Origin: Escherichia phage phiLLS
Strand: one strand, 5' to 3'
Sequence record: NC_047822.1
DNA length: 64,000 bases
Below are positions 1 through 64,000 of the stretch, piece by piece. The number at the start of each line of letters is the position of its first letter. The first letter of the stretch is position 1. The notes under the pieces are model-generated. The model was not told the origin of the DNA and did no database searches. It saw only the letters and a list, made by a program, of their open reading frames with translations. The translations under genes and the position numbers were made by a program.

Positions 1-1
1 A

Positions 2-1588
2 GCGGGAATCGGGTATCATCTTGAAAGCAGATCAATTGCTGATCCGGTGCGAAATGGGGCATTCCCGCATTCCGGAAAACTGCCATATTATCGACACATT
101 GACCGCTCAGTAAAGGCCAATACTCAGCAAACTCGTGGTGGTTCTGCTACAGTGTCTTATCCATACTTCGACCCTGAAATCATTCAATTGATGCAGGTTA
201 AGCAACAACGTGCTACAGATGAGAATAAAATCGATAAGATGGATTATTCTCTGAGCTTCAACAATCTTTTACTAAAACGTTATCTTAAAAACGAAGATAT
301 TACGCTAATGTCATACTTCTATGCTCCAGAAGTTCATGAAGCGTTTTATAGTGATGACGAGGCTAAATTTGAAGAAATCTACGTGGCAGCGGAGAAACGT
401 GTGGCATCTCTTACAAAGATCGACCACGAAGGAAAAACAGTTCCTGCAGCTCCTAAAGTCTCTGCAAAAGAAATCCTAGATACTTGGCTACGTATCCGAA
501 TGGAAACAGGACGTATGTATGCTCATCACATCGGGGAATCTAATCGTCACGGTAACTTCCTTGATCCAATCCGTATGACAAACCTTTGTGTTGAAATTAC
601 TCAGCCTACGCGCCCGTTCCATCATATCACAGAACTGTATAAGACAAAAGAGCAGCTTGATCAAATGAAGCCGGAGGATATTGGTGAAGTATCTCTGTGT
701 AACTTAGGTGGTGTTGTACTGGGGCGCATGGAATCTCTGGCTGAGTGGGAAAAAACTTGCTACATCCTCCTGAAATTCGTTGATACAATTATTGAAATTC
801 AGGATTATCCGTTCCCAACTATGGAATATACGGCTAAGAAACGTCGTAATGTTGGTATTGGCCTAATGAACGCAGCAGGTGCAATGGCAGCAGAAGGTCT
901 GGCTTATGAAGGTATTGAAGCCCGTAACTGGATTCACCGTGAGGCTGAAAAACTGTCCTACTTCCTGCATAAAGCCTCTGTACGCCTAGCTAAAGAACAG
1001 GGTGCATGTGAGTGGTTTGATCGTACTAAACCATCTAAAGGAATTCTGGTAATCGACACGTACAAGAAAACTGTTGATGAACTGGTATCCGTAGGTCTAG
1101 AAATGGATTGGGAGTCTCTGCGTGCAGATATTCTGAAATACGGTATGCGTAACTCTGTTCTGACTGCTCAGATGCCAGGAGAAAGTTCTTCTGTTCTGTT
1201 AGGTGTTACTAATTCTATTGAACCGCCTCGTAAGATTGTATCTATCAAGGGTAGTGCAGTGAATAAAGTAATTGCAATTGCTCCGGGTGCAACCGATTGG
1301 GAAACGTTAATGAGCTATAAACTGGCTTATGATGTAGATCGTATCGAGTGGATCAAATGGGTAGCAACTATGCAGAAATTCTTCAGTCAGTCTATCAGTA
1401 CGAATATGTACTATGACTACACCAAGTTTGAGAATGAAATCATTCCTGGCCCAGTAGTAGTTCGTGATTTCATGACTGCTGTTAAGTATGGGTGGAAGAC
1501 TTTCTACTACGCAAACTTCAACACCGCAAATGGTGGGGGTGCTGGAGAAGAAGCAGCCGGTTGTGCATCCGGTGGTTGTACTATTTAA
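2..1588 (+). CDS. nrdA: Ribonucleotide reductase class Ia large subunit, C-terminal part (gene starts upstream of window)
   Basis: Frame open from window start; active-site NLCxE motif (TNLCVEI); C-terminal CASGGC redox tail. Confidence 0.8.
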   Translation, partial: AGIGYHLESRSIADPVRNGAFPHSGKLPYYRHIDRSVKANTQQTRGGSATVSYPYFDPEIIQLMQVKQQRATDENKIDKMDYSLSFNNLLLKRYLKNEDITLMSYFYAPEVHEAFYSDDEAKFEEIYVAAEKRVASLTKIDHEGKTVPAAPKVSAKEILDTWLRIRMETGRMYAHHIGESNRHGNFLDPIRMTNLCVEITQPTRPFHHITELYKTKEQLDQMKPEDIGEVSLCNLGGVVLGRMESLAEWEKTCYILLKFVDTIIEIQDYPFPTMEYTAKKRRNVGIGLMNAAGAMAAEGLAYEGIEARNWIHREAEKLSYFLHKASVRLAKEQGACEWFDRTKPSKGILVIDTYKKTVDELVSVGLEMDWESLRADILKYGMRNSVLTAQMPGESSSVLLGVTNSIEPPRKIVSIKGSAVNKVIAIAPGATDWETLMSYKLAYDVDRIEWIKWVATMQKFFSQSISTNMYYDYTKFENEIIPGPVVVRDFMTAVKYGWKTFYYANFNTANGGGAGEEAAGCASGGCTI

Positions 1589-1596
1589 TAAAAACA

Positions 1597-1621
1597 AGGA
1601 GATCTTCGGGTCTCCTTTTTC
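1597..1621 (+). terminator. Rho-independent terminator after nrdA
   Basis: GC hairpin ggagatcttcgggtctcc followed by TTTTT. Confidence 0.6.
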
Positions 1622-1634
1622 TTTGAAATTTTAC

Positions 1635-1663
1635 TTGCTAATCGCTATCAGATTTGCTATAAT
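1635..1663 (+). promoter_or_regulatory. T5-type early promoter
   Basis: -35 TTGCTA, 17-bp spacer, -10 TATAAT. Confidence 0.55.
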
Positions 1664-1689
1664 ATCTTCATTAATTAGGGAGATATAAT

Positions 1690-2190
1690 TTGATTACGCA
1701 AGAAGAATTAAAACTTTTATTGGATTATGGCCCAATAAAAGGAATCTTTATATGGAAAGAACGAAATCCAGATAAAGGTGGATTTAACAAACAATTCGCA
1801 GGAAAAGTAGCAGGAACATATGATGATCTTGGCTACCTACGAATTAAGATTAACGGTGTGCAATATTTAGCGCATAGATTGGCCTTCCTTTTCGTAAAAG
1901 GATATATGCCAGAATTAGTAGACCATAAAGACCGTAATCCTAGTAATCTAGCTTGGGACAACCTTAGAGAAGCTACCAATTCTCAAAATATAATGAACTC
2001 AGCTGCTAGATCAGATAATAAACTAGGACTAAAGAACATAAGAATCAAGGGAAACTCATATCAGGTACGAATAGGCAAGAATGGCAAATCGTACACCAAG
2101 ACTATGAAATCTCTTGAAGAAGCCATAGAATGGCGGGATACTAAACTAGCTGAACTACACCAAGAATTTGCTAACAATGGAGAAGATTAA
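1690..2190 (+). CDS. HNH homing endonuclease (TTG start)
   Basis: HNH motif VDHKDRNPSNLAWDNLREAT; sits between nrdA and nrdB; AT-rich codon usage. Confidence 0.7.
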   Translation: MITQEELKLLLDYGPIKGIFIWKERNPDKGGFNKQFAGKVAGTYDDLGYLRIKINGVQYLAHRLAFLFVKGYMPELVDHKDRNPSNLAWDNLREATNSQNIMNSAARSDNKLGLKNIRIKGNSYQVRIGKNGKSYTKTMKSLEEAIEWRDTKLAELHQEFANNGED

Positions 2191-3335
2191 TGACGACTTT
2201 ACTTAACCTAGCGTGGGATCATACTAATCCTGAACTTTTCTTAGGTGACTCCCTGGGTATTGCTGACTATGTACGAGTAGCCCACCCTGAGTTAGAACGT
2301 CTAGCACTGCTACAGCGTTCCCAATTCTGGACTGAGACAGAAATTAGTCTAGAGAGCGACAAAAAACAATGGCCTAATCTCCAACGAGAAATTCAGGAAA
2401 TTACACTCCTGAACTTAGCATGGCAGACTCAAACTGATTCCTTTATCAGTCGTGCCCCTGAAGCAGCTATTATGCCGCTTGTAAGTCGTCCAGAATTGGA
2501 AGGTATGCTCAAACAGTGGAGCTATTTTGAAGACCTGCATAGTCGTGCTTATAGCAATATTATTCGTAATGTTCTGACTGATCCAGCAGAATTTATTGAT
2601 TCTGTAACCAAAAACCAAGAAGCATTCGCACGAATCGCTGATTCTGTTGAACTATTCGATGAACTGTACCAGTTAGGTCAGTATTTCATCGCAGTACGCG
2701 ATCATCGTGGCGACAATACATATCCAGAAACTGAGTTCCCTGAAGTTAAACGTGAAACTCAGGCTAAACTATTAGACGCTTACTTTGCTATCTATGGTCT
2801 GGAAGCAATGCAGTTTTACGCATCCTTTGCATGTACCTTTGCACTAGCAGAGAACGATATTCTGCAAGGTATTGCTAAAAATCTGCAATTAATCGCTAAA
2901 GATGAGGCTCTGCATACTCAGATGTCCAAAGCAATCATCCAGATTATGTTCCAGCAGTTTGACAAAGACCTGGTGGATGAAGCCGTGGCTAAAGCACCAG
3001 CACAGCTCCTGAAAACTCTGAAAACTGAAATTGAATGGGGTCATTTCATTTTCAAAGGTCGTAGTCTGATTGGCTTGAATGCAGAACTTCTAGAAGAATA
3101 TTTGTACTTTGTGGGGCGTAATGCATTTATGCACATCGGTGTAGAATGGCCTAGTCATTTACCAGTAATCACCAAAAATCCTATTCCGTGGATCATGAAC
3201 TGGTTGGATACTACTTCTCTACAGCCTGCTCCACAAGAAATCCAGATTGGTGCAGCCTACCGTGTAGGTCAGGTAACTGAGACCTCTACTGATACTCTGA
3301 AAGATCTGGGCAATGAATTTGGAGATTTCTTATGA
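2190..3335 (+). CDS. nrdB: Ribonucleotide reductase small subunit
   Basis: 381 aa directly downstream of nrdA; translation consistent with the di-iron RNR beta family. Confidence 0.7.
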   Translation: MTTLLNLAWDHTNPELFLGDSLGIADYVRVAHPELERLALLQRSQFWTETEISLESDKKQWPNLQREIQEITLLNLAWQTQTDSFISRAPEAAIMPLVSRPELEGMLKQWSYFEDLHSRAYSNIIRNVLTDPAEFIDSVTKNQEAFARIADSVELFDELYQLGQYFIAVRDHRGDNTYPETEFPEVKRETQAKLLDAYFAIYGLEAMQFYASFACTFALAENDILQGIAKNLQLIAKDEALHTQMSKAIIQIMFQQFDKDLVDEAVAKAPAQLLKTLKTEIEWGHFIFKGRSLIGLNAELLEEYLYFVGRNAFMHIGVEWPSHLPVITKNPIPWIMNWLDTTSLQPAPQEIQIGAAYRVGQVTETSTDTLKDLGNEFGDFL

Positions 3336-3865
3336 TTACAGCAATGTATGCAGTTGGGCCGAATGGGGAGTTCGGCCTCCGCGGTAAACTTCCATGGGGT
3401 TCCTTCAAAGAAGAACTAGATGCTTTCTATTCTCAACTGGACGTGTTGAATCCAGATAACATCATCATTGGTGCGGGTACTTATTTAGCTCTTCCATACG
3501 CCGTTAGAGAACGTATGATTGGAGCTTCTGACCTATTTATTCGTGCTGATCGTCCACTGCCAGATGATATTACACATGATATTTACACCCCAATTTCTAA
3601 GATTGGGGATGCTTTACCTACTTTTCTGAAAGATCAGCAGACAGTAGTTCTAGGTGGGGCTAACCTTCTTCTAGAAATGTATATTCATGGACATATTGAA
3701 AGTGCTTTTGTATCCACAATCTTTAGTGATCAAAAACTAGAGGCAGATGTACATCTGGATAATACGATTCTAGATTACAACTATGAATCTACTCGTTTAG
3801 TTTACGCAACTGGCGCAAACAGTGATAACAGCCTGCGATTTGTACAGGAATTGGTTACTTATTAA
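3332..3865 (+). CDS. frd: Dihydrofolate reductase
   Basis: N-terminal DHFR signature (GxxxxLPW: GLRGKLPWG); 177 aa; overlaps nrdB stop. Confidence 0.7.
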   Translation: MITAMYAVGPNGEFGLRGKLPWGSFKEELDAFYSQLDVLNPDNIIIGAGTYLALPYAVRERMIGASDLFIRADRPLPDDITHDIYTPISKIGDALPTFLKDQQTVVLGGANLLLEMYIHGHIESAFVSTIFSDQKLEADVHLDNTILDYNYESTRLVYATGANSDNSLRFVQELVTY

Positions 3866-4704
3866 TGCAACAATACTTAAAAATTTTGACAGATGTAATT
3901 TTACTAGGTGAACCACGTAACGATCGTACAGGGACAGGCACAGTTTCAATTTTTGATTCCTATGCTAAGTTCGATCTACGTGAAGGGTTCCCGGCTGTAA
4001 CTACTAAACGCCTGGCCTGGAAATCAGTAGTAGGAGAACTCTTATGGTTCTTGTCTGGTTCCACAAATCTCCATGATCTACGTGTATTCACCTTTGGTCG
4101 TGACGAAGGACAGTGGACCATCTGGACTCCAAATTATGAAGACCAAGCTATAAGTATGGGGTATGATAAGGGTAATCTAGGACCAGTATATGGTAAACAA
4201 TGGCGCAACTTTGGTGGACGAGATCAGATCCTAGAACTCATTGAGGGTCTCAAGAATAATCCACATGGTCGTAGACACCTAGTATCTGCATGGAACGTAG
4301 CTGAACTTGATAAAATGGCATTACCACCCTGTCACTACGGCTTCCAGTGCTATGTAAGTAACGATGGATACCTAGATCTTAAATGGACACAACGTTCTGT
4401 AGATTGTTTCCTCGGTTTACCTTTCAATATTGCTAGTTATGCTTTATTAACGCATATATTAGCAAAACTGACAGGATTAAAACCTCGTTATCTTATCTTT
4501 AGTGGCGGTGATACTCATATCTATAATGACCACATGGAACAGGTAGAAGAACAGGTAAAACGTAAACCTCGTGCTTTACCTACTCTAGTAATGCCAGAGT
4601 TTGTAGATCTTTACGATTTATTAGAAAATAATACGGCAGCTTGGTCCTTCCAGCTTGAAGGATATGATCCGCATCCGGCTCTTAAAGCTAAAATGTCCTC
4701 TTAA
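3865..4704 (+). CDS. thyA: Thymidylate synthase
   Basis: Conserved ThyA motifs (RLAWKSVVGELLWFLSG, active-site PPCHYGFQCYV); 279 aa. Confidence 0.85.
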   Translation: MQQYLKILTDVILLGEPRNDRTGTGTVSIFDSYAKFDLREGFPAVTTKRLAWKSVVGELLWFLSGSTNLHDLRVFTFGRDEGQWTIWTPNYEDQAISMGYDKGNLGPVYGKQWRNFGGRDQILELIEGLKNNPHGRRHLVSAWNVAELDKMALPPCHYGFQCYVSNDGYLDLKWTQRSVDCFLGLPFNIASYALLTHILAKLTGLKPRYLIFSGGDTHIYNDHMEQVEEQVKRKPRALPTLVMPEFVDLYDLLENNTAAWSFQLEGYDPHPALKAKMSS

Positions 4705-4710
4705 CTTAAA

Positions 4711-4734
4711 TAGCCCTTCGGGGCTATTATATTT
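4711..4734 (+). terminator. Rho-independent terminator after thyA
   Basis: Hairpin tagcccttcggggcta followed by T-rich run. Confidence 0.6.
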
Positions 4735-4744
4735 GAAATTGTAT

Positions 4745-4774
4745 TTGCTTATTAAGTACAATTTCAAATATAAT
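4745..4774 (+). promoter_or_regulatory. T5-type early promoter
   Basis: -35 TTGCTT, 18-bp spacer, -10 TATAAT. Confidence 0.5.
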
Positions 4775-4804
4775 ATACTCAATAAGTACAAAAAGGATAA
4801 TAAA

Positions 4805-5188
4805 ATGAGTAAAGAAATTGAATTAGAACAAGCCCTTCTGAGTTACTCCAATTACTTGCAGAGTGATAAAGAAACTATTACTAAGGAACAGGTATTATTA
4901 ATACTAGACTCTATCACTTCTAAATTCAGGACTTTAGAAGACTACTACTCTGTAGGCAATGGAGATGAGAAGGTAGAGTTACGTCTAAATCTTCTAGAAG
5001 ATATGGGTTGGGACGAGGAAGATCAATTAGGATATTTAGGTATATCTACAGAAATTCTAGAAAATACAGAGCATGAAAATATACTTGAAGTAAAGAGCAA
5101 AAGTGCTATTCGATATAATACTTATGGTACAGGTATTACAGGAATAAAAGCATTACTTAGTATAGACATAGGATGGTTAGATGAGTAA
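4805..5188 (+). CDS. Hypothetical protein
   Basis: ATG with upstream AGGA-type RBS downstream of terminator and promoter; the ORF-track start at 4655 overlaps thyA. Confidence 0.5.
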   Translation: MSKEIELEQALLSYSNYLQSDKETITKEQVLLILDSITSKFRTLEDYYSVGNGDEKVELRLNLLEDMGWDEEDQLGYLGISTEILENTEHENILEVKSKSAIRYNTYGTGITGIKALLSIDIGWLDE

Positions 5189-5729
5189 AAAGTTACCTAG
5201 CCAAGAAAGATTAAAAGAAATACTAATCTATGACCCAGATACTGGTATATTTACTAATAAGGTAAGTCGTGGTAGGGGAGGAAAAGCAGGTTCGCTAGCT
5301 GGATACCTAAGAAAAGACGGCTATATAACTATTAAGATAGATAAAATAGATTATTTAGCGCATAGGTTAGCCTTTCTATACATGACAGGATCAATACCTG
5401 ATTTAATAGACCACAAAAATAGAATTAGGTCAGATAATAGGTGGATAAATCTAAGAGAAGCTACAAGCCAGTCTAATAACAGAAATTGTACCGCATCGAG
5501 TAAATCTGGATATCTAGGTGTACACTGGAACAAACAACTACAGAAATGGCAAGTACAGGTGATTGATAATAATGGTAAAAATATTTACGGGGGTGTTTTT
5601 GACTACTTAGACCTAGAAAGTGCGGTCATAAAGGCTAATGAACTAAGAAAAACACTTCATGGTAACGAAGCAGTTATAGAAGATTTCTATACCAACTATT
5701 ACCCACCAATAGAGGAACTTAATAAGTGA
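5181..5729 (+). CDS. HNH homing endonuclease
   Basis: HNH motif IDHKNRIRSDNRWINLREAT; paralogous to the 1690-2190 protein. Confidence 0.7.
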   Translation: MSKKLPSQERLKEILIYDPDTGIFTNKVSRGRGGKAGSLAGYLRKDGYITIKIDKIDYLAHRLAFLYMTGSIPDLIDHKNRIRSDNRWINLREATSQSNNRNCTASSKSGYLGVHWNKQLQKWQVQVIDNNGKNIYGGVFDYLDLESAVIKANELRKTLHGNEAVIEDFYTNYYPPIEELNK

Positions 5730-6202
5730 GCGTTTTCCACATTTACACAGATGGTGCTTGTAAGTCTAACCCAGGTCCAGGTGCTTGGGGTTTTATTGTC
5801 TATGATGATAACGACGATCGTTTAGGTTCTAAATCTGGATATAGTCCTAAAACTACAAATAATGAGATGGAACTCACGGCTATTGTAGAGGCTCTACGTT
5901 GGTCAGTTAAAAAAGATAATAGACCAATTGTTATCTATACTGACTCTGCTTATTGCAAAAATGGCATGGAAAGTTGGATGTTTTCTTGGCAAAGGAAAGG
6001 CTGGAAGAAAGCAGATGGTGAAGTTCCTCTTAATCTAGAACTTTGGCAGGAAGCATTTAAATTAACACAGCAGTATATCAACTTTCATAATACTAACCCT
6101 ACCTTTATTAAGGTTAAAGGACATTCTGGTATTAGTGGTAATGAAGCTGTAGACGCCTTATGTAACACAGTTATTACTGAAGCTGAAATGGCTGAGATGT
6201 AA
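5726..6202 (+). CDS. rnhA: Ribonuclease H
   Basis: RNase HI signature YTDGACKSNPGPGAWG; 158 aa. Confidence 0.8.
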   Translation: MSVFHIYTDGACKSNPGPGAWGFIVYDDNDDRLGSKSGYSPKTTNNEMELTAIVEALRWSVKKDNRPIVIYTDSAYCKNGMESWMFSWQRKGWKKADGEVPLNLELWQEAFKLTQQYINFHNTNPTFIKVKGHSGISGNEAVDALCNTVITEAEMAEM

Positions 6203-6222
6203 TAAATAAATTAAAAATTCTC

Positions 6223-6251
6223 TTGCTTAAATCTCTCTAATTTAGTATAAT
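6223..6251 (+). promoter_or_regulatory. T5-type early promoter
   Basis: -35 TTGCTT, 17-bp spacer, -10 TATAAT. Confidence 0.55.
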
Positions 6252-6278
6252 ATTTGTATTGAAAGTGAGGAGGGCTTT

Positions 6279-6557
6279 ATGCGGATTTATAACTCAAATT
6301 CATTAGGATTTAAACCATTGAGAAAACGTGCACAATCACCTCGTCAAATAAGAAAGGCTAATATTGGTGAGCCAGAAACACGTCTTCCACCTCCTCCAGA
6401 ACAACGTTTAGTTTATCTGGATGAAGAGTTAGCTGAACGCGAAAGAAAAGCTCAAGAAGAGATTGAGCGTAAGAAAATGTGTACTGCTCCAGCGTATAAT
6501 AAAGGAGCGTATCAATATGTTTCCGATGCAGAACAAGCCAAGATGGTTGGTAGATAA
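6279..6557 (+). CDS. Hypothetical protein
   Basis: ORF with GAGGAGG RBS immediately after promoter. Confidence 0.55.
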   Translation: MRIYNSNSLGFKPLRKRAQSPRQIRKANIGEPETRLPPPPEQRLVYLDEELAERERKAQEEIERKKMCTAPAYNKGAYQYVSDAEQAKMVGR

Positions 6558-6573
6558 TTTTTAAAAAATTCAT

Positions 6574-6602
6574 TTGCTAAACGCTTCAAATTCTCGTATA
6601 AT
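6574..6602 (+). promoter_or_regulatory. T5-type early promoter
   Basis: -35 TTGCTA, 17-bp spacer, -10 TATAAT. Confidence 0.55.
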
Positions 6603-6640
6603 ATACTTCATAAATTGATAAACAAAAAGGAAAATAAATA

Positions 6641-7156
6641 ATGGCTAAGCAGAAAAACGCAAAAACTCAAGCAGCTACTACAGTTAAAACTTTCCCTCAG
6701 ACTGAGGCTAACCGCAAAGCTCGTCTGGAACGCCACCTGCGCAAGCACCCTACTGATGCTCAAGCTGCACAGGCACTGAATCGTCCGGCTCCGATTCGTC
6801 AAAAGCCGAAGGCTAAGAACGCAACTCGTTCTGTAGCCCGCCTTGTGACCTATGTACAGGGTTACGGTCACAAATCTGTTCCAGTAGCACTGAGTTTCAA
6901 TGCTGGAGCAGAATTGTTCCCTCGTAATGGCATGGCCATGAAAGATTACGAGAAAGCAGTTAACCAGAAACGCAAACCAACGGCAGATGTATTGCGTGAT
7001 ACTCGTGGACAGTTTGGTTCTGTTAAGCCAAATATCTTTGGCGTAGAGTATAGTAAAGATAATGTTCGTGCTCTGTGTTACGGTGTAGGCATTAAGTTCA
7101 CGGGTGATTCTGCTCGTAAATCTGCTAAACCAGCTCGTAAACGTAAAGCGAAGTAA
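6641..7156 (+). CDS. Hypothetical basic protein
   Basis: 171-aa Lys/Arg-rich ORF with RBS after promoter; high-expression-like codon usage. Confidence 0.55.
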   Translation: MAKQKNAKTQAATTVKTFPQTEANRKARLERHLRKHPTDAQAAQALNRPAPIRQKPKAKNATRSVARLVTYVQGYGHKSVPVALSFNAGAELFPRNGMAMKDYEKAVNQKRKPTADVLRDTRGQFGSVKPNIFGVEYSKDNVRALCYGVGIKFTGDSARKSAKPARKRKAK

Positions 7157-7219
7157 TAGATAAATAGGGGCTTCTGCCCCTAGAATCTACTAATTCTCTA
7201 ACTAATCAAGGATATTTTT

Positions 7220-7435
7220 ATGTTCTCTAAGAAACCACGTTCTGTTACTGAAATCGTTGCTTCCTTTACCATCATCACTGATGAGCTTCAAGCTCGTATT
7301 GAGGCTGATCAAAAAATTGCTGCGGATATTCAGAAACAGCAGGAAGAACTCGCTTTAAAGTTGGCTGAAACCAACAAGAGTGAAAAATCTGCCCAAACTA
7401 TTATGGAAAATATCCTTAAACTGCTGGGCAAGTGA
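7220..7435 (+). CDS. Hypothetical protein
   Basis: 71-aa ORF with RBS; predicted helical. Confidence 0.4.
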   Translation: MFSKKPRSVTEIVASFTIITDELQARIEADQKIAADIQKQQEELALKLAETNKSEKSAQTIMENILKLLGK

Positions 7436-7741
7436 TTTAAATCAGGGGGCGAAAGCCACTCTTATTTGGAGAAACTATGCGTAATTTTGTAGCAAAGAAT
7501 GATTTTAACCGTGCTAGCACCCATAAGTCAGCTAGGGATTATACATGACTTTCTAGTCATGAGGTAATGGATGCCTGTTATGAAGAGCTGGAAGGTAGCT
7601 GGAATGAATGGCCCGACTTCTCTATGGAAGAGAACTGGGATGTCAGTGAGGATATGCTTCCTGGTTTTAAAGACCCCAAGAAGTGGGAGTCTATTAAAGA
7701 GACAGCTCTTTAATAGTTTTCTACACAATAAAGGATAAGTT

Positions 7742-8443
7742 ATGAAAGTAAAACCATTTGGTATGCTAGATATTGAATCTCTAGGAACTCCAGGAGATTG
7801 TGGTACTACTCATATCGCAATGCCTTCTTTCGCTTTTGTGGCTATGCATGGGATTGACAAAGACCCTGACTTAGTATTTGTTACTTTGGATGTGCAGGAT
7901 CAGCTTAATTCTGGTGCCAAAGTTACAGCATCTACTCTAGCATTCTGGATGGATCAAGCTAAAAATAGCCCCTCTGCTATTCACATAATGGAAGCTATGA
8001 AGGAACGTAATCCAAAACTGATTGCCTTCCAAAATGGTAAACATCACTGTACTAATAAGCTCGGCTCTAACTATGCTGCCTTCTCTATGGCTCAAAATAT
8101 TATGGAGTTGGCTCTAGGCGAAAATGCTTTGTATTATGGCAATGGCCCAGAGTTTGATATGACTATCTACTCTGCAAACACGTTCCATGCTGGAACCAAT
8201 GAAGAGGTAGTTCCGTGGAAATTCTGGAATTTGGGTAATGTTCGATCTCTTCGTAATCTCTGGATGCAAGCTGGATACAGTTATAAGGCTCTAGAGACCG
8301 AAGCTATTAGCTGGGCAATAGCTAAAATGGAGAAGATGGACACCATTCGTTATGGGATCTATCCGGTTAAGCACGACCCAGCATTCGATGCACTAGTTGA
8401 GGGCTATTGTGTTGCAGCTATGATCGAAAAAATGAAAATTTGA
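7742..8443 (+). CDS. DEDDh-type 3'-5' exonuclease (DnaQ-like)
   Basis: Exo I motif LDIESLG and Exo III-like H-x4-D (HDPAFDA). Confidence 0.6.
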   Translation: MKVKPFGMLDIESLGTPGDCGTTHIAMPSFAFVAMHGIDKDPDLVFVTLDVQDQLNSGAKVTASTLAFWMDQAKNSPSAIHIMEAMKERNPKLIAFQNGKHHCTNKLGSNYAAFSMAQNIMELALGENALYYGNGPEFDMTIYSANTFHAGTNEEVVPWKFWNLGNVRSLRNLWMQAGYSYKALETEAISWAIAKMEKMDTIRYGIYPVKHDPAFDALVEGYCVAAMIEKMKI

Positions 8444-8444
8444 T

Positions 8445-8473
8445 TTGCTTCCGGCTTCAAAATTCTGTATAAT
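8445..8473 (+). promoter_or_regulatory. T5-type early promoter
   Basis: -35 TTGCTT, 17-bp spacer, -10 TATAAT. Confidence 0.55.
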
Positions 8474-8513
8474 ATATTCATAAATTTGAGAAAACAATAA
8501 AAGGAAAACAAAT

Positions 8514-8696
8514 ATGCCAGTATCTAAAAATGTTCGTAAAAATGGTAAGAAAGCTACTCGTAATCTGGGTATCCGTCGTATGGCTGAACGTCAATCAGGT
8601 GTCCAGAAAATCTTTGATCTGCTAAATCGTGCTAATCCTAAAATTGATAACAGTAACGATACTGTTCTACGCACTCTGCTGGCAATTGGTCTGTAA
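8514..8696 (+). CDS. Hypothetical small basic protein
   Basis: 60-aa ORF with RBS after promoter. Confidence 0.45.
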   Translation: MPVSKNVRKNGKKATRNLGIRRMAERQSGVQKIFDLLNRANPKIDNSNDTVLRTLLAIGL

Positions 8697-8749
8697 TAGA
8701 CCAACTTTAAACAAATTCAAATCTCAAACTTCATATAAGGAAGCAAATA

Positions 8750-9388
8750 ATGACTACTCGTATTTCTAAAACTCGCGCTCTAGCAACTATCAAATCTCTG
8801 GAAGCTAAAATCCGTAAAGCTACTGAACAGCAGCTTCTGATCGCTGTTGGTGAAGGTAAGGATAAAAACCAGGTTGTAGTTGGCGCTGCAATCGAAGTAG
8901 CTGATCTGTCTACTCGTATTAAGACTGATTTCCAGTCTCTGCTGGATATGATGTCCCAGCGTGATTGTATCAAAGCTGCTCTGATTAAAAGCAATGCGGA
9001 AACAATCGTTGAGATTGGCTCTCGTAAGATGACTGTTGCGGAAGCAATTGAAGCTAAGCGTTCTATGGAACTTAAAGCCCAATTGCTGGCTAACATGCGT
9101 AAGCAGTTCCATGCCGCTACGGTTAAGTTTAATACGCAGAAAGCACAGTTTGATGCTAAATATGAGCGTTTGCAGGATAGCATGGCTACCCGCGATAAGA
9201 AAACTTCCGAAGATGAAGTTAAAATGCAGCTCAACCTGCTGGAACTCAAGAATACTCCATTCTTGATTGATCCGCTGGAACTGGAAAAGCTGATTAAGCA
9301 GCATGACGAGGAATACCAGGACTTTGCAACAAATGTTGACTTTGTTCTGTCCGAGTCTAACGCCTCTACCTTCATTGAAGTAGAGTAA
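8750..9388 (+). CDS. Hypothetical protein
   Basis: 212-aa ORF with RBS; helical; the overlapping minus-strand ORFs are judged spurious. Confidence 0.55.
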   Translation: MTTRISKTRALATIKSLEAKIRKATEQQLLIAVGEGKDKNQVVVGAAIEVADLSTRIKTDFQSLLDMMSQRDCIKAALIKSNAETIVEIGSRKMTVAEAIEAKRSMELKAQLLANMRKQFHAATVKFNTQKAQFDAKYERLQDSMATRDKKTSEDEVKMQLNLLELKNTPFLIDPLELEKLIKQHDEEYQDFATNVDFVLSESNASTFIEVE

Positions 9389-9771
9389 TAATTTAAAAGC
9401 TAGTAAATCGGTAGACGAAAGCCCAAGCATCTTACCTCGCAGCAGCGGTTGAAATACGAGGTTAAATAAGACCGCTGACCATACTATAAAATATAATCTA
9501 TTGGAGATTATGTTTATTACACCAGCCTTTTAAGCTGACACGTAAGAACAAAGCGTCGTTGATATTACCGACACAACTTCAAAGATCAACATTTAAGTAT
9601 GAAAGCTGAAAAGTTTAAAGAACTCAAACTTCTAAACTTCTAAAGCTAAAAGATGCAAAGTATTCGTTGATGATTCAAACCCTAGATCAAAGGTACATGG
9701 CTCATAAGATATGGCCTGTGGCGCCTCTAGGCTGTTTATCGGTTTACTAGTTTCACAATTTAAAAATGTAT

Positions 9772-9800
9772 TTGCTAATTTACTAAGTTATCTGTATAAT
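9772..9800 (+). promoter_or_regulatory. T5-type early promoter
   Basis: -35 TTGCTA, 17-bp spacer, -10 TATAAT. Confidence 0.55.
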
Positions 9801-9830
9801 ATATTTTTAAATTGATGAAACGAGGCTATT

Positions 9831-10148
9831 ATGACTTTTCATATTTTGATTGATGATGTGCGTAATCTTCACGGAATGGACATTATCATTCGAACCCCAG
9901 AAGCCGCTGTCGAGTTTCTGAATAAAACTGATACCACAGGCCACTTCGTTTATATGGATAATGACTTGGCTGTAGATGGTATGGAAGGTTATCAAATTCT
10001 TCGTTTACTCTTAGAATTTGGGCAGAGACCAAAGAAAGTGGTACTAGTAACCTCGAACCCAGTAGCTAAGCAACATATGCGTAATGATTTGCTTGACTTA
10101 GGGTACAAAGAAAGCCCCAATCGTGTTGAATATGATTGGCAGGAGTAA
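9831..10148 (+). CDS. Hypothetical protein
   Basis: 105-aa ORF with RBS after promoter. Confidence 0.5.
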   Translation: MTFHILIDDVRNLHGMDIIIRTPEAAVEFLNKTDTTGHFVYMDNDLAVDGMEGYQILRLLLEFGQRPKKVVLVTSNPVAKQHMRNDLLDLGYKESPNRVEYDWQE

Positions 10149-10153
10149 AAAGA

Positions 10154-10603
10154 ATGAAGGCAGCTTTGCTTTTAGTAGCTGCCCTTACCTTCAGCTTTAG
10201 TAGTCAGGCATCGCACGATGCAAAAGAAATAGATTGCATTGCTAAAAATATCTATTTCGAAAGTCGTGGTGAGGGCATAAAGGGAATGACGGCGATTGCA
10301 CACGTTACTAAAAACCGTGTAAACTCCGGTAAATTCCCAGATTCCTACTGTAAAGTAGTATATCAGTCTAACCAGTTCTCTTGGGTATCTAAGAGACCAA
10401 AAGTTGATAAAACTGATGAGGCTTGGCAAACCGCTAAGAATTTAGCTAGAGTGATATACTACGTTGATTTACCACAAGATCCTACACATGGAGCACTATA
10501 CTTCCATAGTGGTAAAGATAAACCTTACTGGACAAAGAAGTTTAAGAAAACAACTAAGATTAAGGGACATACGTTTTATAAACCTGTTGTCACTAAAACT
10601 TAA
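10154..10603 (+). CDS. Secreted SleB-like cell wall hydrolase (Hydrolase_2 family)
   Basis: Signal peptide then KNIYFESRGE...TAIAHVTKNR...QSNQFSW, typical of SleB-type hydrolases. Confidence 0.7.
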   Translation: MKAALLLVAALTFSFSSQASHDAKEIDCIAKNIYFESRGEGIKGMTAIAHVTKNRVNSGKFPDSYCKVVYQSNQFSWVSKRPKVDKTDEAWQTAKNLARVIYYVDLPQDPTHGALYFHSGKDKPYWTKKFKKTTKIKGHTFYKPVVTKT

Positions 10604-10611
10604 AAATTTAC

Positions 10612-10640
10612 TTGCTTAAATACTTAAATTTCCGTATAAT
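10612..10640 (+). promoter_or_regulatory. T5-type early promoter
   Basis: -35 TTGCTT, 17-bp spacer, -10 TATAAT. Confidence 0.55.
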
Positions 10641-10671
10641 ACTTCCATAAATTAATGAGAGGAAGCGAAAT

Positions 10672-10842
10672 ATGAAATCAGTTGTAATTATTGGTGTTAA
10701 CACTCGCGGTATTCGTACTACGAAAATTGTTAAAACTTCTAACGTTGCTGAGATCACTACGAACCCTAAAAAGTTTGATTTCGCCAAAGTCTCAGCAGTT
10801 ATGACAGAACAATCTTTTAACCAAGCGTTAGGAATGAAATAA
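10672..10842 (+). CDS. Hypothetical small protein (56 aa)
   Basis: ATG with GAGGAAG RBS after promoter; stop overlaps next start (TAATG); below ORF-track length cutoff. Confidence 0.45.
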   Translation: MKSVVIIGVNTRGIRTTKIVKTSNVAEITTNPKKFDFAKVSAVMTEQSFNQALGMK

Positions 10843-11285
10843 TGGAAGAGAATATTTTAGATGTTTTGCGTAGAGCTTTGCAGGATTCTAAGTTTAATGG
10901 TTCTGATAAAGAAGTCGCTAAAAGCTATCAGACCATAATCGGGGATCTTCAGCGTATTGATAAAGATTTCATCACTTCTGAACAATTTGTGTCTTATCTC
11001 AAAGCTCAACTAAAAAGCATTAACCAGATGAAAGCTAAACTTCATGGTCAAGATCTTGATAGTTATAGCTTGCAGTCCGCTCAGTATGAATACATTCTAA
11101 ATAAGTGGTTGCAGGAGTATCTGCCTCCTCAGTTATCTGATACTGAGATTCGTAAATACTTTGCAGAATTAGTTAAGCTAAACCCTGGAATTACAAAAGG
11201 TATGCTGATGAAAGCGATTAAGGAAGAATTTCCTGGGCGTTACGATGGTGGTACTGCTGCTCAGATTGCTGGCGAATTTAATTAA
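10842..11285 (+). CDS. Hypothetical protein (possible GatB/YqeY-like domain)
   Basis: 147-aa ORF; weak resemblance to YqeY-like proteins. Confidence 0.45.
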   Translation: MEENILDVLRRALQDSKFNGSDKEVAKSYQTIIGDLQRIDKDFITSEQFVSYLKAQLKSINQMKAKLHGQDLDSYSLQSAQYEYILNKWLQEYLPPQLSDTEIRKYFAELVKLNPGITKGMLMKAIKEEFPGRYDGGTAAQIAGEFN

Positions 11286-11293
11286 AAATTTAT

Positions 11294-11322
11294 TTGCTAA
11301 ATGCTTATAAATTCTGTATAAT
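11294..11322 (+). promoter_or_regulatory. T5-type early promoter driving an 0.9-kb non-coding transcript region
   Basis: -35 TTGCTA, 17-bp spacer, -10 TATAAT. Confidence 0.55.
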
Positions 11323-11560
11323 ATATTCATAAATTAGAGAACAGCGAGCCGATTACGCTGAACTTGTCTTAATGTAAGATGCGTCGAGCACTAAGATTCG
11401 TTGAATAGAGTCGGTGGGTTAGTTGTAAAACTAGTACACAGGGGGCGGCAATCCCGGTTAGTGGCTAGAACGTGTAAAATGAGGCGTCTGAAACCTCTCC
11501 CCTAAACTCTTCTCTAATTTATAAATAGTGGGGTGTGGAAATCACTTATGTAGTAACACT

Positions 11561-11632
11561 GCCGTCCTAGTATAATTGGTATTATCAAGCCGTAACCGGT
11601 GGAAGATGTAGGTTCGAATCCTACGGTCGGTA
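11561..11632 (+). tRNA. tRNA-like element (canonical T-arm and acceptor pairing; anticodon arm not resolvable by hand)
   Basis: T-arm gtagg-TTCGAAT-cctac; 6/7 acceptor pairing; no clean anticodon stem. Confidence 0.3.
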
Positions 11633-12135
11633 AGAACTGGATAACTGATGCTTTTAACGTAAAAGCTTCCGAGGTTAGTTGCGCACTGCCTAAACCACGC
11701 GGTAGTTGGTTCCAGACTAACCAACCAGTCTGCTGAATAGTTTTATTACGATTTAACTATGTCCAGGCTAAAGAAGAACTTTAGAAGGTATTCTAGGATA
11801 GTGAAGTTCTTTCTCCATATCGGAGTAGTTTTTCAAGCTATCCACAAAGTGGGAAATGCTGACATGAGAGATGTCACTAATGGTGCACAATAGCACAGGT
11901 AATTCGCGATAACTCCTGTTGAGTAGCAGCAAAAGGCGGGAAGTCATGACCCCAAGCCTAACCGAGTCCTCAATATACCGCAGGACATAACCACTAAGTC
12001 ACCCTGACTTAAACTGGAAAATAATAGACGTTACTGTATTTTGTCTTGAAATACTTAATGAGTGAGACTTATGACTCTCCCGGTATCGTCTGTATTTTTA
12101 AGAGTTTTTTACGAGAGTTCTTAAAAATACTTAAA

Positions 12136-12210
12136 CGGGGTGTAGTCTAAGGGAGAGGCAGGAGTCTTCTAAATTCCTTTATGCAGGTTCGAATCCTGTC
12201 ACCTCGGCCA
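12136..12210 (+). tRNA. tRNA-Arg (anticodon TCT), CCA encoded
   Basis: Acceptor cggggtg/cacctcg, anticodon stem ggagt/attcc with loop CTTCTAA, T-arm gcagg-TTCGAAT-cctgt. Confidence 0.6.
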
Positions 12211-12244
12211 ATTTTATTAACTGTAACTAAAACAAAGGAAATAT

Positions 12245-13192
12245 ATGTTTGCTACTAAAAATATGAAAGAACTGACTTCTGAGCAGAAAGTAATTCGTAC
12301 TATTAAACGTTGGGGTATTGGTGCTGTAGTTGGTTTAGCAGGTTTAGTCCTAGCTTTTAATTCATATACTATTGTTTCTGATGGTACGGTTAAAACCCAA
12401 ACATTCCTGGGTAAAGTAGACCCTAATCCTGTATTACCTGGTTTTCATCTTGTAAACCCATTTGCATCTTTCGATACTTTTAGTACAAAAGACATTGCTG
12501 TAAAATTAGATAAACTTCAGGTTCCTAGTCAGGATAAGTTTAAATCCACTGTTGACCTGACTGTTATGTTGCAGTTTGATGGTTCTAAGGCACCAATTAA
12601 CCGTATTAACGCAGGTACTCAGGACCAGGCGCTAGACAAGTATGTAACTGAAAAATTACTGTCTACTATTCGTGAGTTTGGTAAATCTGTACCTAAAGCA
12701 CAAGATTTATTTGATGCTAAAATTCAGGCTCAATTGCAAACTGCAATTCAACAGGAAGTTGAAGAGTATGCACGCCCATATGGTTACACAGTTAAGCAGG
12801 TGTTTCTTCAGGATATTACTTTGCCACCAGTAATTATGGAGCAAGTACAAAATACAAAAGTTCGTGAAGAACAAGTTAATGCGGCTAAAGCTGAATTGGC
12901 TCGTGTTGAACAAGAAGCACAGCAGAAAGTCAAACAAGCTGAAGCAGATCGTGAAGCACGTAACAACCAAGCTATCGCTAATGAACGTGACGCCGATGCT
13001 AAGCTGTATGCAGCTAAGAAAGAAGCTGAAGCTAACGCCGCATTGCAACGTACCATTACTCCTGAGATGATTCGTTGGAAGCAATTGGAAGTCGAAATGA
13101 TTCGTGCTCAGAAATATCAAGGTGGTGTACCTCAGACTGTGGTAGGTACTGGCTACGATGGTCAAATGATCATGGATATGCGTAATAAATAA
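12245..13192 (+). CDS. SPFH/band-7 (stomatin/prohibitin/HflC-like) membrane protein
   Basis: N-terminal TM segment, SPFH-like core, C-terminal coiled coil. Confidence 0.5.
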   Translation: MFATKNMKELTSEQKVIRTIKRWGIGAVVGLAGLVLAFNSYTIVSDGTVKTQTFLGKVDPNPVLPGFHLVNPFASFDTFSTKDIAVKLDKLQVPSQDKFKSTVDLTVMLQFDGSKAPINRINAGTQDQALDKYVTEKLLSTIREFGKSVPKAQDLFDAKIQAQLQTAIQQEVEEYARPYGYTVKQVFLQDITLPPVIMEQVQNTKVREEQVNAAKAELARVEQEAQQKVKQAEADREARNNQAIANERDADAKLYAAKKEAEANAALQRTITPEMIRWKQLEVEMIRAQKYQGGVPQTVVGTGYDGQMIMDMRNK

Positions 13193-13216
13193 TATCCGCA
13201 CGTAACATCTGAAGTA

Positions 13217-13250
13217 AGCCCTGCGTTCCCTGGAGAGCGCAGGGCTTTTC
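13217..13250 (+). terminator. Rho-independent terminator
   Basis: Hairpin agccctgcg...cgcagggct followed by TTTTCT. Confidence 0.65.
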
Positions 13251-13269
13251 TGTACTTAAGATAAAAGAA

Positions 13270-13298
13270 AAGCCCCTAAGTCTTTCTACTAGGGGCTT
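13270..13298. terminator. Bidirectional terminator hairpin
   Basis: Perfect stem aagcccct...aggggctt with T-rich flanks on both strands; lies between convergent genes. Confidence 0.5.
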
Positions 13299-13516
13299 TA
13301 TTGTTTGGTTTCTTAGAACCATATACTCTTGTTACAGCAACCACCCATACGGGAGGCCAATCTTGACTGAAAATCTACTCTAGGGGGCAGGATAAGAGTA
13401 GGCTTAAAGGCAAAGGGATTGAACGCCGGTATTTGTGTAAACATTGCTGGAGAGCAACAACGTGCTACAGGCATTGGGCAGCACGAAACAGATTTTCTGC
13501 AACACATAATTTCTCC

Positions 13517-13933
13517 TTAGGAGTTATTACCACCATTTTGAGCTTTTGCAACTTGGCTTTGGCAGAAGCTATTAAACTTACCCATAAGTGATACAAGCTG
13601 TTTCCCATCCTCTGTCTTTGCGAAGTCTTCGAAAAGGGCTAGTACTGCCTGTCCTTCCGCAGAAACCTGCGGTTGTTGGGTTTGTTGCTGAACTTGCTGC
13701 TGAGCCACCTGTTGCTGCATTTGTTGAGGCATTTGCGACTGCCCGCTCATTTGCTGCATCATTTGCATAGGACTCACACTTCCAGGGTTTTGCTGGAGTT
13801 GTTGCTGCATCTGTTGCGCTTCTGCTAAACGCTGTTGCAATTGTTGTAAGTAGGGGTTATCCAGACCCGGAATGGGCTGCTGGGAGCCCCTACTTTGATT
13901 AAGTCCGTTATTTACAAAACCATATTTACTCAT
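13517..13933 (-). CDS. Hypothetical Gln-rich low-complexity protein
   Basis: 138-aa minus-strand ORF, poly-Q/QM repeats; AGGAGG RBS. Confidence 0.5.
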   Translation of the reverse strand: MSKYGFVNNGLNQSRGSQQPIPGLDNPYLQQLQQRLAEAQQMQQQLQQNPGSVSPMQMMQQMSGQSQMPQQMQQQVAQQQVQQQTQQPQVSAEGQAVLALFEDFAKTEDGKQLVSLMGKFNSFCQSQVAKAQNGGNNS

Positions 13934-13954
13934 AATGGGCTCCTCCCCCTAATA

Positions 13955-14947
13955 TTAAGCCGGCAGTTTAGCCTGCAGACCAGCCAGAGTCTGAGTGATA
14001 GCACCAAGACTTACAGCGATTTGATTAATTACCTGACCGTTAGCACCGTTACCCGCAGCGATTGCTTCACGTAGGCGACATGCATCTAACTCATCCTGAA
14101 TACGAGCAGTAGTTACACCAGCGATAGCAGTCTGAAGTTCACAGCAACATTCAGCGATCTGACGTTCCAGAGAGTTCTGGTTAGCACACATCTGAGCCTG
14201 AACAGCGGCAAACTGGTTATTAGTTTGTAAAGTCTGCTGGAAAGCGATCTGTGCAGAATCAAACTTATCTTGTGCACGAGCTATCTGATTAGCTGCGAAA
14301 GATTGATCAATCTGGCGAGAAAGATCGAACTGACCCTGAATAACGTTGCGAGTTTCCTGACAGATCTGATTAGACAGATTAGCACCTGTACCATAGATCG
14401 TAGTTAGTACAGACTGAGTATCACGGCTCTGGTTTTGGGATGTCTGGCTAAACCCATTGTTAACTGCGCTTAAAACAGCTCCAGTACCCTGGTTAGCTTC
14501 TGTACGAGTAGTGTTAATAGCTGCTAGAATACTAGCGGTATCTTGGTTCTGAAGTACTGCATCAACTGCGGTACCATCACCAACTACACCACGTCCACCG
14601 AATCCACCGAAACCACCGAATCCGCCTGTTAATAGAGCACCGATTAGGATAGCTCCGAATAGTCCCATACCTTCACCACCGAAAGCACCTGCGTTTGCTG
14701 GGTAACCACCCAGTAGGCCAGGGAAGCCACTAGTAAATACGTTTACTGGTTCTTGCATTTTATGTTTTCCATATTTATGACAATGTTCATCGTCATCTTC
14801 TTCATCATCGTGTTCACGATGTTTTTCTTCGTAGGCTCTGACCTTCTCCCACTTTTTCTTATCTGATTCCTCGTGACGGTGCAGTTCTGCTGCAACGCTA
14901 GCGACGGTCTCAGGACTCTTAGCTACTTCTTCTGTCATTTTTGACAC
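13955..14947 (-). CDS. Hypothetical Gly-rich and Gln/Asn-rich protein
   Basis: 330 aa; acidic His-rich N-terminus, glycine-zipper hydrophobic segment (GGFGGFGGFGG), C-terminal Cys cluster; strong AGGAGGTG RBS. Confidence 0.55.
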   Translation of the reverse strand: MSKMTEEVAKSPETVASVAAELHRHEESDKKKWEKVRAYEEKHREHDDEEDDDEHCHKYGKHKMQEPVNVFTSGFPGLLGGYPANAGAFGGEGMGLFGAILIGALLTGGFGGFGGFGGRGVVGDGTAVDAVLQNQDTASILAAINTTRTEANQGTGAVLSAVNNGFSQTSQNQSRDTQSVLTTIYGTGANLSNQICQETRNVIQGQFDLSRQIDQSFAANQIARAQDKFDSAQIAFQQTLQTNNQFAAVQAQMCANQNSLERQIAECCCELQTAIAGVTTARIQDELDACRLREAIAAGNGANGQVINQIAVSLGAITQTLAGLQAKLPA

Positions 14948-15145
14948 CTCCTAGTATATAGAAAATGTGTGTCTCTTTGATCACTCATCCATAACATATA
15001 CTTTACACTACCCCAGCGAAAATGTCAAGGGGTCTTTAAAAATTGCCCCTGAATTTTTAGTGGGGTCACAAATTTTGGTCCTCACCACTTATCTGCTATC
15101 CTTAAGTGCCCTATGATTTTCCTCTAAAAAGTTAAAAAAATTTGA

Positions 15146-15174
15146 TTGCTTGAATGCTAAATTCTCTGTATAAT
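15146..15174 (+). promoter_or_regulatory. T5-type early promoter
   Basis: -35 TTGCTT, 17-bp spacer, -10 TATAAT. Confidence 0.55.
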
Positions 15175-15204
15175 ATATCTATAAATTTGAAAGAGGAACC
15201 AAAT

Positions 15205-15723
15205 ATGAATGTTGATGAGCTAACACAGCACCTCTTATCTAGAGGATTTGATACAGATAAATATCATTGCTGGTTAAGTCCGGAAGGATGGCTAACAGTC
15301 CCGTTGTATGACTTCTCTGGGATGTTGAGGGGCTATCAAACTTATAATCCTTCTGCTCCAAAAGGTCATGGTAAGTGCCCCTTTGAAGCTAAATACTTTA
15401 CTTATTCTACTACCCAGTGTGTATGGGGACTAGAAACTCTCAATGGAGATGAAAAAGTAGTATTGATTGCTGAATCTGTATTTAAGGCAGTTGCGTTACA
15501 TAATGCTGGTTATCCAGCCCTAGCAATGTTGGGTTCTTCTCCAGGAAAAGCGTTATTAAAGCAACTGAAATTACTACCTTTTAAATTGGTAGCTGTCGGA
15601 GATAATGATCCTGCGGGTGAAAAATTTGCTAGAAAATTAAACGGCTTTGTTTCTCCCGTAGATGTGGATGAGATGTCTACCGAAAACTTGAAAAATTTTC
15701 TTGCTATGAAGCTAAATTTCTAA
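15205..15723 (+). CDS. Hypothetical protein, possible Toprim-domain protein
   Basis: ATG with AGAGGAAC RBS; IAES...GDNDPAGE resembles Toprim acidic motifs. Confidence 0.4.
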   Translation: MNVDELTQHLLSRGFDTDKYHCWLSPEGWLTVPLYDFSGMLRGYQTYNPSAPKGHGKCPFEAKYFTYSTTQCVWGLETLNGDEKVVLIAESVFKAVALHNAGYPALAMLGSSPGKALLKQLKLLPFKLVAVGDNDPAGEKFARKLNGFVSPVDVDEMSTENLKNFLAMKLNF

Positions 15724-15729
15724 TATAAT
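15701..15729 (+). promoter_or_regulatory. T5-type promoter upstream of tRNA genes
   Basis: -35 TTGCTA, 17-bp spacer, -10 TATAAT overlapping the 3' end of the preceding CDS. Confidence 0.5.
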
Positions 15730-15744
15730 ATATCTTATAAATTC

Positions 15745-15833
15745 GGAAGAATAGCATAACGGTATTGCAGCAGATTGCTAATCTGTCGGTTTGAAATATA
15801 GCCTTGTGGGTTCGATTCCCGCTTCTTCCGCCA
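15745..15833 (+). tRNA. tRNA-Ser (anticodon GCT), class II, CCA encoded
   Basis: Acceptor ggaagaa/ttcttcc, anticodon loop TTGCTAA, long variable arm, T-arm gtggg-TTCGATT-cccgc. Confidence 0.65.
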
Positions 15834-15839
15834 AATTCT

Positions 15840-15917
15840 GGTTCTCAAGCTCATATGGTATGAGCACCCGGCTCATAACCGGAAGGTACGTAGGTTCGAA
15901 TCCTCGGGGAGCCACCA
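15840..15917 (+). tRNA. tRNA with anticodon CAT (Met or Ile2)
   Basis: D-stem gctc/gagc, anticodon loop CTCATAA, T-loop TTCGAAT, acceptor with two G-U pairs, CCA encoded. Confidence 0.55.
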
Positions 15918-15936
15918 AATTAAATAGAGGTCACAA

Positions 15937-16125
15937 ATGGATCTATATATAGTTTATGTTGTGTTTATCCAAGATAGAGAATACCCGGATGAATATAAAA
16001 AAGGGTATAGGTTGGCCAGAGCTACCTCTGAAGCCCAAGCTATGGATAAAGTGGCAGATTATATGATTACGGTAGAAAACATACACTATATCGACTACCT
16101 TGAAGCCTCAAAAGTAATTGACTAA
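15937..16125 (+). CDS. Hypothetical small protein
   Basis: 62-aa ORF with GAGG RBS between tRNA genes. Confidence 0.45.
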   Translation: MDLYIVYVVFIQDREYPDEYKKGYRLARATSEAQAMDKVADYMITVENIHYIDYLEASKVID

Positions 16126-16132
16126 ACTACAC

Positions 16133-16209
16133 GGGGGTGTAATCGAATTGGCATAGGTACTGGACTTAAAATTCAGGTTTTGTGGGTTCGAATCCCACCA
16201 CCCCTACCA
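16133..16209 (+). tRNA. tRNA with anticodon TAA (Leu-type anticodon) but short variable loop
   Basis: Acceptor gggggtg/cacccct, anticodon stem ctgga/ttcag with loop CTTAAAA, T-arm gtggg-TTCGAAT-cccac, CCA encoded. Confidence 0.5.
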
Positions 16210-16224
16210 AACTAAGGAAATAAG

Positions 16225-16392
16225 ATGTATAGACATCCACCTCCGCCAACACGTCGTTCTAGAGAAGTTATCCTCATGGAATTGACTAAAAACTTCAAGG
16301 CAACTCTTGAAGATAGAGATCTAGGTACAGATGAAGACGTTGATTTCATTTGTAAACTATTAAAAATGAAGCTGGAGAAACATCATGGCTAA
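16225..16392 (+). CDS. Hypothetical small protein (55 aa)
   Basis: ATG with AGGAAA RBS; below ORF-track length cutoff. Confidence 0.35.
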   Translation: MYRHPPPPTRRSREVILMELTKNFKATLEDRDLGTDEDVDFICKLLKMKLEKHHG

Positions 16393-16591
16393 CCGTGAAA
16401 TTACTATGCAACGAATCATGACTAAAGGCATGATAGCCGAGGCAGGTATTGAACAAGAAGTAAAAGGCTATTACGAACAGATTAAGACTATTATAGACTC
16501 TGCTAAAAACACCGGAGAAAAAGAGCATGGTGCGGCAATTATGGCTATAACTCTTATTAGTCTAGACTTGGCCGAAGAATCTGGAGTTTAG
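16385..16591 (+). CDS. Hypothetical small protein
   Basis: 68-aa ORF; start overlaps the preceding small ORF. Confidence 0.4.
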   Translation: MANREITMQRIMTKGMIAEAGIEQEVKGYYEQIKTIIDSAKNTGEKEHGAAIMAITLISLDLAEESGV

Positions 16592-16621
16592 CTCCTCCAA
16601 ACAGAATTTTTAAAAATGTAC

Positions 16622-16651
16622 TTGCCTTTTGCTTTAAATTTCTGATATAAT
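16622..16651 (+). promoter_or_regulatory. T5-type early promoter
   Basis: -35 TTGCCT, 18-bp spacer, -10 TATAAT. Confidence 0.5.
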
Positions 16652-16681
16652 AGTTATATAAATTGATGGAGGAGTTAACGA

Positions 16682-16957
16682 ATGCAAAATCGTGTTGTAG
16701 CAACTGGTATTGAAAGTGCAATCTGTAAATCCTGGGAAGGCTGGGAAGGTGAGATTGAATGGCTTTATTTCTATGATGTAGAACTTCTACCGGAAGTTAA
16801 AGCTAAATGTATTGAAGCTGGCATGGCTCCAGATGCAAAAGCTGATATTGATATTTTAATGTCTGAACTTAAAGGTCGTGTAGTTACCGTTAGTAATGAG
16901 GGCGAAGAAGTTTTCGAACTTCCGTTCTCCTTAACTGTCACTCCTAAGTTCGACTAA
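16682..16957 (+). CDS. Hypothetical protein
   Basis: 91-aa ORF with GGAGG RBS after promoter. Confidence 0.5.
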   Translation: MQNRVVATGIESAICKSWEGWEGEIEWLYFYDVELLPEVKAKCIEAGMAPDAKADIDILMSELKGRVVTVSNEGEEVFELPFSLTVTPKFD

Positions 16958-16993
16958 CTAATACAGCACTGAGCAAGTTCTTTAAAATTTGAC

Positions 16994-17022
16994 TTGCTCA
17001 GTGCTATAAAACTTGATATAAT
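16994..17022 (+). promoter_or_regulatory. Promoter embedded in a terminator hairpin, upstream of tRNA genes
   Basis: -35 TTGCTC, 17-bp spacer, -10 TATAAT; the -35 lies in the 3' arm of hairpin agcactgagcaagt...acttgctcagtgct. Confidence 0.5.
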
Positions 17023-17156
17023 AGTTATCTAATTTGGAAAGTTCTTTTTAAGGTAGTTCCTACTTTAGTAGAGTAAATTTTTGGCAGATGGCCCCCACCA
17101 TTTTACCGATAACTCCTAGTCAGTGCGGCAACACTGGCTACCTTAAAGAGAATTTT

Positions 17157-17244
17157 GGGCGTTTATTCCGTAAGTGGTAGCGGAGGGGATTGTAAATCCC
17201 TGGTCATTGCGACTCGAGTGGTTCGACTCCATTAACGCCCACCA
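17157..17244 (+). tRNA. tRNA-Tyr (anticodon GTA), class II, CCA encoded
   Basis: Perfect acceptor gggcgtt/aacgccc, anticodon loop TTGTAAA, long variable arm, T-arm agtgg-TTCGACT-ccatt. Confidence 0.6.
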
Positions 17245-17251
17245 ATTTAAT

Positions 17252-17326
17252 GCACCTATCGTCTAGCGGTTAGGACACCACTCTTTCACAGTGGGAACAC
17301 GAGTTCGACCCTCGTTGGGTGTGCCA
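17252..17326 (+). tRNA. tRNA-Glu (anticodon TTC), CCA encoded
   Basis: D-arm GTCTAGCGGTTAGGAC as in bacterial tRNA-Glu, anticodon stem ccact/agtgg with loop CTTTCAC, T-arm acgag-TTCGACC-ctcgt. Confidence 0.7.
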
Positions 17327-17335
17327 ATTAATAAT

Positions 17336-17406
17336 TGGGGTACGCATAGGTTGCAAATGGGCCTCCAAAACCCATGAAAAGGTTTCGAATACCTTTACCC
17401 CTGCCA
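17336..17406 (+). tRNA. tRNA-Trp (anticodon CCA), compact, CCA encoded
   Basis: Anticodon loop CTCCAAA, T-arm aaggt-TTCGAAT-acctt, acceptor tggggta/tacccct with 1:72 mismatch. Confidence 0.5.
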
Positions 17407-17412
17407 AAATTT

Positions 17413-17487
17413 GCACCTTTAGCTGAGATGGATTAGCGCTTGCCTGAAGAGCTTGAGAGGTTCGTTCGATTCGAACAGGGTGCACCA
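17413..17487 (+). tRNA. tRNA, probable Phe (anticodon GAA), CCA encoded
   Basis: Acceptor gcacctt/agggtgc, D-arm gctg-agatggat-tagc, loop CTGAAGA, T-arm gttcg-TTCGATT-cgaac; anticodon stem weak. Confidence 0.5.
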
Positions 17488-17504
17488 ATTTGAAGGAGCT
17501 GCTG

Positions 17505-17777
17505 ATGCATACTGAAAACTTCTTTATTTACTGCGCGGATAAGTCGCTGAAACGTAGAATTAACAAAGTCTATCATTATCGTGTTAGTCAACAGCCTTAT
17601 GTATATGCTTTTGACGGTGATCACATTCCACTAGAACAATTATCTTGTGATTACATGATATTGAAGAACTTTGACGAGACAAAGATCTCAAGCGTTCATA
17701 ATCGACAGAATCCATTAACGTGGAAATATAAGAAGAAAAAGAAAGGCATCAAATTCTTAAAAAATGTAGTTGCTTAG
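17505..17777 (+). CDS. Hypothetical protein
   Basis: ATG with GAAGGAG RBS right after the tRNA; the ORF-track TTG start at 17490 is less likely. Confidence 0.45.
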   Translation: MHTENFFIYCADKSLKRRINKVYHYRVSQQPYVYAFDGDHIPLEQLSCDYMILKNFDETKISSVHNRQNPLTWKYKKKKKGIKFLKNVVA

Positions 17778-17797
17778 TTTCCAAAAGTTCTGTATAA
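17769..17797 (+). promoter_or_regulatory. T5-type early promoter
   Basis: -35 TTGCTT, 17-bp spacer, -10 TATAAT. Confidence 0.55.
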
Positions 17798-17845
17798 TAA
17801 TTACATAAATTGAACTGGAGAAGCAACATGACAGAATAAGATAAA

Positions 17846-17921
17846 CCGACCGTTGGCTGAATGGCTTAGGCGAAGGATTGCAAATCCTTTTTATGTGAGT
17901 TCAAATCTCATGCGGTCGTCC
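17846..17921 (+). tRNA. tRNA-Cys (anticodon GCA), CCA encoded
   Basis: Acceptor cgaccgt/gcggtcg, anticodon stem aagga/tcctt with loop TTGCAAA, T-arm gtgag-TTCAAAT-ctcat. Confidence 0.7.
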
Positions 17922-17943
17922 AAATTACTAAAGGAAAGAAGTA

Positions 17944-18462
17944 GTGCATACAAAAGTTTTTGATAGTTTGGTAAAGAAAGGCATTGTTACTAATAAGCCT
18001 TTCTGTATAACCGCAGAACTAATCCAAAGATTTATGGAAGAATATATAAATCTTTCAGGAACTAATGGTAATACCAAAAAGAATACAAATACTATGTATT
18101 CGAGAAAACTTGCCGCACTTTCCTTTATAAAGTTTAAGCAGGAAAATAAACTTCCTATTTCTGAAGGTTTTGTATACTGTATTAGTAATCCTGCATGGAA
18201 AAATCAGTATAAAATAGGTATGAGTCAAAATCCAAAAGAGAGATTAGCTCAATATCAGACCTATTCCCCCTATAGGGATTATAAATTAGAGCATTGGTCG
18301 TTTTGGTTTGACAAACGAAAAGGTGAAAAACTAATTCACCAGTATTTCAAAGATTTAAAAGAACATGAGTGGTTTAGTATAAATTCTAGGGATCTTAGTA
18401 AATATCTAGAACGTATTAACTCTAGTTCTGACTTATATGGTTCCTTAGCTCTAATTGGTTAG
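17944..18462 (+). CDS. T5orf172 / GIY-YIG-like domain protein (GTG start)
   Basis: GFVYCISNPAWKNQYKIGMSQNPKERL resembles the GIY-YIG-like T5orf172 domain; AT-rich; 3' end overlaps the next tRNA. Confidence 0.55.
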   Translation: MHTKVFDSLVKKGIVTNKPFCITAELIQRFMEEYINLSGTNGNTKKNTNTMYSRKLAALSFIKFKQENKLPISEGFVYCISNPAWKNQYKIGMSQNPKERLAQYQTYSPYRDYKLEHWSFWFDKRKGEKLIHQYFKDLKEHEWFSINSRDLSKYLERINSSSDLYGSLALIG

Positions 18463-18516
18463 AGCGGCATCTTGTTAAGTTGAGGGTTGCTGGTTCGAAT
18501 CCAGCAGGAACCGCCA
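18439..18516 (+). tRNA. tRNA, probable Asn (anticodon GTT), CCA encoded
   Basis: Perfect acceptor ggttcct/aggaacc, D-stem gctc/gagc, loop TTGTTAA, T-arm gctgg-TTCGAAT-ccagc; anticodon stem weak. Confidence 0.5.
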
Positions 18517-18618
18517 AATTCTGTGTAGAGTTAAGTAAACCGGTAGCCAACCAGCTATCATTGCTGACATCGAATTCAGCCACAGATACCATTTTCATTA
18601 ATAACTGAGGAAATAAGC

Positions 18619-18804
18619 ATGTCCAAGAATGTAATTGCGCAGCTAGAAGTTCATCGTGATAGCACTATCAACAATATTGAAGTTGAAAAGAAATACATCG
18701 AAGAACTTAAACACGATATACTAATAAGTCTCAATCGTCTTAATGTACGAAAAGAGTTTCTTAAAGAACTTAATGCAGCTATTGAAAAACTCAAAGCTGA
18801 GTAA
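18619..18804 (+). CDS. Hypothetical small coiled-coil protein
   Basis: 61-aa ORF with GAGGAAA RBS. Confidence 0.45.
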   Translation: MSKNVIAQLEVHRDSTINNIEVEKKYIEELKHDILISLNRLNVRKEFLKELNAAIEKLKAE

Positions 18805-18813
18805 ATGAATTAT

Positions 18814-18890
18814 GCGACCGGGGCTGGCTTGGTAATGGTACTCCCCTGTCACGGGAGGGAATGTGGGTTCAAATCCCATCGGTCGCGCCA
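18814..18890 (+). tRNA. tRNA-Asp (anticodon GTC), CCA encoded
   Basis: Perfect acceptor gcgaccg/cggtcgc, anticodon stem ctccc/gggag with loop CTGTCAC, T-arm gtggg-TTCAAAT-cccat. Confidence 0.7.
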
Positions 18891-18915
18891 AATTAATTTA
18901 GTATGAGAATATACT

Positions 18916-19263
18916 ATGCGTAATGCCAAAGAAGAGCTGTTACTTGCCTTAAAAAATACTAATTCTGAAGTTAAATGTATTAAAATAGAATTCGGGTATT
19001 ATGGGGATAAAAAAGTTTGGGTATTGCCTTTAGGTTACACAGAAGAAGATATTGAGGATTTTCTTAATAACCTAGACTTTAAATATGACTCTGGGTACGG
19101 TGGACAATTACTTTATGGTAATGTATGGTTTGCCGATGGAACTTGGCTAGAACGTGGAGAATATGATGGTGCTGAGTGGTGGGAATACAAAGCCACACCA
19201 GCAATTCCAGAGGAATGCCGAACAATTAATGGTGAAGTAGATAATACTTTACGGTTAAACTAA
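18916..19263 (+). CDS. Hypothetical protein
   Basis: 115-aa ORF between tRNA genes. Confidence 0.45.
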   Translation: MRNAKEELLLALKNTNSEVKCIKIEFGYYGDKKVWVLPLGYTEEDIEDFLNNLDFKYDSGYGGQLLYGNVWFADGTWLERGEYDGAEWWEYKATPAIPEECRTINGEVDNTLRLN

Positions 19264-19385
19264 TAAAATTTCAGTGCAGAACACGGAGCTAGCAATTCGG
19301 AAGTGCTGACTCATGATAAGCTGCCTATGTACTTGCGAAGCGGTCGTGTCCAAGACTCGGACTCTTGCACTGAAAACAATCAAAC

Positions 19386-19506
19386 ATTCTAGCGTGGTTG
19401 ATGGGGAAACCAGCTTGGCTAGGGCAGAAGCTCGTTCGATTCGAGTGAAAGAATGGTTCTCGTAAGTCCGCACAAGTGATAACAGGTTCGAGTCCTGTCT
19501 AGAATG
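19386..19506 (+). ncRNA. Atypical tRNA-like element with two T-arm-like hairpins enclosed by a perfect 7-bp acceptor-like stem
   Basis: attctag...ctagaat closing stem; D-like arm tggtt-gatgggga-aacca; T-arms gctcg-TTCGATT-cgagt and acagg-TTCGAGT-cctgt; 121 nt. Confidence 0.3.
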
Positions 19507-19692
19507 ACATATTCTGGAGATTCTATGGATTATGAAGAGTTAGATAAATTAGCTGATACATTATCAGAACTATCTGATAATGTAGTAATAAAAGATTCTA
19601 GGATAGACAGTTTTATTGCTGATTATCGTAATGGTATTATCTCTAGGCAAGAACTAGTAGATAAAACTTATCAATATTTAAAGGGAAAGTAA
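19504..19692 (+). CDS. Hypothetical small acidic protein
   Basis: 62-aa ORF. Confidence 0.4.
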   Translation: MTYSGDSMDYEELDKLADTLSELSDNVVIKDSRIDSFIADYRNGIISRQELVDKTYQYLKGK

Positions 19693-19710
19693 ACGAAAGT
19701 TTACTTATTA
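19689..19710 (+). terminator. Terminator-like hairpin
   Basis: gtaaacgaaagtttac followed by TTATTA. Confidence 0.4.
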
Positions 19711-19837
19711 TGTAGGTTCCGATAGATCGGCGGGTCTATTCTGGCATTTAAGAGAAGTCTCGCAAACTTCTTTGTCAGCCGTGGGGTTGGTAGCCTCCAG
19801 GTGGCCTACACAATAAGTAAATTTATTAAAAATTCAT

Positions 19838-19866
19838 TTGCTATTCTGCTTTATTATCTGTATAAT
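19838..19866 (+). promoter_or_regulatory. T5-type early promoter
   Basis: -35 TTGCTA, 17-bp spacer, -10 TATAAT. Confidence 0.55.
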
Positions 19867-19898
19867 ATATTTTATAAAGTGAAGAGAAGGAAAGCAAA

Positions 19899-20057
19899 AT
19901 GAAACACAAGATAGCTCAAGTTTTTATGGCATTATGGTGTATGCCAATAGCTATAACAGCATTTAATCTAGATACTTTTACTATAGAAGAAAAATGTATC
20001 GGATTAGTTAGCGGTTTTAGTATGCTGGGCTTATCTTTGCTGTGGTTAAAGAAATAA
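19899..20057 (+). CDS. Hypothetical small membrane protein (52 aa)
   Basis: ATG with AGAAGGAAAG RBS after promoter; hydrophobic; below ORF-track cutoff. Confidence 0.4.
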   Translation: MKHKIAQVFMALWCMPIAITAFNLDTFTIEEKCIGLVSGFSMLGLSLLWLKK

Positions 20058-20061
20058 TATT

Positions 20062-20139
20062 CTCCGTGTAGCTCAGTTTGGCCAGAGCGTTTCGTTTGGG
20101 GCGATAGGGTCGGGGGTTCAAATCCTCCCACGGAGACCA
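20062..20139 (+). tRNA. tRNA-Pro (anticodon TGG), CCA encoded
   Basis: Perfect acceptor ctccgtg/cacggag, D-stem gctc/gagc, loop TTTGGGG, T-arm ggggg-TTCAAAT-cctcc. Confidence 0.65.
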
Positions 20140-20145
20140 AACAAT

Positions 20146-20223
20146 TGCGGGTTAGATCTCTGGTAGAGATCGCTAGTCTCATAAGCTAGAAAGAGGTAGG
20201 TTCGATTCCTGCACCCGCTTCCA
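20146..20223 (+). tRNA. tRNA with anticodon CAT (Met or Ile2), CCA encoded
   Basis: D-stem gatc/gatc, anticodon stem ctagt/gctag with loop CTCATAA, T-arm gtagg-TTCGATT-cctgc, 1:72 mismatch. Confidence 0.55.
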
Positions 20224-20243
20224 TTTTAATAGAGGATTTCGAA

Positions 20244-20411
20244 ATGAAAGTATTTCGATTAGTAGTAAGTGACAAACGTTTAGGTAATAATACCTCAAGA
20301 TCCTTACTTGCACATTATGGAAAAGATGAAAAAGAAGTAATGGCGGAGTTTGGGATTAATCATTCTTACTTAAAAGTCCATTCTATTAAAGAAGTATACA
20401 ATGGTTACTAA
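20244..20411 (+). CDS. Hypothetical small protein (55 aa)
   Basis: ATG with AGAGGA RBS; below ORF-track cutoff. Confidence 0.35.
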   Translation: MKVFRLVVSDKRLGNNTSRSLLAHYGKDEKEVMAEFGINHSYLKVHSIKEVYNGY

Positions 20412-20412
20412 T

Positions 20413-20491
20413 AGATCGCTAGCTCAATAGGTTTAGTAGCATCCGACTTTTAATCGGAAGGTTCTGGGTTCGAGTCCCAGGCGATCTACCA
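20413..20491 (+). tRNA. tRNA-Lys (anticodon TTT), CCA encoded
   Basis: Perfect acceptor agatcgc/gcgatct, anticodon stem tccga/tcgga with loop CTTTTAA, T-arm ctggg-TTCGAGT-cccag. Confidence 0.7.
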
Positions 20492-20509
20492 ATTTCAAGA
20501 AAAACGCAG

Positions 20510-20538
20510 TTGCTTGATGCTTAATTTCTTGTTATAAT
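20510..20538 (+). promoter_or_regulatory. T5-type promoter driving a 1.3-kb ORF-free RNA-gene region
   Basis: -35 TTGCTT, 17-bp spacer, -10 TATAAT. Confidence 0.55.
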
Positions 20539-20871
20539 ATTTATATAAATTGATGCGAAAATAGCTGCCTAGATACCAGGTGTATGACGTCTACACTAGC
20601 AGAGCTACCGAAAAAGAGATCCTCAGGATAAACGTCGTAGCAAAATTAGTCTGGTATCCATCAATTTAGTTCACTAAGGTATTAGCTCGACCTAGGACTG
20701 GCTGCCAAAAAGCACGATCCCTACGATTCGGGAGAAGTTCTAGATTAGTCCACTAGATTCAGCGGCAACTGAATAGTGTATTGGGTTTGCGAGATGACGC
20801 AGTTCCTTCCGCTCGAAGCGAAGGTGCTGTAGTTACGCCGAGCTAATAGCCTTAGTAAACTAAAGAATTTG

Positions 20872-20947
20872 GGGGAATGGGTCTGCATGGAGTGGACACC
20901 TCGCTTGCACCGAGGACATCAGAACGGTTCGATTCCGTTATTCTCCA
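20872..20947 (+). tRNA. tRNA-Ala (anticodon TGC)
   Basis: Acceptor ggggaat/attctcc, D-stem gtct/ggac, perfect anticodon stem cctcg/cgagg with loop CTTGCAC, T-arm aacgg-TTCGATT-ccgtt. Confidence 0.6.
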
Positions 20948-20955
20948 CAAAATAC

Positions 20956-21033
20956 GCGTGATTGATGGAATTGGCATACATACCGTCCTTAGAAGTCGGG
21001 TTTTGAGGGTTCGAATCCCTTGTCACGCACCAA
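20956..21033 (+). tRNA. tRNA with anticodon TAG (Leu-type anticodon) but short variable loop, CCA encoded
   Basis: Acceptor gcgtgat/gtcacgc, loop CTTAGAA, 5-nt variable loop, T-arm gaggg-TTCGAAT-ccctt. Confidence 0.5.
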
Positions 21034-21144
21034 ATTTGATGGTCAGAGTAAATTAAACCTACTATCTCGGTTGAGCTGTTTTAATGGGTTCGAATCCCAG
21101 CGGGGCGTAACTGCCTGGTGTGATAGAGGCATCATCTTATTATT

Positions 21145-21235
21145 GGAAGAGCAAATCGAATTGGCGACGAAAACCGCTTGGAAAGTGGCTGACTGGTAAA
21201 ACGGCTTGAGAGTTCAAATCTCTCCTCTTCCGCCA
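21145..21235 (+). tRNA. tRNA-Ser (anticodon GGA), class II, CCA encoded
   Basis: Perfect acceptor ggaagag/ctcttcc, loop TTGGAAA, long variable arm, T-arm gagag-TTCAAAT-ctctc. Confidence 0.55.
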
Positions 21236-21247
21236 AACAATTTATAT

Positions 21248-21342
21248 GGTAGGTCAATCCAACGGCTGGCGCTGGACTCCGACTTGAAATCGGTTGATCG
21301 TAGTGATACGGTGTAAGGGTTCGATCCCCTTACCTACCTCCA
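21248..21342 (+). tRNA. tRNA-Ser (anticodon TGA), class II, CCA encoded
   Basis: Perfect acceptor ggtaggt/acctacc, anticodon stem ccga/tcgg with loop CTTGAAA, long variable arm, T-arm aaggg-TTCGATC-ccctt. Confidence 0.55.
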
Positions 21343-21707
21343 AATCTTGGAATATGCCGGAATTGGTAGACGGGACTGCCGAATAGGTTTACTAGGAACA
21401 TCCACTCCTAGAAATATACCTTAAAAGCGGTTGAGTTAAATGGTCTAACTCATGAAGGTTCAAATCCTTCTATTCCTTGATACATCAATGGCTCAAAGTG
21501 TAACGGTGCTATTTGATGCACTTGGAAAGACTTTCCCGACATGCGTTCGGGGGTAAGCTTCTGAGGCTAGAATAGAAGAGTTTCTGGGAGCCGCCACAAT
21601 CGAAAATTCGTACTCGTCTTGAGCTGCGTGCAATAGGAGATAACTTGATTAGTATTCTAGAACATGCTAATTGAGGATGGTTTCGCTAACCCTGCGAGTT
21701 TTCAATT

Positions 21708-21784
21708 GTGGCTATATCATAATTGGTTAATGATCCTGATTGTGAATCAGGCCTATGTGGATTCGAATTCCACTAGCCACCCCA
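21708..21784 (+). tRNA. tRNA-His (anticodon GTG), CCA encoded
   Basis: Perfect acceptor gtggcta/tagccac with C73 discriminator, anticodon stem cctga/tcagg with loop TTGTGAA, T-arm gtgga-TTCGAAT-tccac. Confidence 0.7.
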
Positions 21785-21809
21785 AATTAATTTAAATAGG
21801 AAATAAAAT

Positions 21810-22004
21810 ATGGCTGATTTCTGCAAACAATGCTCCATTGATATGTGGGGCAGAGATACTGGTGACTTAGCTGGTCTGATTACAGAAGCCGAAGTCAAAG
21901 AAGGTTATGGTGCAGTTGTGGTTTGCGAAGGATGCGGAGTCATTCGAGTAGACCATAAAGGTAAGCGCCTTGAAGAACCTGAGCCAGTTACTCTATTTCC
22001 ATAG
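21810..22004 (+). CDS. Hypothetical small Cys-rich (zinc-ribbon-like) protein
   Basis: 64-aa ORF with CxxC...CxxC pairs. Confidence 0.45.
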   Translation: MADFCKQCSIDMWGRDTGDLAGLITEAEVKEGYGAVVVCEGCGVIRVDHKGKRLEEPEPVTLFP

Positions 22005-22017
22005 AGTAAAGAATTAT

Positions 22018-22093
22018 TGGGATGTAGATCAATTGGCAGATCGTCGGCCTCTGACTCCGAAGGTTCCACGTTCGATCCGTGGCATCCCAGCCA
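22018..22093 (+). tRNA. tRNA-Gln (anticodon CTG), CCA encoded
   Basis: Perfect acceptor tgggatg/catccca, D-stem gatc/gatc, loop CTCTGAC, T-arm ccacg-TTCGATC-cgtgg. Confidence 0.6.
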
Positions 22094-22099
22094 AATTAT

Positions 22100-22175
22100 T
22101 GGAGAGTAGTGTAACGGTTAGCACAACGGCCTTTGACTCCGTTAATGGTAGGTTCGATTCCTCCTTCTCCAGCCA
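22100..22175 (+). tRNA. tRNA-Gln (anticodon TTG), CCA encoded
   Basis: Acceptor tggagag/ttctcca, anticodon stem acgg/ccgt with loop CTTTGAC, T-arm gtagg-TTCGATT-cctcc. Confidence 0.6.
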
Positions 22176-22192
22176 ACTTAAAAGGTAAAAAT

Positions 22193-22753
22193 GTGAAGGT
22201 AATACCGGAATTTCCATTATATAGTATATCTGAGGATGGTAAAGTTTGGTCAACTTATTCTAATAAGTTTTTATCCTCTTATATTAACAATGATGGGTAT
22301 CCCTGTTATAAATTACATAAGAAGGGGGTTCAGTATACTCAACTAATACATAGATTATTAGCTAGAGTATACAAAGATCTGCCTTCTCTGGATTCTGACC
22401 TAGAGGTAGATCACAAAGATACTAATATTCTTAACTATGCACTAGAGAATATACAAGTTCTCAGTAAAGAGGATCACAGAAAGAAAACCTTACTAGATAA
22501 TGGGTATACTGCGTATAACAAGGTATGTCCAACTTGCTCAGGATACAAAGATCCCGGAGCTATTCAGTGTAAGGGATGTTCTTCGCTATCCCAAGTAAAG
22601 AATAAAGATGTTACTGCTGAGCAAATAGAATACTGGGTGTCCAAGTATTCATGGGTTAGAGCAGCCAAAGAATTTGGATACTCAGATAATGGACTTCGTA
22701 AAAGGTATAAATCCCTTACTGGTAAAGATCCAAAAACAATAAAACGCGGTTAG
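22193..22753 (+). CDS. HNH homing endonuclease (probable GTG start)
   Basis: HNH motif EVDHKDTNILNYALENIQVL plus Cys-rich C-terminus; ORF-track start overlaps tRNA-Gln; stop overlaps tRNA-Gly. Confidence 0.6.
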   Translation: MKVIPEFPLYSISEDGKVWSTYSNKFLSSYINNDGYPCYKLHKKGVQYTQLIHRLLARVYKDLPSLDSDLEVDHKDTNILNYALENIQVLSKEDHRKKTLLDNGYTAYNKVCPTCSGYKDPGAIQCKGCSSLSQVKNKDVTAEQIEYWVSKYSWVRAAKEFGYSDNGLRKRYKSLTGKDPKTIKRG

Positions 22754-22817
22754 CCTCATGGTGGGGACTCAGCCTTCCAAGCTGATGGAGAGGGTTCGAT
22801 TCCCTCTAGCCGCTCCA
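22746..22817 (+). tRNA. tRNA-Gly (anticodon TCC), compact, CCA encoded
   Basis: Acceptor gcggtta/tagccgc, perfect anticodon stem tcagc/gctga with loop CTTCCAA, T-arm gaggg-TTCGATT-ccctc. Confidence 0.55.
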
Positions 22818-22833
22818 ACTTTAAGGAAACACT

Positions 22834-23085
22834 ATGCACGTTTTTGAGTTTCGTAATAAAAGTACTGATAAGCGAGTTATCATTATTGGAGAAACATATC
22901 GAGCATATGAACAAACTGACGGCTCTGTTATCTTGAATGATGAGAAAGGAGGTTTTAGCTTTTATCCAGAAGAACCTTATGAAGAGTTTCGAAAACAATT
23001 TAACCTAGACTGGAGAAAGCATTTAAACACTGTTGCTCCATCTGTAGTATTGCCAACTACCAGTACTGTACCCTCTAATGGCTGA
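22834..23085 (+). CDS. Hypothetical protein
   Basis: 83-aa ORF with AGGAAAC RBS. Confidence 0.45.
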   Translation: MHVFEFRNKSTDKRVIIIGETYRAYEQTDGSVILNDEKGGFSFYPEEPYEEFRKQFNLDWRKHLNTVAPSVVLPTTSTVPSNG

Positions 23086-23242
23086 CAACCTAAAAGTAAA
23101 GATTGATAAACAAAAGAAACGTGTAGAAGTAGAGATTGGCGAAGAACGTGTTGCCTTTACTTTCGAGTTTCTTCAGCAGTTGGCAATGACAGTAATGTCA
23201 GATAAATCCCCTGTATTTGAAAAAGAAATCCCGTTGAAATAA
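23078..23242 (+). CDS. Hypothetical small protein (54 aa)
   Basis: ATG overlapping the stop of the preceding gene (ATGGCTGA); below ORF-track cutoff. Confidence 0.35.
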   Translation: MADNLKVKIDKQKKRVEVEIGEERVAFTFEFLQQLAMTVMSDKSPVFEKEIPLK

Positions 23243-23252
23243 CGGGATTATC

Positions 23253-23327
23253 GCTCCTAAAGCATTGCTGGCGATGCAGTTGCCTTGTAAGCATCTGAAC
23301 CGGGTTCGATTCCTGGTGGGAGCACCA
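23253..23327 (+). tRNA. tRNA-Thr (anticodon TGT), CCA encoded
   Basis: Acceptor gctccta/tgggagc, D-stem gcat/atgc, loop CTTGTAA, T-arm ccggg-TTCGATT-cctgg. Confidence 0.6.
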
Positions 23328-23342
23328 AATTTAAAAATTCAT

Positions 23343-23371
23343 TTGCTTTCTCCCTTATTTATTGCTATAAT
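23343..23371 (+). promoter_or_regulatory. T5-type early promoter
   Basis: -35 TTGCTT, 17-bp spacer, -10 TATAAT. Confidence 0.55.
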
Positions 23372-23401
23372 ATTTATATAAATTAATGAGAGGGAAACCA
23401 A

Positions 23402-23692
23402 ATGAAACGTTATCTTTCTGTAATATTCCAAACTGGTGGCCAAAGATACACCTATGAATTTCCATCCTCTTGGAAAATCAAAGAGGGTGATCAAGTAGTA
23501 GTGCTAACACCGCGTGAAGGATATAAAGTAGTAACGGTTAAACAAGTATTTCCAAAAGATCATGAACCAGCTAAAGGCATCCGCTATAAGATGATTCATG
23601 GTGTGGTTCGTCAAGTACCACGAACTGAGGTAGAAGTAGATAAGACTGGAGAAACTAAATTCCATTATACTTCTTACTTAGACAGTGTGTGA
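23402..23692 (+). CDS. Hypothetical protein
   Basis: 96-aa ORF with GAGAGGGAAAC RBS after promoter. Confidence 0.5.
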   Translation: MKRYLSVIFQTGGQRYTYEFPSSWKIKEGDQVVVLTPREGYKVVTVKQVFPKDHEPAKGIRYKMIHGVVRQVPRTEVEVDKTGETKFHYTSYLDSV

Positions 23693-23707
23693 TGTAAATA
23701 TTTTAAT

Positions 23708-23784
23708 GCTTCGGTAGCTTAGCGATCTAAAGCACTCGGCCGATAACCGAGAGATCGGGGGTTTAAATCCCTCCCGGAGTACCA
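23708..23784 (+). tRNA. tRNA-Ile (anticodon GAT), atypical loops, CCA encoded
   Basis: Acceptor gcttcgg/ccggagt, perfect anticodon stem ctcgg/ccgag with loop CCGATAA, T-arm ggggg-TTTAAAT-ccctc. Confidence 0.5.
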
Positions 23785-23880
23785 AATTTAGGAATTAAGA
23801 CTATGCGTCCAGGAAAGTTTAAAAAAGCTAATTGGTCTAAAGAGTATAAAGAATACTTACTTAGTCTAGTAAAACATAAC

Positions 23881-23956
23881 AGTTAGTTGGCAGAGTGGTT
23901 ATGCACCTCCTTCATACGGAGCGACTACAGTGGTTCAAATCCACTACTAACTACCA
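23881..23956 (+). tRNA. tRNA with anticodon CAT (Met or Ile2), CCA encoded
   Basis: Perfect acceptor agttagt/actaact, D-stem gca/tgc, loop TTCATAC, perfect T-arm agtgg-TTCAAAT-ccact. Confidence 0.6.
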
Positions 23957-23993
23957 TTAAAATAGCTAGAGATAGCTAAATTTAGGAGCAGCT

Positions 23994-24188
23994 ATGTTAA
24001 CAATTAAAATAATGTCAGCCAAGAATGGGGAGCAGATTCATACAGGCAAAAGTGTAAGCTTTAATCCTAGAAATAAAAGATTAGCTATAGTTGGAGTAGA
24101 CCAAGCCATCTTTTTAAAAGAAGATGAAGTAGCATATGTTATGAACCAAACTGGTAAGACAGTTTCCGTATACTATGGAAAAGTATAA
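23994..24188 (+). CDS. Hypothetical small protein
   Basis: 64-aa ORF with AGGAG RBS. Confidence 0.45.
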   Translation: MLTIKIMSAKNGEQIHTGKSVSFNPRNKRLAIVGVDQAIFLKEDEVAYVMNQTGKTVSVYYGKV

Positions 24189-24230
24189 AGAATAAAGAGC
24201 TGAGCCAAATTCTAACATCGGGGAGATCTA

Positions 24231-24599
24231 ATGAAAGCATATCAAAACCTTAAATCTGGCGTAATTAATATTGTTCATAATAATCAGATCATTCAGCTAT
24301 ACTCCGACAATGGTGAACTTAAACAGAAAGTTCTAGTTGAAGATCTAGAAGGTATTACACCACAATTCGATCCTGAATCCTTCCGTGAAGTTAAGGTGGA
24401 AGTCGCCCCTCAAATCGAAGGTGGTCAGCACCTAAATGTCAATGTATTAAGCCGTGATCAGCTTTTGGATGCACAGAAACATCCTGAAAAGTACCCTCAA
24501 TTAACTATCCGTGTTTCAGGGTACGCTGTACGTTTTAATGCACTGACTCGTGAACAGCAGAACGACGTTATTAGTCGTACATTTACTCAGGCGATGTAA
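24231..24599 (+). CDS. Hypothetical protein
   Basis: 122-aa ORF with GGGGAG RBS. Confidence 0.5.
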
Positions 24600-24680
24600 T
24601 GGGGTTTGGATACGATTTCTCCGAATTACGTGAGGTAGTCGAGCAAATTCCATTTATCTCCCAAGTTTTAGGAGAAATGT

Positions 24681-24995
24681 GTGGATCGAGCATTAAGACG
24701 CCATCACCGGCAACGTGTGAAGAACAACCGCAAGAAGTATTGGACAGTATTTCCACATGAAGAAAGCCCTAAGCGGTTAGGTATTATCACTACTACTCCT
24801 TGCATCTGTTCTTGTTGGATGTGCGGGAACCCTCGCAAATATTATAAGAATAGTAAAGCAGGCATGAAAATTTCGGAGATTAGGAAAATGGAAGCAATGA
24901 TTATGGGCATCTCAAATGATGAATTTGATGGCTTTGTAGGATTCGGAGAAGGAATTAGCTCAGGCTGTTTCGAAGATGAACGCCCCGATCTGTAA
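24681..24995 (+). CDS. Hypothetical Cys-rich protein
   Basis: 104-aa ORF (CICSCWMC motif); terminator follows. Confidence 0.45.
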   Translation: MDRALRRHHRQRVKNNRKKYWTVFPHEESPKRLGIITTTPCICSCWMCGNPRKYYKNSKAGMKISEIRKMEAMIMGISNDEFDGFVGFGEGISSGCFEDERPDL

Positions 24996-25006
24996 TTAAT
25001 AACAAA

Positions 25007-25040
25007 CCCCAGCTATTGAATAAGTAGTCTGGGGTTTTTC
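25007..25040 (+). terminator. Rho-independent terminator
   Basis: Hairpin ccccag...ctgggg followed by TTTTTCT. Confidence 0.65.
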
Positions 25041-25116
25041 TGTATAAAGGTACATAATATATGTATAACAAAATTCATCCACATTAGGTTAATTTAAAAG
25101 ACTTAATGGAGGTAAT

Positions 25117-25464
25117 ATGAGCCGTACTTATCGTAAACAATCTGGTGATCAGTGGTGGAAGTCTAAAGAACAATTCTCTCAAGAATATTCTTTCATCAAA
25201 GAAAATGGCTACTGGATTCGTGTTATTTATGCTAAATCCTGGGATGATGTAGAACAGGAAATGAAGGAAGCAACCATTCGTAATGAGAAAAAGGATGGTT
25301 ATAACTGGAATTCTATTAGTAAGAATGTTAAGTGGCATTCTAATAAAATGGTTCGTCAAGGGAATCGTCAAGAACTCCACCGCGTGATGAAAGATCCAGA
25401 AAATTATGATTATAATCGCGATCATGACATGCGTAAGCGTGGATTATGGTGGTGCTATGACTAA
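25117..25464 (+). CDS. Hypothetical protein
   Basis: 115-aa ORF with GGAGG RBS. Confidence 0.5.
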   Translation: MSRTYRKQSGDQWWKSKEQFSQEYSFIKENGYWIRVIYAKSWDDVEQEMKEATIRNEKKDGYNWNSISKNVKWHSNKMVRQGNRQELHRVMKDPENYDYNRDHDMRKRGLWWCYD

Positions 25465-25481
25465 ATTCTGAAATAATTCAT

Positions 25482-25510
25482 TTGCTAAACCTCTCTTTTC
25501 TTGCTATAAT
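25482..25510 (+). promoter_or_regulatory. T5-type early promoter
   Basis: -35 TTGCTA, 17-bp spacer, -10 TATAAT. Confidence 0.55.
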
Positions 25511-25540
25511 ATATTTATAAATTGATGAGAGAGGTTTGAA

Positions 25541-25822
25541 ATGAAAACTCGTCTAGACTGTGCTGTTCATGTTCTTGAACATGATGTTGTGGGAACCTGT
25601 ATGTCTTATCACGAAGCAGGTCGTTTAATTAAAGAACGTGTGGCAGATGTGTGCGGATTGAAGATTACTGCTGAGGAAGCTGATGATCTTTTAGGTCAAG
25701 CACTAGAGAAAACCGAAATGTTTCTCTGCGATTCTTGTTCTTGGTGGTGTGAAGCTCACGAACGTTCTTTCAACGATTATGATGTATGTCGTGATTGTAG
25801 TGGGGAGGATGAAGATGAATAA
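25541..25822 (+). CDS. Hypothetical Cys-rich protein with acidic C-terminal tail
   Basis: 93-aa ORF after promoter; ends CRDCSGEDEDE. Confidence 0.5.
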   Translation: MKTRLDCAVHVLEHDVVGTCMSYHEAGRLIKERVADVCGLKITAEEADDLLGQALEKTEMFLCDSCSWWCEAHERSFNDYDVCRDCSGEDEDE

Positions 25823-26114
25823 GTTTATTATTGCACTGATGATCTCCACAGTTAGTTTCGGTTCTCTGGCATCTACCAAAGTTTCTATGAAAAATGGTAA
25901 TGTTAAAGTCCAACAGAACGGCATTATTACCGAGTATGGTAAAGTTCGTGATGTTAAGGAACGTAATGGTAAAGTAGAAATATATACTAATAAAAACTTC
26001 TCTACTCCAGCCGTTACTATTAGCAAACGCGGTGAAATAACCACTCAACGTACTAATAGCTCCAGTTCTTTTACTTGTCGTTATGATTGCGGCTTTGAAG
26101 GTGAAGATGAATAA
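25809..26114 (+). CDS. Hypothetical secreted protein with acidic C-terminal tail
   Basis: Signal peptide MKMNKFIIALMISTVSFGSLAS; ends CRYDCGFEGEDE, paralogous tail to the preceding gene. Confidence 0.45.
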   Translation: MKMNKFIIALMISTVSFGSLASTKVSMKNGNVKVQQNGIITEYGKVRDVKERNGKVEIYTNKNFSTPAVTISKRGEITTQRTNSSSSFTCRYDCGFEGEDE

Positions 26115-26502
26115 TTTAGACCCTAGAATTAAATTTGCAATTACAGAAATCCAAGATCAAATTGATGAGGATTTCACTGTTTGGTCAAGATCTGGTAATG
26201 GAGAATATTGCCAGCTTTATAGCATGAAAATGGGTATCTCAATTGATCTTAATATCAACTCTGAAGGTAGAGTGGAAGCCCAACCCATGTTCAGTGTTCC
26301 AGGCTTCTCTGGATTTGTTGCAGGTATAAAATTGTGTCTACCAAATAACCATCTTCATCGAGTTATTTGTCAGCTAGAGACTATTAAGCATTTCTTGCCA
26401 GAAGGTAACATTAATGACTACTATCATGAAGTTGTAGCAGCTCATATGATGAAAGAATGCAAACGTCGGAGAGAAGAGCGTGAAAAAGCTAAACATCAAT
26501 AG
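26107..26502 (+). CDS. Hypothetical protein
   Basis: ORF translationally coupled to the preceding gene. Confidence 0.45.
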   Translation: MNNLDPRIKFAITEIQDQIDEDFTVWSRSGNGEYCQLYSMKMGISIDLNINSEGRVEAQPMFSVPGFSGFVAGIKLCLPNNHLHRVICQLETIKHFLPEGNINDYYHEVVAAHMMKECKRRREEREKAKHQ

Positions 26503-26776
26503 CACAGTGCAGATTCCAGCAACTAAGGATATTTTAACATTCCTACGTAGTGAGAATACCCAGTTTTGGCATGACTATATTCAGGAAAATAAAAATAATC
26601 CAGACATAGTTGCTTTTGCCAAAAAACGTATTGGGGAATATAAAGATCCAGAGATTAAAGATGGCATGATTACTATGCAATTGTGGGTAGCCATGAATAC
26701 GTTTGGACCTACTATGAGTCTAGGAGTTACTCCACTGTTTACTAATATTCTAATTAATGAAAAGGATCTAAAATGA
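26480..26776 (+). CDS. Hypothetical protein
   Basis: 98-aa ORF. Confidence 0.45.
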   Translation: MKKLNINSTVQIPATKDILTFLRSENTQFWHDYIQENKNNPDIVAFAKKRIGEYKDPEIKDGMITMQLWVAMNTFGPTMSLGVTPLFTNILINEKDLK

Positions 26777-27057
26777 TTATCTCTCCCTTTGCTCTTTGGT
26801 TCGTCATTGGATCTATAGTAGCTATTTACAGCTTGGTTGATGATCTGTATATTTCTAAGAATAAAGATGTAATATTATACGTTATACATAAAACTCGACC
26901 GTTAGATATACCTCCTCTTGATGATAAAACATTACTGAGATGTGCTAGATCTATGATATTTATTGTGGATATTCTTCTAGGCCCAACATCTGTGTTTTTC
27001 TTTTATAGAAAGACTCGTAATATGAAAAAATTTAAAGCTGAAATGCAGAATACCTAA
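26773..27057 (+). CDS. Hypothetical membrane protein
   Basis: 94-aa ORF with N-terminal TM helix. Confidence 0.45.
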   Translation: MIISPFALWFVIGSIVAIYSLVDDLYISKNKDVILYVIHKTRPLDIPPLDDKTLLRCARSMIFIVDILLGPTSVFFFYRKTRNMKKFKAEMQNT

Positions 27058-27131
27058 AGAACTCGCGTAGGACCGAGTTGCGTCACCTGCAACTGTTACG
27101 GATAAGGGAGTCGTGCCCCTTAGTGCGGTAA

Positions 27132-27512
27132 GTGGTGAGGTGGCTGCTAGCCCTAACTGGAGATAATATGACTATATTACTAATTCTTGTTACAACTTGG
27201 TTTTTAATCGGTGCTGGATACGCGATAGCTATTATTAGACATTTGGATGAACATTCTGCTGAATGGTTTGTTAAGTATCTACGTATTGATGGTCAAGAAC
27301 AGAAGTTTAAAGACGAAAAGCAGAAAAAAGCAGTAAATAATATGACAGCCAAAGAATGCTTGTTCTACATGCGTATTGTAGGGTTCTTTGGACTATTAGT
27401 TGCTGGCCCAATTGGTTCTACCATTGCTCCGTATAAGGAAACAGTTGCTGACATCAAATTGTGGAGAAATGCAGGGGTACTGCACAAAGCTAGAAAAACT
27501 AATATTACATAA
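27132..27512 (+). CDS. Hypothetical membrane protein
   Basis: 126-aa ORF with two hydrophobic segments. Confidence 0.45.
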   Translation: MVRWLLALTGDNMTILLILVTTWFLIGAGYAIAIIRHLDEHSAEWFVKYLRIDGQEQKFKDEKQKKAVNNMTAKECLFYMRIVGFFGLLVAGPIGSTIAPYKETVADIKLWRNAGVLHKARKTNIT

Positions 27513-27556
27513 GATTGACACTAAGTCAGCTTACTAGCAAAAGCAAATAATGACAA

Positions 27557-27591
27557 AGCCCAGCCTGCACTTTTGCGACTGGGCTATTTTT
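27557..27591 (+). terminator. Rho-independent terminator
   Basis: Hairpin agcccag...ctgggct followed by ATTTTT. Confidence 0.6.
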
Positions 27592-27606
27592 ATAATAAAA
27601 TTTTAG

Positions 27607-27635
27607 TTGCTTAGATGCCCAAACTTTTGTATAAT
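27607..27635 (+). promoter_or_regulatory. T5-type early promoter
   Basis: -35 TTGCTT, 17-bp spacer, -10 TATAAT. Confidence 0.55.
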
Positions 27636-27666
27636 ATGTTTATAGATTGAGGCAAGAGGATTAAAT

Positions 27667-28365
27667 ATGAGGATTATTTCTAAGTTCGCCGATGTGTATG
27701 ATTTGCAGAACAGTTTGTTTGACCCAGATCGTGTGTGGGAACGTAAAACTGAGGAGTTACTGGTTAAAGTAACCGATGATGCAGAAAAGAACATTGTGCA
27801 TACTCGCCAGGTATTTCGTGATGGTTCGCTATCTTTCCATGGTGATTTCGAATATTTTGTAAACCCACTATTTGTTGCAGGTGAAGTTTACTGGTTACAC
27901 GAGCTGTACTGCTGGCATCCAGCATTTAGCTTCAAAACGTTCAACCTCGACACTATGTTCGATAAAATGGAAGAGATGGGATTGCATGCTCGCTCTTACT
28001 TAATGGATAAAAGTCGTGGGGATGTTCGTGAAACAATGCGTGATCTGCTAGTTGAAGCAAAACCTAAAGCAGAACGTATCTTATCCGAACTGCGTGTACC
28101 GATTGCATATGTGAAAGGTATTAAAAAGAATGATAACGATGATGTTCGTAACTTCGTAATTCAGACTAACATTCGTTTCCATCAGTCAGGTATTCCGTGG
28201 CAGGAAATTGAAAGTAACTTATACCGTTTACACCAAGTTCTCGAACAGTATATCTTTGGTGTACTAGGAACTGGTGAGCCTGATATGATTAAAGTATCAG
28301 ATAAAGACAGGTTAGCAGCGCATGGATTTGATACAAAAACTTCTTTCAGGAATATGGCAAGGTAA
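27667..28365 (+). CDS. Hypothetical protein
   Basis: 232-aa ORF with AGAGGA RBS after promoter. Confidence 0.55.
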   Translation: MRIISKFADVYDLQNSLFDPDRVWERKTEELLVKVTDDAEKNIVHTRQVFRDGSLSFHGDFEYFVNPLFVAGEVYWLHELYCWHPAFSFKTFNLDTMFDKMEEMGLHARSYLMDKSRGDVRETMRDLLVEAKPKAERILSELRVPIAYVKGIKKNDNDDVRNFVIQTNIRFHQSGIPWQEIESNLYRLHQVLEQYIFGVLGTGEPDMIKVSDKDRLAAHGFDTKTSFRNMAR

Positions 28366-28771
28366 GTGGTATATCCTGGGAGCAGGTCTAGCGATAGGCA
28401 TCGGGTTCGGTGCTTATCACTTAGTAAATAAAGTGGAGACTTTGGCGGGAGATCTTGCGGTAGCTACTAAAAAGATTTCTTCTCTAGAGACTTCCCTTAA
28501 CAAGGTGAAAGCTGAAAGCGAACTTCGTGAGACTAGAATGAATCAGTATTTCACAATGAATAATATTTCGCAAGCAGATCTAGACAAAAAGATTAAGCAG
28601 CTAGATAAAGCTCTTAGTCGTCAAGATGTTATCGCTGCAAAGCCTGGATTGGTAACATTAATTGCTAAAAAGCAGAATAAAGAATTCGAGGAAAGATTAG
28701 CGTGTTTAACTGGAAACTTGGAGTACTGCTCGCAGCCACAATCACAATCGCAGGCTGTGCAGAAGAAATAA
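28322..28771 (+). CDS. Putative i-spanin (Rz-like)
   Basis: N-terminal TM helix then coiled coil; 3' end overlaps, in another frame, a lipoprotein gene. Confidence 0.45.
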   Translation: MDLIQKLLSGIWQGKWYILGAGLAIGIGFGAYHLVNKVETLAGDLAVATKKISSLETSLNKVKAESELRETRMNQYFTMNNISQADLDKKIKQLDKALSRQDVIAAKPGLVTLIAKKQNKEFEERLACLTGNLEYCSQPQSQSQAVQKK

Positions 28772-29055
28772 AACCAGAGCCATCTCATGAGTTAAAGCAA
28801 GCTCATGTAGACTGGCCTAAAGGACTTCAACCTTGTAGCTTTGACTTTAAGTTTGAAAAGAAATTAGCTACAAATGGAGAAGATGGCGTAGTAGTTGTTG
28901 TACCGTATAAAGATTGGAATGCAAAAGCAAAATGTGAGGAAGCAGTTTACTCTTACATTTCACGACTGACTGGTATGGTTTGCTTCTATCGCCAAGATTT
29001 ACAAGAAAAACGTTGCTTAGTTTACTATCCACCAATTAACAATAGGAAAGATTAA
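28702..29055 (+). CDS. Putative o-spanin (Rz1-like) lipoprotein
   Basis: Signal peptide with lipobox (TIAGC); several Cys; start embedded in the preceding gene. Confidence 0.45.
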   Translation: MFNWKLGVLLAATITIAGCAEEIKPEPSHELKQAHVDWPKGLQPCSFDFKFEKKLATNGEDGVVVVVPYKDWNAKAKCEEAVYSYISRLTGMVCFYRQDLQEKRCLVYYPPINNRKD

Positions 29056-29807
29056 TGTCAGTATTAGTCGGTTTACATGGTGAAGCTGGTTCGGGAAAAG
29101 ATACCGTTGCAAAATTAATTATCGATTGGTGTAATGACACGTATCCAACGTGTTTATCCCGTCGTTATAGTTTTGCTAAGCCCGTTTATGAACTTGCATC
29201 CGTAATCCTCGGTGTAACTCCAGAGTTTTTAGGAGAGCGCAGGGGAAAAGAGATTGACCAATGGTTTACGGTCACACAATCTCAACTGGAGCGAGCCAGA
29301 GATGTGTGGTTTAAGTACGGTATCGATAAGTTTGAAGACTTCTCGTACGTTTGGCCTATTTTTGAGGAAAAATATCTTAATCCTCAACAACTTATCTCAG
29401 AGAATAAAGAAGACGGACTTTATAGTTTATTTATTTCTCCGAGAAAAATGTTACAGCTCGTAGGGACAGAGCTAGGAAGGCAGCTGGTGCATGAACGCAT
29501 TTGGCTCATAATTCTGGAGCAATCCATCGCTAAAGACGACCCAGATGTCGCCGTAATAACAGATGTTAGATTCCCCAATGAAGGAGAGTTACTCAGAGAA
29601 ACAAACCATTTAGATATGGATTCTTTGATAGTAAATGTAGTACCCGCTGAGCAGAAGTTCACTATTAAATCAGATCATCCATCTGAAAGTGGTATTCCTG
29701 CAAAATATATTACTCACGAATTAGTTAATAAATTCGATGGTATCAATAACCTTAAACTAGAAGTTTATAACTTCTGTGACTTAGAGCTAGAACCACTAGT
29801 TGGATAA
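29055..29807 (+). CDS. Deoxynucleoside monophosphate kinase (P-loop)
   Basis: Walker A GEAGSGKDT; 250 aa, matching T5-type dNMP kinase size. Confidence 0.55.
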   Translation: MSVLVGLHGEAGSGKDTVAKLIIDWCNDTYPTCLSRRYSFAKPVYELASVILGVTPEFLGERRGKEIDQWFTVTQSQLERARDVWFKYGIDKFEDFSYVWPIFEEKYLNPQQLISENKEDGLYSLFISPRKMLQLVGTELGRQLVHERIWLIILEQSIAKDDPDVAVITDVRFPNEGELLRETNHLDMDSLIVNVVPAEQKFTIKSDHPSESGIPAKYITHELVNKFDGINNLKLEVYNFCDLELEPLVG

Positions 29808-29819
29808 TCAAGGATCGCT

Positions 29820-30416
29820 ATGGCTAATAAAAAAGAAAAGACTAATCTGTTTCACTCCATTCGCCAATCTAACGAGTATACCTTCTTCTTTGATGAAGAA
29901 TTAGGCCCGCCGGATGAATACCGTGATTTATCAATGGTACTTATGCAGGCAAATGAGGACGACGAAATTAATCTGATGATTAATGGTCCGGGTGGTTATG
30001 TTGATACTGCTGCACAGTTATCTAACTTAATTGCTAATTGCCGTGGAACAGTTATAGGACACCTGATTGGTCCTAGTGCTTCTGCTTACTGCACAATTTT
30101 CCTATCCTGTCATGGATGGGTAGTACATCCACATGCTACGCTAATGGGACACACGTTCTCTGGCGGATTCTGTGAGAAGGGTCAAGAAATTAAGAAAGCC
30201 TATGAATCTTACAACAAGTTCGTAGAAGATATGATGCTAGATGTCTACTATCCGTTCTTCTCAATAGACGAAATCGACGAGATGGTAAAAGACAACAAAA
30301 ATATCTATCTAGATAGCAAAGAAATCCATAAGCGTATTGAAATCTTGGCAAAATATCGATCTGAGCAATATAATAAAGCCCAGTTACCTCAATTTGAGGA
30401 GCACAGTGGAGAGTAA
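29820..30416 (+). CDS. ClpP-like serine peptidase family protein
   Basis: NGPGGYV and GPSASA resemble ClpP/S14 motifs. Confidence 0.45.
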   Translation: MANKKEKTNLFHSIRQSNEYTFFFDEELGPPDEYRDLSMVLMQANEDDEINLMINGPGGYVDTAAQLSNLIANCRGTVIGHLIGPSASAYCTIFLSCHGWVVHPHATLMGHTFSGGFCEKGQEIKKAYESYNKFVEDMMLDVYYPFFSIDEIDEMVKDNKNIYLDSKEIHKRIEILAKYRSEQYNKAQLPQFEEHSGE

Positions 30417-30425
30417 GTAGTTTTA

Positions 30426-30457
30426 AGCCAGGGTTTAACGACCCTGGCTTTTCTTTT
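30426..30457 (+). terminator. Rho-independent terminator
   Basis: Hairpin agccagggt...accctggct followed by TTTTCTTTT. Confidence 0.65.
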
Positions 30458-30519
30458 ATCTAAAATTCTTCTTGACAACGACAAAATTTTATGCTCCAGA
30501 AGTGATCTTTAAAAACACA

Positions 30520-30549
30520 TTGTAATTTTCCTCCAAAATTAGTATAATG
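30520..30549 (+). promoter_or_regulatory. Sigma70-like promoter upstream of the lysis genes
   Basis: -35 TTGTAA, 18-bp spacer, -10 TATAAT; not the stereotyped early-promoter context. Confidence 0.4.
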
Positions 30550-30572
30550 GTACTGGTTAGAGGAGGTTACAA

Positions 30573-31229
30573 TTGGAAAAGTTCTTACAATTATTAACGG
30601 TACTGCTCCAAGAAGCGAAAGATCCAGCATCGCTTCTTAAACGTCTGCTAACTATCTTAGTTGCTGTCATTATTTTCTTATTTGTTAGTAATACTAGCGA
30701 GGTGATGTCATTCTTAAAGACTTTCTCCACGTCTGCGGTCCTACAGGATGTTCAAACTCAAAGGATAGATAACTTTCCTAATGTAGCTAGAGAAAAGAGC
30801 ATGGTACTCTTTTCTCAAACGGGTGCGGATGCTGTTTTTGTCGTCAAGTATAAACCCGATGCCATTAATGATTATTCTAACATTATTGCATGGGAAAGCA
30901 ATGCGCAATTAGATAGGGCTGACTTGGCCGATAAAGCGGTAAATAAAACGTCTGAGCTATATAGACGTCACTTGGAAGGCTTTAACTACGCATCGGATTT
31001 AAGTGTAAAAGTAAATAAATACATGGGGTTAAATATACCTGCGTTTAAGAACGTTACTTTTAATTACATATACACTTGTCCATATTTCAATCTAAACAAT
31101 ATCTATGCTGGATATATTGGTATTGCTTGGAAAGATAATCCTGTAGATGCAGCCGATTCTGAGAAATTTAACGAGTATTTAACAAAGCTCTGTTCCCCAC
31201 AACAGAGATCTTTAGGTAGATCAATATGA
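30573..31229 (+). CDS. Holin (T4 gpT-like class, TTG start)
   Basis: 218 aa, single N-terminal TM helix plus large periplasmic domain; immediately upstream of and overlapping the endolysin. Confidence 0.55.
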   Translation: MEKFLQLLTVLLQEAKDPASLLKRLLTILVAVIIFLFVSNTSEVMSFLKTFSTSAVLQDVQTQRIDNFPNVAREKSMVLFSQTGADAVFVVKYKPDAINDYSNIIAWESNAQLDRADLADKAVNKTSELYRRHLEGFNYASDLSVKVNKYMGLNIPAFKNVTFNYIYTCPYFNLNNIYAGYIGIAWKDNPVDAADSEKFNEYLTKLCSPQQRSLGRSI

Positions 31230-31639
31230 GTTTTAAATTTGGTAAAAATAGCGAAAAACAATTAGCTACCGTTAAGCCAGAGCTACAAAAAGTAGCTCGT
31301 AGAGCTTTAGAATTATCTCCATATGATTTCACGATCGTACAGGGTATTCGTACAGTAGCACAAAGTGCCCAGAATATTGCTAATGGTACTTCATTTTTAA
31401 AAGATCCTAGTAAAAGCAAGCATATTACTGGTGATGCTCTTGATTTTGCTCCATACATTAATGGCAAAATTGATTGGAATGACTTAGAAGCATTTTGGGC
31501 AGTTAAAAAGGCTTTTGAACAAGCGGGTAAAGAACTAGGCATTAAACTTCGTTTTGGTGCTGATTGGAATGCTTCGGGAGACTATCACGATGAAATAAAA
31601 CGTGGTACCTATGATGGCGGTCATGTCGAACTAGTTTAA
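31226..31639 (+). CDS. Endolysin, L-alanyl-D-glutamate peptidase (M15 family)
   Basis: 137 aa; zinc-ligand motifs HITGDALDF and DGGHVE. Confidence 0.75.
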   Translation: MSFKFGKNSEKQLATVKPELQKVARRALELSPYDFTIVQGIRTVAQSAQNIANGTSFLKDPSKSKHITGDALDFAPYINGKIDWNDLEAFWAVKKAFEQAGKELGIKLRFGADWNASGDYHDEIKRGTYDGGHVELV

Positions 31640-31650
31640 TTAATAACTGA

Positions 31651-31674
31651 GGCGGGAATATTCCCGCCTTTTTA
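31651..31674 (+). terminator. Rho-independent terminator after the lysis genes
   Basis: Perfect hairpin ggcgggaatattcccgcc followed by TTTTT. Confidence 0.7.
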
Positions 31675-31716
31675 GGCAAAGGGGGCTTTAATAATTTTTA
31701 AAGATAGGAGAAAGCC

Positions 31717-32133
31717 ATGTTTGCAGAACTATTCACTATGATGCTGCTAGGTATCTGGAAAATAAGTCTAGTAGTATTCGTTTTAATGATAGTCTTTACT
31801 ATCATTGCATTAACTACCCGAAATAGCTTATTAATAAAGGTTATTCACGGACTAGAGTATATAATTATGGGTTCATTCGGCGTTTGTAAATGCAATTGCC
31901 ATAGAGATACGAAATATTGTTGGTTATGGATGGAACTAGAGAATCCTATATCCATAGCTTTGGCTGTTTCATTCGGCATGATTCTTATGGCCCTTACTCT
32001 AGCATTAATACCTTTGATGTTAGCTGGGGGAGTTACAGCGTATTTCACCCTTTTCTCCCCGATACTTATGTACTCAATTTACCCAATAACTATGTATCTA
32101 GTTAGGAAAAGATTTATACATGCAGTAGATTAA
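31717..32133 (+). CDS. Hypothetical multi-pass membrane protein
   Basis: 138-aa ORF, four hydrophobic segments. Confidence 0.5.
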   Translation: MFAELFTMMLLGIWKISLVVFVLMIVFTIIALTTRNSLLIKVIHGLEYIIMGSFGVCKCNCHRDTKYCWLWMELENPISIALAVSFGMILMALTLALIPLMLAGGVTAYFTLFSPILMYSIYPITMYLVRKRFIHAVD

Positions 32134-32146
32134 GATAAAAAAGTAG

Positions 32147-32175
32147 TTGACTTTTAGCCCTAGTTATTATATAAT
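32147..32175 (+). promoter_or_regulatory. Early promoter
   Basis: -35 TTGACT, 17-bp spacer, -10 TATAAT. Confidence 0.55.
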
Positions 32176-32208
32176 ATATACATAAATTAGTTAAGAGAGG
32201 TATATAAT

Positions 32209-32640
32209 ATGTCTGATCGTTTCTACACTCAAATGGCGGAACATTTTCGTATACCACATTACGAGCTAAACATTGCACTCCGCGATCATGACTCTCCTGA
32301 GTACAAAAAGCTCGAAAAGAAAGCGGAAAAATCTATTGATACAAAGGTAGGTGCATCTATGTCTAAGGGCAAAAAGTTAACTCGTCTTGATCTTAATAAA
32401 ATTTTAACTGAACTTTTGGGTACTGATATTGAGGGTGCTAAATTACCGCTTCTTGTACTAGAGACTATGATTAAAAAGGTCAAAAATAAAGAATATAAGA
32501 AGGTAGAAGTCCCAGAAGGCAGATTAAAGGCTCCTTATCAGGAAGCATTAACCGAGTGTTTGGGTGTAAATCTTGATCTGAGCACCGCAACCGTAAAAAC
32601 TATGAAAAACTTCTTAGAGGCCATTAATAACTATGAGTAA
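32209..32640 (+). CDS. Hypothetical protein
   Basis: 143-aa ORF with AGAGAGG RBS after promoter. Confidence 0.5.
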   Translation: MSDRFYTQMAEHFRIPHYELNIALRDHDSPEYKKLEKKAEKSIDTKVGASMSKGKKLTRLDLNKILTELLGTDIEGAKLPLLVLETMIKKVKNKEYKKVEVPEGRLKAPYQEALTECLGVNLDLSTATVKTMKNFLEAINNYE

Positions 32641-32923
32641 ATTAGTATATCTATTGAAAGGTTCTACTTGCAATCCTTGCAAAATGTTTGAGCCAGTATT
32701 TGATAAAGTAGTCAATGACTATAATTTGGAAGTCCATAAAGAGACTGATAATACAGAATTAATGCAGAAATTTGGTGTACGCCAAGTTCCTGTAGTAGTT
32801 CTAGCGGATCGCTTACCTAATGGTCGAGTAGAAGCTAATCATATTTTGATTGGACGCCAGCTTCGTAAAGAAACTATGCACGAAGCTATTAAAAATTTCC
32901 TGGATGATAATCCAGAGGATTAA
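32633..32923 (+). CDS. Thioredoxin/glutaredoxin-like protein
   Basis: 96 aa with CxxC (CNPC) near the N-terminus. Confidence 0.4.
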   Translation: MSKLVYLLKGSTCNPCKMFEPVFDKVVNDYNLEVHKETDNTELMQKFGVRQVPVVVLADRLPNGRVEANHILIGRQLRKETMHEAIKNFLDDNPED

Positions 32924-32930
32924 TAAACCA

Positions 32931-32962
32931 AGCCTGATCTTAGCGGATCAGGCTTTTATTTT
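32931..32962 (+). terminator. Rho-independent terminator
   Basis: Hairpin agcctgatc...gatcaggct followed by TTTTATTTT. Confidence 0.65.
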
Positions 32963-32964
32963 AC

Positions 32965-32993
32965 TTGCTTTTTGCTAAAAATTTTGGTATAAT
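32965..32993 (+). promoter_or_regulatory. T5-type early promoter
   Basis: -35 TTGCTT, 17-bp spacer, -10 TATAAT. Confidence 0.55.
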
Positions 32994-33050
32994 AATTATA
33001 TAAATTGATAAGAAGGCTATCTACACACTACAAGAAATAGGGGTATTCCA

Positions 33051-33428
33051 ATGAACTATGCATATCTAATTATTAATAATAACGTAGTTTGTGGTACTCG
33101 CGCTGTTGAGATGGGTATTACAGAAGAAAAGTATAAGTCACTTCCAGAAAAGGAACAACAATATTATGTTGAAGAAGCTGCTTGGGAGTATGCTGAGGTT
33201 TATCCCGAAGAACGTGAAGATTGTCTTACTCTTGTTGTGTCTCTGGGTTTGGTTGGCTGTGATACCGAAGTTGATACAGACCTAGAGACTTTAGAGGAGT
33301 GGGAAGAGTTAGATATTTCAGCTAAAAACTCCTTAATCCGTGAAGCCTTTTGGGAAGCTGTAGATTGCCATGTAGTATTTGAGCCTAATGATGAAGAGGC
33401 TGAAAAACATACTAACCATTGGAGATAA
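33051..33428 (+). CDS. Hypothetical acidic protein
   Basis: 125-aa Glu-rich ORF. Confidence 0.5.
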   Translation: MNYAYLIINNNVVCGTRAVEMGITEEKYKSLPEKEQQYYVEEAAWEYAEVYPEEREDCLTLVVSLGLVGCDTEVDTDLETLEEWEELDISAKNSLIREAFWEAVDCHVVFEPNDEEAEKHTNHWR

Positions 33429-33432
33429 TCAA

Positions 33433-33678
33433 ATGTTAGCAGAACAAGCAAAACGTTTAGCTAGAATAAATAGAGCTGCACTCCTTAAGAGCCGAAAGAA
33501 AACGTATAGATGGGTTAAGCGGAGGATAGTATCTTCTGTAGAGATTGGAGGTTCCTTTGTACAGCTTAATCGTGACGAAATTAGTTATGAAGCTATAAAA
33601 GCCCTCAATAAAGAGGGTTATACTCTCCAATTATCTAATGAGTATGGCACAACTATTTTAACTGTTATTTGGGAATAA
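33433..33678 (+). CDS. Hypothetical protein
   Basis: ATG at 33433 with GGAGATAA RBS; the ORF-track start overlaps the preceding gene. Confidence 0.45.
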   Translation: MLAEQAKRLARINRAALLKSRKKTYRWVKRRIVSSVEIGGSFVQLNRDEISYEAIKALNKEGYTLQLSNEYGTTILTVIWE

Positions 33679-34544
33679 TTATGAAAAAAGAATTTAATGT
33701 GCATAAAACACTAGTAGTACCTGATGATGTTAACTTATTCTTTGTTGGTGATATTCATGGATGCAACGATTTACTAGAAGATGCACTACAATTAGCTGGC
33801 TATAACGGCAAGAAAGACTGCGTTGTATGCGTGGGGGATTTAATTGATCGAGGCACGCAGAACCTACAAGTTTTAGCCAAATTCCTGTATAATCCACGCT
33901 TTATCAGTGTCCGTGGTAATCATGACCAATTTATGATTGTGGGAGATTGGGCTAACTGGATGTATAACGGTGGTATGTGGGCCATGAATGAACTAGATGC
34001 AGATACCATTAAAAATATTGCTGAAGACATGGCTGAAAAAATGCCAGTATTTCTGACTGTATTGCATCGTGGTAAAAAGTATGGTGTTGTTCATGGTGGT
34101 GTACCTTTTACGTACAAAGAATGCGGTAACGAAGTAGAAACCCCAGTATGGGATAGTCTTATTGCACAAGTAGAAGCAGCTAAGGAAGACCCCCATGACC
34201 ATCCTGGATACCATGTTGAGCCATACTTATGGGATCGAGATGTAATCCAAGAAATAGGTTTTCACTTAGCTAAAAATGGTGAAGAACACTCATATTTCCA
34301 GCGTTATGCAGGGTTTAAAGAGAAATACATGGTAGAAGTACCTCCGGTTAATGGAGTAGACTTTGTATTTCATGGGCATACCGGAGTACCTTACCCGATT
34401 TTATACCAGAACCGTGTTTACCTAGATACTGGCGGTGTTTTCAACGGGCAGTTGACGGTTGCGCAAGTTAACGATGAAACTGGCAAAATCACCACATTTA
34501 CCACAGACAAAAATGATAGCTGCGGTGTACAGAGGATCCTTTAA
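33669..34544 (+). CDS. Serine/threonine protein phosphatase (metallophosphatase)
   Basis: GDIHG, GDLIDRG, GNHD motifs. Confidence 0.7.
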   Translation: MGIIMKKEFNVHKTLVVPDDVNLFFVGDIHGCNDLLEDALQLAGYNGKKDCVVCVGDLIDRGTQNLQVLAKFLYNPRFISVRGNHDQFMIVGDWANWMYNGGMWAMNELDADTIKNIAEDMAEKMPVFLTVLHRGKKYGVVHGGVPFTYKECGNEVETPVWDSLIAQVEAAKEDPHDHPGYHVEPYLWDRDVIQEIGFHLAKNGEEHSYFQRYAGFKEKYMVEVPPVNGVDFVFHGHTGVPYPILYQNRVYLDTGGVFNGQLTVAQVNDETGKITTFTTDKNDSCGVQRIL

Positions 34545-34843
34545 TGAATGATAGAATGAAAGAAGTACAAGAAGAATTACGAGCAATGCGTATTGATGCC
34601 CTTCGTTGGAGGGCATTAGTTAATGCTTTCGTCAAAGGAGACACCGGAGTAATATATTCTGGAATAGCAGTCAATTTTTGTTTTAATTCTCCTGCTGAAA
34701 TAGAGATAGAAACAAGGCTTACTACCTACCTTAATGAGGTAGATCTTAAGGAAGGAGAGACTCCTGAGGAGTTTAAAACCAAAGTGTTAACCTCTTGGGT
34801 TGATAGTTTAATACAGAATAAGGAAAAGAGTAATGAAAGTTAA
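34544..34843 (+). CDS. Hypothetical protein
   Basis: 99-aa ORF translationally coupled to the phosphatase. Confidence 0.45.
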   Translation: MNDRMKEVQEELRAMRIDALRWRALVNAFVKGDTGVIYSGIAVNFCFNSPAEIEIETRLTTYLNEVDLKEGETPEEFKTKVLTSWVDSLIQNKEKSNES

Positions 34844-35423
34844 ATTCTGGTCAGACTTGCATCTAGACCACCCTGGAGCGTTACGTTTCCGTCCGTGGTT
34901 TAAGAACATGAAAGAGCACGATGAGTATATTCTAGATACTTTGTCTAAGCATATTGGTAAACGAACAAAACTTATTTTGCTAGGAGATATTGCAGTAGGT
35001 CGTGAAGGTCTAACCAAATTAAAGTCGGTTATCCACAATGTCCCTAATCAACTTATTATGGGTAATCATGATGCGGAACGTCAAGGACTGAGCATCAGGG
35101 ATTTAGCGGAAGTTTATGACGATATCCAGGCTCTAGGTAAACAGACTGGAGGCGGCAAAAAGTTTTGGCTATCTCACTGCCCTTTGCACCCTAATGAACT
35201 TCGTGGCAAACTAAATATTCACGGACATGTACATACTACTTCTCTACGTGATCCACGTTATATTAATGTCTCATTTGAAATGAGTAAAACTCCAATCCCA
35301 CTGGAGGATATTGTATCTGGTAAGTTTACTAGCTATGATAGAGTAGTTAATTGTACTACCGGCGAAGTATTACAAATAGGGGAAGATGTAGCTGCCGTAT
35401 TGCGTGGAGATATAAATGTCTAA
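34833..35423 (+). CDS. Calcineurin-like metallophosphoesterase
   Basis: SDLHLD, GD and GNHD motifs. Confidence 0.6.
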   Translation: MKVKFWSDLHLDHPGALRFRPWFKNMKEHDEYILDTLSKHIGKRTKLILLGDIAVGREGLTKLKSVIHNVPNQLIMGNHDAERQGLSIRDLAEVYDDIQALGKQTGGGKKFWLSHCPLHPNELRGKLNIHGHVHTTSLRDPRYINVSFEMSKTPIPLEDIVSGKFTSYDRVVNCTTGEVLQIGEDVAAVLRGDINV

Positions 35424-35531
35424 GTATATAGCTGAGGCTATTATTAAACGAATCATACAAACAGTAGCAATACTTATAATCATTTGTATTGCTATTGGCA
35501 CAGGATTAGGCATTTTAACTAAAAGTTTTAT

Positions 35532-35560
35532 TTGCTAAAATGCTTAAGTTTCTGTATAAT
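35532..35560 (+). promoter_or_regulatory. T5-type early promoter
   Basis: -35 TTGCTA, 17-bp spacer, -10 TATAAT. Confidence 0.55.
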
Positions 35561-35590
35561 TACTTTATAAATTGATGAGAAGGAATCAAA

Positions 35591-36022
35591 ATGAACAAAG
35601 TTGATAAAGCTCTAGTTTTCGCAGCAGCAGATAAGTTTGAACAAGTTAAGGCAACTTTCCGAACCTTGTTCCAGTCTTACGTTCAGGATAAGTCCAATCC
35701 TATCTCTGAACGTTTGATGGTCTGGGAATGTTATGCTTGCAATGCCCTGCTAATTGCTGATTACCGTAGTGACATAGATAAAGATCTTTGTGAAATCCTT
35801 ATCCCTGAGGAAGCAGAACGTTATCAGCTAATCTCTTTCCAAGATTTGGCAGAGCACATCATCCCTGATGATCTTTGGGACAAGTATTATGGTGATCCTG
35901 AAGATGAAGGAATGACTCCAGAAGCCTGTATTGAGCTGATCTGCAAAGATCATCCTGAAATTGCAGAGAAATTTGAAAAAGTTTTTGCTTCTGAGTTCTC
36001 CGGCGTTGTTAACGATTGGTAA
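35591..36022 (+). CDS. Hypothetical protein
   Basis: 143-aa ORF with AGAAGGAA RBS after promoter. Confidence 0.5.
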   Translation: MNKVDKALVFAAADKFEQVKATFRTLFQSYVQDKSNPISERLMVWECYACNALLIADYRSDIDKDLCEILIPEEAERYQLISFQDLAEHIIPDDLWDKYYGDPEDEGMTPEACIELICKDHPEIAEKFEKVFASEFSGVVNDW

Positions 36023-36039
36023 GTAATTAAAAAATTCAG

Positions 36040-36068
36040 TTGCTTTAGGCCTTAAAATTCTGTATAAT
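36040..36068 (+). promoter_or_regulatory. T5-type early promoter
   Basis: -35 TTGCTT, 17-bp spacer, -10 TATAAT. Confidence 0.55.
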
Positions 36069-36100
36069 AAGTTCATAAATTAATGAGAGAGGAAATTCTA

Positions 36101-36352
36101 ATGGAAAACATGACTAAAAACGAAATGGCTAACGTTCTGGCAATTCTCCTCGACATGCAGGGTTTTGAGGGTCAGCTAATGAAGATGTCTATTCCGGCGA
36201 TGAAAAAGATGTATGATTCTCTGAATAAGAATGCTATGGCGTTCAACCTTGCAAAACAGGAAGCTCGTTTTGCTAAAGAGCATCAAGCGACTGCCGAACG
36301 TCGTGCAGCATCTTTTGAGCGTGAAGTTAAGCAACTGAAAGGTAAGAAATAA
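36101..36352 (+). CDS. Hypothetical protein
   Basis: ATG at 36101 with GAGAGAGG RBS; 36083 is an alternative start. Confidence 0.5.
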   Translation: MENMTKNEMANVLAILLDMQGFEGQLMKMSIPAMKKMYDSLNKNAMAFNLAKQEARFAKEHQATAERRAASFEREVKQLKGKK

Positions 36353-36513
36353 TGGAGAGTAAACTAGCATTAGTAGCAATAATGGTAGTTTTCCAAGCGA
36401 TATTTTTGGGACTTATTCACAATAAAGTTTCTAAACTAGAAAACTCAGCAAAAGAACTGAAAGTAGAAATGTGTAAACTAGTTCCAAACAATGAAAAATG
36501 TAAGGACATTTAA
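36352..36513 (+). CDS. Hypothetical small membrane protein (53 aa)
   Basis: ATG overlaps the upstream stop (TAATG); hydrophobic N-terminus; below ORF-track cutoff. Confidence 0.35.
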   Translation: MESKLALVAIMVVFQAIFLGLIHNKVSKLENSAKELKVEMCKLVPNNEKCKDI

Positions 36514-36794
36514 TGTTGATTGAAATTCTCATTGGATTGCTAGTGCTTATGACACTAGTAGCTATAGGTGGGATTATTGGTATTGTAAGCATGCGAAAAA
36601 ATATAGAGAGTATGCTTACTACTAATAGTGGACTTCACTGCCGCTTAATAGAACAAGAACAAGATATTGAACTAGCGCAAAGACGCTCAGATATTCTAAA
36701 AGAAAAACTAAATAATATTGAAGCAATAGCTGGGAATACAAAATTACCTAATAAAGTAATGCGTGCACAGATAATTACGGAGATTAAAAAATGA
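36513..36794 (+). CDS. Hypothetical membrane protein
   Basis: 93-aa ORF with N-terminal TM helix and coiled coil. Confidence 0.45.
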   Translation: MLIEILIGLLVLMTLVAIGGIIGIVSMRKNIESMLTTNSGLHCRLIEQEQDIELAQRRSDILKEKLNNIEAIAGNTKLPNKVMRAQIITEIKK

Positions 36795-37036
36795 TGATGT
36801 TTATTCTAGCGTTTTATTTGATTGTGGTTGGTGTACTGGTTACCAAGTACCACACATGGACGCCAAAGAATGTTGTTAAGGTAGCTTTATTTGTTATTCC
36901 AGTTCCACTTATTATCTTTTCTATGTTACTGGTGATGTTAGTTGGTAAAGTAACAAAAACCGATATTAAACGTATTGCTGATGAATTACAACAGTCTTGT
37001 GATATGGTAGAGGACATTCTTAAAGATGAAGCTTAA
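36791..37036 (+). CDS. Hypothetical membrane protein
   Basis: 81-aa ORF, two TM helices. Confidence 0.45.
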   Translation: MMMFILAFYLIVVGVLVTKYHTWTPKNVVKVALFVIPVPLIIFSMLLVMLVGKVTKTDIKRIADELQQSCDMVEDILKDEA

Positions 37037-37352
37037 TTTTAACGAATTAAATACCTTACATGAGATATTACAGTTTGTGAATAATAATATTAGTATTCCA
37101 GATGATACACTAGAAGTTCTCATGTTAATCGAGAAAAAGGTAGGAATTGAGATTGAGGACTCCTGGAAACCACTTTCTGTATTAACACCTCTTAATATGA
37201 AAGTGATAGTTAAAAATATCGATACTGGTGAAGAATGTAAGATGATTCGTAAAGAGCTAGCTGATAGCTATTCACCAAAGTCTGTAGTAATGTATCGTGA
37301 TGACACACCTAAGGTTCTACAGACAGCTAATTACGTATGGCGTCTCCCATGA
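37026..37352 (+). CDS. Hypothetical protein
   Basis: 108-aa ORF. Confidence 0.45.
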   Translation: MKLNFNELNTLHEILQFVNNNISIPDDTLEVLMLIEKKVGIEIEDSWKPLSVLTPLNMKVIVKNIDTGEECKMIRKELADSYSPKSVVMYRDDTPKVLQTANYVWRLP

Positions 37353-37451
37353 TTGATTTAGTACCAATTACTGCGGGGCTAATAGCACTATTAGTGCTCG
37401 CAGTTTTCATTATTGTGGAGCAGGCCAAAGTAATAAGGAGACTTAAAAACA

Positions 37452-37652
37452 ATGATAAAACGTCTTGTTTATCGGGCACCAAAGATTGTAACTGAGTATT
37501 TTGTATTACTGCCCCAGATTGTATTTCTAACAGCATTATTTAATATACTTTTTCGACATCTAGGAATAACGGAAAATATCTTCTACACTTCTGAACTACT
37601 TCCTTTTATGTATGAAGGCATCATCGTGGCAATTAACGGAGTTCGTAAATGA
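37452..37652 (+). CDS. Hypothetical small membrane protein
   Basis: 66-aa ORF with AAGGAGA RBS. Confidence 0.45.
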   Translation: MIKRLVYRAPKIVTEYFVLLPQIVFLTALFNILFRHLGITENIFYTSELLPFMYEGIIVAINGVRK

Positions 37653-38110
37653 CAGCACTACAACAACTACAGAATTACTGGTTTGATAACCAATTTAACG
37701 ATCTCTTCATCCAGTTATTTGTCGAAACGAACGGACGCTTCAACTACCGATTCTTTAATAAGTTTCACGAAACAAAATTCTCGCATACAGAAATTAATGC
37801 AGCGATCCAAGACCTAACTGGTTCTAAAGTAGTTCAATATCGTGAAGTAGACTTTACACCAGATTGTTTTGGATTTAAATTGTTTAAGAAAGCATATAAA
37901 TTTGGTAAGTTTGAAGATGCTCGTCAATGGGTTCACGATTTTTGGTATAACACCGATATTGTTCCTAGTCGTGTACTGATTTTTAACTGGATTGCTAAAC
38001 AACATCCGCCTAAAGCTCAATCATCCTTCTTACCAACTGACACAGGAAACCTCTACCATGACAGAAAAGAAAAATCCATTATTGGAGCAGATGAAGGAGT
38101 GGGAGAGTAA
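37649..38110 (+). CDS. Hypothetical protein
   Basis: 153-aa ORF. Confidence 0.5.
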   Translation: MTALQQLQNYWFDNQFNDLFIQLFVETNGRFNYRFFNKFHETKFSHTEINAAIQDLTGSKVVQYREVDFTPDCFGFKLFKKAYKFGKFEDARQWVHDFWYNTDIVPSRVLIFNWIAKQHPPKAQSSFLPTDTGNLYHDRKEKSIIGADEGVGE

Positions 38111-38429
38111 TATTGAATCTGGTCTAGTAGACGGAGAAGATATTGTTAACTCCATGCTAGAAGTAACAGTAGATAATATTAATCCTATTTTGGCCAAAGA
38201 AACCTCCGATCTTATAGGACTCTCTAGCACATTTGATTCTTTGGCTAAATTAGCTTTAGACGATGAAGAGATAACCAAAGAAGATCTCGCTACAGCTATG
38301 AATATGGCTATTAACGCTTACATTGGTAAACGTACCGATGAACTTGGTAAACAGATCAATAAGCGTGATACTACGCTAGGTCTTATGGAAACGGCCACTA
38401 TGTTACGAAGTGGTAAACAACTTCACTAA
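38058..38429 (+). CDS. Hypothetical acidic protein (start uncertain)
   Basis: Internal ATG of the 37992 ORF-track entry; overlaps the upstream gene. Confidence 0.35.
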   Translation: MTEKKNPLLEQMKEWESNIESGLVDGEDIVNSMLEVTVDNINPILAKETSDLIGLSSTFDSLAKLALDDEEITKEDLATAMNMAINAYIGKRTDELGKQINKRDTTLGLMETATMLRSGKQLH

Positions 38430-38436
38430 TTCTAGA

Positions 38437-38468
38437 GGCCAGGACTTAATTGTTCTGGCCTTTTATGT
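38437..38468 (+). terminator. Rho-independent terminator
   Basis: Hairpin ggccaggac...gttctggcc followed by TTTTATGTTTT. Confidence 0.55.
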
Positions 38469-38484
38469 TTTCAAGGAACTTCAA

Positions 38485-38688
38485 ATGCAAGTATATGTCC
38501 TTACCAGAGATATAAATGAGTATAATCAGGATGGTGAGTATTTTGTAAAAGTATTCGCTGAAAAGCCAAGTAAACAACAATTATTAGATGCTGGAGTACC
38601 GGAAGACCAAGCTAAGTGTTTACTACAAGATAAAGAGTTTACTGGAGATGCTTACGAATGTTTCTACCTTAACTGTGAGACTATTTAA
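38485..38688 (+). CDS. Hypothetical small protein
   Basis: ATG at 38485 with AAGGAA RBS downstream of terminator. Confidence 0.4.
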   Translation: MQVYVLTRDINEYNQDGEYFVKVFAEKPSKQQLLDAGVPEDQAKCLLQDKEFTGDAYECFYLNCETI

Positions 38689-38689
38689 T

Positions 38690-39136
38690 ATGAGAGAGAA
38701 AGTAAATGAATTATTAATCGAGGAAGCTAACAACTTTCCAATAAATAGGTTCATTAAATCGGATGGTTCTATTAATAGAACTAGGATTAAGCAGCTACAT
38801 CCCGACTTCCAGCAAGAAGCACTAAACCTTATATTTATCAAGAAAGCCGTTGCAGCTCACGGGGCTTTCTTCGGATATGAGCGTGTAAATTATAAAACAA
38901 TGCAGCAGCAAGTCGAGATTTATTGTCCAGATCATGATGGTTATTACTGGCAGACTGCTAGATCTCATTTAGAAGGGCATGGTTGTCGACTGTGTGCACA
39001 CAAAGTTGTGCAGCGTGTCACGGATTATGGAACTTATACCGTACCAGCATGTTACCATAAATTTGTAATTGACGATAATCATATAGTTTGGTATAATAAG
39101 TTTTCAAAGCTAAGAATGGAGATAAGTAGTGAGTAG
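38690..39136 (+). CDS. Hypothetical Cys/His-rich protein
   Basis: ATG at 38690 after the upstream stop; CPDHDG...HGCRLCAHK suggests metal binding. Confidence 0.45.
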   Translation: MREKVNELLIEEANNFPINRFIKSDGSINRTRIKQLHPDFQQEALNLIFIKKAVAAHGAFFGYERVNYKTMQQQVEIYCPDHDGYYWQTARSHLEGHGCRLCAHKVVQRVTDYGTYTVPACYHKFVIDDNHIVWYNKFSKLRMEISSE

Positions 39137-39419
39137 CTATATTGTATGGTCAAATCCACTAGCAGCACTTAGTAACAAACTATTTAAAACAACATGGGGG
39201 TATAATGAGATAGACTTAGGTAGTCGTCCAATACCAAACAAACACCCTTTAGTTCCAGAGCTGTATAGGGTAGTGATAAATGGCACAGAATATTTGGTTG
39301 ATAAATTTGACAGAAAACGTTTACTAGAGGGTATCTACGATAATTCTACATCGATAAATGAATTAGTAGAACATGCCCAAATATATGATAAAAGCTGGAT
39401 GTTAATATGGAGATCATAG
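39129..39419 (+). CDS. Hypothetical protein (GTG start)
   Basis: 96-aa ORF. Confidence 0.4.
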   Translation: MSSYIVWSNPLAALSNKLFKTTWGYNEIDLGSRPIPNKHPLVPELYRVVINGTEYLVDKFDRKRLLEGIYDNSTSINELVEHAQIYDKSWMLIWRS

Positions 39420-39640
39420 TAATTATTTTAGCAGTTATGTTATTTATTGTAACATTTGTATCATTTGCTATTATGCGTAGAGCTAGAGAACTAGCAGAAG
39501 ATCTAATAAAATTACGTGGTGAGTTAGCTGCTCTTAAATTACAACGTGAGGCTTTAAAGTTGTTTGTGGTTCAGGGTAGCGTAGAACATACAACAGAAGA
39601 CTTCATCACGTACCTCAAACGTTACATGGGAATTAAATAA
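39407..39640 (+). CDS. Hypothetical membrane protein
   Basis: 77-aa ORF, N-terminal TM helix plus coiled coil. Confidence 0.45.
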   Translation: MEIIVIILAVMLFIVTFVSFAIMRRARELAEDLIKLRGELAALKLQREALKLFVVQGSVEHTTEDFITYLKRYMGIK

Positions 39641-39825
39641 TGGAAACTCTTTTTCTTTTAATGCTCGTAGGTTCCCTGCTAGTTATACTAGCACTTCTAC
39701 TAATCTGTAATATTCTTAATAATAAGAATTTAGAGTTAAAGTGTGAGAACCAAATCCTTAATCGTGAACTTAAACAATATAACATAGCAGCGCACAAGCT
39801 ACTAGACAAACTGGAGAATAAGTAA
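39640..39825 (+). CDS. Hypothetical small membrane protein
   Basis: 61-aa ORF, N-terminal TM helix. Confidence 0.4.
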   Translation: METLFLLMLVGSLLVILALLLICNILNNKNLELKCENQILNRELKQYNIAAHKLLDKLENK

Positions 39826-40385
39826 TGACCTTATATGCACAACAATCTATTCAAGTAGTACCGGATCATGAACTGAACACATGGGATTATAGCTTTAAAG
39901 ATTTAACTGCTACTGTACAATTCAAATCTATGAAGCTAACATTTGCACACACTGACCTTAGAGCCTGTAAAGATCTTGAAGGTAAGCTCGAAGATGCTCG
40001 TAAGATTTTTGGCACGGCTCGCATCCCAGCTGATAACCTGATTAATGCACTGATCGATGCTGGGTACAAACTCGTGAAGACCGAGGTGAACCGCCCTAGT
40101 ACTCCAGTGACTATTAGAGATCCGTGGCAGTCAGGGACAATCTCAATGCTGAATAACTCCGATAAAAGATTAATGTCGGATATGCACAATGTTCCATGTG
40201 GTGGTGTGGTAAGTAGTACGCAGTCATATAAGTTTGGGGAAGATTATGGGCCTTCTATACAGTTGAAACATACTCAAGAAGCTCTTGAGTCTGACATGAA
40301 AAGCGTAGCACCTGCGGATGCTGGAGTTTTTAATAAGTCTGTTTATACTATTCCTATGAACAATCCTGTAAGAGTGGAAGTCTAG
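39825..40385 (+). CDS. Hypothetical protein
   Basis: 186-aa ORF. Confidence 0.5.
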   Translation: MTLYAQQSIQVVPDHELNTWDYSFKDLTATVQFKSMKLTFAHTDLRACKDLEGKLEDARKIFGTARIPADNLINALIDAGYKLVKTEVNRPSTPVTIRDPWQSGTISMLNNSDKRLMSDMHNVPCGGVVSSTQSYKFGEDYGPSIQLKHTQEALESDMKSVAPADAGVFNKSVYTIPMNNPVRVEV

Positions 40386-40521
40386 AAGATGCAATTATGG
40401 AAGCACTAGGAGCTGTTATTAATGAGAATAAAAAGGATTAATAATTCCTAATACATGAGCCTCTACGGAGGCTCTAAAATAAAAAGAAGGTCATCCAGAC
40501 CTTAAAAATGAGAGATAAATA

Positions 40522-41406
40522 ATGTATAACTTTAAAGATAAACTAAGACAAAATGCTGGTAAAACAAAACCTAAAGAGAACAATAATGTTCCTAATGCCA
40601 AAGTATTATCATTTCCAGAACTGTCTCAAGAAGAAAAAGATAAGTTAGCATTTATGTTTGATGCCCTTCTAGAGCTAAATGGACGTTTATATTCCTCACT
40701 CAATATTAATGAGAAACGTTTAGTAGAGATGTTTTGTAAGCGTTATCAAGTTACTTCAAAGGGCAATTCTTATAAAGAAGGTGAGAAAGCATTCACAGTC
40801 TTAAAGATTAGCGCATATGCACATCGTTTCTTAGTTTATGGGTTACAGATGGAATACTTCACCATCCCATCATTTAGCTCTTTCCATATCTTTGAAGATG
40901 AACGAATGAATATTGATGATCTCTATGGGGATACATACAAATACTCAGGAAGTCCATTCCATGATGCATTAAGGAGTTACCCAACTAACTATTTACCAGT
41001 TAGGGCATCACAAGGTAAAGCTAGCATCTTCGCTGTTTACTCAGGATCTAAAGCATCGGATCTAGAAACTTATATATTTAAAGAGCGTAAATCTGTGCTT
41101 CCAGATGAAGCATTGTATAACAATCCATTGCTTCCAGAAAAAGAACCAGAAAAAGTTGATGTAACCCCACCAATCCCATCTGATTCTCAGTATTTAATTT
41201 ATGAGAAACAAGTTAAGTTATCCCTAGAAATTGGGTTAGTTACACCGCTTGCTGCAGCGTTCATAAATAGATACCTAGAAATCCCAGAAGAGTTCCACCA
41301 ACGTTATAGTACGAATGTTCAGATAACGGATGAACTAATTGCGTTAGCAAAAGATACACCTACAGATACTGAGGCGTATCAAAAAGCATACCAAGAGTTA
41401 CTGTAA
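40522..41406 (+). CDS. Hypothetical protein
   Basis: 294-aa ORF with RBS; last + strand CDS before the repeat region. Confidence 0.55.
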   Translation: MYNFKDKLRQNAGKTKPKENNNVPNAKVLSFPELSQEEKDKLAFMFDALLELNGRLYSSLNINEKRLVEMFCKRYQVTSKGNSYKEGEKAFTVLKISAYAHRFLVYGLQMEYFTIPSFSSFHIFEDERMNIDDLYGDTYKYSGSPFHDALRSYPTNYLPVRASQGKASIFAVYSGSKASDLETYIFKERKSVLPDEALYNNPLLPEKEPEKVDVTPPIPSDSQYLIYEKQVKLSLEIGLVTPLAAAFINRYLEIPEEFHQRYSTNVQITDELIALAKDTPTDTEAYQKAYQELL

Positions 41407-41918
41407 GATCCTGCATGTCTCGGTGCACAATACCTGTACCGAGACAGAAATACAAACTCTCGTTGACAGATAGCTAAATGTATGTTATCATAACTCTATG
41501 AGTTAATAGAATTAACCATTTAGAGTTGCCACACAGAAGGTGTGGTGGTTCAGTAATTTAAAATTACTAACTTGTAGCGGAGGATACGGAGCGACAGGAC
41601 AAGTTAATAAGTAATTTAATATAAATTGCTAGAAACATCACGAGACCTTCTGGCGGGGGCAAAGCTCTATATGAGAACCCTGGGGGATCTTATATTTAAA
41701 ATAAAAGTAAAACTTTTGACCACATAATTTACATTCAAGATGATACACCTGTTGCCGCTCTTCTGTTAGGATGGCACAACACTTTCCTAGAAACTCCAGA
41801 GTTCTCACGAGATACCACTCTTTCTAGGAACATATACTAGGCGGTTAATACAGGGCGGTTATAGGGAGGGCGGTTATTTCTAGAAGACATTTTTTGAAAA
41901 CACATTTCCAGAAATTAC

Positions 41919-42519
41919 TGTCGGATTTGCACACTGATATTCTAGAAATTTATGGTAGGATTTGCACAAATGCCTAAGTTTTTAGGAACTCTTACTCTCC
42001 TGAAAATAGCAGCATTATTTCGGGCCGAAGGCCCATGATTGCCTGAGTTTTTAGAGCCACAGAAATTTTCACTTGTCAAGCTATTTTGCCCCATTTTGCT
42101 AATAAAATTTCGCTTTTTCTGCACCTATCTCAAATTAACCCAAGTTATCTCACATCTCCTCCAAAATCCCCGCGGATCAGGTGCTCCGCACCAAACATGC
42201 GCTACATCCTTCTAGCCCCCAAATTTCTCTCACTCTCTCATCTTCTCCTCAAACCCACACAATCACACACCCTCCAATCGAAGTCACAAAAATCTTGTCG
42301 GATTCGCACATCTTAATCCTAGAAAAACCGTGTCGGATTTGCACATACTCCACAGGATTGATGCGCAGCATCGGATTGCTGGAGTTTTTGGAAAAATTCA
42401 TTGTCGGATTTGCACACTATAAAAATTTTTCGGGTCGGATTTGCACACTACCAAAAATTGTCGGATTTGCACATACGTGCCCGCACGTAACACCCGTGGA
42501 GCAATGTCGGATTTGCACA
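41919..42519. repeat. Array of at least 6 direct repeats TGTCGGATTTGCACA with degenerate copies
   Basis: Copies at 41919, 42332, 42402, 42435, 42459, 42505; variants at 41957 and 42296; irregular spacing. Confidence 0.8.
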
Positions 42520-42520
42520 A

Positions 42521-42546
42521 AAGCGCAGGGCAATTGCCCTGCGCTA
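42521..42546. repeat. Perfect palindrome agcgcagggcaattgccctgcgct
   Basis: 11-bp arms around a central AATT. Confidence 0.8.
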
Positions 42547-42770
42547 AATACGAATGATAATAAGAATCATTCTCATTTAAAAAGCGGAATGAGAATGATA
42601 ATAATTCGCATTTAGAAAGTGAAATGAGAATCAATCTCATTTAAGAAAGGGAATGAGAACTATTCAAAAAGTGAAATGATTCTCATTTAGGAAAGGAAAT
42701 GATTATCGGTTAGATAGTGGAATGCGAATGATAATGATTTGCATTTAAGAATGGAAGTGAGAAACACTGT
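42547..42770. repeat. Array of about 8 imperfect AT-rich palindromic units (Fur-box-like)
   Basis: Units contain AATGATAAT / GATAATGAT / ATTCTCATT; spacing 21-40 bp, each ending CATTTAAGAAAG-like. Confidence 0.7.
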
Positions 42771-42845
42771 TATTTAAGTTATCCACAGACTTATCAACAG
42801 CACGATTTGACTTGACAGAATCCTAGCCATTTTGAAGCGTTATTA

Positions 42846-42886
42846 ACAGACTTATCCACAGCTTATCCTACTGTATAAATATACAG
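42846..42886. repeat. Inverted repeat, left arm (41 bp, contains a DnaA-box-like TTATCCACA)
   Basis: 40/41 match to the reverse complement of 45894-45934. Confidence 0.85.
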
Positions 42887-43001
42887 TATTCCTACGTAGT
42901 GAATAATTCTAATATACCGCTAAAACGTCCTGAATCGCATTCTAACGCGTTTAATTTTGGTGGGGATACTAAAACAAGGGGGTATTTAACTGGAGGCATG
43001 G

Positions 43002-43023
43002 AAAAACGGGGAGCTAATCCCCG
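43002..43023 (-). terminator. Rho-independent terminator for the minus-strand cassette
   Basis: Minus-strand hairpin cggggattagctccccg followed by TTTTT. Confidence 0.55.
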
Positions 43024-43139
43024 TCGTTCTCAGAGTAGCGGGCAACCGTTACGCTTTGCCCACTCCCGCCACTCATCTTGATGTCTAGATTTGCGACGGC
43101 GTACTAAAAACCGCTTATACCAGTGATTAAACCATCGTT

Positions 43140-43343
43140 TCATAAACCATCCTCCGGTAATTGATGCGTGATCTTTTCCTCTTCCCCATAGGAATCGACC
43201 AAATGCTGATAATAACCATCGTGATCATAAATCACTTTATCATACTCGCCACGCTCGACCGCTTGCCGGTTTTCTGGCGTATCGGGCACGTAAAAAACGT
43301 CAACCATTGTACTGATTTTGGTTACAACAATTTTATTGCTCAT
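43140..43343 (-). CDS. Hypothetical acidic protein
   Basis: 67-aa minus-strand ORF inside the inverted-repeat-bounded segment. Confidence 0.45.
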   Translation of the reverse strand: MSNKIVVTKISTMVDVFYVPDTPENRQAVERGEYDKVIYDHDGYYQHLVDSYGEEEKITHQLPEDGL

Positions 43344-43361
43344 AATAACCCCCGTTATTAA

Positions 43362-43520
43362 TTATTTGCGTAAATATACGCTTGCCAATAGTCCAGCTAG
43401 AAAGCCCGCCGATACACCAAATGAAGCCACACCGGGAACACTAGCACCATGAGCATATAAAGCCCAGCAAATTACATAAGGCAACAACGGAAACATGCCA
43501 GCTATTAAAAACTTTTTCAT
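43362..43520 (-). CDS. Hypothetical small membrane protein (52 aa)
   Basis: Hydrophobic ORF whose ATG overlaps the upstream stop; below ORF-track cutoff. Confidence 0.35.
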   Translation of the reverse strand: MKKFLIAGMFPLLPYVICWALYAHGASVPGVASFGVSAGFLAGLLASVYLRK

Positions 43521-43861
43521 TGCGCCACCTTTCGAAACGCTGTTTCAATACTATCCGCAGTGGATTGAATATACGCGCCTTTCATTACTAGGCGCTCGGT
43601 GCATATCTTGCGGAAAATATTAATAAAATCATCTTCATTTTCTGCAATTAACGCTTCACCCATAACCTGAACGTCACAAGATGCAAAGGTCAAAAATTGA
43701 AACGCTAGTTCACGGGCAACGACCGCATTAATCTTATAATGCGCTTTGCCCTCATAAATATTAATAACGCCCTTATAAGCTGGTGAAAGCTGGTTTAAAT
43801 AGTTTGCTAACAATGCCGGGCGGCAATTAGCAACAAAGCGGTTGCCTTCATAAATAACCAT
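43517..43861 (-). CDS. Hypothetical protein
   Basis: ORF-track 43517-43900; internal ATG at 43861 avoids overlap with the upstream gene. Confidence 0.45.
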   Translation of the reverse strand: MVIYEGNRFVANCRPALLANYLNQLSPAYKGVINIYEGKAHYKINAVVARELAFQFLTFASCDVQVMGEALIAENEDDFINIFRKICTERLVMKGAYIQSTADSIETAFRKVAQ

Positions 43862-43862
43862 T

Positions 43863-44075
43863 TTATAACACCCCACGAAACGCAGCGTAAAAGGTGGCAA
43901 AGTGTTTAACCGTTTCAGCGATCACGTTGCCGCGCTTGTCAAATTTCTTTTCTGTAACACGAAAGGCATTCTTATTACGTGCTACATATTCGATTTTACA
44001 ATCTTCACGCTCGAACGTGTTAACATCCACCAGCTTAAAGCCTTTCGAACGAGCAAGAGAAACGTTGCGGATCAT
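43863..44075 (-). CDS. Hypothetical small basic protein
   Basis: 70-aa minus-strand ORF. Confidence 0.45.
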   Translation of the reverse strand: MIRNVSLARSKGFKLVDVNTFEREDCKIEYVARNKNAFRVTEKKFDKRGNVIAETVKHFATFYAAFRGVL

Positions 44076-44273
44076 TTTTATTCTCCTTTACTAGTCATGC
44101 AGCCCAGCAGATAAGAAAAAACGGCGATACCCGCGCCGACAATAACGGCGTGAACGTCGAAAGCTATAGCAAAAAGTGATAAAATAGCACCCAAGATACC
44201 TGCTAGAATTGACCGAAAAATAACCATTTTCATTCCCCTAGTTAATGGGGCGAAAGTAACGCCCCGTTATTAA

Positions 44274-44504
44274 TTACATTAAAACAATTTTTGCAGCTTG
44301 TTTTTTAGTACAGTGTTCCGCTTTCAGGGTATCCAGCAAAAAGCCCGCTGTTTGCTGATCAATCTTATCAGCGTTGTATAGTTCTTGGATGGTGTTATAG
44401 GTTTTAGCAATGCCGAACTCCTGCACCATTTCATGAATAACAACACGATTAGATACCCAACCTTGCGCGGTGAACAGATGACTAGCAGAAGAATAAGCAA
44501 CCAT
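44274..44504 (-). CDS. Hypothetical protein
   Basis: Internal ATG of ORF-track 44274-44561 preceded by a strong GGAGG RBS. Confidence 0.5.
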   Translation of the reverse strand: MVAYSSASHLFTAQGWVSNRVVIHEMVQEFGIAKTYNTIQELYNADKIDQQTAGFLLDTLKAEHCTKKQAAKIVLM

Positions 44505-44621
44505 TTTAAACCTCCAAATTTTTGGGAAAATTTTCAATCCACCGTTTTGGTGTAAAAGCATTATAACAAAAAAGGCCGCCTATTATGGCGACCTTTACAA
44601 AACTTTACACTAAATTAATTA

Positions 44622-45626
44622 TTACTCGCTTTCGGTGCTAGTGGTAAAAGTAGAAATATCAATACCTTTCACCATTTCATCGATCATTTCAGCGATGTTA
44701 AAACTTTGCACCATTTCTAACATTGCCGCTTCCATAGCGGCCCCTGCTACCGCTTTCGCTTTCTGGTTGCTTGGGGCATACTGGTCAACCGCTACGCTCA
44801 GCAGGTTGGCAATTACTACTCGACCGATAGGCGTATCAATATAACCTTTAATCATGAACGGTGCTTTTTTAGCCGCTACTTTCGTAATTTGAGTAAGTGC
44901 AATTTTACCCGCTTCCAGTTTTGCAGCGTTTACAACAGCGGATTTATTAGCGGCAACAATGTTAGCAATCTTGGTCATAGTATTTTTTCCTTTGTTTTCA
45001 GTGATTTGAGTATTAACGCTTTGAGTGTTAGAATTTACAACATGGTTTTCTGTATTGTCAACTGGTTTTAGCGTAAATCCAGCATTTGCAACATTTGATT
45101 CATTCCCATATTCTAAATAATCGCTAGGGATCAACATGTTGCCACTAGCGCGTTCAAAACATAACACGCCAGTTGTAGAAATTACATCACTATCAGCACT
45201 TTTGTAATTAGCTGATAGTTCACGCCAAATGCTAGTTAATAACGATCCGACACTATCAGTCCTGATATTACTTACTTTTGTTGCTGTTACTTGCTCTTTT
45301 TCTTGCACGTTATATAATCGCGCAATGTAGCCACTATTAGATTCACTATAACCAACAATGATAAAATCAATATCACTCCCACGTTGATTGCGGAAAATGT
45401 GATAATCACGGTTGAAAATTACTAGCGCCCTTTTCTGGTCTAGTAATTGTGTGAAATCTTCAACTGAATAATGAGTATCATTACTGTCTAAAATTTCATC
45501 ATGAATCTTTTCAACCATGCTAGCGGTATGTTGTACACTTGCCGCGCTACTACCATCTAGCAGGTTGCGCAAACTACCCTTTACAATAGTTGCGTTTGCT
45601 GGTACTGCAATTCTAGTAAAAGACAT
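44622..45626 (-). CDS. Hypothetical protein (334 aa)
   Basis: Long minus-strand ORF with GAGGGAG RBS; first gene of the cassette; no motif recognised. Confidence 0.6.
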   Translation of the reverse strand: MSFTRIAVPANATIVKGSLRNLLDGSSAASVQHTASMVEKIHDEILDSNDTHYSVEDFTQLLDQKRALVIFNRDYHIFRNQRGSDIDFIIVGYSESNSGYIARLYNVQEKEQVTATKVSNIRTDSVGSLLTSIWRELSANYKSADSDVISTTGVLCFERASGNMLIPSDYLEYGNESNVANAGFTLKPVDNTENHVVNSNTQSVNTQITENKGKNTMTKIANIVAANKSAVVNAAKLEAGKIALTQITKVAAKKAPFMIKGYIDTPIGRVVIANLLSVAVDQYAPSNQKAKAVAGAAMEAAMLEMVQSFNIAEMIDEMVKGIDISTFTTSTESE

Positions 45627-45893
45627 TTTCTTGTCTCCCTCGTTAATCGGTGAGTAAATGATAAAGGTATTTTCTTTCTAGGGGCAAATATTATTTTACC
45701 TTTTTATTTTCCTTGCCTAGCGCCTAGTTTTATGCTAACCGCGCAGCGGTACAGTAAAGAGCAAAACACGGTGAAGCCGCTAGGGCGGCGCATTGAGGCT
45801 TTACTTTAATATTACCCCCACTGCATTTAGCTCGTTAGAAAGCGATTTAGGCCGCTTAAAATTGATTGCAGTTGTTAACACTACCTTTCTACC

Positions 45894-45934
45894 CTGTATA
45901 TTTATACAGTAGGATAATCTGTGGATAAGTCTGT
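45894..45934. repeat. Inverted repeat, right arm (41 bp)
   Basis: Reverse complement of 42846-42886 with one mismatch; contains CTGTGGATAAG. Confidence 0.85.
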
Positions 45935-46440
45935 GTAAAAGTCCTTATATCGCCGCCTATCGTGTCAAATCATTTTGTGCTGTGGATAACGTTGGGGATA
46001 ACTTAAATGATAGTGGTTCTCACTCAGGCCGATAGTTTCTTATAGTTATTATTTCTATCGGTTACGATTTCTTATAGTTATTATTTCTCATTAATTTATA
46101 AGTATATTATATATTATGGAATAGTTAGTTGGCTAATGAGATTTTCCGTGATTAATAGTCTGCTAATAGTTTAAGCCGTTACAATCCACCAGCATGATTA
46201 TCGTTCTAGCAATTATTAGTCTGCTATCTTTCCGATGCATACTAACAAATAAAAGTCAATTAATTTATTTCATAAAATAAGTAGTTATCCACTGGAAAAT
46301 AAAAGTCAAGTGGATAACTAGGAAAATTTCATTTTTGCTTCTGGGGATAAGTTATCAACAAGGCTAGAATGCGCCTAAAACGCCCTACAACGCAGTAAAG
46401 TTTTTAGCCATCCCATCATAAGGGGATAAGCCGTTTATCG
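45920..46440. promoter_or_regulatory. Cluster of DnaA-box-like 9-mers (TTATCCACA family)
   Basis: GTGGATAAG 45922, TGTGGATAA 45981, GGGGATAAC 45995, TTATCCACT 46285, GTGGATAAC 46310, GGGGATAAG 46343 and 46432, TTATCAACA 46352. Confidence 0.5.
46036..46088. repeat. Tandem direct repeat, 2 x 21 bp (TTTCTTATAGTTATTATTTCT)
   Basis: Identical copies at 46036-46056 and 46068-46088. Confidence 0.8.
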
Positions 46441-46764
46441 CTGCCACGAGCTTTTTAGATTTTGTCAAGTAGGGCAAGGCAAATATAAATGAAAAAATTA
46501 CTTGCTTATCTGCTGGGTTTTATGGTATTCGCGCGCCCGTTTCTTTTAATTTTAGGCCGTCGCCGGACGCGGTGCGAGTATTTGCCTTCTTTACATTTCT
46601 TTACAAAAATAAGGTTGCGCCTTTTTCGTTGTTTGTTATTATTTATCTCGTAGGGCGGCAATGACGAACTACACGGCGGGAAGTTTACCGCCGCGCTCTT
46701 TAAAAATTGGGTATATCTTAAAGTCTATCGGCGGTAAACTTATCAATTATAAGGAATCGACGAT

Positions 46765-46968
46765 ATGAAACAAACTTTACTAATCACTGGTAAACCTAGC
46801 AAGGCACTGGACAGCAAAACAAAAAATTTGTTGACAGTAGCGCAAAGATCGGTAAAATATCGATTTAAGCAGTACAAGAAAGGCCGCCAGCAAGGTCTGG
46901 AAATGATCTGGCGAAATATTATGATTGACCTGAAAGAAAATCATAAAAAACTGCAAAAAATAGTTTGA
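46765..46968 (+). CDS. Hypothetical small basic protein
   Basis: 67-aa ORF with AAGGAA RBS; first + strand gene after the repeat region. Confidence 0.45.
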   Translation: MKQTLLITGKPSKALDSKTKNLLTVAQRSVKYRFKQYKKGRQQGLEMIWRNIMIDLKENHKKLQKIV

Positions 46969-47196
46969 CTTCCTAGCCGATAGGCTTTAAGATGTACCCA
47001 GTTCGATGAGAGTGATAACTTGATACAATTTGACGGCCGGTACTTGCCATAATGTGCCCCGCCCCCTAACTGGGATATAGCGGCCTGAGTGGAGTTCTTT
47101 AATTTGATTATAATGGCGAGTGGATTTTTTCTTATTATCTGCTACTTTCTAGCAGATAATGCGGAACAATCCACTGAATAAACTGGAGTTTATACC

Positions 47197-47448
47197 ATGA
47201 AAAACGTTATTACCGCGCCGAAAGTTGGTCAATCCGTTTTTATTCCTTTCGTTACTAAAACGGACGAATTAACCGGAAAAGCCGAACGTATTAAAGGTGC
47301 GGCGCTTATGCCGTTCGATACAATCGACGCGGTATACGCTGAAAATGAACGCAGCAACAACGGAAAGCCCGTTTTTAGCGTTCGCGTTAAATCCGGCGAC
47401 GTTGTAAAGGTTGTTCAACGCAACGAAAAATGGGAAGCTGTGTTGTAA
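47197..47448 (+). CDS. Hypothetical protein
   Basis: 83-aa ORF; 10-bp perfect hairpin downstream. Confidence 0.5.
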   Translation: MKNVITAPKVGQSVFIPFVTKTDELTGKAERIKGAALMPFDTIDAVYAENERSNNGKPVFSVRVKSGDVVKVVQRNEKWEAVL

Positions 47449-47546
47449 TTTAGTGTTAACTTTATATTCCCCTGAAATATGGGGAATATAACGATTAACA
47501 TTATGTTAATCTTATCCCTTAAATTAAATCAACAGGAGTTACAATC

Positions 47547-47954
47547 ATGACTAACGTTAAAACCGCAAAATTCGCATGGAATGAAGAAAACACTCAGAAA
47601 GCTGTTTCCATGTACCAGCAGTTAATCAATGAAAACGGTTTAGATTTCGCAAATAGCGACGGCCTGAAAGAGATTGCAAAAGCAGTAGGCGCGGCTTCTC
47701 CCGTATCCGTTCGCTCAAAATTGACCAGCGCGAAAGCGTATCAGAAAAGCGATAAGCCGCGCAAAGTTGGCGGCGGCAGTTCAATCCGCAAAGCTCACTA
47801 TGTACGCGTTATTGCAAAACATGCCATTGATTCCGGCATTATCAAAGACGCTGACGATCTGGCATCACTGGAAAGCGCAAAACTGGAAACGCTGGACGCA
47901 GTAGCACAACTGTTAGGCGTTGCCGATGAAGTAAAACAAGCCGCAGGCGAATAA
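47547..47954 (+). CDS. Pre-early A2-like protein (putative)
   Basis: 135 aa with AGGAG RBS, immediately upstream of the A1-like gene; assignment from synteny and size only. Confidence 0.4.
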   Translation: MTNVKTAKFAWNEENTQKAVSMYQQLINENGLDFANSDGLKEIAKAVGAASPVSVRSKLTSAKAYQKSDKPRKVGGGSSIRKAHYVRVIAKHAIDSGIIKDADDLASLESAKLETLDAVAQLLGVADEVKQAAGE

Positions 47955-48012
47955 ATTTAATTAGTGGGGAATACTCCCCACTATAATTTCCCTTAAATCA
48001 GGAGTTATTAAA

Positions 48013-48210
48013 ATGATCTTTTACCCTACTGAATCGTTAATTCTAGGCTTGTTTATTATGGCGGCCTCATTACTATTCGCTTATTTTCAAAATGATCTGG
48101 ATTCGTATTATTTTAAGCGCAAAGCTAATCTAGCAAAGCGTTTGGGCTTATTTTGCTTTATTGCCGCCGTTGTTTGTGGTGTTAGTTCTAGCCTGATGCC
48201 GATTAGTTAA
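48013..48210 (+). CDS. Hypothetical small membrane protein
   Basis: 65-aa ORF, two hydrophobic segments, AGGAG RBS. Confidence 0.45.
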   Translation: MIFYPTESLILGLFIMAASLLFAYFQNDLDSYYFKRKANLAKRLGLFCFIAAVVCGVSSSLMPIS

Positions 48211-48306
48211 ATGTTGCAAATTATAACGCCTATTATTCAAGGCGTTATATCTGGCAATATTGCCAATAACAAACGTTTTTAATCCCTTTAATGGAGTTTT
48301 ATTATC

Positions 48307-49977
48307 ATGGTTATTTCCGCAGAAAAACAAACCCAGATCCTCAATCTTGCCGCTGATTTCAATTTCTATGGTAAACGTCTGCGCGCTACTAAACTGGAAG
48401 TTTGTGACGATATATCAAAAGCGGTTTACGATACTGCAAAACATTCCACCGCGATTTGTGACTGGTTGGAAGCAAATAAACCAGCGAAACCAAAAGCGGC
48501 GAAAGTAGCAAAAGCCATTAAAAACGATGACCGCCCTGAAGCCGCCGGAGTTATTTCTAGCACGGTGGAGCAATGGGAAGTAAAGCAGGGCAACCGCTTC
48601 ATTATCACATCAATCCAGAACAACACGTTCCCGCATAAAAACTTTTTAGCCTCGCTCGAGCAATATGCCCAGTTTATTGGCGCTGATTTGCTTGTTAGCA
48701 AGTTTATTTATAACAAAAACGGTTTTCAAAATGGGGAAGGCGCGGACGGAATAAAATACGATTCCGCGTTTGACAAATATATCTGCAATAAGAACGTATT
48801 TTTAAACAATCGCCGTTTTGCTTTCATGGCTGAGATTAATGTTTTGCCCACCGCAGATTATCCGCTATCTGGATTCGCTGAAACTGCAACGGCTTTAAAT
48901 ATTGAGGGTCTGGCAATTGGGGCGGCTAAAATCACCGCCGAAAGCGTGCCAGCTTTAAAAGGTGAAGTAGTGCGCCGCATGTATTCAACGGGAACGGCAA
49001 CGCTAAAAAACTATATTCAGCAAAAAGCAGGGCAAAAAGCGGAGGCGCTACATAACTTTGGGGCGCTGATTGTTGAGTTCGACGAAGACGGTGAATTTTT
49101 TGTTCGCCAGCTTGAAACGATGGATGAAAGCGGCGTTTTTTACGATTTGAATATTTGCGCTACTCCCGCCGGATGCTATGAAACATCGGGGCATGTTTTA
49201 GGCTTGCAATATGGTGACGTCCACGCTGAAAAACTAGATGAAGAGTGCGCCGCAGCGTCATGGGGACACGGTGACACCTACGGGCTTGTGGATATTCTCA
49301 AGCCAAAATATCAATTCGTCCATGACGTGCATGATTTTACATCACGCAACCATCACAACCGCGCCTCTGGTGTATTCCTAGCAAAACAATACGCCGCCGG
49401 ACGTGATAAGGTTCTGGATGATCTTATCGATACGGGGCGCGTACTGGAAGCAATGGAGCGCGATTTCTCGCAAACAATCATTGTTGAATCTAACCATGAT
49501 CTGGCGTTATCTCGTTGGCTTGATGATCGTAATGCTAACATTAAAGACGACCCAGCAAACGCGGAACTATATCACCGCCTTAATGCTGCAATTTACGGAG
49601 CTATTGCAGAAAAAGACGACACTTTCAACGTGCTAGATTATGCGCTGCGCAAGGTTGCAGGCTGCGAGTTTAACGCTATTTTCCTAACGACTGACCAATC
49701 ATTTAAAATTGCAGGCATCGAGTGCGGCGTACACGGTCACAATGGCATAAACGGCAGTCGTGGCAATCCGAAACAGTTCAAGAAATTGGGCAAATTAAAC
49801 ACGGGGCACACTCATACCGCCAGCATTTACGGCGGCGTATATACCGCTGGCGTGTCTGGTAGTCTGGACATGGGCTATAATGTTGGCGCGTCAAGCTGGA
49901 CGCAAACGCATGTTATTACCTATGCAAACGGTCAGCGCACTTTGATTGACTTTAAAAACGGTAAATTTTTCGCGTAA
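48307..49977 (+). CDS. Pre-early A1-like protein, metallophosphatase-fold nuclease
   Basis: 556 aa; metallophosphatase motifs GDVH, HDVHD, ESNHD. Confidence 0.6.
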   Translation: MVISAEKQTQILNLAADFNFYGKRLRATKLEVCDDISKAVYDTAKHSTAICDWLEANKPAKPKAAKVAKAIKNDDRPEAAGVISSTVEQWEVKQGNRFIITSIQNNTFPHKNFLASLEQYAQFIGADLLVSKFIYNKNGFQNGEGADGIKYDSAFDKYICNKNVFLNNRRFAFMAEINVLPTADYPLSGFAETATALNIEGLAIGAAKITAESVPALKGEVVRRMYSTGTATLKNYIQQKAGQKAEALHNFGALIVEFDEDGEFFVRQLETMDESGVFYDLNICATPAGCYETSGHVLGLQYGDVHAEKLDEECAAASWGHGDTYGLVDILKPKYQFVHDVHDFTSRNHHNRASGVFLAKQYAAGRDKVLDDLIDTGRVLEAMERDFSQTIIVESNHDLALSRWLDDRNANIKDDPANAELYHRLNAAIYGAIAEKDDTFNVLDYALRKVAGCEFNAIFLTTDQSFKIAGIECGVHGHNGINGSRGNPKQFKKLGKLNTGHTHTASIYGGVYTAGVSGSLDMGYNVGASSWTQTHVITYANGQRTLIDFKNGKFFA

Positions 49978-50050
49978 ATAAATCAGGTTGGCGGCTTGAA
50001 ATATGGCCGCCATTATAAAAGTTTATTAAATTAATTGGAGTTTTATAAAT

Positions 50051-50443
50051 ATGAAAAAGCAAAATATCCCATTCGATCGCGCTCAGTCTTCTATTGTTCT
50101 AGTTTATTCTAGTGGTGAGCGCTATCACGTCGAGGCGGGGCACGTTGTTGATGATTTAATCGAGTTTAACGAGGCGCTACAGATCACTACTTTCGCCTAT
50201 ACCACGGGCAAACTATCAAGCCGCATCAAGGCGAAAGGCGTTTATATTGACACGATGAAGCAGGAAACGATTATCATTGACGCGGTGAAGTCCGGTCTAG
50301 CCTTTGCAGTTGTCGCGCCTTGTCCCGCTTGTCTTGATGATCAGTTAATGAGCGCGAAGGTATTCACATGCGCGGGCATTCGTTCCAGCGTATCAGGTGA
50401 GGATATTAGTTTTATCGCTGATGCGCTTGCGTTTGGCCTTTAA
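50051..50443 (+). CDS. Hypothetical protein
   Basis: 130-aa ORF with GGAG RBS. Confidence 0.5.
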   Translation: MKKQNIPFDRAQSSIVLVYSSGERYHVEAGHVVDDLIEFNEALQITTFAYTTGKLSSRIKAKGVYIDTMKQETIIIDAVKSGLAFAVVAPCPACLDDQLMSAKVFTCAGIRSSVSGEDISFIADALAFGL

Positions 50444-50517
50444 TAGCTGGACTAGTCCAGCCCATCCAGCGGGCTGGATTAATTTAATTTAATCCCTTAA
50501 ACGGAGAACGTAACAAA

Positions 50518-51237
50518 ATGAAGATTACCCGTAATTTCCCGCATGTTTCCCGCGTCATGATTTGGGATCTGGATGGCACTATCGTTAACTCATTCCATCG
50601 CGTAGCGCCTTGCTTTGATAGTGAGGGCAATCTAGATCTAAATAAGTATAAAAATGAAGCGTGTAAACATGCTTTGATAATGCAAGATACACTGTTACCG
50701 CTTGTTACCTATATGCGCCAGTGCATGAATGACGCCAACACGTTAAACATTATTTGTACCGCTCGACTAATGAGCAAATCAGATTACTATTACCTACGGA
50801 AGCAAGGGCTGCGAGGGCGTGGGGGTAGCAATATCCGCGTATTTTCCCGCGATACACTGCACAAATATTTTGAAGCTGATAAGGTTAGCGAAATATACCA
50901 CAGCAAAGACGCTATATATAAAAGCCACTATTTTGAGTTATTTAAGCAATTATATCCGAACGCTGATTTCACGATGATTGATGATCATAAAGGCGTGCTA
51001 TCAGCGGCGGCATCATACGGATTTAAAACGCTGGACGCGCAAGCCGTTAACGATATTCTATCGATTGGGGTTACATTGATAGGTGAAACCTTTATCGATG
51101 AATCTCTTGAGGATGATAATGATTATCAGTTCCTGGCCGACCGCCTGCAATTATGTTGGGAAGGTATGACCGAAGAAGAACGCGCAGAATATAGTTGCAG
51201 CCCGCAACAATATATTGAGAAATTAAAAGTTGCGTAA
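50518..51237 (+). CDS. HAD-superfamily 5'-deoxyribonucleotidase-like protein (dmp-like)
   Basis: HAD motif I (IWDLDGTIV) near the N-terminus; 239 aa. Confidence 0.5.
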   Translation: MKITRNFPHVSRVMIWDLDGTIVNSFHRVAPCFDSEGNLDLNKYKNEACKHALIMQDTLLPLVTYMRQCMNDANTLNIICTARLMSKSDYYYLRKQGLRGRGGSNIRVFSRDTLHKYFEADKVSEIYHSKDAIYKSHYFELFKQLYPNADFTMIDDHKGVLSAAASYGFKTLDAQAVNDILSIGVTLIGETFIDESLEDDNDYQFLADRLQLCWEGMTEEERAEYSCSPQQYIEKLKVA

Positions 51238-51401
51238 TAATTAAAGTTGAAATTGTTTCACCTTGCAATTAAAATGGTTGCAGGGTGAAACAGTTAGCAT
51301 GGTAATAGTAACGGGGGTGGCGGTTAGCAGACTAAGTATTTTCGCCGGAGGCAGTGAGCACATCCTCATGTGTAATCTTATGAAATTTCGAGATTTCCAA
51401 A

Positions 51402-51647
51402 TTAGCGCATAGAAGGGTCACCAAACCGATGTTCAGGTCTGAACTCACGGAATCTCTTCCGCGACGCCCGAGAACCATCCGACCATTCTCGTTCAAACTC
51501 CGCACGTTTCTCGTCAAACTTCCGCTCCCTTTCCGCAATCTCCCGCGTCACTCCCGCAATATATTTACGATGCTTGTTGATTGCCGCAGTTGTCCCGAAA
51601 ACCCCCGCGAGTATCCCGATAATAAAAGCAATTACAATACTAAACAT
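51402..51647 (-). CDS. Hypothetical membrane protein
   Basis: 81-aa minus-strand ORF with N-terminal TM helix. Confidence 0.4.
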   Translation of the reverse strand: MFSIVIAFIIGILAGVFGTTAAINKHRKYIAGVTREIAERERKFDEKRAEFEREWSDGSRASRKRFREFRPEHRFGDPSMR

Positions 51648-51831
51648 CTAATTCCCTCTCAATTTGCAGAATACGGGTACTATCACAACGTTGCAGTAGT
51701 GCTAGCTTTTCTAGAGTAACTTGTTGTTTTACCTGAGCTTCTAGAGTTTTTAGGCGGAGATACACGATACGAGAGACAATGAGGATTACCCAGACTAATA
51801 TTACCATTAGTGTAATTGCCACTTCCATCAT
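51640..51831 (-). CDS. Hypothetical membrane protein
   Basis: 63-aa minus-strand ORF with N-terminal TM helix. Confidence 0.4.
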   Translation of the reverse strand: MMEVAITLMVILVWVILIVSRIVYLRLKTLEAQVKQQVTLEKLALLQRCDSTRILQIERELDV

Positions 51832-52239
51832 TTACGTTTCTCCGATAGTAAGGTTTCGATTCTAGCTAAGTGATTATCTAAGATACATTGCCCAATAATC
51901 ACAACCCCCAGTAGTGCAATAATTACCCATTCCATTAAATCCACCCCGCCATAGCTGCTAACCAAAAACCTACGAAGATTAGGAATAATACAAAACCAAA
52001 TCCGTAAATATTAATCCACGCTTCGTACACTTCTCCGCGTCTGTTCTTTCTTTTATTTGACATATCTTTCGTACTCCCGTAAATGTGATTTTTGAAATAT
52101 TCTATAATTTGTGCACAACCAACCGTGCCTGTGGACCCCTAGAAGGGCTTCTACTTTTCTTATATAGTGTTTTCTGCCAGTATACCGTCCAAGAAATAAA
52201 AAATTTAGTTTACTTGGATGTCTTTTTGCTTTATACTAA

Positions 52240-52506
52240 TTACAAGTAATTAGATTGCTCTAGTTTAAATTTACAATCACCGTATTTAAGGTCAAACTGA
52301 CTGAGATCCCACCACCCAAACTTAGTACGGAGCTGTACTACTGGAAAGCGATCTCCCTTAATACGAACTTTTTGAACCTTGAGGCCGTAATGTTCCTCTC
52401 CCGCACCACCAAAAGATTTTACAAATCCCGTACAAAATGGTTTGGGGGCAGGTGCACAACCAGATAACATAACTGCGGCAACTAGTGCAATCACAAACTT
52501 TTTCAT
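52240..52506 (-). CDS. Lipoprotein, putative receptor-blocking lytic-conversion protein (Llp-like)
   Basis: Signal peptide with lipobox (LSGC); divergent from the adjacent receptor-binding protein gene. Confidence 0.55.
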   Translation of the reverse strand: MKKFVIALVAAVMLSGCAPAPKPFCTGFVKSFGGAGEEHYGLKVQKVRIKGDRFPVVQLRTKFGWWDLSQFDLKYGDCKFKLEQSNYL

Positions 52507-52591
52507 ATTTATCTCTCCATTTCTAATTTATGAATCTATTATAGCAAAATAGAGAGATGAAAGCAAATACATTTTTATAATAGGAGATTAT

Positions 52592-54349
52592 ATGGGTTTT
52601 TTCGCTGGAAAATATAGCGATGGTAAGACCGTACTATCTTTAAATACTGAATCTGGTGGTGACATTAATCGTCACTATAGTCCAAATAATAATAGTATTT
52701 TTCATAGTGATATGCCATTTGTCCTAGTTGATGGTACTTATGAGGCAGGATTAGGAGATGCCGGGAATGGGTTTTTTGTCTGTCAGATGCCCTCTGACAT
52801 AATAAATATTAAATCCAACGACCCGGGTAGAGTTATACTAACTGCTATTGAGATTAATGGTACTCATAGGGCTTTTCTTAATGGTACTCAAAGTAAGGTT
52901 GGCCAAACTATAGTTGCTACTCAAGCAGATCCCTTTAGATCTTTTGCTAGTGTTTCTCAAACCAGTGGATTTGCATTTGGTAATAGTCTAGCATCTGGCA
53001 CTTATAATTATAATCCCTCTCTAGGGCATGAAGAATCTATCTCTAGAAATGGTACTGGAGGTACTACGTTACATAGTACCTATCACGGTATAGTTAGGCC
53101 CGGTGCGGGAGCTCCTGTAGGTATTACTGTTGCACAAGCTTTTGAGCAATTGGGTTTCCCTACTAATAGTAGCACAGTACCTGTAGATGGGAATAACCCG
53201 TACTATTGGGATCCCGGATGGATGTCGCCTCTAGGAGCAGCGCATAGAGGGCATGATTGGTTTTATGTCTGCAATTCTAATATACGTGGATATGGTGGAG
53301 TTAGACAAGGGCTCCCAGGTAATGTAAATACTATGTACCACGACGGTGGGAACAGGTTTGTTTGTAGGGGATCTACTACTAATCTAGCTAACCAGTCGGG
53401 TGACTCTACAATACTACAGGATTGGTATAATATAACTCCTACTAAGGTTATTTGGTATGTTCTTAATTTAAGGTACTCGAATGGTGGAATGAGTATTTCA
53501 GGTAATCCCTTTACTGGTTCTGATATTCTTATATCTCCTTCTAATTTCATAATTAAAGGGGTAAGTCTCCCTAATACCGGGTATAAATTTATTAATCAGA
53601 ATGCTTTTGGTAACTTAGGTTATCGTCCTGATATGGAGTATATAGGGAATAACGCAGCGTATACTGGAGCCTTCGGAGATACCACTGCAAGGTGTGAACT
53701 TGTAGGATCTAGTAATGGAGGGTTGTGGTCTCCTGTAGATTATGGAGGGGCTAAATCCCAAATTAGCATTTACAAATTTGGAGCAGGTAAACAGTGGTAT
53801 GTAAACTCTAACGATAATACTATTGGTAATGAGCATGGGGTTGTTTGGGGACCCTCAGCAGTTCCACTGCGACTTTTTGGTGGAAATGTAGGTAGTTCCT
53901 ATATGGGAGATGATATTACTCCCCACTATCCAGGAACGGGTGATAGATACGTTGGTTTATCAACTATTGGGCTAGGTATACCAGGCGGAAATGCTACAGT
54001 AATTCTTACTACTGAAGTTATATCAGGTAATCTTAATTGTGCGGGTGTTCCAGCTAATACATGGAATAATGGTGTGTTTCAAGTGCAAGGAAGAAGAGCG
54101 TATAGCTATAGCGGCGGGGATGCAATATTCCACCAGATTTTAACGCTACCTGTGGGCTATCTAGTACCTTTTCATACTACATCTGCTTTTAGATACACGC
54201 CTAACAATGCTCTTAGTAGAAACAGTTTTATATATACCGTTAAAAATCTAGGAAATGGAAATGTAGAGTTAGGAGTAGTTATGCATGTGAGTTTGGGTAG
54301 CGCAGTTTTCCTACCTAGATTAAGAGTAACAGTTCAACGCCTTACCTAA
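52592..54349 (+). CDS. Putative receptor-binding tail protein (pb5/Oad-like position)
   Basis: 585 aa, Gly/Asn/Ser/Thr-rich; strong AGGAGA RBS; divergent from the lipoprotein gene. Confidence 0.5.
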
Positions 54350-54359
54350 AGGAGGAAAT

Positions 54360-54842
54360 ATGGCAAATGATGTATTAGTACCAGATCTTATGTCCCCTGA
54401 AGGGATGGATGTAATTGAAGCTTATTTACAGTGCGGCAGCGATGTGCCTTCTGCCGCACGTAGTCTTGGAATGTCCGAAATTGCTTTCCGAGATATTATG
54501 AATCGTAGTGAAGTTAAGAACTACTTAAATGATATTTTTATGGAGAGTGGTTTCCGTAATAGGGATCGTTTATTTGGTGTTCTGGATGAAGTTATTAAGC
54601 GTAAGCTGGAGGAACTAGAAGAAACGGGCATGGGTTCTGACCAGGATATTATGGATATTCTCTGGAAAGCACACAAAATGAAGATGGAAGAAATGAAAAT
54701 GATGGTGGAGTTAGAAAAAGCTAAAGCTGCCGTTCGAGCTCCTGCTAATCAGACTAATATCCAGAATAACATTATTGCTGGAGCTGGGGATCAAAACTAC
54801 ATGGATTTAATTACTTCCCTAGCTACTGGAGGTAAGAAGTAA
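54360..54842 (+). CDS. Terminase small subunit (putative)
   Basis: 160 aa immediately upstream of and coupled to the large terminase; HTH-like N-terminus. Confidence 0.5.
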
Positions 54843-56158
54843 TGGAAGTATCAAGACCCTATGTTAATACAGTAGATGTTATTGATTTCGGAATAGATAA
54901 GCGTTTCTTTCGTCTACCTGTTTCAGGAATACTAGCGCAAGAAGGTATTACACCTAATGGTCCTCAAATAGCAATTATCAATGCCCTAGAAGACCCTAGA
55001 CATCGTTTTGTAACGGCGTGTGTATCACGCCGTGTAGGTAAATCTTTTATAGCATATACACTTGGGTTCCTAAAATTGCTGGAACCTAATGTGAAGGTGC
55101 TAGTAGTTGCCCCTAACTACTCACTGGCCAATATCGGATGGTCTCAGATTCGTGGTCTTATTAAGAAGTACGGTCTACAAACCGAACGTGAAAACGCTAA
55201 AGATAAAGAGATTGAGTTAGCTAATGGTTCTCTATTTAAACTAGCTTCCGCGGCTCAGGCTGACTCCGCAGTTGGACGTTCATATGATTTTATCATCTTT
55301 GACGAGGCGGCAATTTCCGATGTGGGTGGTGATGCCTTTAGGGTTCAGCTGCGCCCTACTCTAGATAAACCTAATTCTAAGGCTCTATTTATTTCCACCC
55401 CTCGTGGAGGTAACTGGTTTAAAGAGTTTTATGCCTACGGATTTGATGATACGTTGCCTAACTGGGTATCTATTCATGGTACATACCGTGATAACCCTCG
55501 TGCTGACCTGAATGACATTGAGGAAGCACGTCGTACGGTTAGTAAAAACTACTTCCGCCAAGAATACGAGGCTGACTTCTCTGTATTCGAAGGACAGATA
55601 TTTGATACTTTCAATGCTATCGATCATGTTAAAGACCTCAAAGGTATGCGCCACTTCTTTAAAGATGATGAAGCATTCGAAACGTTGCTGGGTATTGACG
55701 TTGGTTATCGTGATCCTACAGCAGTTCTCACTATTAAATATCATTACGATACGGATACTTACTATGTATTAGAAGAGTACCAGCAGGCGGAGAAAACTAC
55801 AGCTCAGCATGCTGCTTATATTCAGCATTGTATAGATCGTTATAATGTTGATCGTATTTTTGTTGACTCTGCAGCAGCTCAGTTCCGCCAGGACTTAGCT
55901 TATGAGCATGAAATTGCCTCAGCTCCAGCCAAAAAATCTGTCCTAGATGGCCTAGCATGTCTGCAAGCACTGTTCCAACAGGGCAAGATTATTGTAGATG
56001 CCTCATGTTCCTCCTTAATTCATGCATTGCAGAATTATAAGTGGGACTTCCAAGAAGGTGAAGAGAAATTATCACGTGAAAAACCACGTCATGATGCTAA
56101 CTCTCACCTTTGTGATGCGCTGCGCTATGGAATTTACTCTATTTCCCGTGGTAAATAA
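54842..56158 (+). CDS. Terminase large subunit
   Basis: Walker A SRRVGKSF and Walker B DFIIFDEAA, then nuclease-like C-terminus. Confidence 0.8.
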   Translation: MEVSRPYVNTVDVIDFGIDKRFFRLPVSGILAQEGITPNGPQIAIINALEDPRHRFVTACVSRRVGKSFIAYTLGFLKLLEPNVKVLVVAPNYSLANIGWSQIRGLIKKYGLQTERENAKDKEIELANGSLFKLASAAQADSAVGRSYDFIIFDEAAISDVGGDAFRVQLRPTLDKPNSKALFISTPRGGNWFKEFYAYGFDDTLPNWVSIHGTYRDNPRADLNDIEEARRTVSKNYFRQEYEADFSVFEGQIFDTFNAIDHVKDLKGMRHFFKDDEAFETLLGIDVGYRDPTAVLTIKYHYDTDTYYVLEEYQQAEKTTAQHAAYIQHCIDRYNVDRIFVDSAAAQFRQDLAYEHEIASAPAKKSVLDGLACLQALFQQGKIIVDASCSSLIHALQNYKWDFQEGEEKLSREKPRHDANSHLCDALRYGIYSISRGK

Positions 56159-56272
56159 ATAAATATAGGATGGGATACTACTCAGTTGGTATCCCATTCC
56201 TGTATTTTAAAATCCCCTTTACAAATTCGATACGATTATGTATACTATATTCATACAGTTGAGGAGAACACT

Positions 56273-56710
56273 ATGGCAAGCAATATAAAATATAAACGCG
56301 ATGCTATATCCCTTATGAGAGACGGAATAAAAAGTCAATATAAAAAAGACTCTCAATGTGCTATCTGCGGTTGTGCTGAAGAATTAGAGCTTCATCATTA
56401 CCATACGGTGTCTCTACTAGTTAAAAAATTTGCTAAAGAACTCCAATTGGATTTCACTGACGAAGAAACAGTCCTTTCAAATAGGACGGCATTCTATGAT
56501 CGATATAGGCATGAGCTAGTAGAAGACACTGTTACCCTCTGTGTACACCATCACCAATTATTACATAAGGTTTACACAAAAGAACCTCCTTTATTTTCTG
56601 CTAATAAGCAAAAAGTGTGGGTTCAAAAGCAGAAAGACAAATTACAGAATCCTCAAGAAAAGACACAAGTCAAGACTGAAACAAAATCAGGATTCGCAAG
56701 GTTCTTATAA
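56273..56710 (+). CDS. HNH endonuclease (packaging-associated)
   Basis: Cys/His zinc motifs CAICGC...HHYH...CVHHHQLLH; ATG at 56273 with GAGGAG RBS. Confidence 0.55.
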   Translation: MASNIKYKRDAISLMRDGIKSQYKKDSQCAICGCAEELELHHYHTVSLLVKKFAKELQLDFTDEETVLSNRTAFYDRYRHELVEDTVTLCVHHHQLLHKVYTKEPPLFSANKQKVWVQKQKDKLQNPQEKTQVKTETKSGFARFL

Positions 56711-57927
56711 TGGGTTTTAAAAGCTGGATTACTGAAAAGCTAAATCCGGGTCAACGTATTATAAGAGACATGGAACCAGTTAGTCATCGCACTAACCGTA
56801 AGCCTTTTACCACTGGACAAGCCTACAGTAAAATTGAGATTCTCAATAGAACTGCTAATATGGTTATAGATAGTGCGGCGGAGTGTTCTTATACTGTCGG
56901 AGATAAATATAATATTGTTACGTACGCTAATGGCGTCAAAACAAAGACTCTAGACACTCTCTTAAATGTACGACCTAATCCATTCATGGATATAAGCACA
57001 TTCCGTAGACTTGTAGTCACTGACCTACTTTTTGAAGGTTGTGCATACATCTATTGGGATGGCACATCGCTTTACCACGTCCCGGCTGCTCTTATGCAGG
57101 TCGAGGCAGATGCCAATAAGTTTATCAAAAAATTTATATTTAATAATCAGATAGACTATCGCGTAGATGAGATTATCTTTATAAAGGATAACAGTTACGT
57201 GTGTGGCACAAATTCTCAAATTTCTGGACAATCTCGTGTTGCTACTGTTATTGATTCTCTTGAGAAGCGTTCTAAGATGCTTAACTTTAAAGAGAAATTC
57301 CTCGATAACGGAACCGTGATTGGTCTTATTCTTGAAACGGATGAAATCCTGAACAAGAAATTGCGTGAGCGTAAACAAGAAGAATTACAACTCGATTATA
57401 ATCCTAGTACTGGTCAGTCTTCTGTCCTGATTCTAGATGGTGGTATGAAAGCTAAACCGTACTCCCAAATATCCTCTTTTAAAGATCTAGACTTTAAGGA
57501 AGACATCGAAGGATTTAATAAATCTATTTGTCTAGCCTTTGGAGTTCCGCAAGTACTGCTTGATGGTGGTAATAATGCGAATATTCGACCAAACATCGAA
57601 TTGTTTTATTATATGACTATCATTCCTATGCTGAACAAACTGACTAGTTCTCTTACTTTCTTTTTTGGTTATAAGATTACTCCTAATACTAAGGAGGTAG
57701 CTGCATTAACACCAGATAAAGAAGCTGAGGCTAAACATTTAACCTCATTGGTTAATAATGGTATTATGACTGGTAACGAAGCTCGTTTAGAGCTGAACCT
57801 TGAACCTTTAGATGATGAGCAGATGGATAGGATTCGTATTCCTGCTAACGTTGCTGGTTCTGCAACAGGTGTATCTGGTCAAGAAGGTGGTAGACCTCAA
57901 GGTTCCACCGAGGGAGATAAAGAATGA
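56710..57927 (+). CDS. Portal protein
   Basis: 405 aa between terminase and prohead protease. Confidence 0.6.
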   Translation: MGFKSWITEKLNPGQRIIRDMEPVSHRTNRKPFTTGQAYSKIEILNRTANMVIDSAAECSYTVGDKYNIVTYANGVKTKTLDTLLNVRPNPFMDISTFRRLVVTDLLFEGCAYIYWDGTSLYHVPAALMQVEADANKFIKKFIFNNQIDYRVDEIIFIKDNSYVCGTNSQISGQSRVATVIDSLEKRSKMLNFKEKFLDNGTVIGLILETDEILNKKLRERKQEELQLDYNPSTGQSSVLILDGGMKAKPYSQISSFKDLDFKEDIEGFNKSICLAFGVPQVLLDGGNNANIRPNIELFYYMTIIPMLNKLTSSLTFFFGYKITPNTKEVAALTPDKEAEAKHLTSLVNNGIMTGNEARLELNLEPLDDEQMDRIRIPANVAGSATGVSGQEGGRPQGSTEGDKE

Positions 57928-58418
57928 TTGATTATAATGGTCTAAAGACCATTTTTGGTGAAAAACTGCCAGAATCTCATATCTTCTTTGCTACGGTTGC
58001 TGCGCATAAATATGTTCCTAGCTATGCTTTTCTGCGTAGAGAACTAGGGCTTTCATCTGCGCATACTAACCGTAAAGTATGGAAGAAATTTGTAGAGGCT
58101 TATGGTAAAGCAGTTCCTCCTGCTCCACCGGCTCCACCATTAACTCTTTCTAAAGATTTAACTGCTAGCATGTCAGTTGAAGAGGGAGCAGCATTAACAC
58201 TTTCTGTTACTGCAACTGGTGGTACTGGTCCATATACCTATGCATGGACTAAAGATGGTTCTCCTATTCCTGGTGCTTCAGGAGCTACCTATACTAAGCC
58301 TGCAGCAGCTACGGAGGATTCTGGAGCCTATAAAGTAACTGTGACAGATAGTAAGCAAGTAAGCAAGGACTCTACTACATGTGCTGTGACAGTTAATCCT
58401 ACTGTTCCTGGAGGCTAA
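57924..58418 (+). CDS. Capsid decoration protein with Ig-like domain (pb10-like)
   Basis: 164 aa; C-terminal Ig-like segment LTLSVTATGGTGPYTYAWTKDG. Confidence 0.5.
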   Translation: MIDYNGLKTIFGEKLPESHIFFATVAAHKYVPSYAFLRRELGLSSAHTNRKVWKKFVEAYGKAVPPAPPAPPLTLSKDLTASMSVEEGAALTLSVTATGGTGPYTYAWTKDGSPIPGASGATYTKPAAATEDSGAYKVTVTDSKQVSKDSTTCAVTVNPTVPGG

Positions 58419-58421
58419 TAA

Positions 58422-59054
58422 ATGACACAAGCTGCTATTGACTATAACAAGTTAAAATCAGCACCCGTTCATTTAGATGCTTATATTAAATCTATTGATA
58501 GCGAATCCAAAGAAGGTGTTGTAAAAATCCGCGGATTCGCTAATACAATTAGTAAAGATCGCGCTGGCGATGTAATCCCTGCTTCCGCATGGAAAACATC
58601 TAATGCACTTACTAACTATATGAAAAACCCGATTATTCTTTTTGGACACGATCATCGTCGTCCAATCGGTAAGTGTATTGATCTTAACCCTACTGAAATG
58701 GGTCTCGAAATCGAATGCGAGATCTATGAAAGTTCTGACCCGGCTATCTTTTCACTAATTAAAAACGGTGTACTGAAAACTTTTAGTATCGGATTCCGCT
58801 GCCTAGATGCAGAGTGGGATGAAGCTACTGATATATTTATTATTAAAGATTTAGAACTATACGAAGTTTCGGTAGTTTCTGTACCTTGTAATCAGGACTC
58901 AACGTTCAATCTCGCTAAGAGCATGAATGGTCATGATTATACTGAATGGCGTAAATCTTTTACTGCAATAAGTTCTAAAGCTGTCCCAGCTCAAGAACGT
59001 AATCTTTCTGAACTAGAAAAACTTGCGATAGCTTTAGGCTACGTTAAAGAATAA
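58422..59054 (+). CDS. Prohead protease (HK97-family)
   Basis: 210 aa immediately upstream of the major capsid gene. Confidence 0.6.
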   Translation: MTQAAIDYNKLKSAPVHLDAYIKSIDSESKEGVVKIRGFANTISKDRAGDVIPASAWKTSNALTNYMKNPIILFGHDHRRPIGKCIDLNPTEMGLEIECEIYESSDPAIFSLIKNGVLKTFSIGFRCLDAEWDEATDIFIIKDLELYEVSVVSVPCNQDSTFNLAKSMNGHDYTEWRKSFTAISSKAVPAQERNLSELEKLAIALGYVKE

Positions 59055-59071
59055 CGGAGAATTATTTAAAA

Positions 59072-60448
59072 ATGACTATTGATATTAATAAGCTGAAAGA
59101 AGAACTTGGTCTGGGTGATCTGGCTAAATCTCTGGAAGGTCTGACCGCTGCTCAGAAAGCTCAGGAAGCTGAACGTATGCGTAAAGAGCAGGAAGAAAAA
59201 GAACTGGCTCGTATGAATGACCTGGTTTCTAAAGCAGTTGGCGAAGATCGTAAGCGTCTGGAAGAGGCTCTGGATCTGGTTAAGTCTCTGGATGAGAAAT
59301 CTAAGAAGAGCGCAGAACTGTTTGCACAAACTGTAGAAAAACAACAGGAAACTATTGTTGGTCTTCAGGATGAAATTAAATCTCTGCTGACAGCTCGTGA
59401 AGGTCGTTCCTTCGTTGGTGATAGTGTTGCTAAAGCACTGTACGGTACTCAGGAAAACTTTGAAGATGAAGTTGAAAAACTGGTTCTGTTATCTTATGTA
59501 ATGGAAAAGGGCGTATTCGAGACCGAACACGGTCAAAAACACCTGAAAGCAGTGAATCAGTCTTCTTCTGTAGAAGTTTCTAGTGAAAGCTATGAAACTA
59601 TTTTCTCTCAGCGTATTATCCGTGACCTGCAGAAAGAGCTTGTAGTTGGCGCACTGTTCGAAGAACTGCCGATGTCCAGTAAGATTCTTACTATGCTGGT
59701 TGAACCGGATGCTGGTAAAGCTACTTGGGTTGCTGCTTCTACTTATGGTACTGATGCAACTACTGGTGATGAAGTTAAAGGTGCTCTTAAAGAAATCCAC
59801 TTCAGTACTTACAAACTGGCTGCTAAGTCCTTCATTACTGATGAAACTGAAGAAGATGCAATCTTCTCCCTGCTGCCACTGCTTCGTAAGCGTCTGATCG
59901 AAGCACACGCTGTTTCTATTGAAGAAGCCTTCATGACTGGTGATGGTTCCGGTAAACCGAAAGGTCTGCTGACTCTTGCTAGTGAAGATAGTGCTAAAGT
60001 TATTACTGAAGCTAAAGCTGATGGTTCCGTACTGGTAACTGCTAAAACTATCTCTAAATTGCGTCGTAAACTGGGCCGTCATGGTCTGAAACTGAGCAAA
60101 CTGGTACTGATTGTATCTATGGATGCTTACTATGATCTGCTGGAAGATGAAGAATGGCAGGATGTTGCCCAAGTTGGTAATGATGCTGTTAAACTGCAGG
60201 GTCAGGTTGGTCGTATTTATGGTCTGCCGGTTGTAGTTTCTGAGTATTTCCCAGCTAAAGCTACTTCCGCAGAGTTCGCAGTTATTGTTTATAAAGATAA
60301 CTTCGTAATGCCACGCCAGCGTGCTGTTACTGTTGAACGTGAGCGCCAAGCTGGTAAACAGCGTGACGCATACTACGTTACTCAGCGTGTTAACCTGCAA
60401 CGTTACTTTGCAAATGGCGTTGTATCTGGTGCTTACGCTGCATCTTAA
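59072..60448 (+). CDS. Major capsid protein precursor with N-terminal scaffolding domain
   Basis: 458 aa; N-terminal coiled coil then HK97-like fold; high-expression codon usage; strong terminator follows. Confidence 0.75.
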   Translation: MTIDINKLKEELGLGDLAKSLEGLTAAQKAQEAERMRKEQEEKELARMNDLVSKAVGEDRKRLEEALDLVKSLDEKSKKSAELFAQTVEKQQETIVGLQDEIKSLLTAREGRSFVGDSVAKALYGTQENFEDEVEKLVLLSYVMEKGVFETEHGQKHLKAVNQSSSVEVSSESYETIFSQRIIRDLQKELVVGALFEELPMSSKILTMLVEPDAGKATWVAASTYGTDATTGDEVKGALKEIHFSTYKLAAKSFITDETEEDAIFSLLPLLRKRLIEAHAVSIEEAFMTGDGSGKPKGLLTLASEDSAKVITEAKADGSVLVTAKTISKLRRKLGRHGLKLSKLVLIVSMDAYYDLLEDEEWQDVAQVGNDAVKLQGQVGRIYGLPVVVSEYFPAKATSAEFAVIVYKDNFVMPRQRAVTVERERQAGKQRDAYYVTQRVNLQRYFANGVVSGAYAAS

Positions 60449-60467
60449 TACAGGCTTTTCAGCCGAT

Positions 60468-60494
60468 AAGGAGAGCTTCGGCTCTCCTTTTTTA
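60468..60494 (+). terminator. Rho-independent terminator after the major capsid gene
   Basis: Hairpin aaggagagcttcggctctcctt followed by TTTTTT. Confidence 0.75.
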
Positions 60495-60507
60495 TTGGGA
60501 AAAATAA

Positions 60508-61020
60508 ATGCAAATAATCACAGCTGAAGACTATAGATTATATGGTGGGTTAAAACGACCTGAACTAGAATCTGGAGTAGAGATGATGATTACTGCTGCC
60601 AATGCGCTGATTACTAGCCTTTTAGGTATGGATGATGCTGATGCGGTAGACCAGTTAATCAATACAAAACCTACTCGTAAAAAATACTTCTTAAGTTCTC
60701 CCTCGGCTACTTCAGTAACCAAAATGACTATTAACGACAAGGAGATAGATCCAGAACAATATAAGTTGTATTCTGATGGGGTTATACTTCTTAAATTTAA
60801 TCCCCCAGAAGGTTATATGGATGTAGAATACACACAAGGTGGATTTAATCCAATACCTGAGGATCTCAAACTTGCAGCATGTATGCTAGTAGATCATTGG
60901 CATAAACAGGATTACCGTCAAGCTAAAACAATTGGCGGAGAAACAGTTACTTTTAATAATACTAAGTCTGGTATTCCAGAGCATATTCGTACTATTATTG
61001 AAGTTTACAGGAGAGTATAA
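60508..61020 (+). CDS. Putative head completion / head-tail adaptor protein
   Basis: 170-aa ORF directly after the capsid gene; position-based. Confidence 0.4.
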   Translation: MQIITAEDYRLYGGLKRPELESGVEMMITAANALITSLLGMDDADAVDQLINTKPTRKKYFLSSPSATSVTKMTINDKEIDPEQYKLYSDGVILLKFNPPEGYMDVEYTQGGFNPIPEDLKLAACMLVDHWHKQDYRQAKTIGGETVTFNNTKSGIPEHIRTIIEVYRRV

Positions 61021-61787
61021 TGTCTCTTTCTGATTTAGCTACACAAATTATTAAGGAGCAGCTAGATAATGTTGGGCGTTCCGAGAACAATAAGAATACT
61101 GTTGTATATTCTGTTGAAACAGGACTGAAAGATCCTACTAGAGATGGTACTGTTGCTCAGGTATCTTTTAAATTCTCAAAACCTGTATCCCAAGATCTCC
61201 TTAATGTTAGGACCGCTTCTATTCTAAAAGCAGTTTCTTCTAGCTTAGATCTAACAGGAGATTTAGGTGCTCTAGAGAATTTAATACAAGCAACCGCTGG
61301 TAAAAAATCTGCTGTAGGTAAAAAACGTTCTACTGGTAGAGTTCAAGTAAACTTTGGGGATCCTAGAGACGTAGAAGATGGATATTCTGGTGCAGTAACA
61401 GGTGCTTCTGGTCGTTTTGTATCAAATAGTAATATGAAGGTTATTCTGGAGTTGGTTGCTAAAGAATACTTAATAAAGGATATGAAAAAAGCAGGAGCTC
61501 CACTTAAATTTAGAACAGGTCGTTTTGCAAACTCTCTAAAAGTTAAAGATGTTATGCTTAGAGATGCTGGAACTAGCAAAGGTGCTCCGGAATTAAACGT
61601 TACATATAATTATATGGTACGTCCATATTCAGTATTTAATCCTGCAGTATCTACATATCGAAGATTGTCACTACGACCCTACCCAGGTGCTAGAAACCCT
61701 CAAAGACTAATTGGAGAGGCGATAGCTAAAGCTGCAAGAGACTTAATTCACTCCAGATACAAAATTAAGGTTAATCAAGGAACCTAA
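61020..61787 (+). CDS. Hypothetical structural protein
   Basis: 255-aa ORF in the structural module. Confidence 0.45.
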   Translation: MSLSDLATQIIKEQLDNVGRSENNKNTVVYSVETGLKDPTRDGTVAQVSFKFSKPVSQDLLNVRTASILKAVSSSLDLTGDLGALENLIQATAGKKSAVGKKRSTGRVQVNFGDPRDVEDGYSGAVTGASGRFVSNSNMKVILELVAKEYLIKDMKKAGAPLKFRTGRFANSLKVKDVMLRDAGTSKGAPELNVTYNYMVRPYSVFNPAVSTYRRLSLRPYPGARNPQRLIGEAIAKAARDLIHSRYKIKVNQGT

Positions 61788-61790
61788 TAA

Positions 61791-62276
61791 ATGGATCACA
61801 GAACAAGTATAGCACAAGCTCTGGTTGATCGAATAGCCAAACAAATGGATGGCTCTCAACCAGATGAATATTTTAATAACTTGTATGGAAACGTCTCACG
61901 TCAAACTTATAAGTTTGAGGAGATACGAGAGTTTCCTTATGTTGCAGTTCATATCGGAACTGAAACTGGGCAGTATCTTCCCTCAGGTCAACAGTGGATG
62001 TTTTTAGAACTTCCTATCCTGGTGTATGATAAAGAGAAAACAGACATTCAAGAGCAACTTGAAAAACTCGTAGCGGATATAAAAACCGTTATTGACACAG
62101 GTGGAAATTTAGAATATACTGTTAGTAAACCTAATGGATCGACCTTCCCATGTGAGGCGACTGATATGAGCATTACATCAGTTAGTACAGATGAGGGTCT
62201 ACTGGCCCCATATGGTTTAGCAGAAATAAATGTAACAGTGAGGTATCAGCCTCCACGTAGGTCACTTCGCAGATAA
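61791..62276 (+). CDS. Hypothetical structural protein
   Basis: 161-aa ORF in the structural module. Confidence 0.45.
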   Translation: MDHRTSIAQALVDRIAKQMDGSQPDEYFNNLYGNVSRQTYKFEEIREFPYVAVHIGTETGQYLPSGQQWMFLELPILVYDKEKTDIQEQLEKLVADIKTVIDTGGNLEYTVSKPNGSTFPCEATDMSITSVSTDEGLLAPYGLAEINVTVRYQPPRRSLRR

Positions 62277-62302
62277 GTTACAGATTAGGAGAAAATAATT
62301 AA

Positions 62303-63709
62303 ATGTCTTTACAACTATTACGTAATACTCGAATCTTCGTGTCTACGGTTAAGACTGGTCACGATAAGACCAACACGCAAGAGATTCTAGTTCAGGATGA
62401 TATTTCTTGGGGTCAGGACAGTAACTCAACAGATATTACTGTTAACGAAGCTGGTCCGCGTCCTACTCGTGGTTCTAAACGTTTTAACGATTCCTTGAAT
62501 GCAGCTGAGTGGAGCTTCTCCACCTATATCCTGCCATACATGGATAAAACTACTAGCAAACAAATTGTTCCTGACTATATGTTATGGCATGCACTTTCTA
62601 GTGGTAAAGCTATTAACCTTGATGGAGATACTGGAGCACATAATAATGCTACTAACTTCATGGTTAACTTCAAAGATAACGCATATCACGAACTGGCTAT
62701 GCTGCATATTTACATTCTAACTGACAATGCGTGGAGTTACATTGACTCTTGCCAGATCAACCAGGCAGAAGTTAACGTTGATATTGAAGATATTGGTCGT
62801 GTAACTTGGTCTGGTAACGGTAATCAGCTCATTCCGTTAGATAGCCAACCATTTGACCCTGATGCATTAGGTATTGATGATGAAACTTATATGACTATTC
62901 AGAGTTCTTACATTAAGAACAAGTTAACTATCCTAAAAATTAAGGATATGGATTCTGATAAGGCATATGATATTCCTATTACTGGTGGTACTTTTACCAT
63001 TAATAACAACATCACGTACCTAACCCCGAATATTATGTCACGTGTAAATATTCCAATCGGCTCATTTACGGGTGCGTTTGAGTTAACGGGTTCTTTGACA
63101 GCTTACCTTAATGATAAGTCTCTTGGTTCTATGGAACTGTACAAAGATCTGATTAAAACCCTTAAGGTAGTTAACCGTTTTGAAATCGCACTTATTTTGG
63201 GTGGAGAATATGACGAGGAACGTCCGGCAGCTGTGTTAGTTGCTAAACAGGCGCACGTTAATATCCCTACTATTGAGACTGATGATGTACTTGGTACTTC
63301 AGTAGAGTTTAAAGCTATTCCTACTGATTTGGATACTGGTGACGAAGGTTATCTTGGATTTTCTAACAAGTATACAAAAACTACTGTGGCTAATCTGATT
63401 GCTACGGGGGATGGTGCTAAAACTCCTCCAGTTCCCGTTAAATCCATTACAGTTAAGTCGGCAGGTGAGGCTGTTTCTGTAACAAATAGTAATACTTTAC
63501 AGATGTCTGTTGAGGTAACACCTTCAGAAGCTACTAATAAGGCTGTAACTTGGTCTATTTCTAGTGGTAACGCAGCTACAATTGATGCAGAATCTGGGTT
63601 ATTAACAGCTGATGCCTCTAAAACTGGTGCAGTTACTGTGAAGGCTGTAGCTAAAGATGGTTCTGGTGTAGAAGGTACTAAAACTATCACAGTTAGTGCT
63701 GGTGGTTAA
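62303..63709 (+). CDS. Major tail tube protein with C-terminal Ig-like (Big_2) domain
   Basis: 468 aa; C-terminal VKSITVKSAGEAVSV...VTWSISSGNAATIDAESGLLTA is Big_2-like. Confidence 0.6.
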   Translation: MSLQLLRNTRIFVSTVKTGHDKTNTQEILVQDDISWGQDSNSTDITVNEAGPRPTRGSKRFNDSLNAAEWSFSTYILPYMDKTTSKQIVPDYMLWHALSSGKAINLDGDTGAHNNATNFMVNFKDNAYHELAMLHIYILTDNAWSYIDSCQINQAEVNVDIEDIGRVTWSGNGNQLIPLDSQPFDPDALGIDDETYMTIQSSYIKNKLTILKIKDMDSDKAYDIPITGGTFTINNNITYLTPNIMSRVNIPIGSFTGAFELTGSLTAYLNDKSLGSMELYKDLIKTLKVVNRFEIALILGGEYDEERPAAVLVAKQAHVNIPTIETDDVLGTSVEFKAIPTDLDTGDEGYLGFSNKYTKTTVANLIATGDGAKTPPVPVKSITVKSAGEAVSVTNSNTLQMSVEVTPSEATNKAVTWSISSGNAATIDAESGLLTADASKTGAVTVKAVAKDGSGVEGTKTITVSAGG

Positions 63710-63713
63710 ATAA

Positions 63714-64000
63714 ATGTACTACTCTCTAATGCGAGAGTCAAAAGTTATAGTTGAGTATGATGGTAGGGCATTTCATTTTGATGCCCTATCAAACTATGAT
63801 ATACAGACTTCCTACGAGGAATTCAAGACTCTTCGTAGGACTGTTCATCGTAGAACTAACTATGCAGACTCTATTATAAATGCTCAAACCCCCTCTTCTA
63901 TCTCTCTAGCAATAAATTTCAGTAATACTCTTACAGAGGCTAACTTCTTTGAATGGTTAGGTTTTGATAGAAAAGGTAATACTTTCTTACTCCCACTATA
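63714..64000 (+). CDS. Structural protein, N-terminal part (runs off window end)
   Basis: ATG at 63714 after the tail tube stop; frame open to window end. Confidence 0.45.
   Translation, partial: MYYSLMRESKVIVEYDGRAFHFDALSNYDIQTSYEEFKTLRRTVHRRTNYADSIINAQTPSSISLAINFSNTLTEANFFEWLGFDRKGNTFLLPL

What the first reader, a model, noticed from the sequence alone, without database searches (positions are those of the whole stretch)
41445..42900. 1.5-kb ORF-free region packed with three distinct repeat classes
Between the last early gene and the minus-strand cassette there is no convincing CDS. Instead: a run of TCTAGAA-type motifs and a triple GGCGGTTA repeat (41.78-41.88 kb), at least 6 copies of TGTCGGATTTGCACA (41.92-42.52 kb), a perfect 26-bp palindrome, about 8 AT-rich palindromic units, then DnaA-box-like 9-mers. 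This density of protein-binding-like sites is what one expects of an injection-stop / terminal-repeat boundary locus in T5-like phages, but the exact repeat sequences and their function are not explained by any annotated feature here.
Basis: partly seen in the sequence, partly recalled or inferred. Interest (0 to 1): 0.65.

Follow-up and report, generated by a model that had tools for sequence, protein, structure and literature searches.

The report
Phage T5 injection-stop repeat region
This repeat-packed, gene-free stretch is the already described "injection stop signal" and inner terminal-repeat boundary of a T5-like phage: a rediscovery of a known locus whose mechanism is still unsolved, with a few conserved motifs (notably a near-perfect LexA box) that the T5 papers I could read do not mention.

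Summary
Window 41407-43139 has no conserved ORF. It contains 8 same-strand copies of TGTCGGATTTGCACA, 3x GGCGGTTA, a cluster of TTCTAGAA-type palindromes, a 24-bp (not 26-bp) perfect palindrome, 7-8 AT-rich palindromic units and two pairs of DnaA boxes.

The region aligns collinearly at about 88% identity with phage T5 (NC_005859) 9.3-10.96 kb. There, 9140-10149 is annotated "injection stop signal (iss)". The left terminal repeat ends at 10219, which corresponds to window 42053|42054. A major nick at 9748/9749 corresponds to window 42522|42523. The repeat families appear to be those catalogued for T5 and 25 relatives as "Repeat Region 3" (Davison 2020).

How the stop works remains unknown in the literature (PNAS 2026).

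I saw several features that the accessible papers do not mention:
- a near-consensus LexA operator exactly 10 nt from a DnaA box, present in both copies of the 146-nt inverted repeat and conserved from enteric to Vibrio T5-like phages;
- three Fur-box-like units;
- the most G-poor tract in the window;
- a conserved promoter followed by a long hairpin on the early-gene side.

Verdict: already known, modest interest.

The parts
41416..41446 (+). Stable hairpin directly after the stop codon of the T5.018 homologue (no U-run follows it).
   Evidence: I12; -19.2 kcal/mol, z -5.9.
41463..41491 (+). Sigma-70-type promoter TTGACA-17-TATCAT with an extended TG. It points toward the terminal repeat.
   Evidence: 11 of 12 matches. 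The hexamers are conserved in all 27 aligned loci even where the flanking sequence is not homologous. A similar promoter is present in Klebsiella phage IME260. It is not annotated in T5.
41521..41669 (+). Long imperfect hairpin, either a putative structured non-coding RNA or a DNA inverted repeat. It belongs to a 240-bp accessory segment that co-occurs with the T5.018 homologue.
   Evidence: z -6.65 on the + strand, against -4.75 on the - strand; 3 compensatory pairs and several G-U-preserving changes; present in 10 of 27 loci. Non-homologous hairpins occupy the same position in L004 and IME260.
41785..41947 (.). Cluster of five TTCTAGAA-type palindromes at 41785, 41822, 41878, 41906 and 41940. 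Further copies lie at 41627 and 42317.
   Evidence: (Poisson P about 8e-7).
41840..41876 (+). Three copies of GGCGGTTA, 180-215 bp outside the inner terminal-repeat boundary. The fourth and only other copy in the window (51319) lies about 35 bp inside the outer end of the repeat.
   Evidence: The two right-hand copies are nearly invariant in 27 loci.
41919..41968 (+). Iteron-like 15-mers (TGTCGGATTTGCACA family, probably 'DRD' in the T5 literature), copies 1-2, on the unique (non-repeat) side.
   Evidence: T5 has 9 copies, matching the '9 copies of DRD' in Davison.
42021..42062 (.). Inner terminal-repeat boundary at 42053|42054 (TTTTTA|GAGCCACAG), preceded on the unique side by the hairpin GGGCCGAAGGCCC and the motif GATTGCCTGAGTTTTTA. 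This is the most conserved 100 bp of the whole non-coding region.
   Evidence: Mapping to the T5 repeat end at 10219. Eight contigs end at or within two bases of this point (six exactly). Conservation is 0.96-0.98; variants are tabulated.
42125..42295 (+). G-poor, C-rich tract (G 7.6%, C 39%). It contains the most negative GC skew of the 64-kb window. On a + strand transcript it would look like a Rho-utilisation (rut) tract (inference).
   Evidence: skew -0.86 at 42189; about 6e-5 of all 90-nt windows are as extreme as the one at 42205. Similar tracts can be read in IME260, L058 and the Vibrio phages.
42296..42526 (+). Iteron-like 15-mers, copies 3-8, inside the terminal repeat. They all share one orientation and their spacing is irregular (35, 71, 31, 26, 46).
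   Evidence: There are 7-9 copies in all 27 loci, always on one strand.
42522..42545 (.). 24-bp perfect palindrome AGCGCAGGGCAATTGCCCTGCGCT. By homology the T5 major nick falls between A42522 and G42523 on the + strand (A|GCGC).
   Evidence: I8. T5 nick annotation with coordinate mapping. The left arm AAAGCGC is invariant in 26 of 27 loci (the other has TAAGCGC; AGCGC itself is invariant in all 27), and symmetric (compensatory) stem variants occur.
42547..42760 (.). Array of 7-8 AT-rich palindromic units (half-sites AATGAGAAT / ATTCTCATT), including an 81-nt two-copy repeat. The estimated first-step-transfer shear point (7.9% of the genome) falls here. Three of the units resemble Fur boxes.
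   Evidence: D1, D3, I1-I4. Fur consensus matches of 16/19, 15/19 and 14/19 at 42556, 42591 and 42724; 0 of 500 shuffles reach this. The shear point is from Davison, mapped.
42756..42901 (.). One arm of a 146-nt inverted repeat ('IRD'spacerIRC'' in the T5 literature). It carries two DnaA-box pairs (42779-42799, 42840-42860) and a LexA-like box.
   Evidence: 75% complementary to 45879-46024.; box variants stay within TTAT[CT][CA]ACA, and the GAC spacer is invariant in one pair and in 23 of 27 in the other.
42869..42888 (.). Near-consensus LexA (SOS) operator TACTGTATAAATATACAGTA, exactly 10 nt after the last DnaA box.
   Evidence: 1 mismatch to the 20-nt consensus; 0 expected; 26 bits, above every E. 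coli operator in a position weight matrix built from sites recalled from memory. CTGT-N8-ACAG is kept in 25 of 27 loci and in the Klebsiella, Vibrio and uncultured lineages.
42999..43032 (-). Intrinsic terminator (GC-rich hairpin plus U-run) that ends the rightward pre-early operon. It is homologous in position to the T5 terminator at 9275-9296.
   Evidence: -15.9 kcal/mol; T5 annotation.
45879..46024 (.). Partner arm of the inverted repeat ('IRCspacerIRD', Repeat Region 2). It carries DnaA boxes at 45920-45989 and a second LexA-like box at 45892-45911.

Best explanation
SHOWN. The locus is the orthologue of the phage T5 'injection stop signal' region (Repeat Region 3) together with the inner boundary of the roughly 9.3-kb terminal repeat. 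It lies between the terminator of the rightward pre-early operon (about 43000-43030) and the first early gene (which ends at 41406). It is a composite of several elements. In order from inside the repeat outward they are:
- a LexA-like operator and two DnaA-box pairs, on one arm of a 146-nt inverted repeat whose partner lies 3 kb away;
- an AT-rich palindrome array, where the 7.9% shear point falls;
- the Pu|GCGC nick palindrome;
- six iteron-like 15-mers;
- a C-rich tract;
- the repeat boundary at 42053|42054;
- two more 15-mers;
- TTCTAGAA palindromes and 3x GGCGGTTA;
- an early-side promoter followed by a long hairpin.

INFERRED mechanism (about 35% for the stop itself). When the left end of the phage DNA enters the cell, host proteins that are already present bind the invariant host-type sites, which at that moment lie just inside the membrane. 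DnaA is the candidate Davison proposed. The conserved top-scoring operator suggests LexA as well. The two inverted copies may be bridged. This nucleoprotein block arrests further DNA transfer. The lineage-specific elements (the 15-mer iterons and AT-rich units) would be bound by phage pre-early proteins, namely the DNA-binding dimer A2 with A1, to release the block.

The outer third of the locus (41.85-42.1 kb) most likely serves concatemer cutting and terminal-repeat duplication. The early-side promoter, hairpin and C-rich tract most likely form a non-coding transcription unit that Rho terminates before it reads into the repeat.
For: Identity:
- collinear alignment at about 88% identity to T5 9297-10959, which carries the iss, terminal-repeat and nick annotations;
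- synteny with dmp-A1-A2 and the late genes;
- contig ends at the homologous boundary;
- the same repeat inventory as described for T5 and 25 relatives.

Functional constraint:
- the non-coding region is conserved in 27 loci, with peaks at 42000-42100 and 42750-42900;
- variation in the DnaA boxes is concentrated at the degenerate or already deviant positions;
- CTGT-N8-ACAG is kept while the centre of the box varies;
- the nick palindrome shows compensatory symmetric changes.

Host-type versus phage-type sites:
- the DnaA-pair plus LexA composite recurs in enteric, Klebsiella, Vibrio and uncultured lineages;
- in IMG/VR the composite occurs 48 times, 47 of them apparently in T5-like contigs (judged from contig size and the sites inspected), with one clear off-target in coding sequence;
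- the iterons differ by lineage: TGTCGGATTTGCACA, GTCGGTTTTGCACTA and AGAATCCGCACTCACA;
- the AT-rich units are replaced by a different motif in L058.

Literature: the stop needs no new protein synthesis, resumption needs A1 and A2, and A2 is a DNA-binding dimer.
Against: - No published test of Davison's DnaA model turned up in the accessible literature.
- T5-type phages are known lytic contaminants of recA1 laboratory strains (my own knowledge). LexA cleavage therefore cannot be required for resumption of transfer.
- The LexA-like box does not clearly overlap a promoter.
- The Fur resemblance is modest (14-16 of 19) in AT-rich palindromes, and it is absent from one lineage.
- The shear point (7.9%) is only an approximate figure.
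- The older papers (Heusterspreute 1987, Wang 2005, Davison 2015) could not be read. Some of the 'unmentioned' motifs may be described there.
Confidence: 0.85

Rival explanations
1. The outer half of the locus (the iteron-like 15-mers that straddle the boundary, the invariant 42000-42100 block and the GGCGGTTA repeats) is mainly a packaging and concatemer-processing centre. Terminase would recognise repeats near both ends of the single terminal-repeat copy in a concatemer, cut at 42053|42054 and at about 51360, and the repeat would be duplicated. This does not exclude the injection-stop role of the inner half.
For: - The physical genome end falls at 42053|42054.
- The flanking 100 bp are the best conserved of the region, especially on the unique side.
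- GGCGGTTA occurs only four times in 64 kb, all on one strand: three near the inner boundary and one about 35 bp from the outer end.
- Some relatives carry an AATGAGA...TCTCATT palindrome next to the left genome end.
- An analogy from my own knowledge: in phage T7 the terminal repeat is flanked by arrays of short repeats, and processing involves a promoter and a hairpin intermediate.
Against: No terminase binding data exist. The two cut sites share little sequence beyond CCAC. Six of the eight iterons lie well inside the repeat, next to the nick and the AT-rich array.
Confidence: 0.35
2. The locus is an iteron-type replication origin. DnaA boxes, an AT-rich unwinding region and direct iterons would be activated by the nearby promoter.
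For: The order DnaA boxes (42779-42860), AT-rich array (42547-42760), direct 15-mers (42296-42526) resembles plasmid and P1-type origins. A strong promoter at 41463 reads toward it. The 15-mer contains ATTTGCACA, one mismatch from the DnaA-box consensus (read from the sequence).
Against: - Electron-microscopy studies place the T5 origins near the genome centre, and the replication genes are not expressed during the first-step stage (Davison).
- The iteron spacing (35, 342, 35, 71, 31, 26, 46) is not helically phased.
- No initiator gene is adjacent.
- A second, inverted copy of the DnaA module lies 3 kb away.
- There is no similarity to any plasmid or E. coli sequence.
Confidence: 0.08
3. The stop is purely structural. 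The inverted repeats and palindromes would form cruciforms or a knot that jams in the tail or membrane channel without any sequence-specific protein.
For: The region has a very high density of palindromes and a 146-nt inverted repeat. Symmetry-preserving changes occur in the nick palindrome. The idea is raised in the literature.
Against: Complete ejection occurs in vitro into FhuA proteoliposomes, so the DNA itself does not jam (Davison). The conserved positions match protein-site consensus sequences (TTATNCACA, CTGT-N8-ACAG) rather than merely preserving pairing.
Confidence: 0.1
4. The region is ordinary intergenic DNA or hides small genes, and the repeats are incidental.
For: Some database records annotate 'hypothetical proteins' under the match.
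Against: The ORFs are not conserved in frame and have no Pfam family; the 144-aa ORF also has no PHROG family. The curated T5 record annotates no CDS there. The repeat counts far exceed chance. The non-coding region is better conserved than the neighbouring pre-early genes (Davison).
Confidence: 0.01

Closest known systems
Phage T5 injection stop signal / 'Repeat Region 3' at the inner end of the left terminal repeat (NC_005859 misc_feature 9140-10149; Heusterspreute et al. 1987; Wang et al. 2005; Davison 2015, 2020)
   Same: It occupies the same genomic position. It is collinear at about 88% identity. It has the same order of elements: terminator, palindrome, DnaA-box pairs with a 3-bp spacer, AT-rich repeats, the nick palindrome, the 15-mer direct repeats, the repeat boundary and the GGCGGTTA repeats. 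It has the same inverted partner in Repeat Region 2.
   Different: The differences are allelic only. There are 8 rather than 9 copies of the 15-mer, because a deletion of about 76 bp removes the ninth copy. There is one extra 29-bp AT-rich unit. Both arms of the nick palindrome are perfect, whereas one arm of the T5 palindrome is imperfect. The centre of the LexA-like box is flipped. No record in the phage collection is more than 93% identical over this stretch.
Iteron-type replication origins (P1 oriR, pSC101, RK2 oriV)
   Same: DnaA boxes next to an AT-rich segment and an array of direct 15-mers.
   Different: There is no adjacent initiator gene, no helical phasing and no sequence similarity to plasmids. 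The DnaA module is duplicated in inverted orientation. Published electron microscopy places the T5 origins elsewhere.
E. coli SOS operators (LexA boxes such as tisAB and umuDC; sequences recalled from memory)
   Same: The site matches the 20-nt consensus TACTG(TA)5CAGTA at 19 of 20 positions and scores above all the recalled chromosomal operators.
   Different: It sits in non-coding DNA of a strictly lytic phage and has no clear overlapping promoter. It is always 10 nt from a DnaA box and is duplicated in an inverted repeat.
Phage T7 concatemer junction (terminal repeat flanked by short-repeat arrays, with promoter- and hairpin-dependent processing; my own knowledge)
   Same: Arrays of short direct repeats flank a direct terminal repeat, and a promoter and a long hairpin lie close to the boundary.
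   Different: The repeat is about 9.3 kb rather than 160 bp. There is no sequence homology. The role in T5 is untested.

Membership tests
T5-type injection stop signal / Repeat Region 3 | Lies at the inner end of the long direct terminal repeat, downstream of the pre-early genes dmp, A1 and A2. | tested here: met
   dmp is at 50518-51237, A1 at 48307-49977 and A2 at 47547-47954. The T5 left end maps to about 51360 and the repeat end to 42053|42054.
T5-type injection stop signal / Repeat Region 3 | An untranslated region of more than 1 kb. | tested here: met
   41407-43139 has no conserved ORF and no protein family.
T5-type injection stop signal / Repeat Region 3 | A block of about 131 bp (IRD'spacerIRC') with two pairs of DnaA or DnaA-like boxes, each pair separated by 3 bp. 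| tested here: met
   The pairs are at 42779-42799 and 42840-42860, each with a GAC spacer.
T5-type injection stop signal / Repeat Region 3 | An inverted partner (IRCspacerIRD) a few kb toward the left end, in Repeat Region 2. | tested here: met
   45879-46024 is 75% complementary over 146 nt, with 2977 nt between the arms.
T5-type injection stop signal / Repeat Region 3 | The AT-rich DRE/DRC repeats, about 9 DRD direct repeats and the palindromes, in the same order as in T5. | tested here: met
   The alignment with T5 is collinear. There are 8 copies of the 15-mer against 9 in T5. My assignment of the literature names to individual repeats is inferred, because the published figure is not available.
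T5-type injection stop signal / Repeat Region 3 | A major single-strand nick (at 7.9% of the genome) at a Pu|GCGC site. | tested here: inconclusive
   The homologous position is A42522|G42523 followed by CGC. The physical nick cannot be seen in sequence data.
T5-type injection stop signal / Repeat Region 3 | Acts in cis to arrest DNA transfer until A1 and A2 are made. | not testable with these tools
   This needs infection experiments.
Iteron-type replication origin | Direct iterons with helical phasing, bound by an initiator encoded next to them. | tested here: not met
   The spacings are 35, 342, 35, 71, 31, 26 and 46. The flanking genes are a protein of unknown function and small pre-early proteins. 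There is no similarity to plasmids.
Iteron-type replication origin | DnaA boxes adjacent to an AT-rich unwinding element. | tested here: met
   DnaA boxes at 42779-42860 lie next to a segment of 70% A+T at 42540-42765.
LexA (SOS) operator | A 20-nt palindrome with CTGT-N8-ACAG close to the consensus TACTG(TA)5CAGTA. | tested here: met
   The site at 42869-42888 has 1 mismatch and the site at 45892-45911 has 3. They score 26 and 22.5 bits.
LexA (SOS) operator | Overlaps a promoter that it represses, and is bound by LexA. | tested here: inconclusive
   Only a weak promoter-like match (9 of 12, 42880-42907) overlaps it. Binding cannot be tested here.
Fur box | A 19-bp site close to GATAATGATAATCATTATC. 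| tested here: inconclusive
   Matches of 16/19, 15/19 and 14/19 at 42556, 42591 and 42724 exceed composition-matched shuffles. However, the units are AT-rich palindromes, and a different motif replaces them in lineage L058.

The most novel reading that the evidence does not exclude
The conserved core of the T5 injection-stop element would be a landing pad for host proteins rather than a DnaA site alone. It consists of a DnaA-box pair fused at a fixed 10-nt distance to a top-affinity LexA operator (with or without Fur-like boxes). It is duplicated in inverted orientation around the rightward pre-early operon, and it is conserved from enteric to Vibrio T5-like phages. On this reading, pre-existing LexA together with DnaA is the long-sought host factor that arrests, or times, the two-step DNA transfer. 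A lesser novel reading is that a positionally conserved promoter-plus-long-hairpin non-coding RNA, followed by a rut-like C-rich tract, insulates the terminal repeat or helps process it.
Probability: 0.12. Interest if true: 0.75.

Novelty: already known. Interest (0 to 1): 0.28.

Why it matters
Two-step DNA transfer by T5 has been an open problem for more than 50 years, and this locus is its cis-acting element. As a scan result it is a rediscovery: the locus is annotated in the T5 reference genome and its repeats have been compared across 25 relatives.

What may help specialists is the sorting of the motifs into two groups. One group is of host type and recurs in every lineage examined, from enteric to Vibrio phages: the DnaA pairs, and a near-perfect LexA operator that the accessible T5 papers do not mention. 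The other group changes with phage lineage: the 15-mer iterons and the AT-rich units. This split gives concrete candidates that can be tested genetically, using lexA, dnaA and fur hosts, A2 binding assays and site-directed phage mutants. The analysis also places the physical repeat boundary of this phage at 42053|42054.

Tried and rejected
- Rfam scan of 41200-43200: only a sub-threshold chance hit.
- Hidden genes: six ORFs tested. None has a Pfam family, the 144-aa ORF has no PHROG family, and the frames are not conserved.
- Plasmid or host origin of the repeats: no match in 72,556 plasmids or 5,426 E. coli genomes.
- Distant A1 homologues (40-49% identity; L041-L046): none carries DnaA, LexA or iteron motifs in the DNA held. 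Their 15-bp tandem repeats lie elsewhere and look coding, so they were uninformative.
- An SOS-triggered release model (LexA cleavage restarts transfer): considered and set aside, because T5-type phages grow on recA1 laboratory strains (my own knowledge).
- A G-quadruplex in the G-rich complement of 42125-42295: there are only three runs of three or more G, so this was rejected by reading the sequence.
- Matching the 15-mer to host regulator sites (CRP, PurR/LacI family, TyrR, ArgR) by eye: no convincing fit. It is one mismatch from a DnaA box, which is noted but not relied on.
- The simple terminator scan missed the pre-early terminator near 43010. Folding confirmed it.
- Davison 2015, Heusterspreute 1987 and Wang 2005 are not in the library. 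The supplements of Davison 2020 are not held. Exact name-to-repeat assignments, and any prior mention of LexA, could therefore not be checked.
Full report
**Observation**

The stretch was read directly and its repeats were extracted.

- The + strand gene upstream ends at 41406. It is 294 aa, belongs to phrog_8583 and is the homologue of T5.018.
- The first - strand gene ends at 43140. It is 67 aa and belongs to phrog_6973.
- The gene-free interval is therefore 41407-43139, slightly longer than reported.
- Six mechanical ORFs inside it (56-144 aa) have no Pfam family, and the 144-aa ORF has no PHROG family. They are interrupted or frame-shifted in 9 to 25 of 27 related phages.

- Eight same-strand copies of TGTCGGATTTGCACA. 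Chance expectation is 0.28 per window, and 0 of 100 shuffles reached the observed count.
- Three copies of GGCGGTTA, with a fourth and last copy at 51319.
- Five TTCTAGAA-type palindromes in 163 bp, Poisson P about 8e-7.
- A perfect palindrome at 42522-42545 that is 24 bp, not 26.
- Seven to eight AT-rich palindromic units at 42547-42760.
- Two pairs of DnaA boxes at 42779-42799 and 42840-42860.

**Identity**

A megablast search found 454 phage records, nearly all from Salmonella, Escherichia or Klebsiella T5-like phages. The best identity over this stretch was 93%.

Against the T5 reference NC_005859 the window is reverse-complemented and carries one collapsed terminal repeat. The late genes (portal, terminase) lie at about 54.3-57 kb. 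The T5 left end maps to about 51360. The genes dmp, A1 and A2 lie at 50.5-47.5 kb, and the early genes lie below 41.4 kb.

Window 41380-43000 aligns collinearly with T5 9297-10959 at about 88% identity. The T5 record annotates exactly this stretch with three features:

- 'injection stop signal (iss)' at 9140-10149;
- the left terminal repeat, ending at 10219;
- a 'major DNA single-chain interruption' at 9748/9749 on the complementary strand.

Coordinate transfer puts the repeat end at window 42053|42054. It puts the nick between A42522 and G42523 on the + strand, at the edge of the 24-bp palindrome (A|GCGC). Eight IMG/VR T5-like contigs that carry explicit terminal repeats begin at, or within two bases of, the homologue of 42054, six of them exactly, reading GAGCCACAG....

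**Literature**

Davison (bioRxiv 10.1101/866236) describes this 'Repeat Region 3' for T5 and 25 relatives. The description covers:

- IRD'spacerIRC' with paired DnaA boxes separated by 3 bp;
- the inverted partner IRCspacerIRD in Repeat Region 2;
- two 66-bp DRE repeats, four DRC repeats, nine DRD repeats and the DRA copies;
- many palindromes.

Davison also proposes that membrane-bound DnaA arrests DNA transfer. [quoted passage not shown] They state that the mechanism of second-step transfer 'remains poorly understood' (PMC13250531).

In the window the 146-nt arm at 42756-42901 pairs with 45879-46024, with 2977 nt between the arms, and DnaA boxes are present on that partner.

**Comparative anatomy**

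I aligned 26 IMG/VR loci retrieved through the A1 protein with the window.

- Conservation peaks at 42000-42100 (0.96-0.98), which straddles the repeat boundary, and at 42750-42900 (0.94-0.97), the DnaA module.
- Variation in the DnaA boxes is concentrated at the degenerate fifth position or at positions that already deviate from the consensus. The GAC spacer is invariant in one pair and present in 23 of 27 loci in the other.
- The left arm of the nick palindrome, AAAGCGC, is invariant in 26 of 27 loci; the other has TAAGCGC, so the nick context A|GCGC is invariant in all 27. Several stem variants are symmetric (AGAGC...GCTCT; GGGGGGC...GCCCCC), which indicates selection on symmetry.

More distant lineages keep the same architecture. 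These are Klebsiella Sugarlandvirus IME260, Vibrio Pogseptimavirus phages and an uncultured lineage, L058/L093. The parts behave differently across them:

- The DnaA pair and the adjoining palindrome recur in every lineage.
- The 15-mer iteron changes from TGTCGGATTTGCACA to GTCGGTTTTGCACTA in L058 and to AGAATCCGCACTCACA in the Vibrio phages.
- The AT-rich units are shared by the enteric, Klebsiella and Vibrio phages, but GCTAAATTAGC-type units replace them in L058.

I infer that host proteins read the invariant sites and that phage-encoded proteins read the lineage-specific ones.

**Features the accessible T5 literature does not mention**

(i) A LexA operator. The palindrome at 42869-42888, TACTGTATAAATATACAGTA, is one mismatch from the 20-nt LexA consensus. 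A second copy (3 mismatches) lies at 45892-45911 in the inverted partner. None is expected by chance.

- In a position weight matrix built from E. coli SOS boxes that I recalled from memory, the two sites score 26 and 22.5 bits. The best leave-one-out score among the known operators is 24.1, and the next-best site in the window scores 16.6.
- CTGT-N8-ACAG is kept in 25 of 27 loci while the centre varies.
- The composite TTATCCACA-N10-CTGT-N8-ACAG occurs 48 times in IMG/VR. Judged from contig size and the sites I inspected, 47 of these lie in T5-like contigs; one is a clear off-target in coding sequence.
- 'LexA', 'SOS' and 'Fur' do not appear in Davison 2020. No paper in the library links LexA with T5. 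The older papers could not be read.

(ii) Fur-like boxes. Three AT-rich units match the Fur box at 16, 15 and 14 of 19 positions, which exceeds composition-matched shuffles. This is a weak lead, because the units are AT-rich palindromes and one lineage lacks them.

(iii) A G-poor tract. 42125-42295 contains the most negative GC skew of the window (G 7.6%, C 39%, skew -0.86).

(iv) A promoter and hairpin. A sigma-70-type promoter at 41463-41491 matches 11 of 12 positions and has an extended TG. It is conserved in all 27 loci and in IME260, and it points at the repeat.

- It is followed by a long hairpin at 41521-41669. The z-score is -6.65 on the + strand and -4.75 on the - strand.
- The hairpin shows three compensatory pairs and several changes that preserve G-U pairs.
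- Non-homologous hairpins occupy the same position in other lineages.
- The T5-type hairpin segment co-occurs with the T5.018 homologue in 10 of 27 loci.

A + strand transcript from this promoter would be untranslated and then C-rich. That is the profile of a Rho substrate, so it may be terminated before it reads into the repeat. This is inference.

**Mechanism**

The identity, the boundaries and the conservation are shown. The following steps are inferred.

- At the pause, the DnaA and LexA module lies a few hundred bp inside the cell, relative to the approximate 7.9% shear point (about 42570-42600).
- Pre-existing host proteins could bind the module, and possibly bridge it to its inverted copy, and so block further transfer.
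- A2, a DNA-binding dimer, together with A1 would act on the lineage-specific repeats to restart transfer (literature).
- The block at 41.85-42.1 kb probably serves concatemer cutting and duplication of the repeat. The evidence is the position of the genome end, the invariant unique-side flank, and GGCGGTTA copies near both ends of the repeat.

I give the host-protein brake about 35%.

I rate an origin-of-replication reading low. The iterons are not phased and no initiator gene is adjacent. The DnaA module is duplicated in inverted orientation. Published electron microscopy places the origins elsewhere, and there is no similarity to plasmids or to the host.

A purely structural jam is disfavoured, because ejection goes to completion in vitro.

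An SOS-triggered restart is unlikely, because T5-type phages grow on recA1 strains (my own knowledge).

**Verdict**

The finding is real and correctly interpreted, but it is the known T5 injection-stop and terminal-repeat boundary locus. Novelty is 'already known' and interest is modest (0.28).

The most novel reading not excluded by the evidence is that LexA, through a conserved top-affinity operator fused to the DnaA boxes, takes part in the transfer arrest. I give this a probability of about 0.12. It would be of high interest if true.

Noticed in passing
window 42869-42888 and 45892-45911: Near-consensus LexA (SOS) operators, one in each arm of the 146-nt inverted repeat and always 10 nt from a DnaA box. 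They are conserved in enteric, Klebsiella, Vibrio and uncultured T5-like lineages. Among phages the centre of the box flips between AAAT and ATTT, which are reverse complements. This suggests gene conversion between the two inverted copies. The accessible T5 papers do not mention these sites.
   Followed up: yes
window 41463-41669: A conserved sigma-70-type promoter pointing toward the terminal repeat, followed by a long hairpin with compensatory changes. It may be an unannotated structured RNA. Other lineages have a non-homologous hairpin at the same place. The T5-type version co-occurs with the T5.018 homologue in 10 of 27 loci.
   Followed up: partly
window 42125-42295: The most G-poor, most negatively GC-skewed tract of the 64-kb window (G 7.6%, C 39%), just inside the repeat boundary. 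Similar tracts are visible in distant relatives. It may be a Rho-utilisation tract for the transcript from the promoter at 41463.
   Followed up: partly
window 42556-42574, 42591-42609, 42724-42742: Three AT-rich units resemble Fur boxes (16, 15 and 14 of 19 positions). The Vibrio relatives carry a perfect AATGATAATCATT core. A different motif replaces these units in lineage L058.
   Followed up: partly
window 51109-51133: Two overlapping Fur-box-like 19-mers (3 mismatches each) inside the dmp coding region.
   Followed up: no
window 51319-51360: The outer (left) end of the terminal repeat maps to about 51360. The window therefore holds a single collapsed repeat between the late and early genes. 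The fourth GGCGGTTA copy lies about 35 bp inside this end. Some relatives instead carry GGGCGGTAATGAGACTCATTCTCAT there, which reuses the AT-rich palindrome motif of the injection-stop region.
   Followed up: partly
window 52104-54312: This stretch has no nucleotide similarity to the T5 receptor-binding protein (pb5/oad) and lipoprotein (llp, labelled lpp in the T5 record) region, although both flanks match. The phage probably uses a receptor other than FhuA.
   Followed up: no
window 46025-46254: The HNH endonuclease gene hegG, which splits Repeat Regions 1 and 2 in T5 (T5 5411-5929), is absent here. About 678 bp of T5 is replaced by about 230 bp. Davison reports that most T5-like phages lack it too.
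   Followed up: partly
window 41968-41986, 42037-42055, 42374-42392: A three-copy motif, TGCCTRAGTTTTTAG. The middle copy ends, to within two bases, at the repeat boundary. Related copies (GCCTAAGTTTTAAGC) occur in Klebsiella phage IME260.
   Followed up: no
window 40175-40188: An isolated iteron-like 14-mer (GTCGGATATGCACA, one mismatch) inside an early gene.
   Followed up: no
L044 14072-14250, L045 14097-14210: Metagenomic contigs with distant A1 homologues (43-49% identity) carry tight 15-bp tandem repeats (TGCACCACGAAGGTC) downstream of A1. They lack the DnaA, LexA and iteron motifs in the DNA held.
   Followed up: no

What the first reader, a model, noticed from the sequence alone, without database searches (positions are those of the whole stretch)
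42547..42770. Array of Fur-box-like palindromes
Units such as gcgAATGATAATGATttgcatt and cgAATGATAATaagAATCATTctc contain the GATAATGAT core of the enterobacterial Fur box and its NATWAT hexamer periodicity. Several such sites side by side could bind host Fur, or a phage protein with similar specificity. That would be notable for a phage family whose archetype uses an iron-regulated outer-membrane receptor.
Basis: inference. Interest (0 to 1): 0.55.

Follow-up and report, generated by a model that had tools for sequence, protein, structure and literature searches.

The report
Fur-box array in T5 injection-stop region
A 224-base block of repeats in the non-coding "injection stop" region of a T5-like phage matches the binding site of the bacterial iron regulator Fur more densely than any E. 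coli Fur-controlled promoter I checked, so host Fur becomes a testable candidate factor in a phage control region whose mechanism has been unknown for decades.

Summary
Window 42547-42770 holds seven tandem units (periods 35, 35, 29, 23, 23, 23 and 37 bp). Each unit is a Fur-box-type hexamer palindrome followed by an 11-bp purine-rich spacer.

I built a Fur matrix from 16 E. coli K-12 Fur-regulated promoters. With it, the block holds the two best hits of the whole 64 kb (20.8 and 19.3 bits) and 7 hits of at least 12 bits. Hits come in sets spaced exactly 6 bp apart. Neither 5000 composition-matched shuffles nor column-permuted matrices reproduce this.

The block is not new as sequence. It is the direct-repeat C / palindrome E-I block of the T5 "injection stop signal" region. 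It lies inside the terminal repeat, about 0.5 kb from the repeat boundary, between paired DnaA boxes and a nick-bearing palindrome followed by iteron-like repeats. The flanking genes converge on it and it contains no strong promoter.

I found no paper reading it as Fur boxes. The same units occur in unrelated ~150-kb myoviruses, and the exact 19-mer sits upstream of iron-uptake genes in many bacteria.

Against an obligatory Fur role, Vibrio T5-like phages carry a different, non-Fur-like repeat at the same position.

Best reading (0.45): a multi-dimer docking array for host Fur with an architectural role. Binding itself is untested.

The parts
42547..42770 (.). The whole array as flagged: seven tandem units of Fur-box-like palindrome plus purine-rich spacer. 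It corresponds to T5 AY587007 ~9463-9650 (direct repeat C copies 1-4, palindromes E-I; Davison's DRE1/DRE2).
42553..42577 (.). Unit 1, a 25-mer AATGATAATAAGAATCATTCTCATT with F-F-x-R hexamer layout. Fur matrix hits at 42550/42556/42562 score 11.0/20.8/12.1 bits.
42588..42612 (.). Unit 2, a 25-mer AATGAGAATGATAATAATTCGCATT. Hits at 42585/42591/42597 score 8.6/19.3/12.3 bits.
42623..42641 (.). Unit 3, a 19-mer AATGAGAATCAATCTCATT with 9-bp arms and a 1-bp centre. Hits at 42620/42626 score 13.3/11.6 bits.
42652..42710 (.). Units 4-6, short and degenerate, at a 23-bp period: AATGAGAACTATTC, AATGATTCTCATT and AATGATTATCGGT. Fur scores are 8.6-10.6 bits.
42721..42745 (.). Unit 7, a 25-mer AATGCGAATGATAATGATTTGCATT. 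Hits at 42724/42730 score 16.9/16.1 bits.
42754..42778 (+). Conserved element GAAGTGAGAAACACTGTTATTTAAG between the array and the DnaA boxes. It is near-invariant in T5, BF23, EPS7 and IMG/VR relatives. The core AGTGAGAAACACT also occurs in Sugarland and Proteus phage 1.
42779..42860 (+). Two pairs of DnaA-type boxes, each pair separated by 3 bp: TTATCCACA 42779 with TTATCAACA 42791, and TTATTAACA 42840 with TTATCCACA 42852. This is T5 IRD'-spacer-IRC'.
42522..42545 (.). Perfect 24-bp G+C-rich palindrome AGCGCAGGGCAATTGCCCTGCGCT (T5 palindrome J). In T5 the major 7.9% single-strand nick is annotated here.
   Evidence: (I11)
41919..42526 (+). Eight copies of the iteron-like repeat TGTCGGATTTGCACA (T5 direct repeat D), at 41919, 41954, 42296, 42331, 42402, 42434, 42459 and 42505. 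They straddle the terminal-repeat boundary.
   Evidence: (D2, D4)
42054..42054 (.). Approximate inner boundary of the terminal repeat, which is also the physical right end of virion DNA in the other copy. It lies 493 bp from the array.
   Evidence: BF23 repeat_region mapping; NBSal003 record start

Best explanation
The block is the repeat/palindrome core of the T5-type injection-stop / terminal-repeat control region. By sequence it is an array of high-affinity operators for the host iron regulator Fur.

Anatomy (shown): each unit is built from hexamers with AAT or ATT invariant every 6 bp. The layouts are GNNAAT-GATAAT-N-ATTNNC (the classical F-F-x-R 19-mer) or GAGAAT-C-ATTCTC (6-1-6 / 7-1-7). 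Each unit is followed by an 11-bp purine-rich spacer, TTTAARAAGYGR.

Mechanism (inferred):
- In an iron-replete cell, roughly 8-12 dimers of Fe-Fur would coat about 200 bp of the first-step-transfer DNA as soon as it enters the cell. They would also coat every later copy of either terminal repeat.
- The role is architectural and cis-acting, not promoter control. The array has no strong promoter and its flanking genes converge on it. It sits between paired DnaA boxes and a nick-bearing palindrome followed by iteron-like repeats, 0.5 kb from the repeat boundary and physical DNA end.
- Fur would act as a host co-factor of a nucleoprotein complex. That complex would take part in the pause and resumption of DNA transfer, or in processing or packaging of the repeat end.

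Which of these processes is served is not resolved. How a cytoplasmic protein could halt incoming DNA is also unexplained.
For: - Matrix scores lie at the top of the range of validated E. coli sites, with 6-bp-spaced overlapping hits. This is the cluster signature described for Fur in PMC2189734.
- The array is denser than any of 14 E. coli Fur-regulated loci.
- Shuffle and permuted-matrix controls fail to reproduce it.
By my own estimate, about 4 would be expected for uniform base composition. 106 of 121 sites lie outside ORFs of 200 aa or more.
- I took the nearest downstream ORF in the first 30 of those loci, in numeric order. They include TonB-dependent receptors x2, FTR1 x2, FeoA, an Fe2+ transporter and Fur itself. 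They also include ZnuA, iron-type binding proteins x2, an ECF sigma factor, an esterase and a multicopper oxidase.
- The per-position conservation of phage units tracks the information profile of the Fur matrix (Spearman 0.83).
- 28 natural variants of the 25-mer keep a mean score of 17.4 bits. Random mutants with the same number of changes, passed through the same arm filter, average 11.3 bits. The natural variant is higher in 26 of 28 cases (Wilcoxon p=1e-7).
- The same units occur as 3-4-unit arrays with a 29-bp period in unrelated Phapecoctavirus and Certrevirus genomes. There they sit next to lineage-specific repeats. Those genomes showed no homologue of the T5 DNA-binding protein A2.
- The array is kept, with 3-12 units, in Tequintavirus, Epseptimavirus and Sugarlandvirus.
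- The window encodes no Fur homologue.
Against: - No binding data exist.
- At the same position Vibrio phage D30 has a different repeat with a maximum Fur score of 4.8 bits.
- Enterobacter phage KKP_3711 has only two units, both below 12 bits.
- Proteus phage 1 has a 46-bp-period variant scoring 12.7-15.8 bits.
- So the array changes with phage lineage, although Fur specificity is conserved across these hosts. This fits a co-evolving phage protein better.
- The conserved purine-rich spacer is not part of any Fur box.
- T5 infects best when its receptor FhuA is derepressed, which is when Fur is largely iron-free and not DNA-bound.
- The array is not at a promoter, the usual place for Fur sites.
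Confidence: 0.45

Rival explanations
1. The units are binding sites for a phage-encoded protein, such as the essential pre-early DNA-binding protein A2 or an unidentified one. The resemblance to Fur boxes would be convergence on an AT-rich hexamer palindrome, or deliberate competition with Fur.
For: The array sequence changes with phage lineage. It is strong in Escherichia, Salmonella and Klebsiella phages, reduced in Enterobacter phage KKP_3711 (A2 54% identical), altered in Proteus phage 1 (A2 39%) and replaced in Vibrio phage D30 (A2 42%). A2 is annotated as a DNA-binding protein (phrog_1725; PF26822). It is required for second-step transfer (abstract of 10.1101/866236). The conserved 11-bp spacer suggests a constraint beyond Fur.
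Against: Nearly identical units occur in Phapecoctavirus and Certrevirus genomes, where tblastn found no A2 homologue. All A2 hits lie in T5-like genomes. Natural unit variants drift within Fur-box sequence space, and some score higher than the family consensus. The identical 19-mer serves iron regulons in bacteria. The A2 model (pLDDT 84.8) has no significant structural match, so nothing links it to this motif.
Confidence: 0.3
2. The block acts through DNA structure rather than a sequence-specific protein. Candidates are an AT-rich unwinding element beside iterons and DnaA boxes (origin-like), bent DNA, or hairpins and cruciforms formed by the palindromes.
For: The block is the local G+C minimum (30% against 39% for the window). 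As single-stranded DNA it folds far better than shuffles (z = -6.4). The neighbourhood of iteron-like repeats plus paired DnaA boxes resembles plasmid-type origins. The Vibrio counterpart is also an AT-rich repeat array (22% G+C).
Against: AT-richness and palindromy do not explain conservation of exactly the Fur-critical positions. They also do not explain the same 19-25-mers in unrelated phages and in bacterial iron operators. T5 replication origins were mapped near the genome centre, according to 10.1101/866236.
Confidence: 0.13
3. The array is a conventional Fur operator. It would control a promoter or a non-coding transcript inside the non-coding region, making some phage transcription iron-dependent.
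For: Weak promoter-like matches (9/12) overlap the array. An 11/12 match with an extended -10 points into the region from 41463-41491. In environmental phage contigs L203 and L221 the same units flank strong TTGACA/TGGTATAAT promoters. In EPS7 and TrudiRoth a separate 23.6-bit site lies in an intergenic stretch upstream of a pre-early gene.
Against: The flanking genes converge on the region and no ORF follows the array. No promoter inside it scores above 9/12. No RNA family matches. The array is about 1 kb from the 41463 promoter.
Confidence: 0.08
4. The resemblance is a chance product of AT-rich repetitive sequence.
For: The units are copies of each other, so one chance resemblance is multiplied. 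Fur boxes are AT-rich and low in information.
Against: See (controls; variants keep the score; the same sequence is used at bacterial iron genes).
Confidence: 0.02

Closest known systems
Fur binding-site clusters of E. coli iron-uptake promoters (for example fepDGC-entS, fhuF, iucA; model of Chen et al. 2007, PMC2189734)
   Same: The 19-bp consensus, the hexamer F-F-x-R / 7-1-7 layout and overlapping sites exactly 6 bp apart are shared. Scores fall in the range of footprinted sites, and the same GAGAAT/ATTCTC variants occur at fhuA, ryhB, fecI and feoA.
   Different: There are seven phased units with a constant spacer rather than one or two boxes, giving 7 strong hits per 224 bp against at most 3. 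The array is not at a promoter. It lies on a virulent phage genome inside a terminal repeat. Binding is untested.
Phage T5 injection stop signal region (Repeat Region 3): direct repeat C copies 1-4, palindromes E-I, DRE1/DRE2 (Wang et al. 2005 annotation in AY587007; Davison 2020, bioRxiv 10.1101/866236)
   Same: It is the orthologous sequence, with the same position, the same flanks and the same order of elements. Davison places the calculated first-step-transfer shear point (9618) inside this block.
   Different: The literature describes it only as repeats and palindromes and proposes DnaA at the neighbouring boxes. Fur is not mentioned. As of 2023, functional studies were said to be lacking (PMC10644984).
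Host-factor sites in phage cis-acting regions, such as the IHF site I1 beside the terminase-binding R repeats in lambda cosB, or DnaA/IHF sites beside iterons in plasmid origins (own knowledge)
   Same: Element-specific repeats (here TGTCGGATTTGCACA) sit next to sites for an abundant host DNA-binding protein, close to a DNA end or cut site.
   Different: The host factor would be Fur, which is not known in such a role. No terminase or initiator binding has been shown for the adjacent repeats.
Fur boxes carried by temperate phages in front of cargo genes (sitABCD on lambdoid phages, PMC6969025; stx1, own knowledge)
   Same: A host Fur operator carried on phage DNA.
   Different: Those are single operators at promoters of cargo genes on prophages. 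Here an array lies in a promoter-less control region of a virulent phage.

Membership tests
Fur box / Fur binding-site cluster | Match to the 19-bp consensus GATAATGATAATCATTATC, with a matrix score within the range of validated sites | tested here: met
   Scores of 20.8, 19.3, 16.9 and 16.1 bits, against a leave-one-out median of 15.6 for 16 E. coli sites. Matches of 16/19, 15/19 and 14/19.
Fur box / Fur binding-site cluster | Hexamer (NATWAT) architecture: F-F-x-R, or 7-1-7 inverted repeat | tested here: met
   The unit consensus is AAT-GCG-AAT-GAT-AAT-G-ATT-CGC-ATT, with AAT/ATT invariant every 6 bp. Its information profile correlates with the Fur matrix (rho = 0.83).
Fur box / Fur binding-site cluster | Overlapping sites separated by exactly 3 or 6 bp (Chen et al. 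2007) | tested here: met
   42550/56/62, 42585/91/97, 42620/26 and 42724/30. The same holds in T5, BF23, anhysbys and DU_PP_I.
Fur box / Fur binding-site cluster | Overlaps the promoter of an iron-responsive gene | tested here: not met
   The flanking genes are convergent, no promoter scores above 9/12 and no downstream ORF exists.
Fur box / Fur binding-site cluster | Bound by metal-loaded Fur (footprint, gel shift, ChIP, titration assay) | not testable with these tools
   Indirect evidence only: the exact 19-mer lies upstream of iron-uptake genes in diverse bacteria.
T5 injection-stop-signal repeat block (DRC / palE-I / DRE) | Sequence orthology to T5 ~9463-9650 | tested here: met
   Alignment A1 has 84% mean column identity over the region. 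blastn gives 83% identity to AY543070 9519-9716, annotated 'injection stop signal (iss)' (H84).
T5 injection-stop-signal repeat block (DRC / palE-I / DRE) | Position inside the terminal repeat, after the last pre-early gene. It lies between the paired DnaA boxes (IRD'-spacer-IRC') and palindrome J with its nick, followed by the DRD repeats. | tested here: met
T5 injection-stop-signal repeat block (DRC / palE-I / DRE) | Acts in cis to halt DNA transfer at ~8% | not testable with these tools
   Even for T5 this rests on shear mapping. Functional dissection was reported lacking (PMC10644984).
Iteron/DnaA-box replication origin with an AT-rich unwinding element | Iterons, DnaA boxes and an adjacent AT-rich repeat block | tested here: met
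   Eight DRD copies, four DnaA-type boxes and a 30% G+C array.
Iteron/DnaA-box replication origin with an AT-rich unwinding element | Replication starts here | not testable with these tools
   Davison cites mapping of T5 origins near the genome centre, which argues against this.

The most novel reading that the evidence does not exclude
Several unrelated families of virulent enterobacterial phages (T5-like siphoviruses, Phapecoctavirus, Certrevirus) have independently acquired or exchanged arrays of host Fur operators. These arrays sit in promoter-poor non-coding control regions, next to phage-specific iterons. Fur, an abundant metal-sensing DNA binder, would serve as an architectural co-factor. 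In T5 it would be part of the long-sought host component of the injection-stop / terminal-repeat complex, so that DNA transfer or end processing is coupled to the iron state of the host.
Probability: 0.25. Interest if true: 0.8.

Novelty: new variant of a known kind. Interest (0 to 1): 0.6.

Why it matters
The T5 two-step DNA transfer has been known since the 1960s, yet the nature of the stop signal is still open. The only specific host factor proposed so far is DnaA, at the neighbouring boxes. Reading the adjacent, highly conserved repeat block as about ten high-affinity Fur sites names a second candidate. That candidate is abundant, already present before infection, and testable with standard reagents: purified Fur, fur-deleted hosts and iron chelation.

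If Fur binds and matters, this would be a new use of a metal regulator as a structural co-factor on phage DNA. It would also give a route by which iron availability influences infection by a widely used phage group. The same module in unrelated ~150-kb myoviruses suggests the phenomenon is not confined to T5.

If Fur does not bind, the array still defines the recognition sequence of whatever phage protein acts there.

Tried and rejected
- The supplementary site list of Chen et al. 2007 is not held, so I built the Fur matrix myself from MG1655 promoters.
- Davison 2015 could not be read.
- Rfam scans of the region and of the myovirus loci returned only sub-threshold noise.
- The promoter and terminator scan found no strong promoter in the array.
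- A search of plasmids gave no match.
- I looked for a phage Fur-like protein and found none. Pfam and PHROGs on ten pre-early ORFs showed no Fur family, and tblastn of E. coli Fur against the window and related loci gave nothing.
- The A2 structure prediction (pLDDT 84.8) and PDB fold search gave no match below E = 0.6. Only weak helix-turn-helix-like hints appeared, so this does not help decide whether A2 reads the motif.
- An A2 hit on a 148.7-kb contig turned out to be a poorly assembled T5-like genome, not a myovirus.
- Other strong Fur-matrix hits in the window lie inside ORFs: 45467, 50263 and 51109/51115. I did not treat them as part of the feature.
- The idea that the array titrates Fur to derepress host genes was rejected on established knowledge. 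T5 degrades host DNA and shuts off host transcription within minutes, and a single entering copy offers about ten sites against thousands of Fur molecules.
- The link to FhuA use was rejected because BtuB-using BF23 has the same array.

Full report
**What the window is.** The region around the finding is 97% identical to Tequintavirus NBSal003 and about 90% identical to many Salmonella and Escherichia T5-like phages. The window runs in the reverse of the canonical T5 orientation.

The finding lies in a stretch of about 1.1 kb (41810-42890) with no convincing ORF. A 294-aa gene on the + strand (40522-41406), corresponding by position and length to T5.018, lies to its left. The last pre-early genes, on the - strand from 43140, lie to its right. 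The flanking genes therefore converge on the stretch.

In T5 record AY543070 the orthologous stretch is annotated "injection stop signal (iss)", 9140-10149, inside the left terminal repeat. Record AY587007 itemises its repeats and palindromes.

A three-way alignment places window 42547-42770 on T5 ~9463-9650. That covers direct repeat C copies 1-4 and palindromes E-I, the block Davison calls DRE1/DRE2. Davison places the calculated first-step-transfer shear point (9618) inside it (bioRxiv 10.1101/866236).

The terminal-repeat boundary maps to about window 42054. Two sources agree on this: the BF23 repeat annotation, and the fact that the NBSal003 record starts 493 bp before its copy of the array.

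**Anatomy.** There are seven tandem units with start-to-start spacings of 35, 35, 29, 23, 23, 23 and 37 bp.

- Each unit begins with AATG.
- Each carries inverted arms of the type AATGNGAAT / ATTCNCATT, separated by 1 or 7 bp. Units 4-6 are truncated.
- Each ends in a purine-rich spacer, TTTAARAAGYGR.
- Unit lengths differ by multiples of 6 bp.

Across 16 T5-like arrays and 3 myovirus arrays the consensus of the long unit is AAT-GCG-AAT-GAT-AAT-G-ATT-CGC-ATT. AAT or ATT is invariant every 6 bp and the triplets between them vary. This is the F-F-x-R hexamer layout of the classical Fur box. The 19-mer unit AATGAGAAT-C-ATTCTCATT is a 6-1-6 / 7-1-7 site.

Order of flanking elements on the window + strand:

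- Eight copies of TGTCGGATTTGCACA (41919-42526), straddling the repeat boundary.
- A perfect 24-bp G+C-rich palindrome (42522-42545). In T5 the major 7.9% nick is annotated here.
- The array itself.
- A near-invariant element, GAAGTGAGAAACACTGTTATTTAAG (42754-42778).
- Two pairs of DnaA-type boxes (42779-42860).

**Is it more Fur-like than chance?** The published site lists were not available. I therefore fetched 16 Fur-regulated promoter regions of MG1655 and derived a symmetric 19-bp matrix by expectation-maximisation seeded with the consensus. It recovers known operators such as fhuA, ryhB, fhuF, fepB-entC, sodA and tonB. Leave-one-out scores run from 5.2 to 22.4 bits, with a median of 15.6.

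Results on the 64-kb window:

- The two best hits of the whole window are in the finding: 42556 at 20.8 bits and 42591 at 19.3 bits.
- Four of the seven hits of at least 16 bits are in the finding.
- Seven of the nineteen hits of at least 12 bits are in the finding.
- Hits come in sets exactly 6 bp apart, the signature of Fur clusters (PMC2189734).

Controls:

| Control | Result |
|---|---|
| 5000 dinucleotide-preserving shuffles of the 224 bp | 3 reach the observed maximum; 0 reach 7 hits of at least 12 bits (mean 0.11) |
| 200 shuffles of the whole window | mean 0.05 hits of at least 19 bits, against 2 observed |
| 5000 symmetric column-permuted matrices | 2 reach 7 hits |
| 14 E. coli Fur-regulated loci | none has more than 3 hits of at least 12 bits per 224 bp |

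The array's summed score (21.4) equals that of the best E. coli promoters. The one caveat is that the units are paralogous copies, not independent events.

By my own calculation, about 4 would be expected for uniform base composition.

Of 121 sites, 106 lie outside ORFs of 200 aa or more. I took the nearest downstream ORF for the first 30 loci in numeric order, which avoids choosing favourable cases. Pfam gave the following:

- Clearly iron-linked by family name: TonB-dependent receptor or plug x2, FTR1 iron permease x2, FeoA, Fe2+ transport protein, and Fur itself.
- Probably metal-uptake related: ZnuA, iron-type solute-binding proteins x2, an ECF sigma factor, an esterase and a multicopper oxidase.
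- Porins (Porin_O_P) x2, with no evident link to metal uptake.

This exact sequence therefore serves as an iron-regulon operator across bacteria.

**Constraint within the phage family.** Arrays of 3-12 units are present in Tequintavirus, Epseptimavirus and Sugarlandvirus, with maximum scores of 17-23 bits.

The per-position conservation of the units follows the information profile of the E. coli matrix (Spearman 0.83).

Twenty-eight natural variants of the 25-mer average 17.4 bits. Several that differ from the family consensus at 5-7 positions score higher than the consensus itself. Random mutants with the same number of changes, passed through the same arm filter, average 11.3 bits. The natural variant is higher in 26 of 28 cases (p=1e-7). 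Variation among units therefore stays within Fur-box sequence space.

**Unrelated phages.** A sensitive blastn of the array also hits genomes of about 145-152 kb from other groups. These are Phapecoctavirus (anhysbys, nepoznato and others), Certrevirus (Pectobacterium DU_PP_I), Klebsiella phage ZCKP1 and Pseudomonas phage PsgM04F.

In anhysbys, DU_PP_I and PsgM04F, three or four units lie in a long non-coding stretch. Their period is 29 bp where I measured it (anhysbys and DU_PP_I). They sit beside direct repeats that differ between lineages. They score up to 22.2 bits, again in pairs 6 bp apart.

Homologues of the T5 DNA-binding protein A2 were found only in T5-like genomes.

Environmental viral contigs show further arrays, some next to strong promoters.

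A motif shared by unrelated phages, each beside its own private repeats, is most simply read by a shared host protein.

**Evidence against an obligatory Fur role.** The positional homologue varies with phage lineage:

| Phage | A2 identity to window | Array at the same position |
|---|---|---|
| Enterobacter phage KKP_3711 | 54% | two units, both below 12 bits |
| Proteus phage 1 | 39% | 46-bp-period array, 12.7-15.8 bits |
| Vibrio phage D30 | 42% | different 22% G+C repeat, maximum 4.8 bits |

Vibrio phage D30 keeps the iteron-like repeats, the G+C-rich palindrome and the DnaA boxes. Only the array is replaced. Fur specificity is conserved across these hosts, so this plasticity favours either a co-evolving phage protein or a role that other DNA can fill.

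Other points against:

- The conserved purine-rich spacer is not explained by Fur.
- The array is also the local G+C minimum.
- As single-stranded DNA it folds much better than shuffles (z = -6.4), so a structural role cannot be excluded.

**Mechanism.**

- Shown: the sequence architecture, its statistical distinctness, its orthology to the T5 iss block, its conservation pattern and its occurrence elsewhere.
- Inferred: Fe-Fur coats the array, roughly 8-12 dimers judging from 13 positions of at least 8 bits. The role is architectural rather than promoter control, given convergent genes, no promoter above 9/12 and no RNA family match.
- Speculative: whether the complex serves the transfer pause or restart, or end processing and packaging 0.5 kb from the repeat boundary. 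I have no convincing account of how a cytoplasmic protein would stop incoming DNA.

I put Fur binding in vitro at about 0.8. I put "Fur binding is the selected function" at about 0.45.

**Literature.** No paper in the searchable library links T5 or its iss repeats to Fur. Davison's detailed analysis does not mention Fur. [quoted passage not shown] A 2023 paper states that functional studies are lacking. Heusterspreute 1987, Wang 2005 and Davison 2015 could not be read here, so prior mention cannot be fully excluded.

**Verdict.** The block itself is a known feature of T5-like genomes. Its identity as a Fur-operator array, and the same module in unrelated myoviruses, appear to be new. Both make an old question directly testable.

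Noticed in passing
L018 2490-2590 (Escherichia phage anhysbys NC_052656 ~43.4 kb); L019 2455-2580 (Pectobacterium phage DU_PP_I); L263 1995-2110 (Pseudomonas phage PsgM04F): Unrelated ~145-151 kb myoviruses (Phapecoctavirus, Certrevirus) carry 3-4 of the same Fur-box-like units in a long non-coding stretch. The period is 29 bp in anhysbys and DU_PP_I. Lineage-specific direct repeats precede the units. A G+C-rich hairpin follows them. After that comes a stretch of ~150-200 nt that, read by eye, looks similar between anhysbys and DU_PP_I (e.g. CTACCGGCGATC..ACCTTCC..GTTAGCCCCGC..CGCCGTGGGGTGGCG). It has no Rfam match and could be an undescribed RNA or protein-binding element.
   Followed up: partly
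L264 7395-7625 (Vibrio phage D30 OZ196009): At the position of the Fur-like array, the Vibrio T5-like phage has about four copies of a ~60-bp, 22% G+C repeat (ATTATTGTATTATTATACTATTGTACGACAAA). It has no Fur likeness, while the flanking iteron-like repeats (TTTCGCACATAG), G+C-rich palindrome and DnaA boxes are kept.
   Followed up: partly
window 41919-42526: Eight copies of TGTCGGATTTGCACA (T5 direct repeat D) straddle the terminal-repeat boundary at ~42054. Two copies lie outside the repeat and six inside. This layout would suit recognition by terminase or another end-processing protein. The same repeat occurs in Sugarland, EPS7 and KKP_3711.
   Followed up: partly
window 42754-42778: GAAGTGAGAAACACTGTTATTTAAG is near-invariant in all Escherichia and Salmonella T5-likes examined. 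Its core AGTGAGAAACACT survives even in Proteus phage 1. It is more conserved than the array beside it, and its function is unknown.
   Followed up: no
window 42100-42290: A strongly strand-asymmetric, C-rich and G-poor stretch (GC skew -0.64) with short CT-rich repeats (TCTCCTCCAA, TCACACACCCTCCAA). It lies just inside the terminal-repeat boundary.
   Followed up: no
window 41463-41491 (+): A near-consensus sigma-70-type promoter (TTGACA, 17 bp, TG-TATCAT; 11/12). It lies just downstream of the 294-aa gene and points into the non-coding region. No ORF of 40 aa or more follows it on that strand.
   Followed up: no
window 45467, 50263, 51109/51115: Further strong Fur-matrix hits (18.9, 14.6 and 18.1/18.0 bits). 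All lie inside pre-early ORFs: the 334-aa DUF7566 gene, a 130-aa ORF and the 239-aa deoxynucleotidase-like gene. All are on the terminal-repeat side of the window.
   Followed up: partly
L261 2251-2281 (EPS7); L262 2188-2218 (TrudiRoth): Epseptimaviruses carry an additional triple overlapping Fur-like site (TAGAATGAGAATGATTATCAATATCATTGTA; 17.9/23.6/13.7 bits). It lies in an intergenic stretch ~130 bp upstream of a small pre-early gene and may be a genuine promoter operator.
   Followed up: no
L203 1809-1890; L221 1965-2010 and 2195-2225 (IMG/VR contigs): Environmental viral contigs carry two or three perfect copies of GAATGAGAATCATTCTCATTTG, or AAATGCGAATGAGAATCATTCGCATTT. These are interleaved with strong TTGACA / TGGTATAAT promoters. 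Of 120 viral loci holding the 19-mer, 19 have at least 3 separate Fur-like sites within 300 bp, and about half of those are not T5-like.
   Followed up: partly
window 41834-41877: Three copies of AGGCGGTTA / AGGGCGGTTAT, corresponding to T5 direct repeat A, lie just outside the terminal repeat.
   Followed up: no
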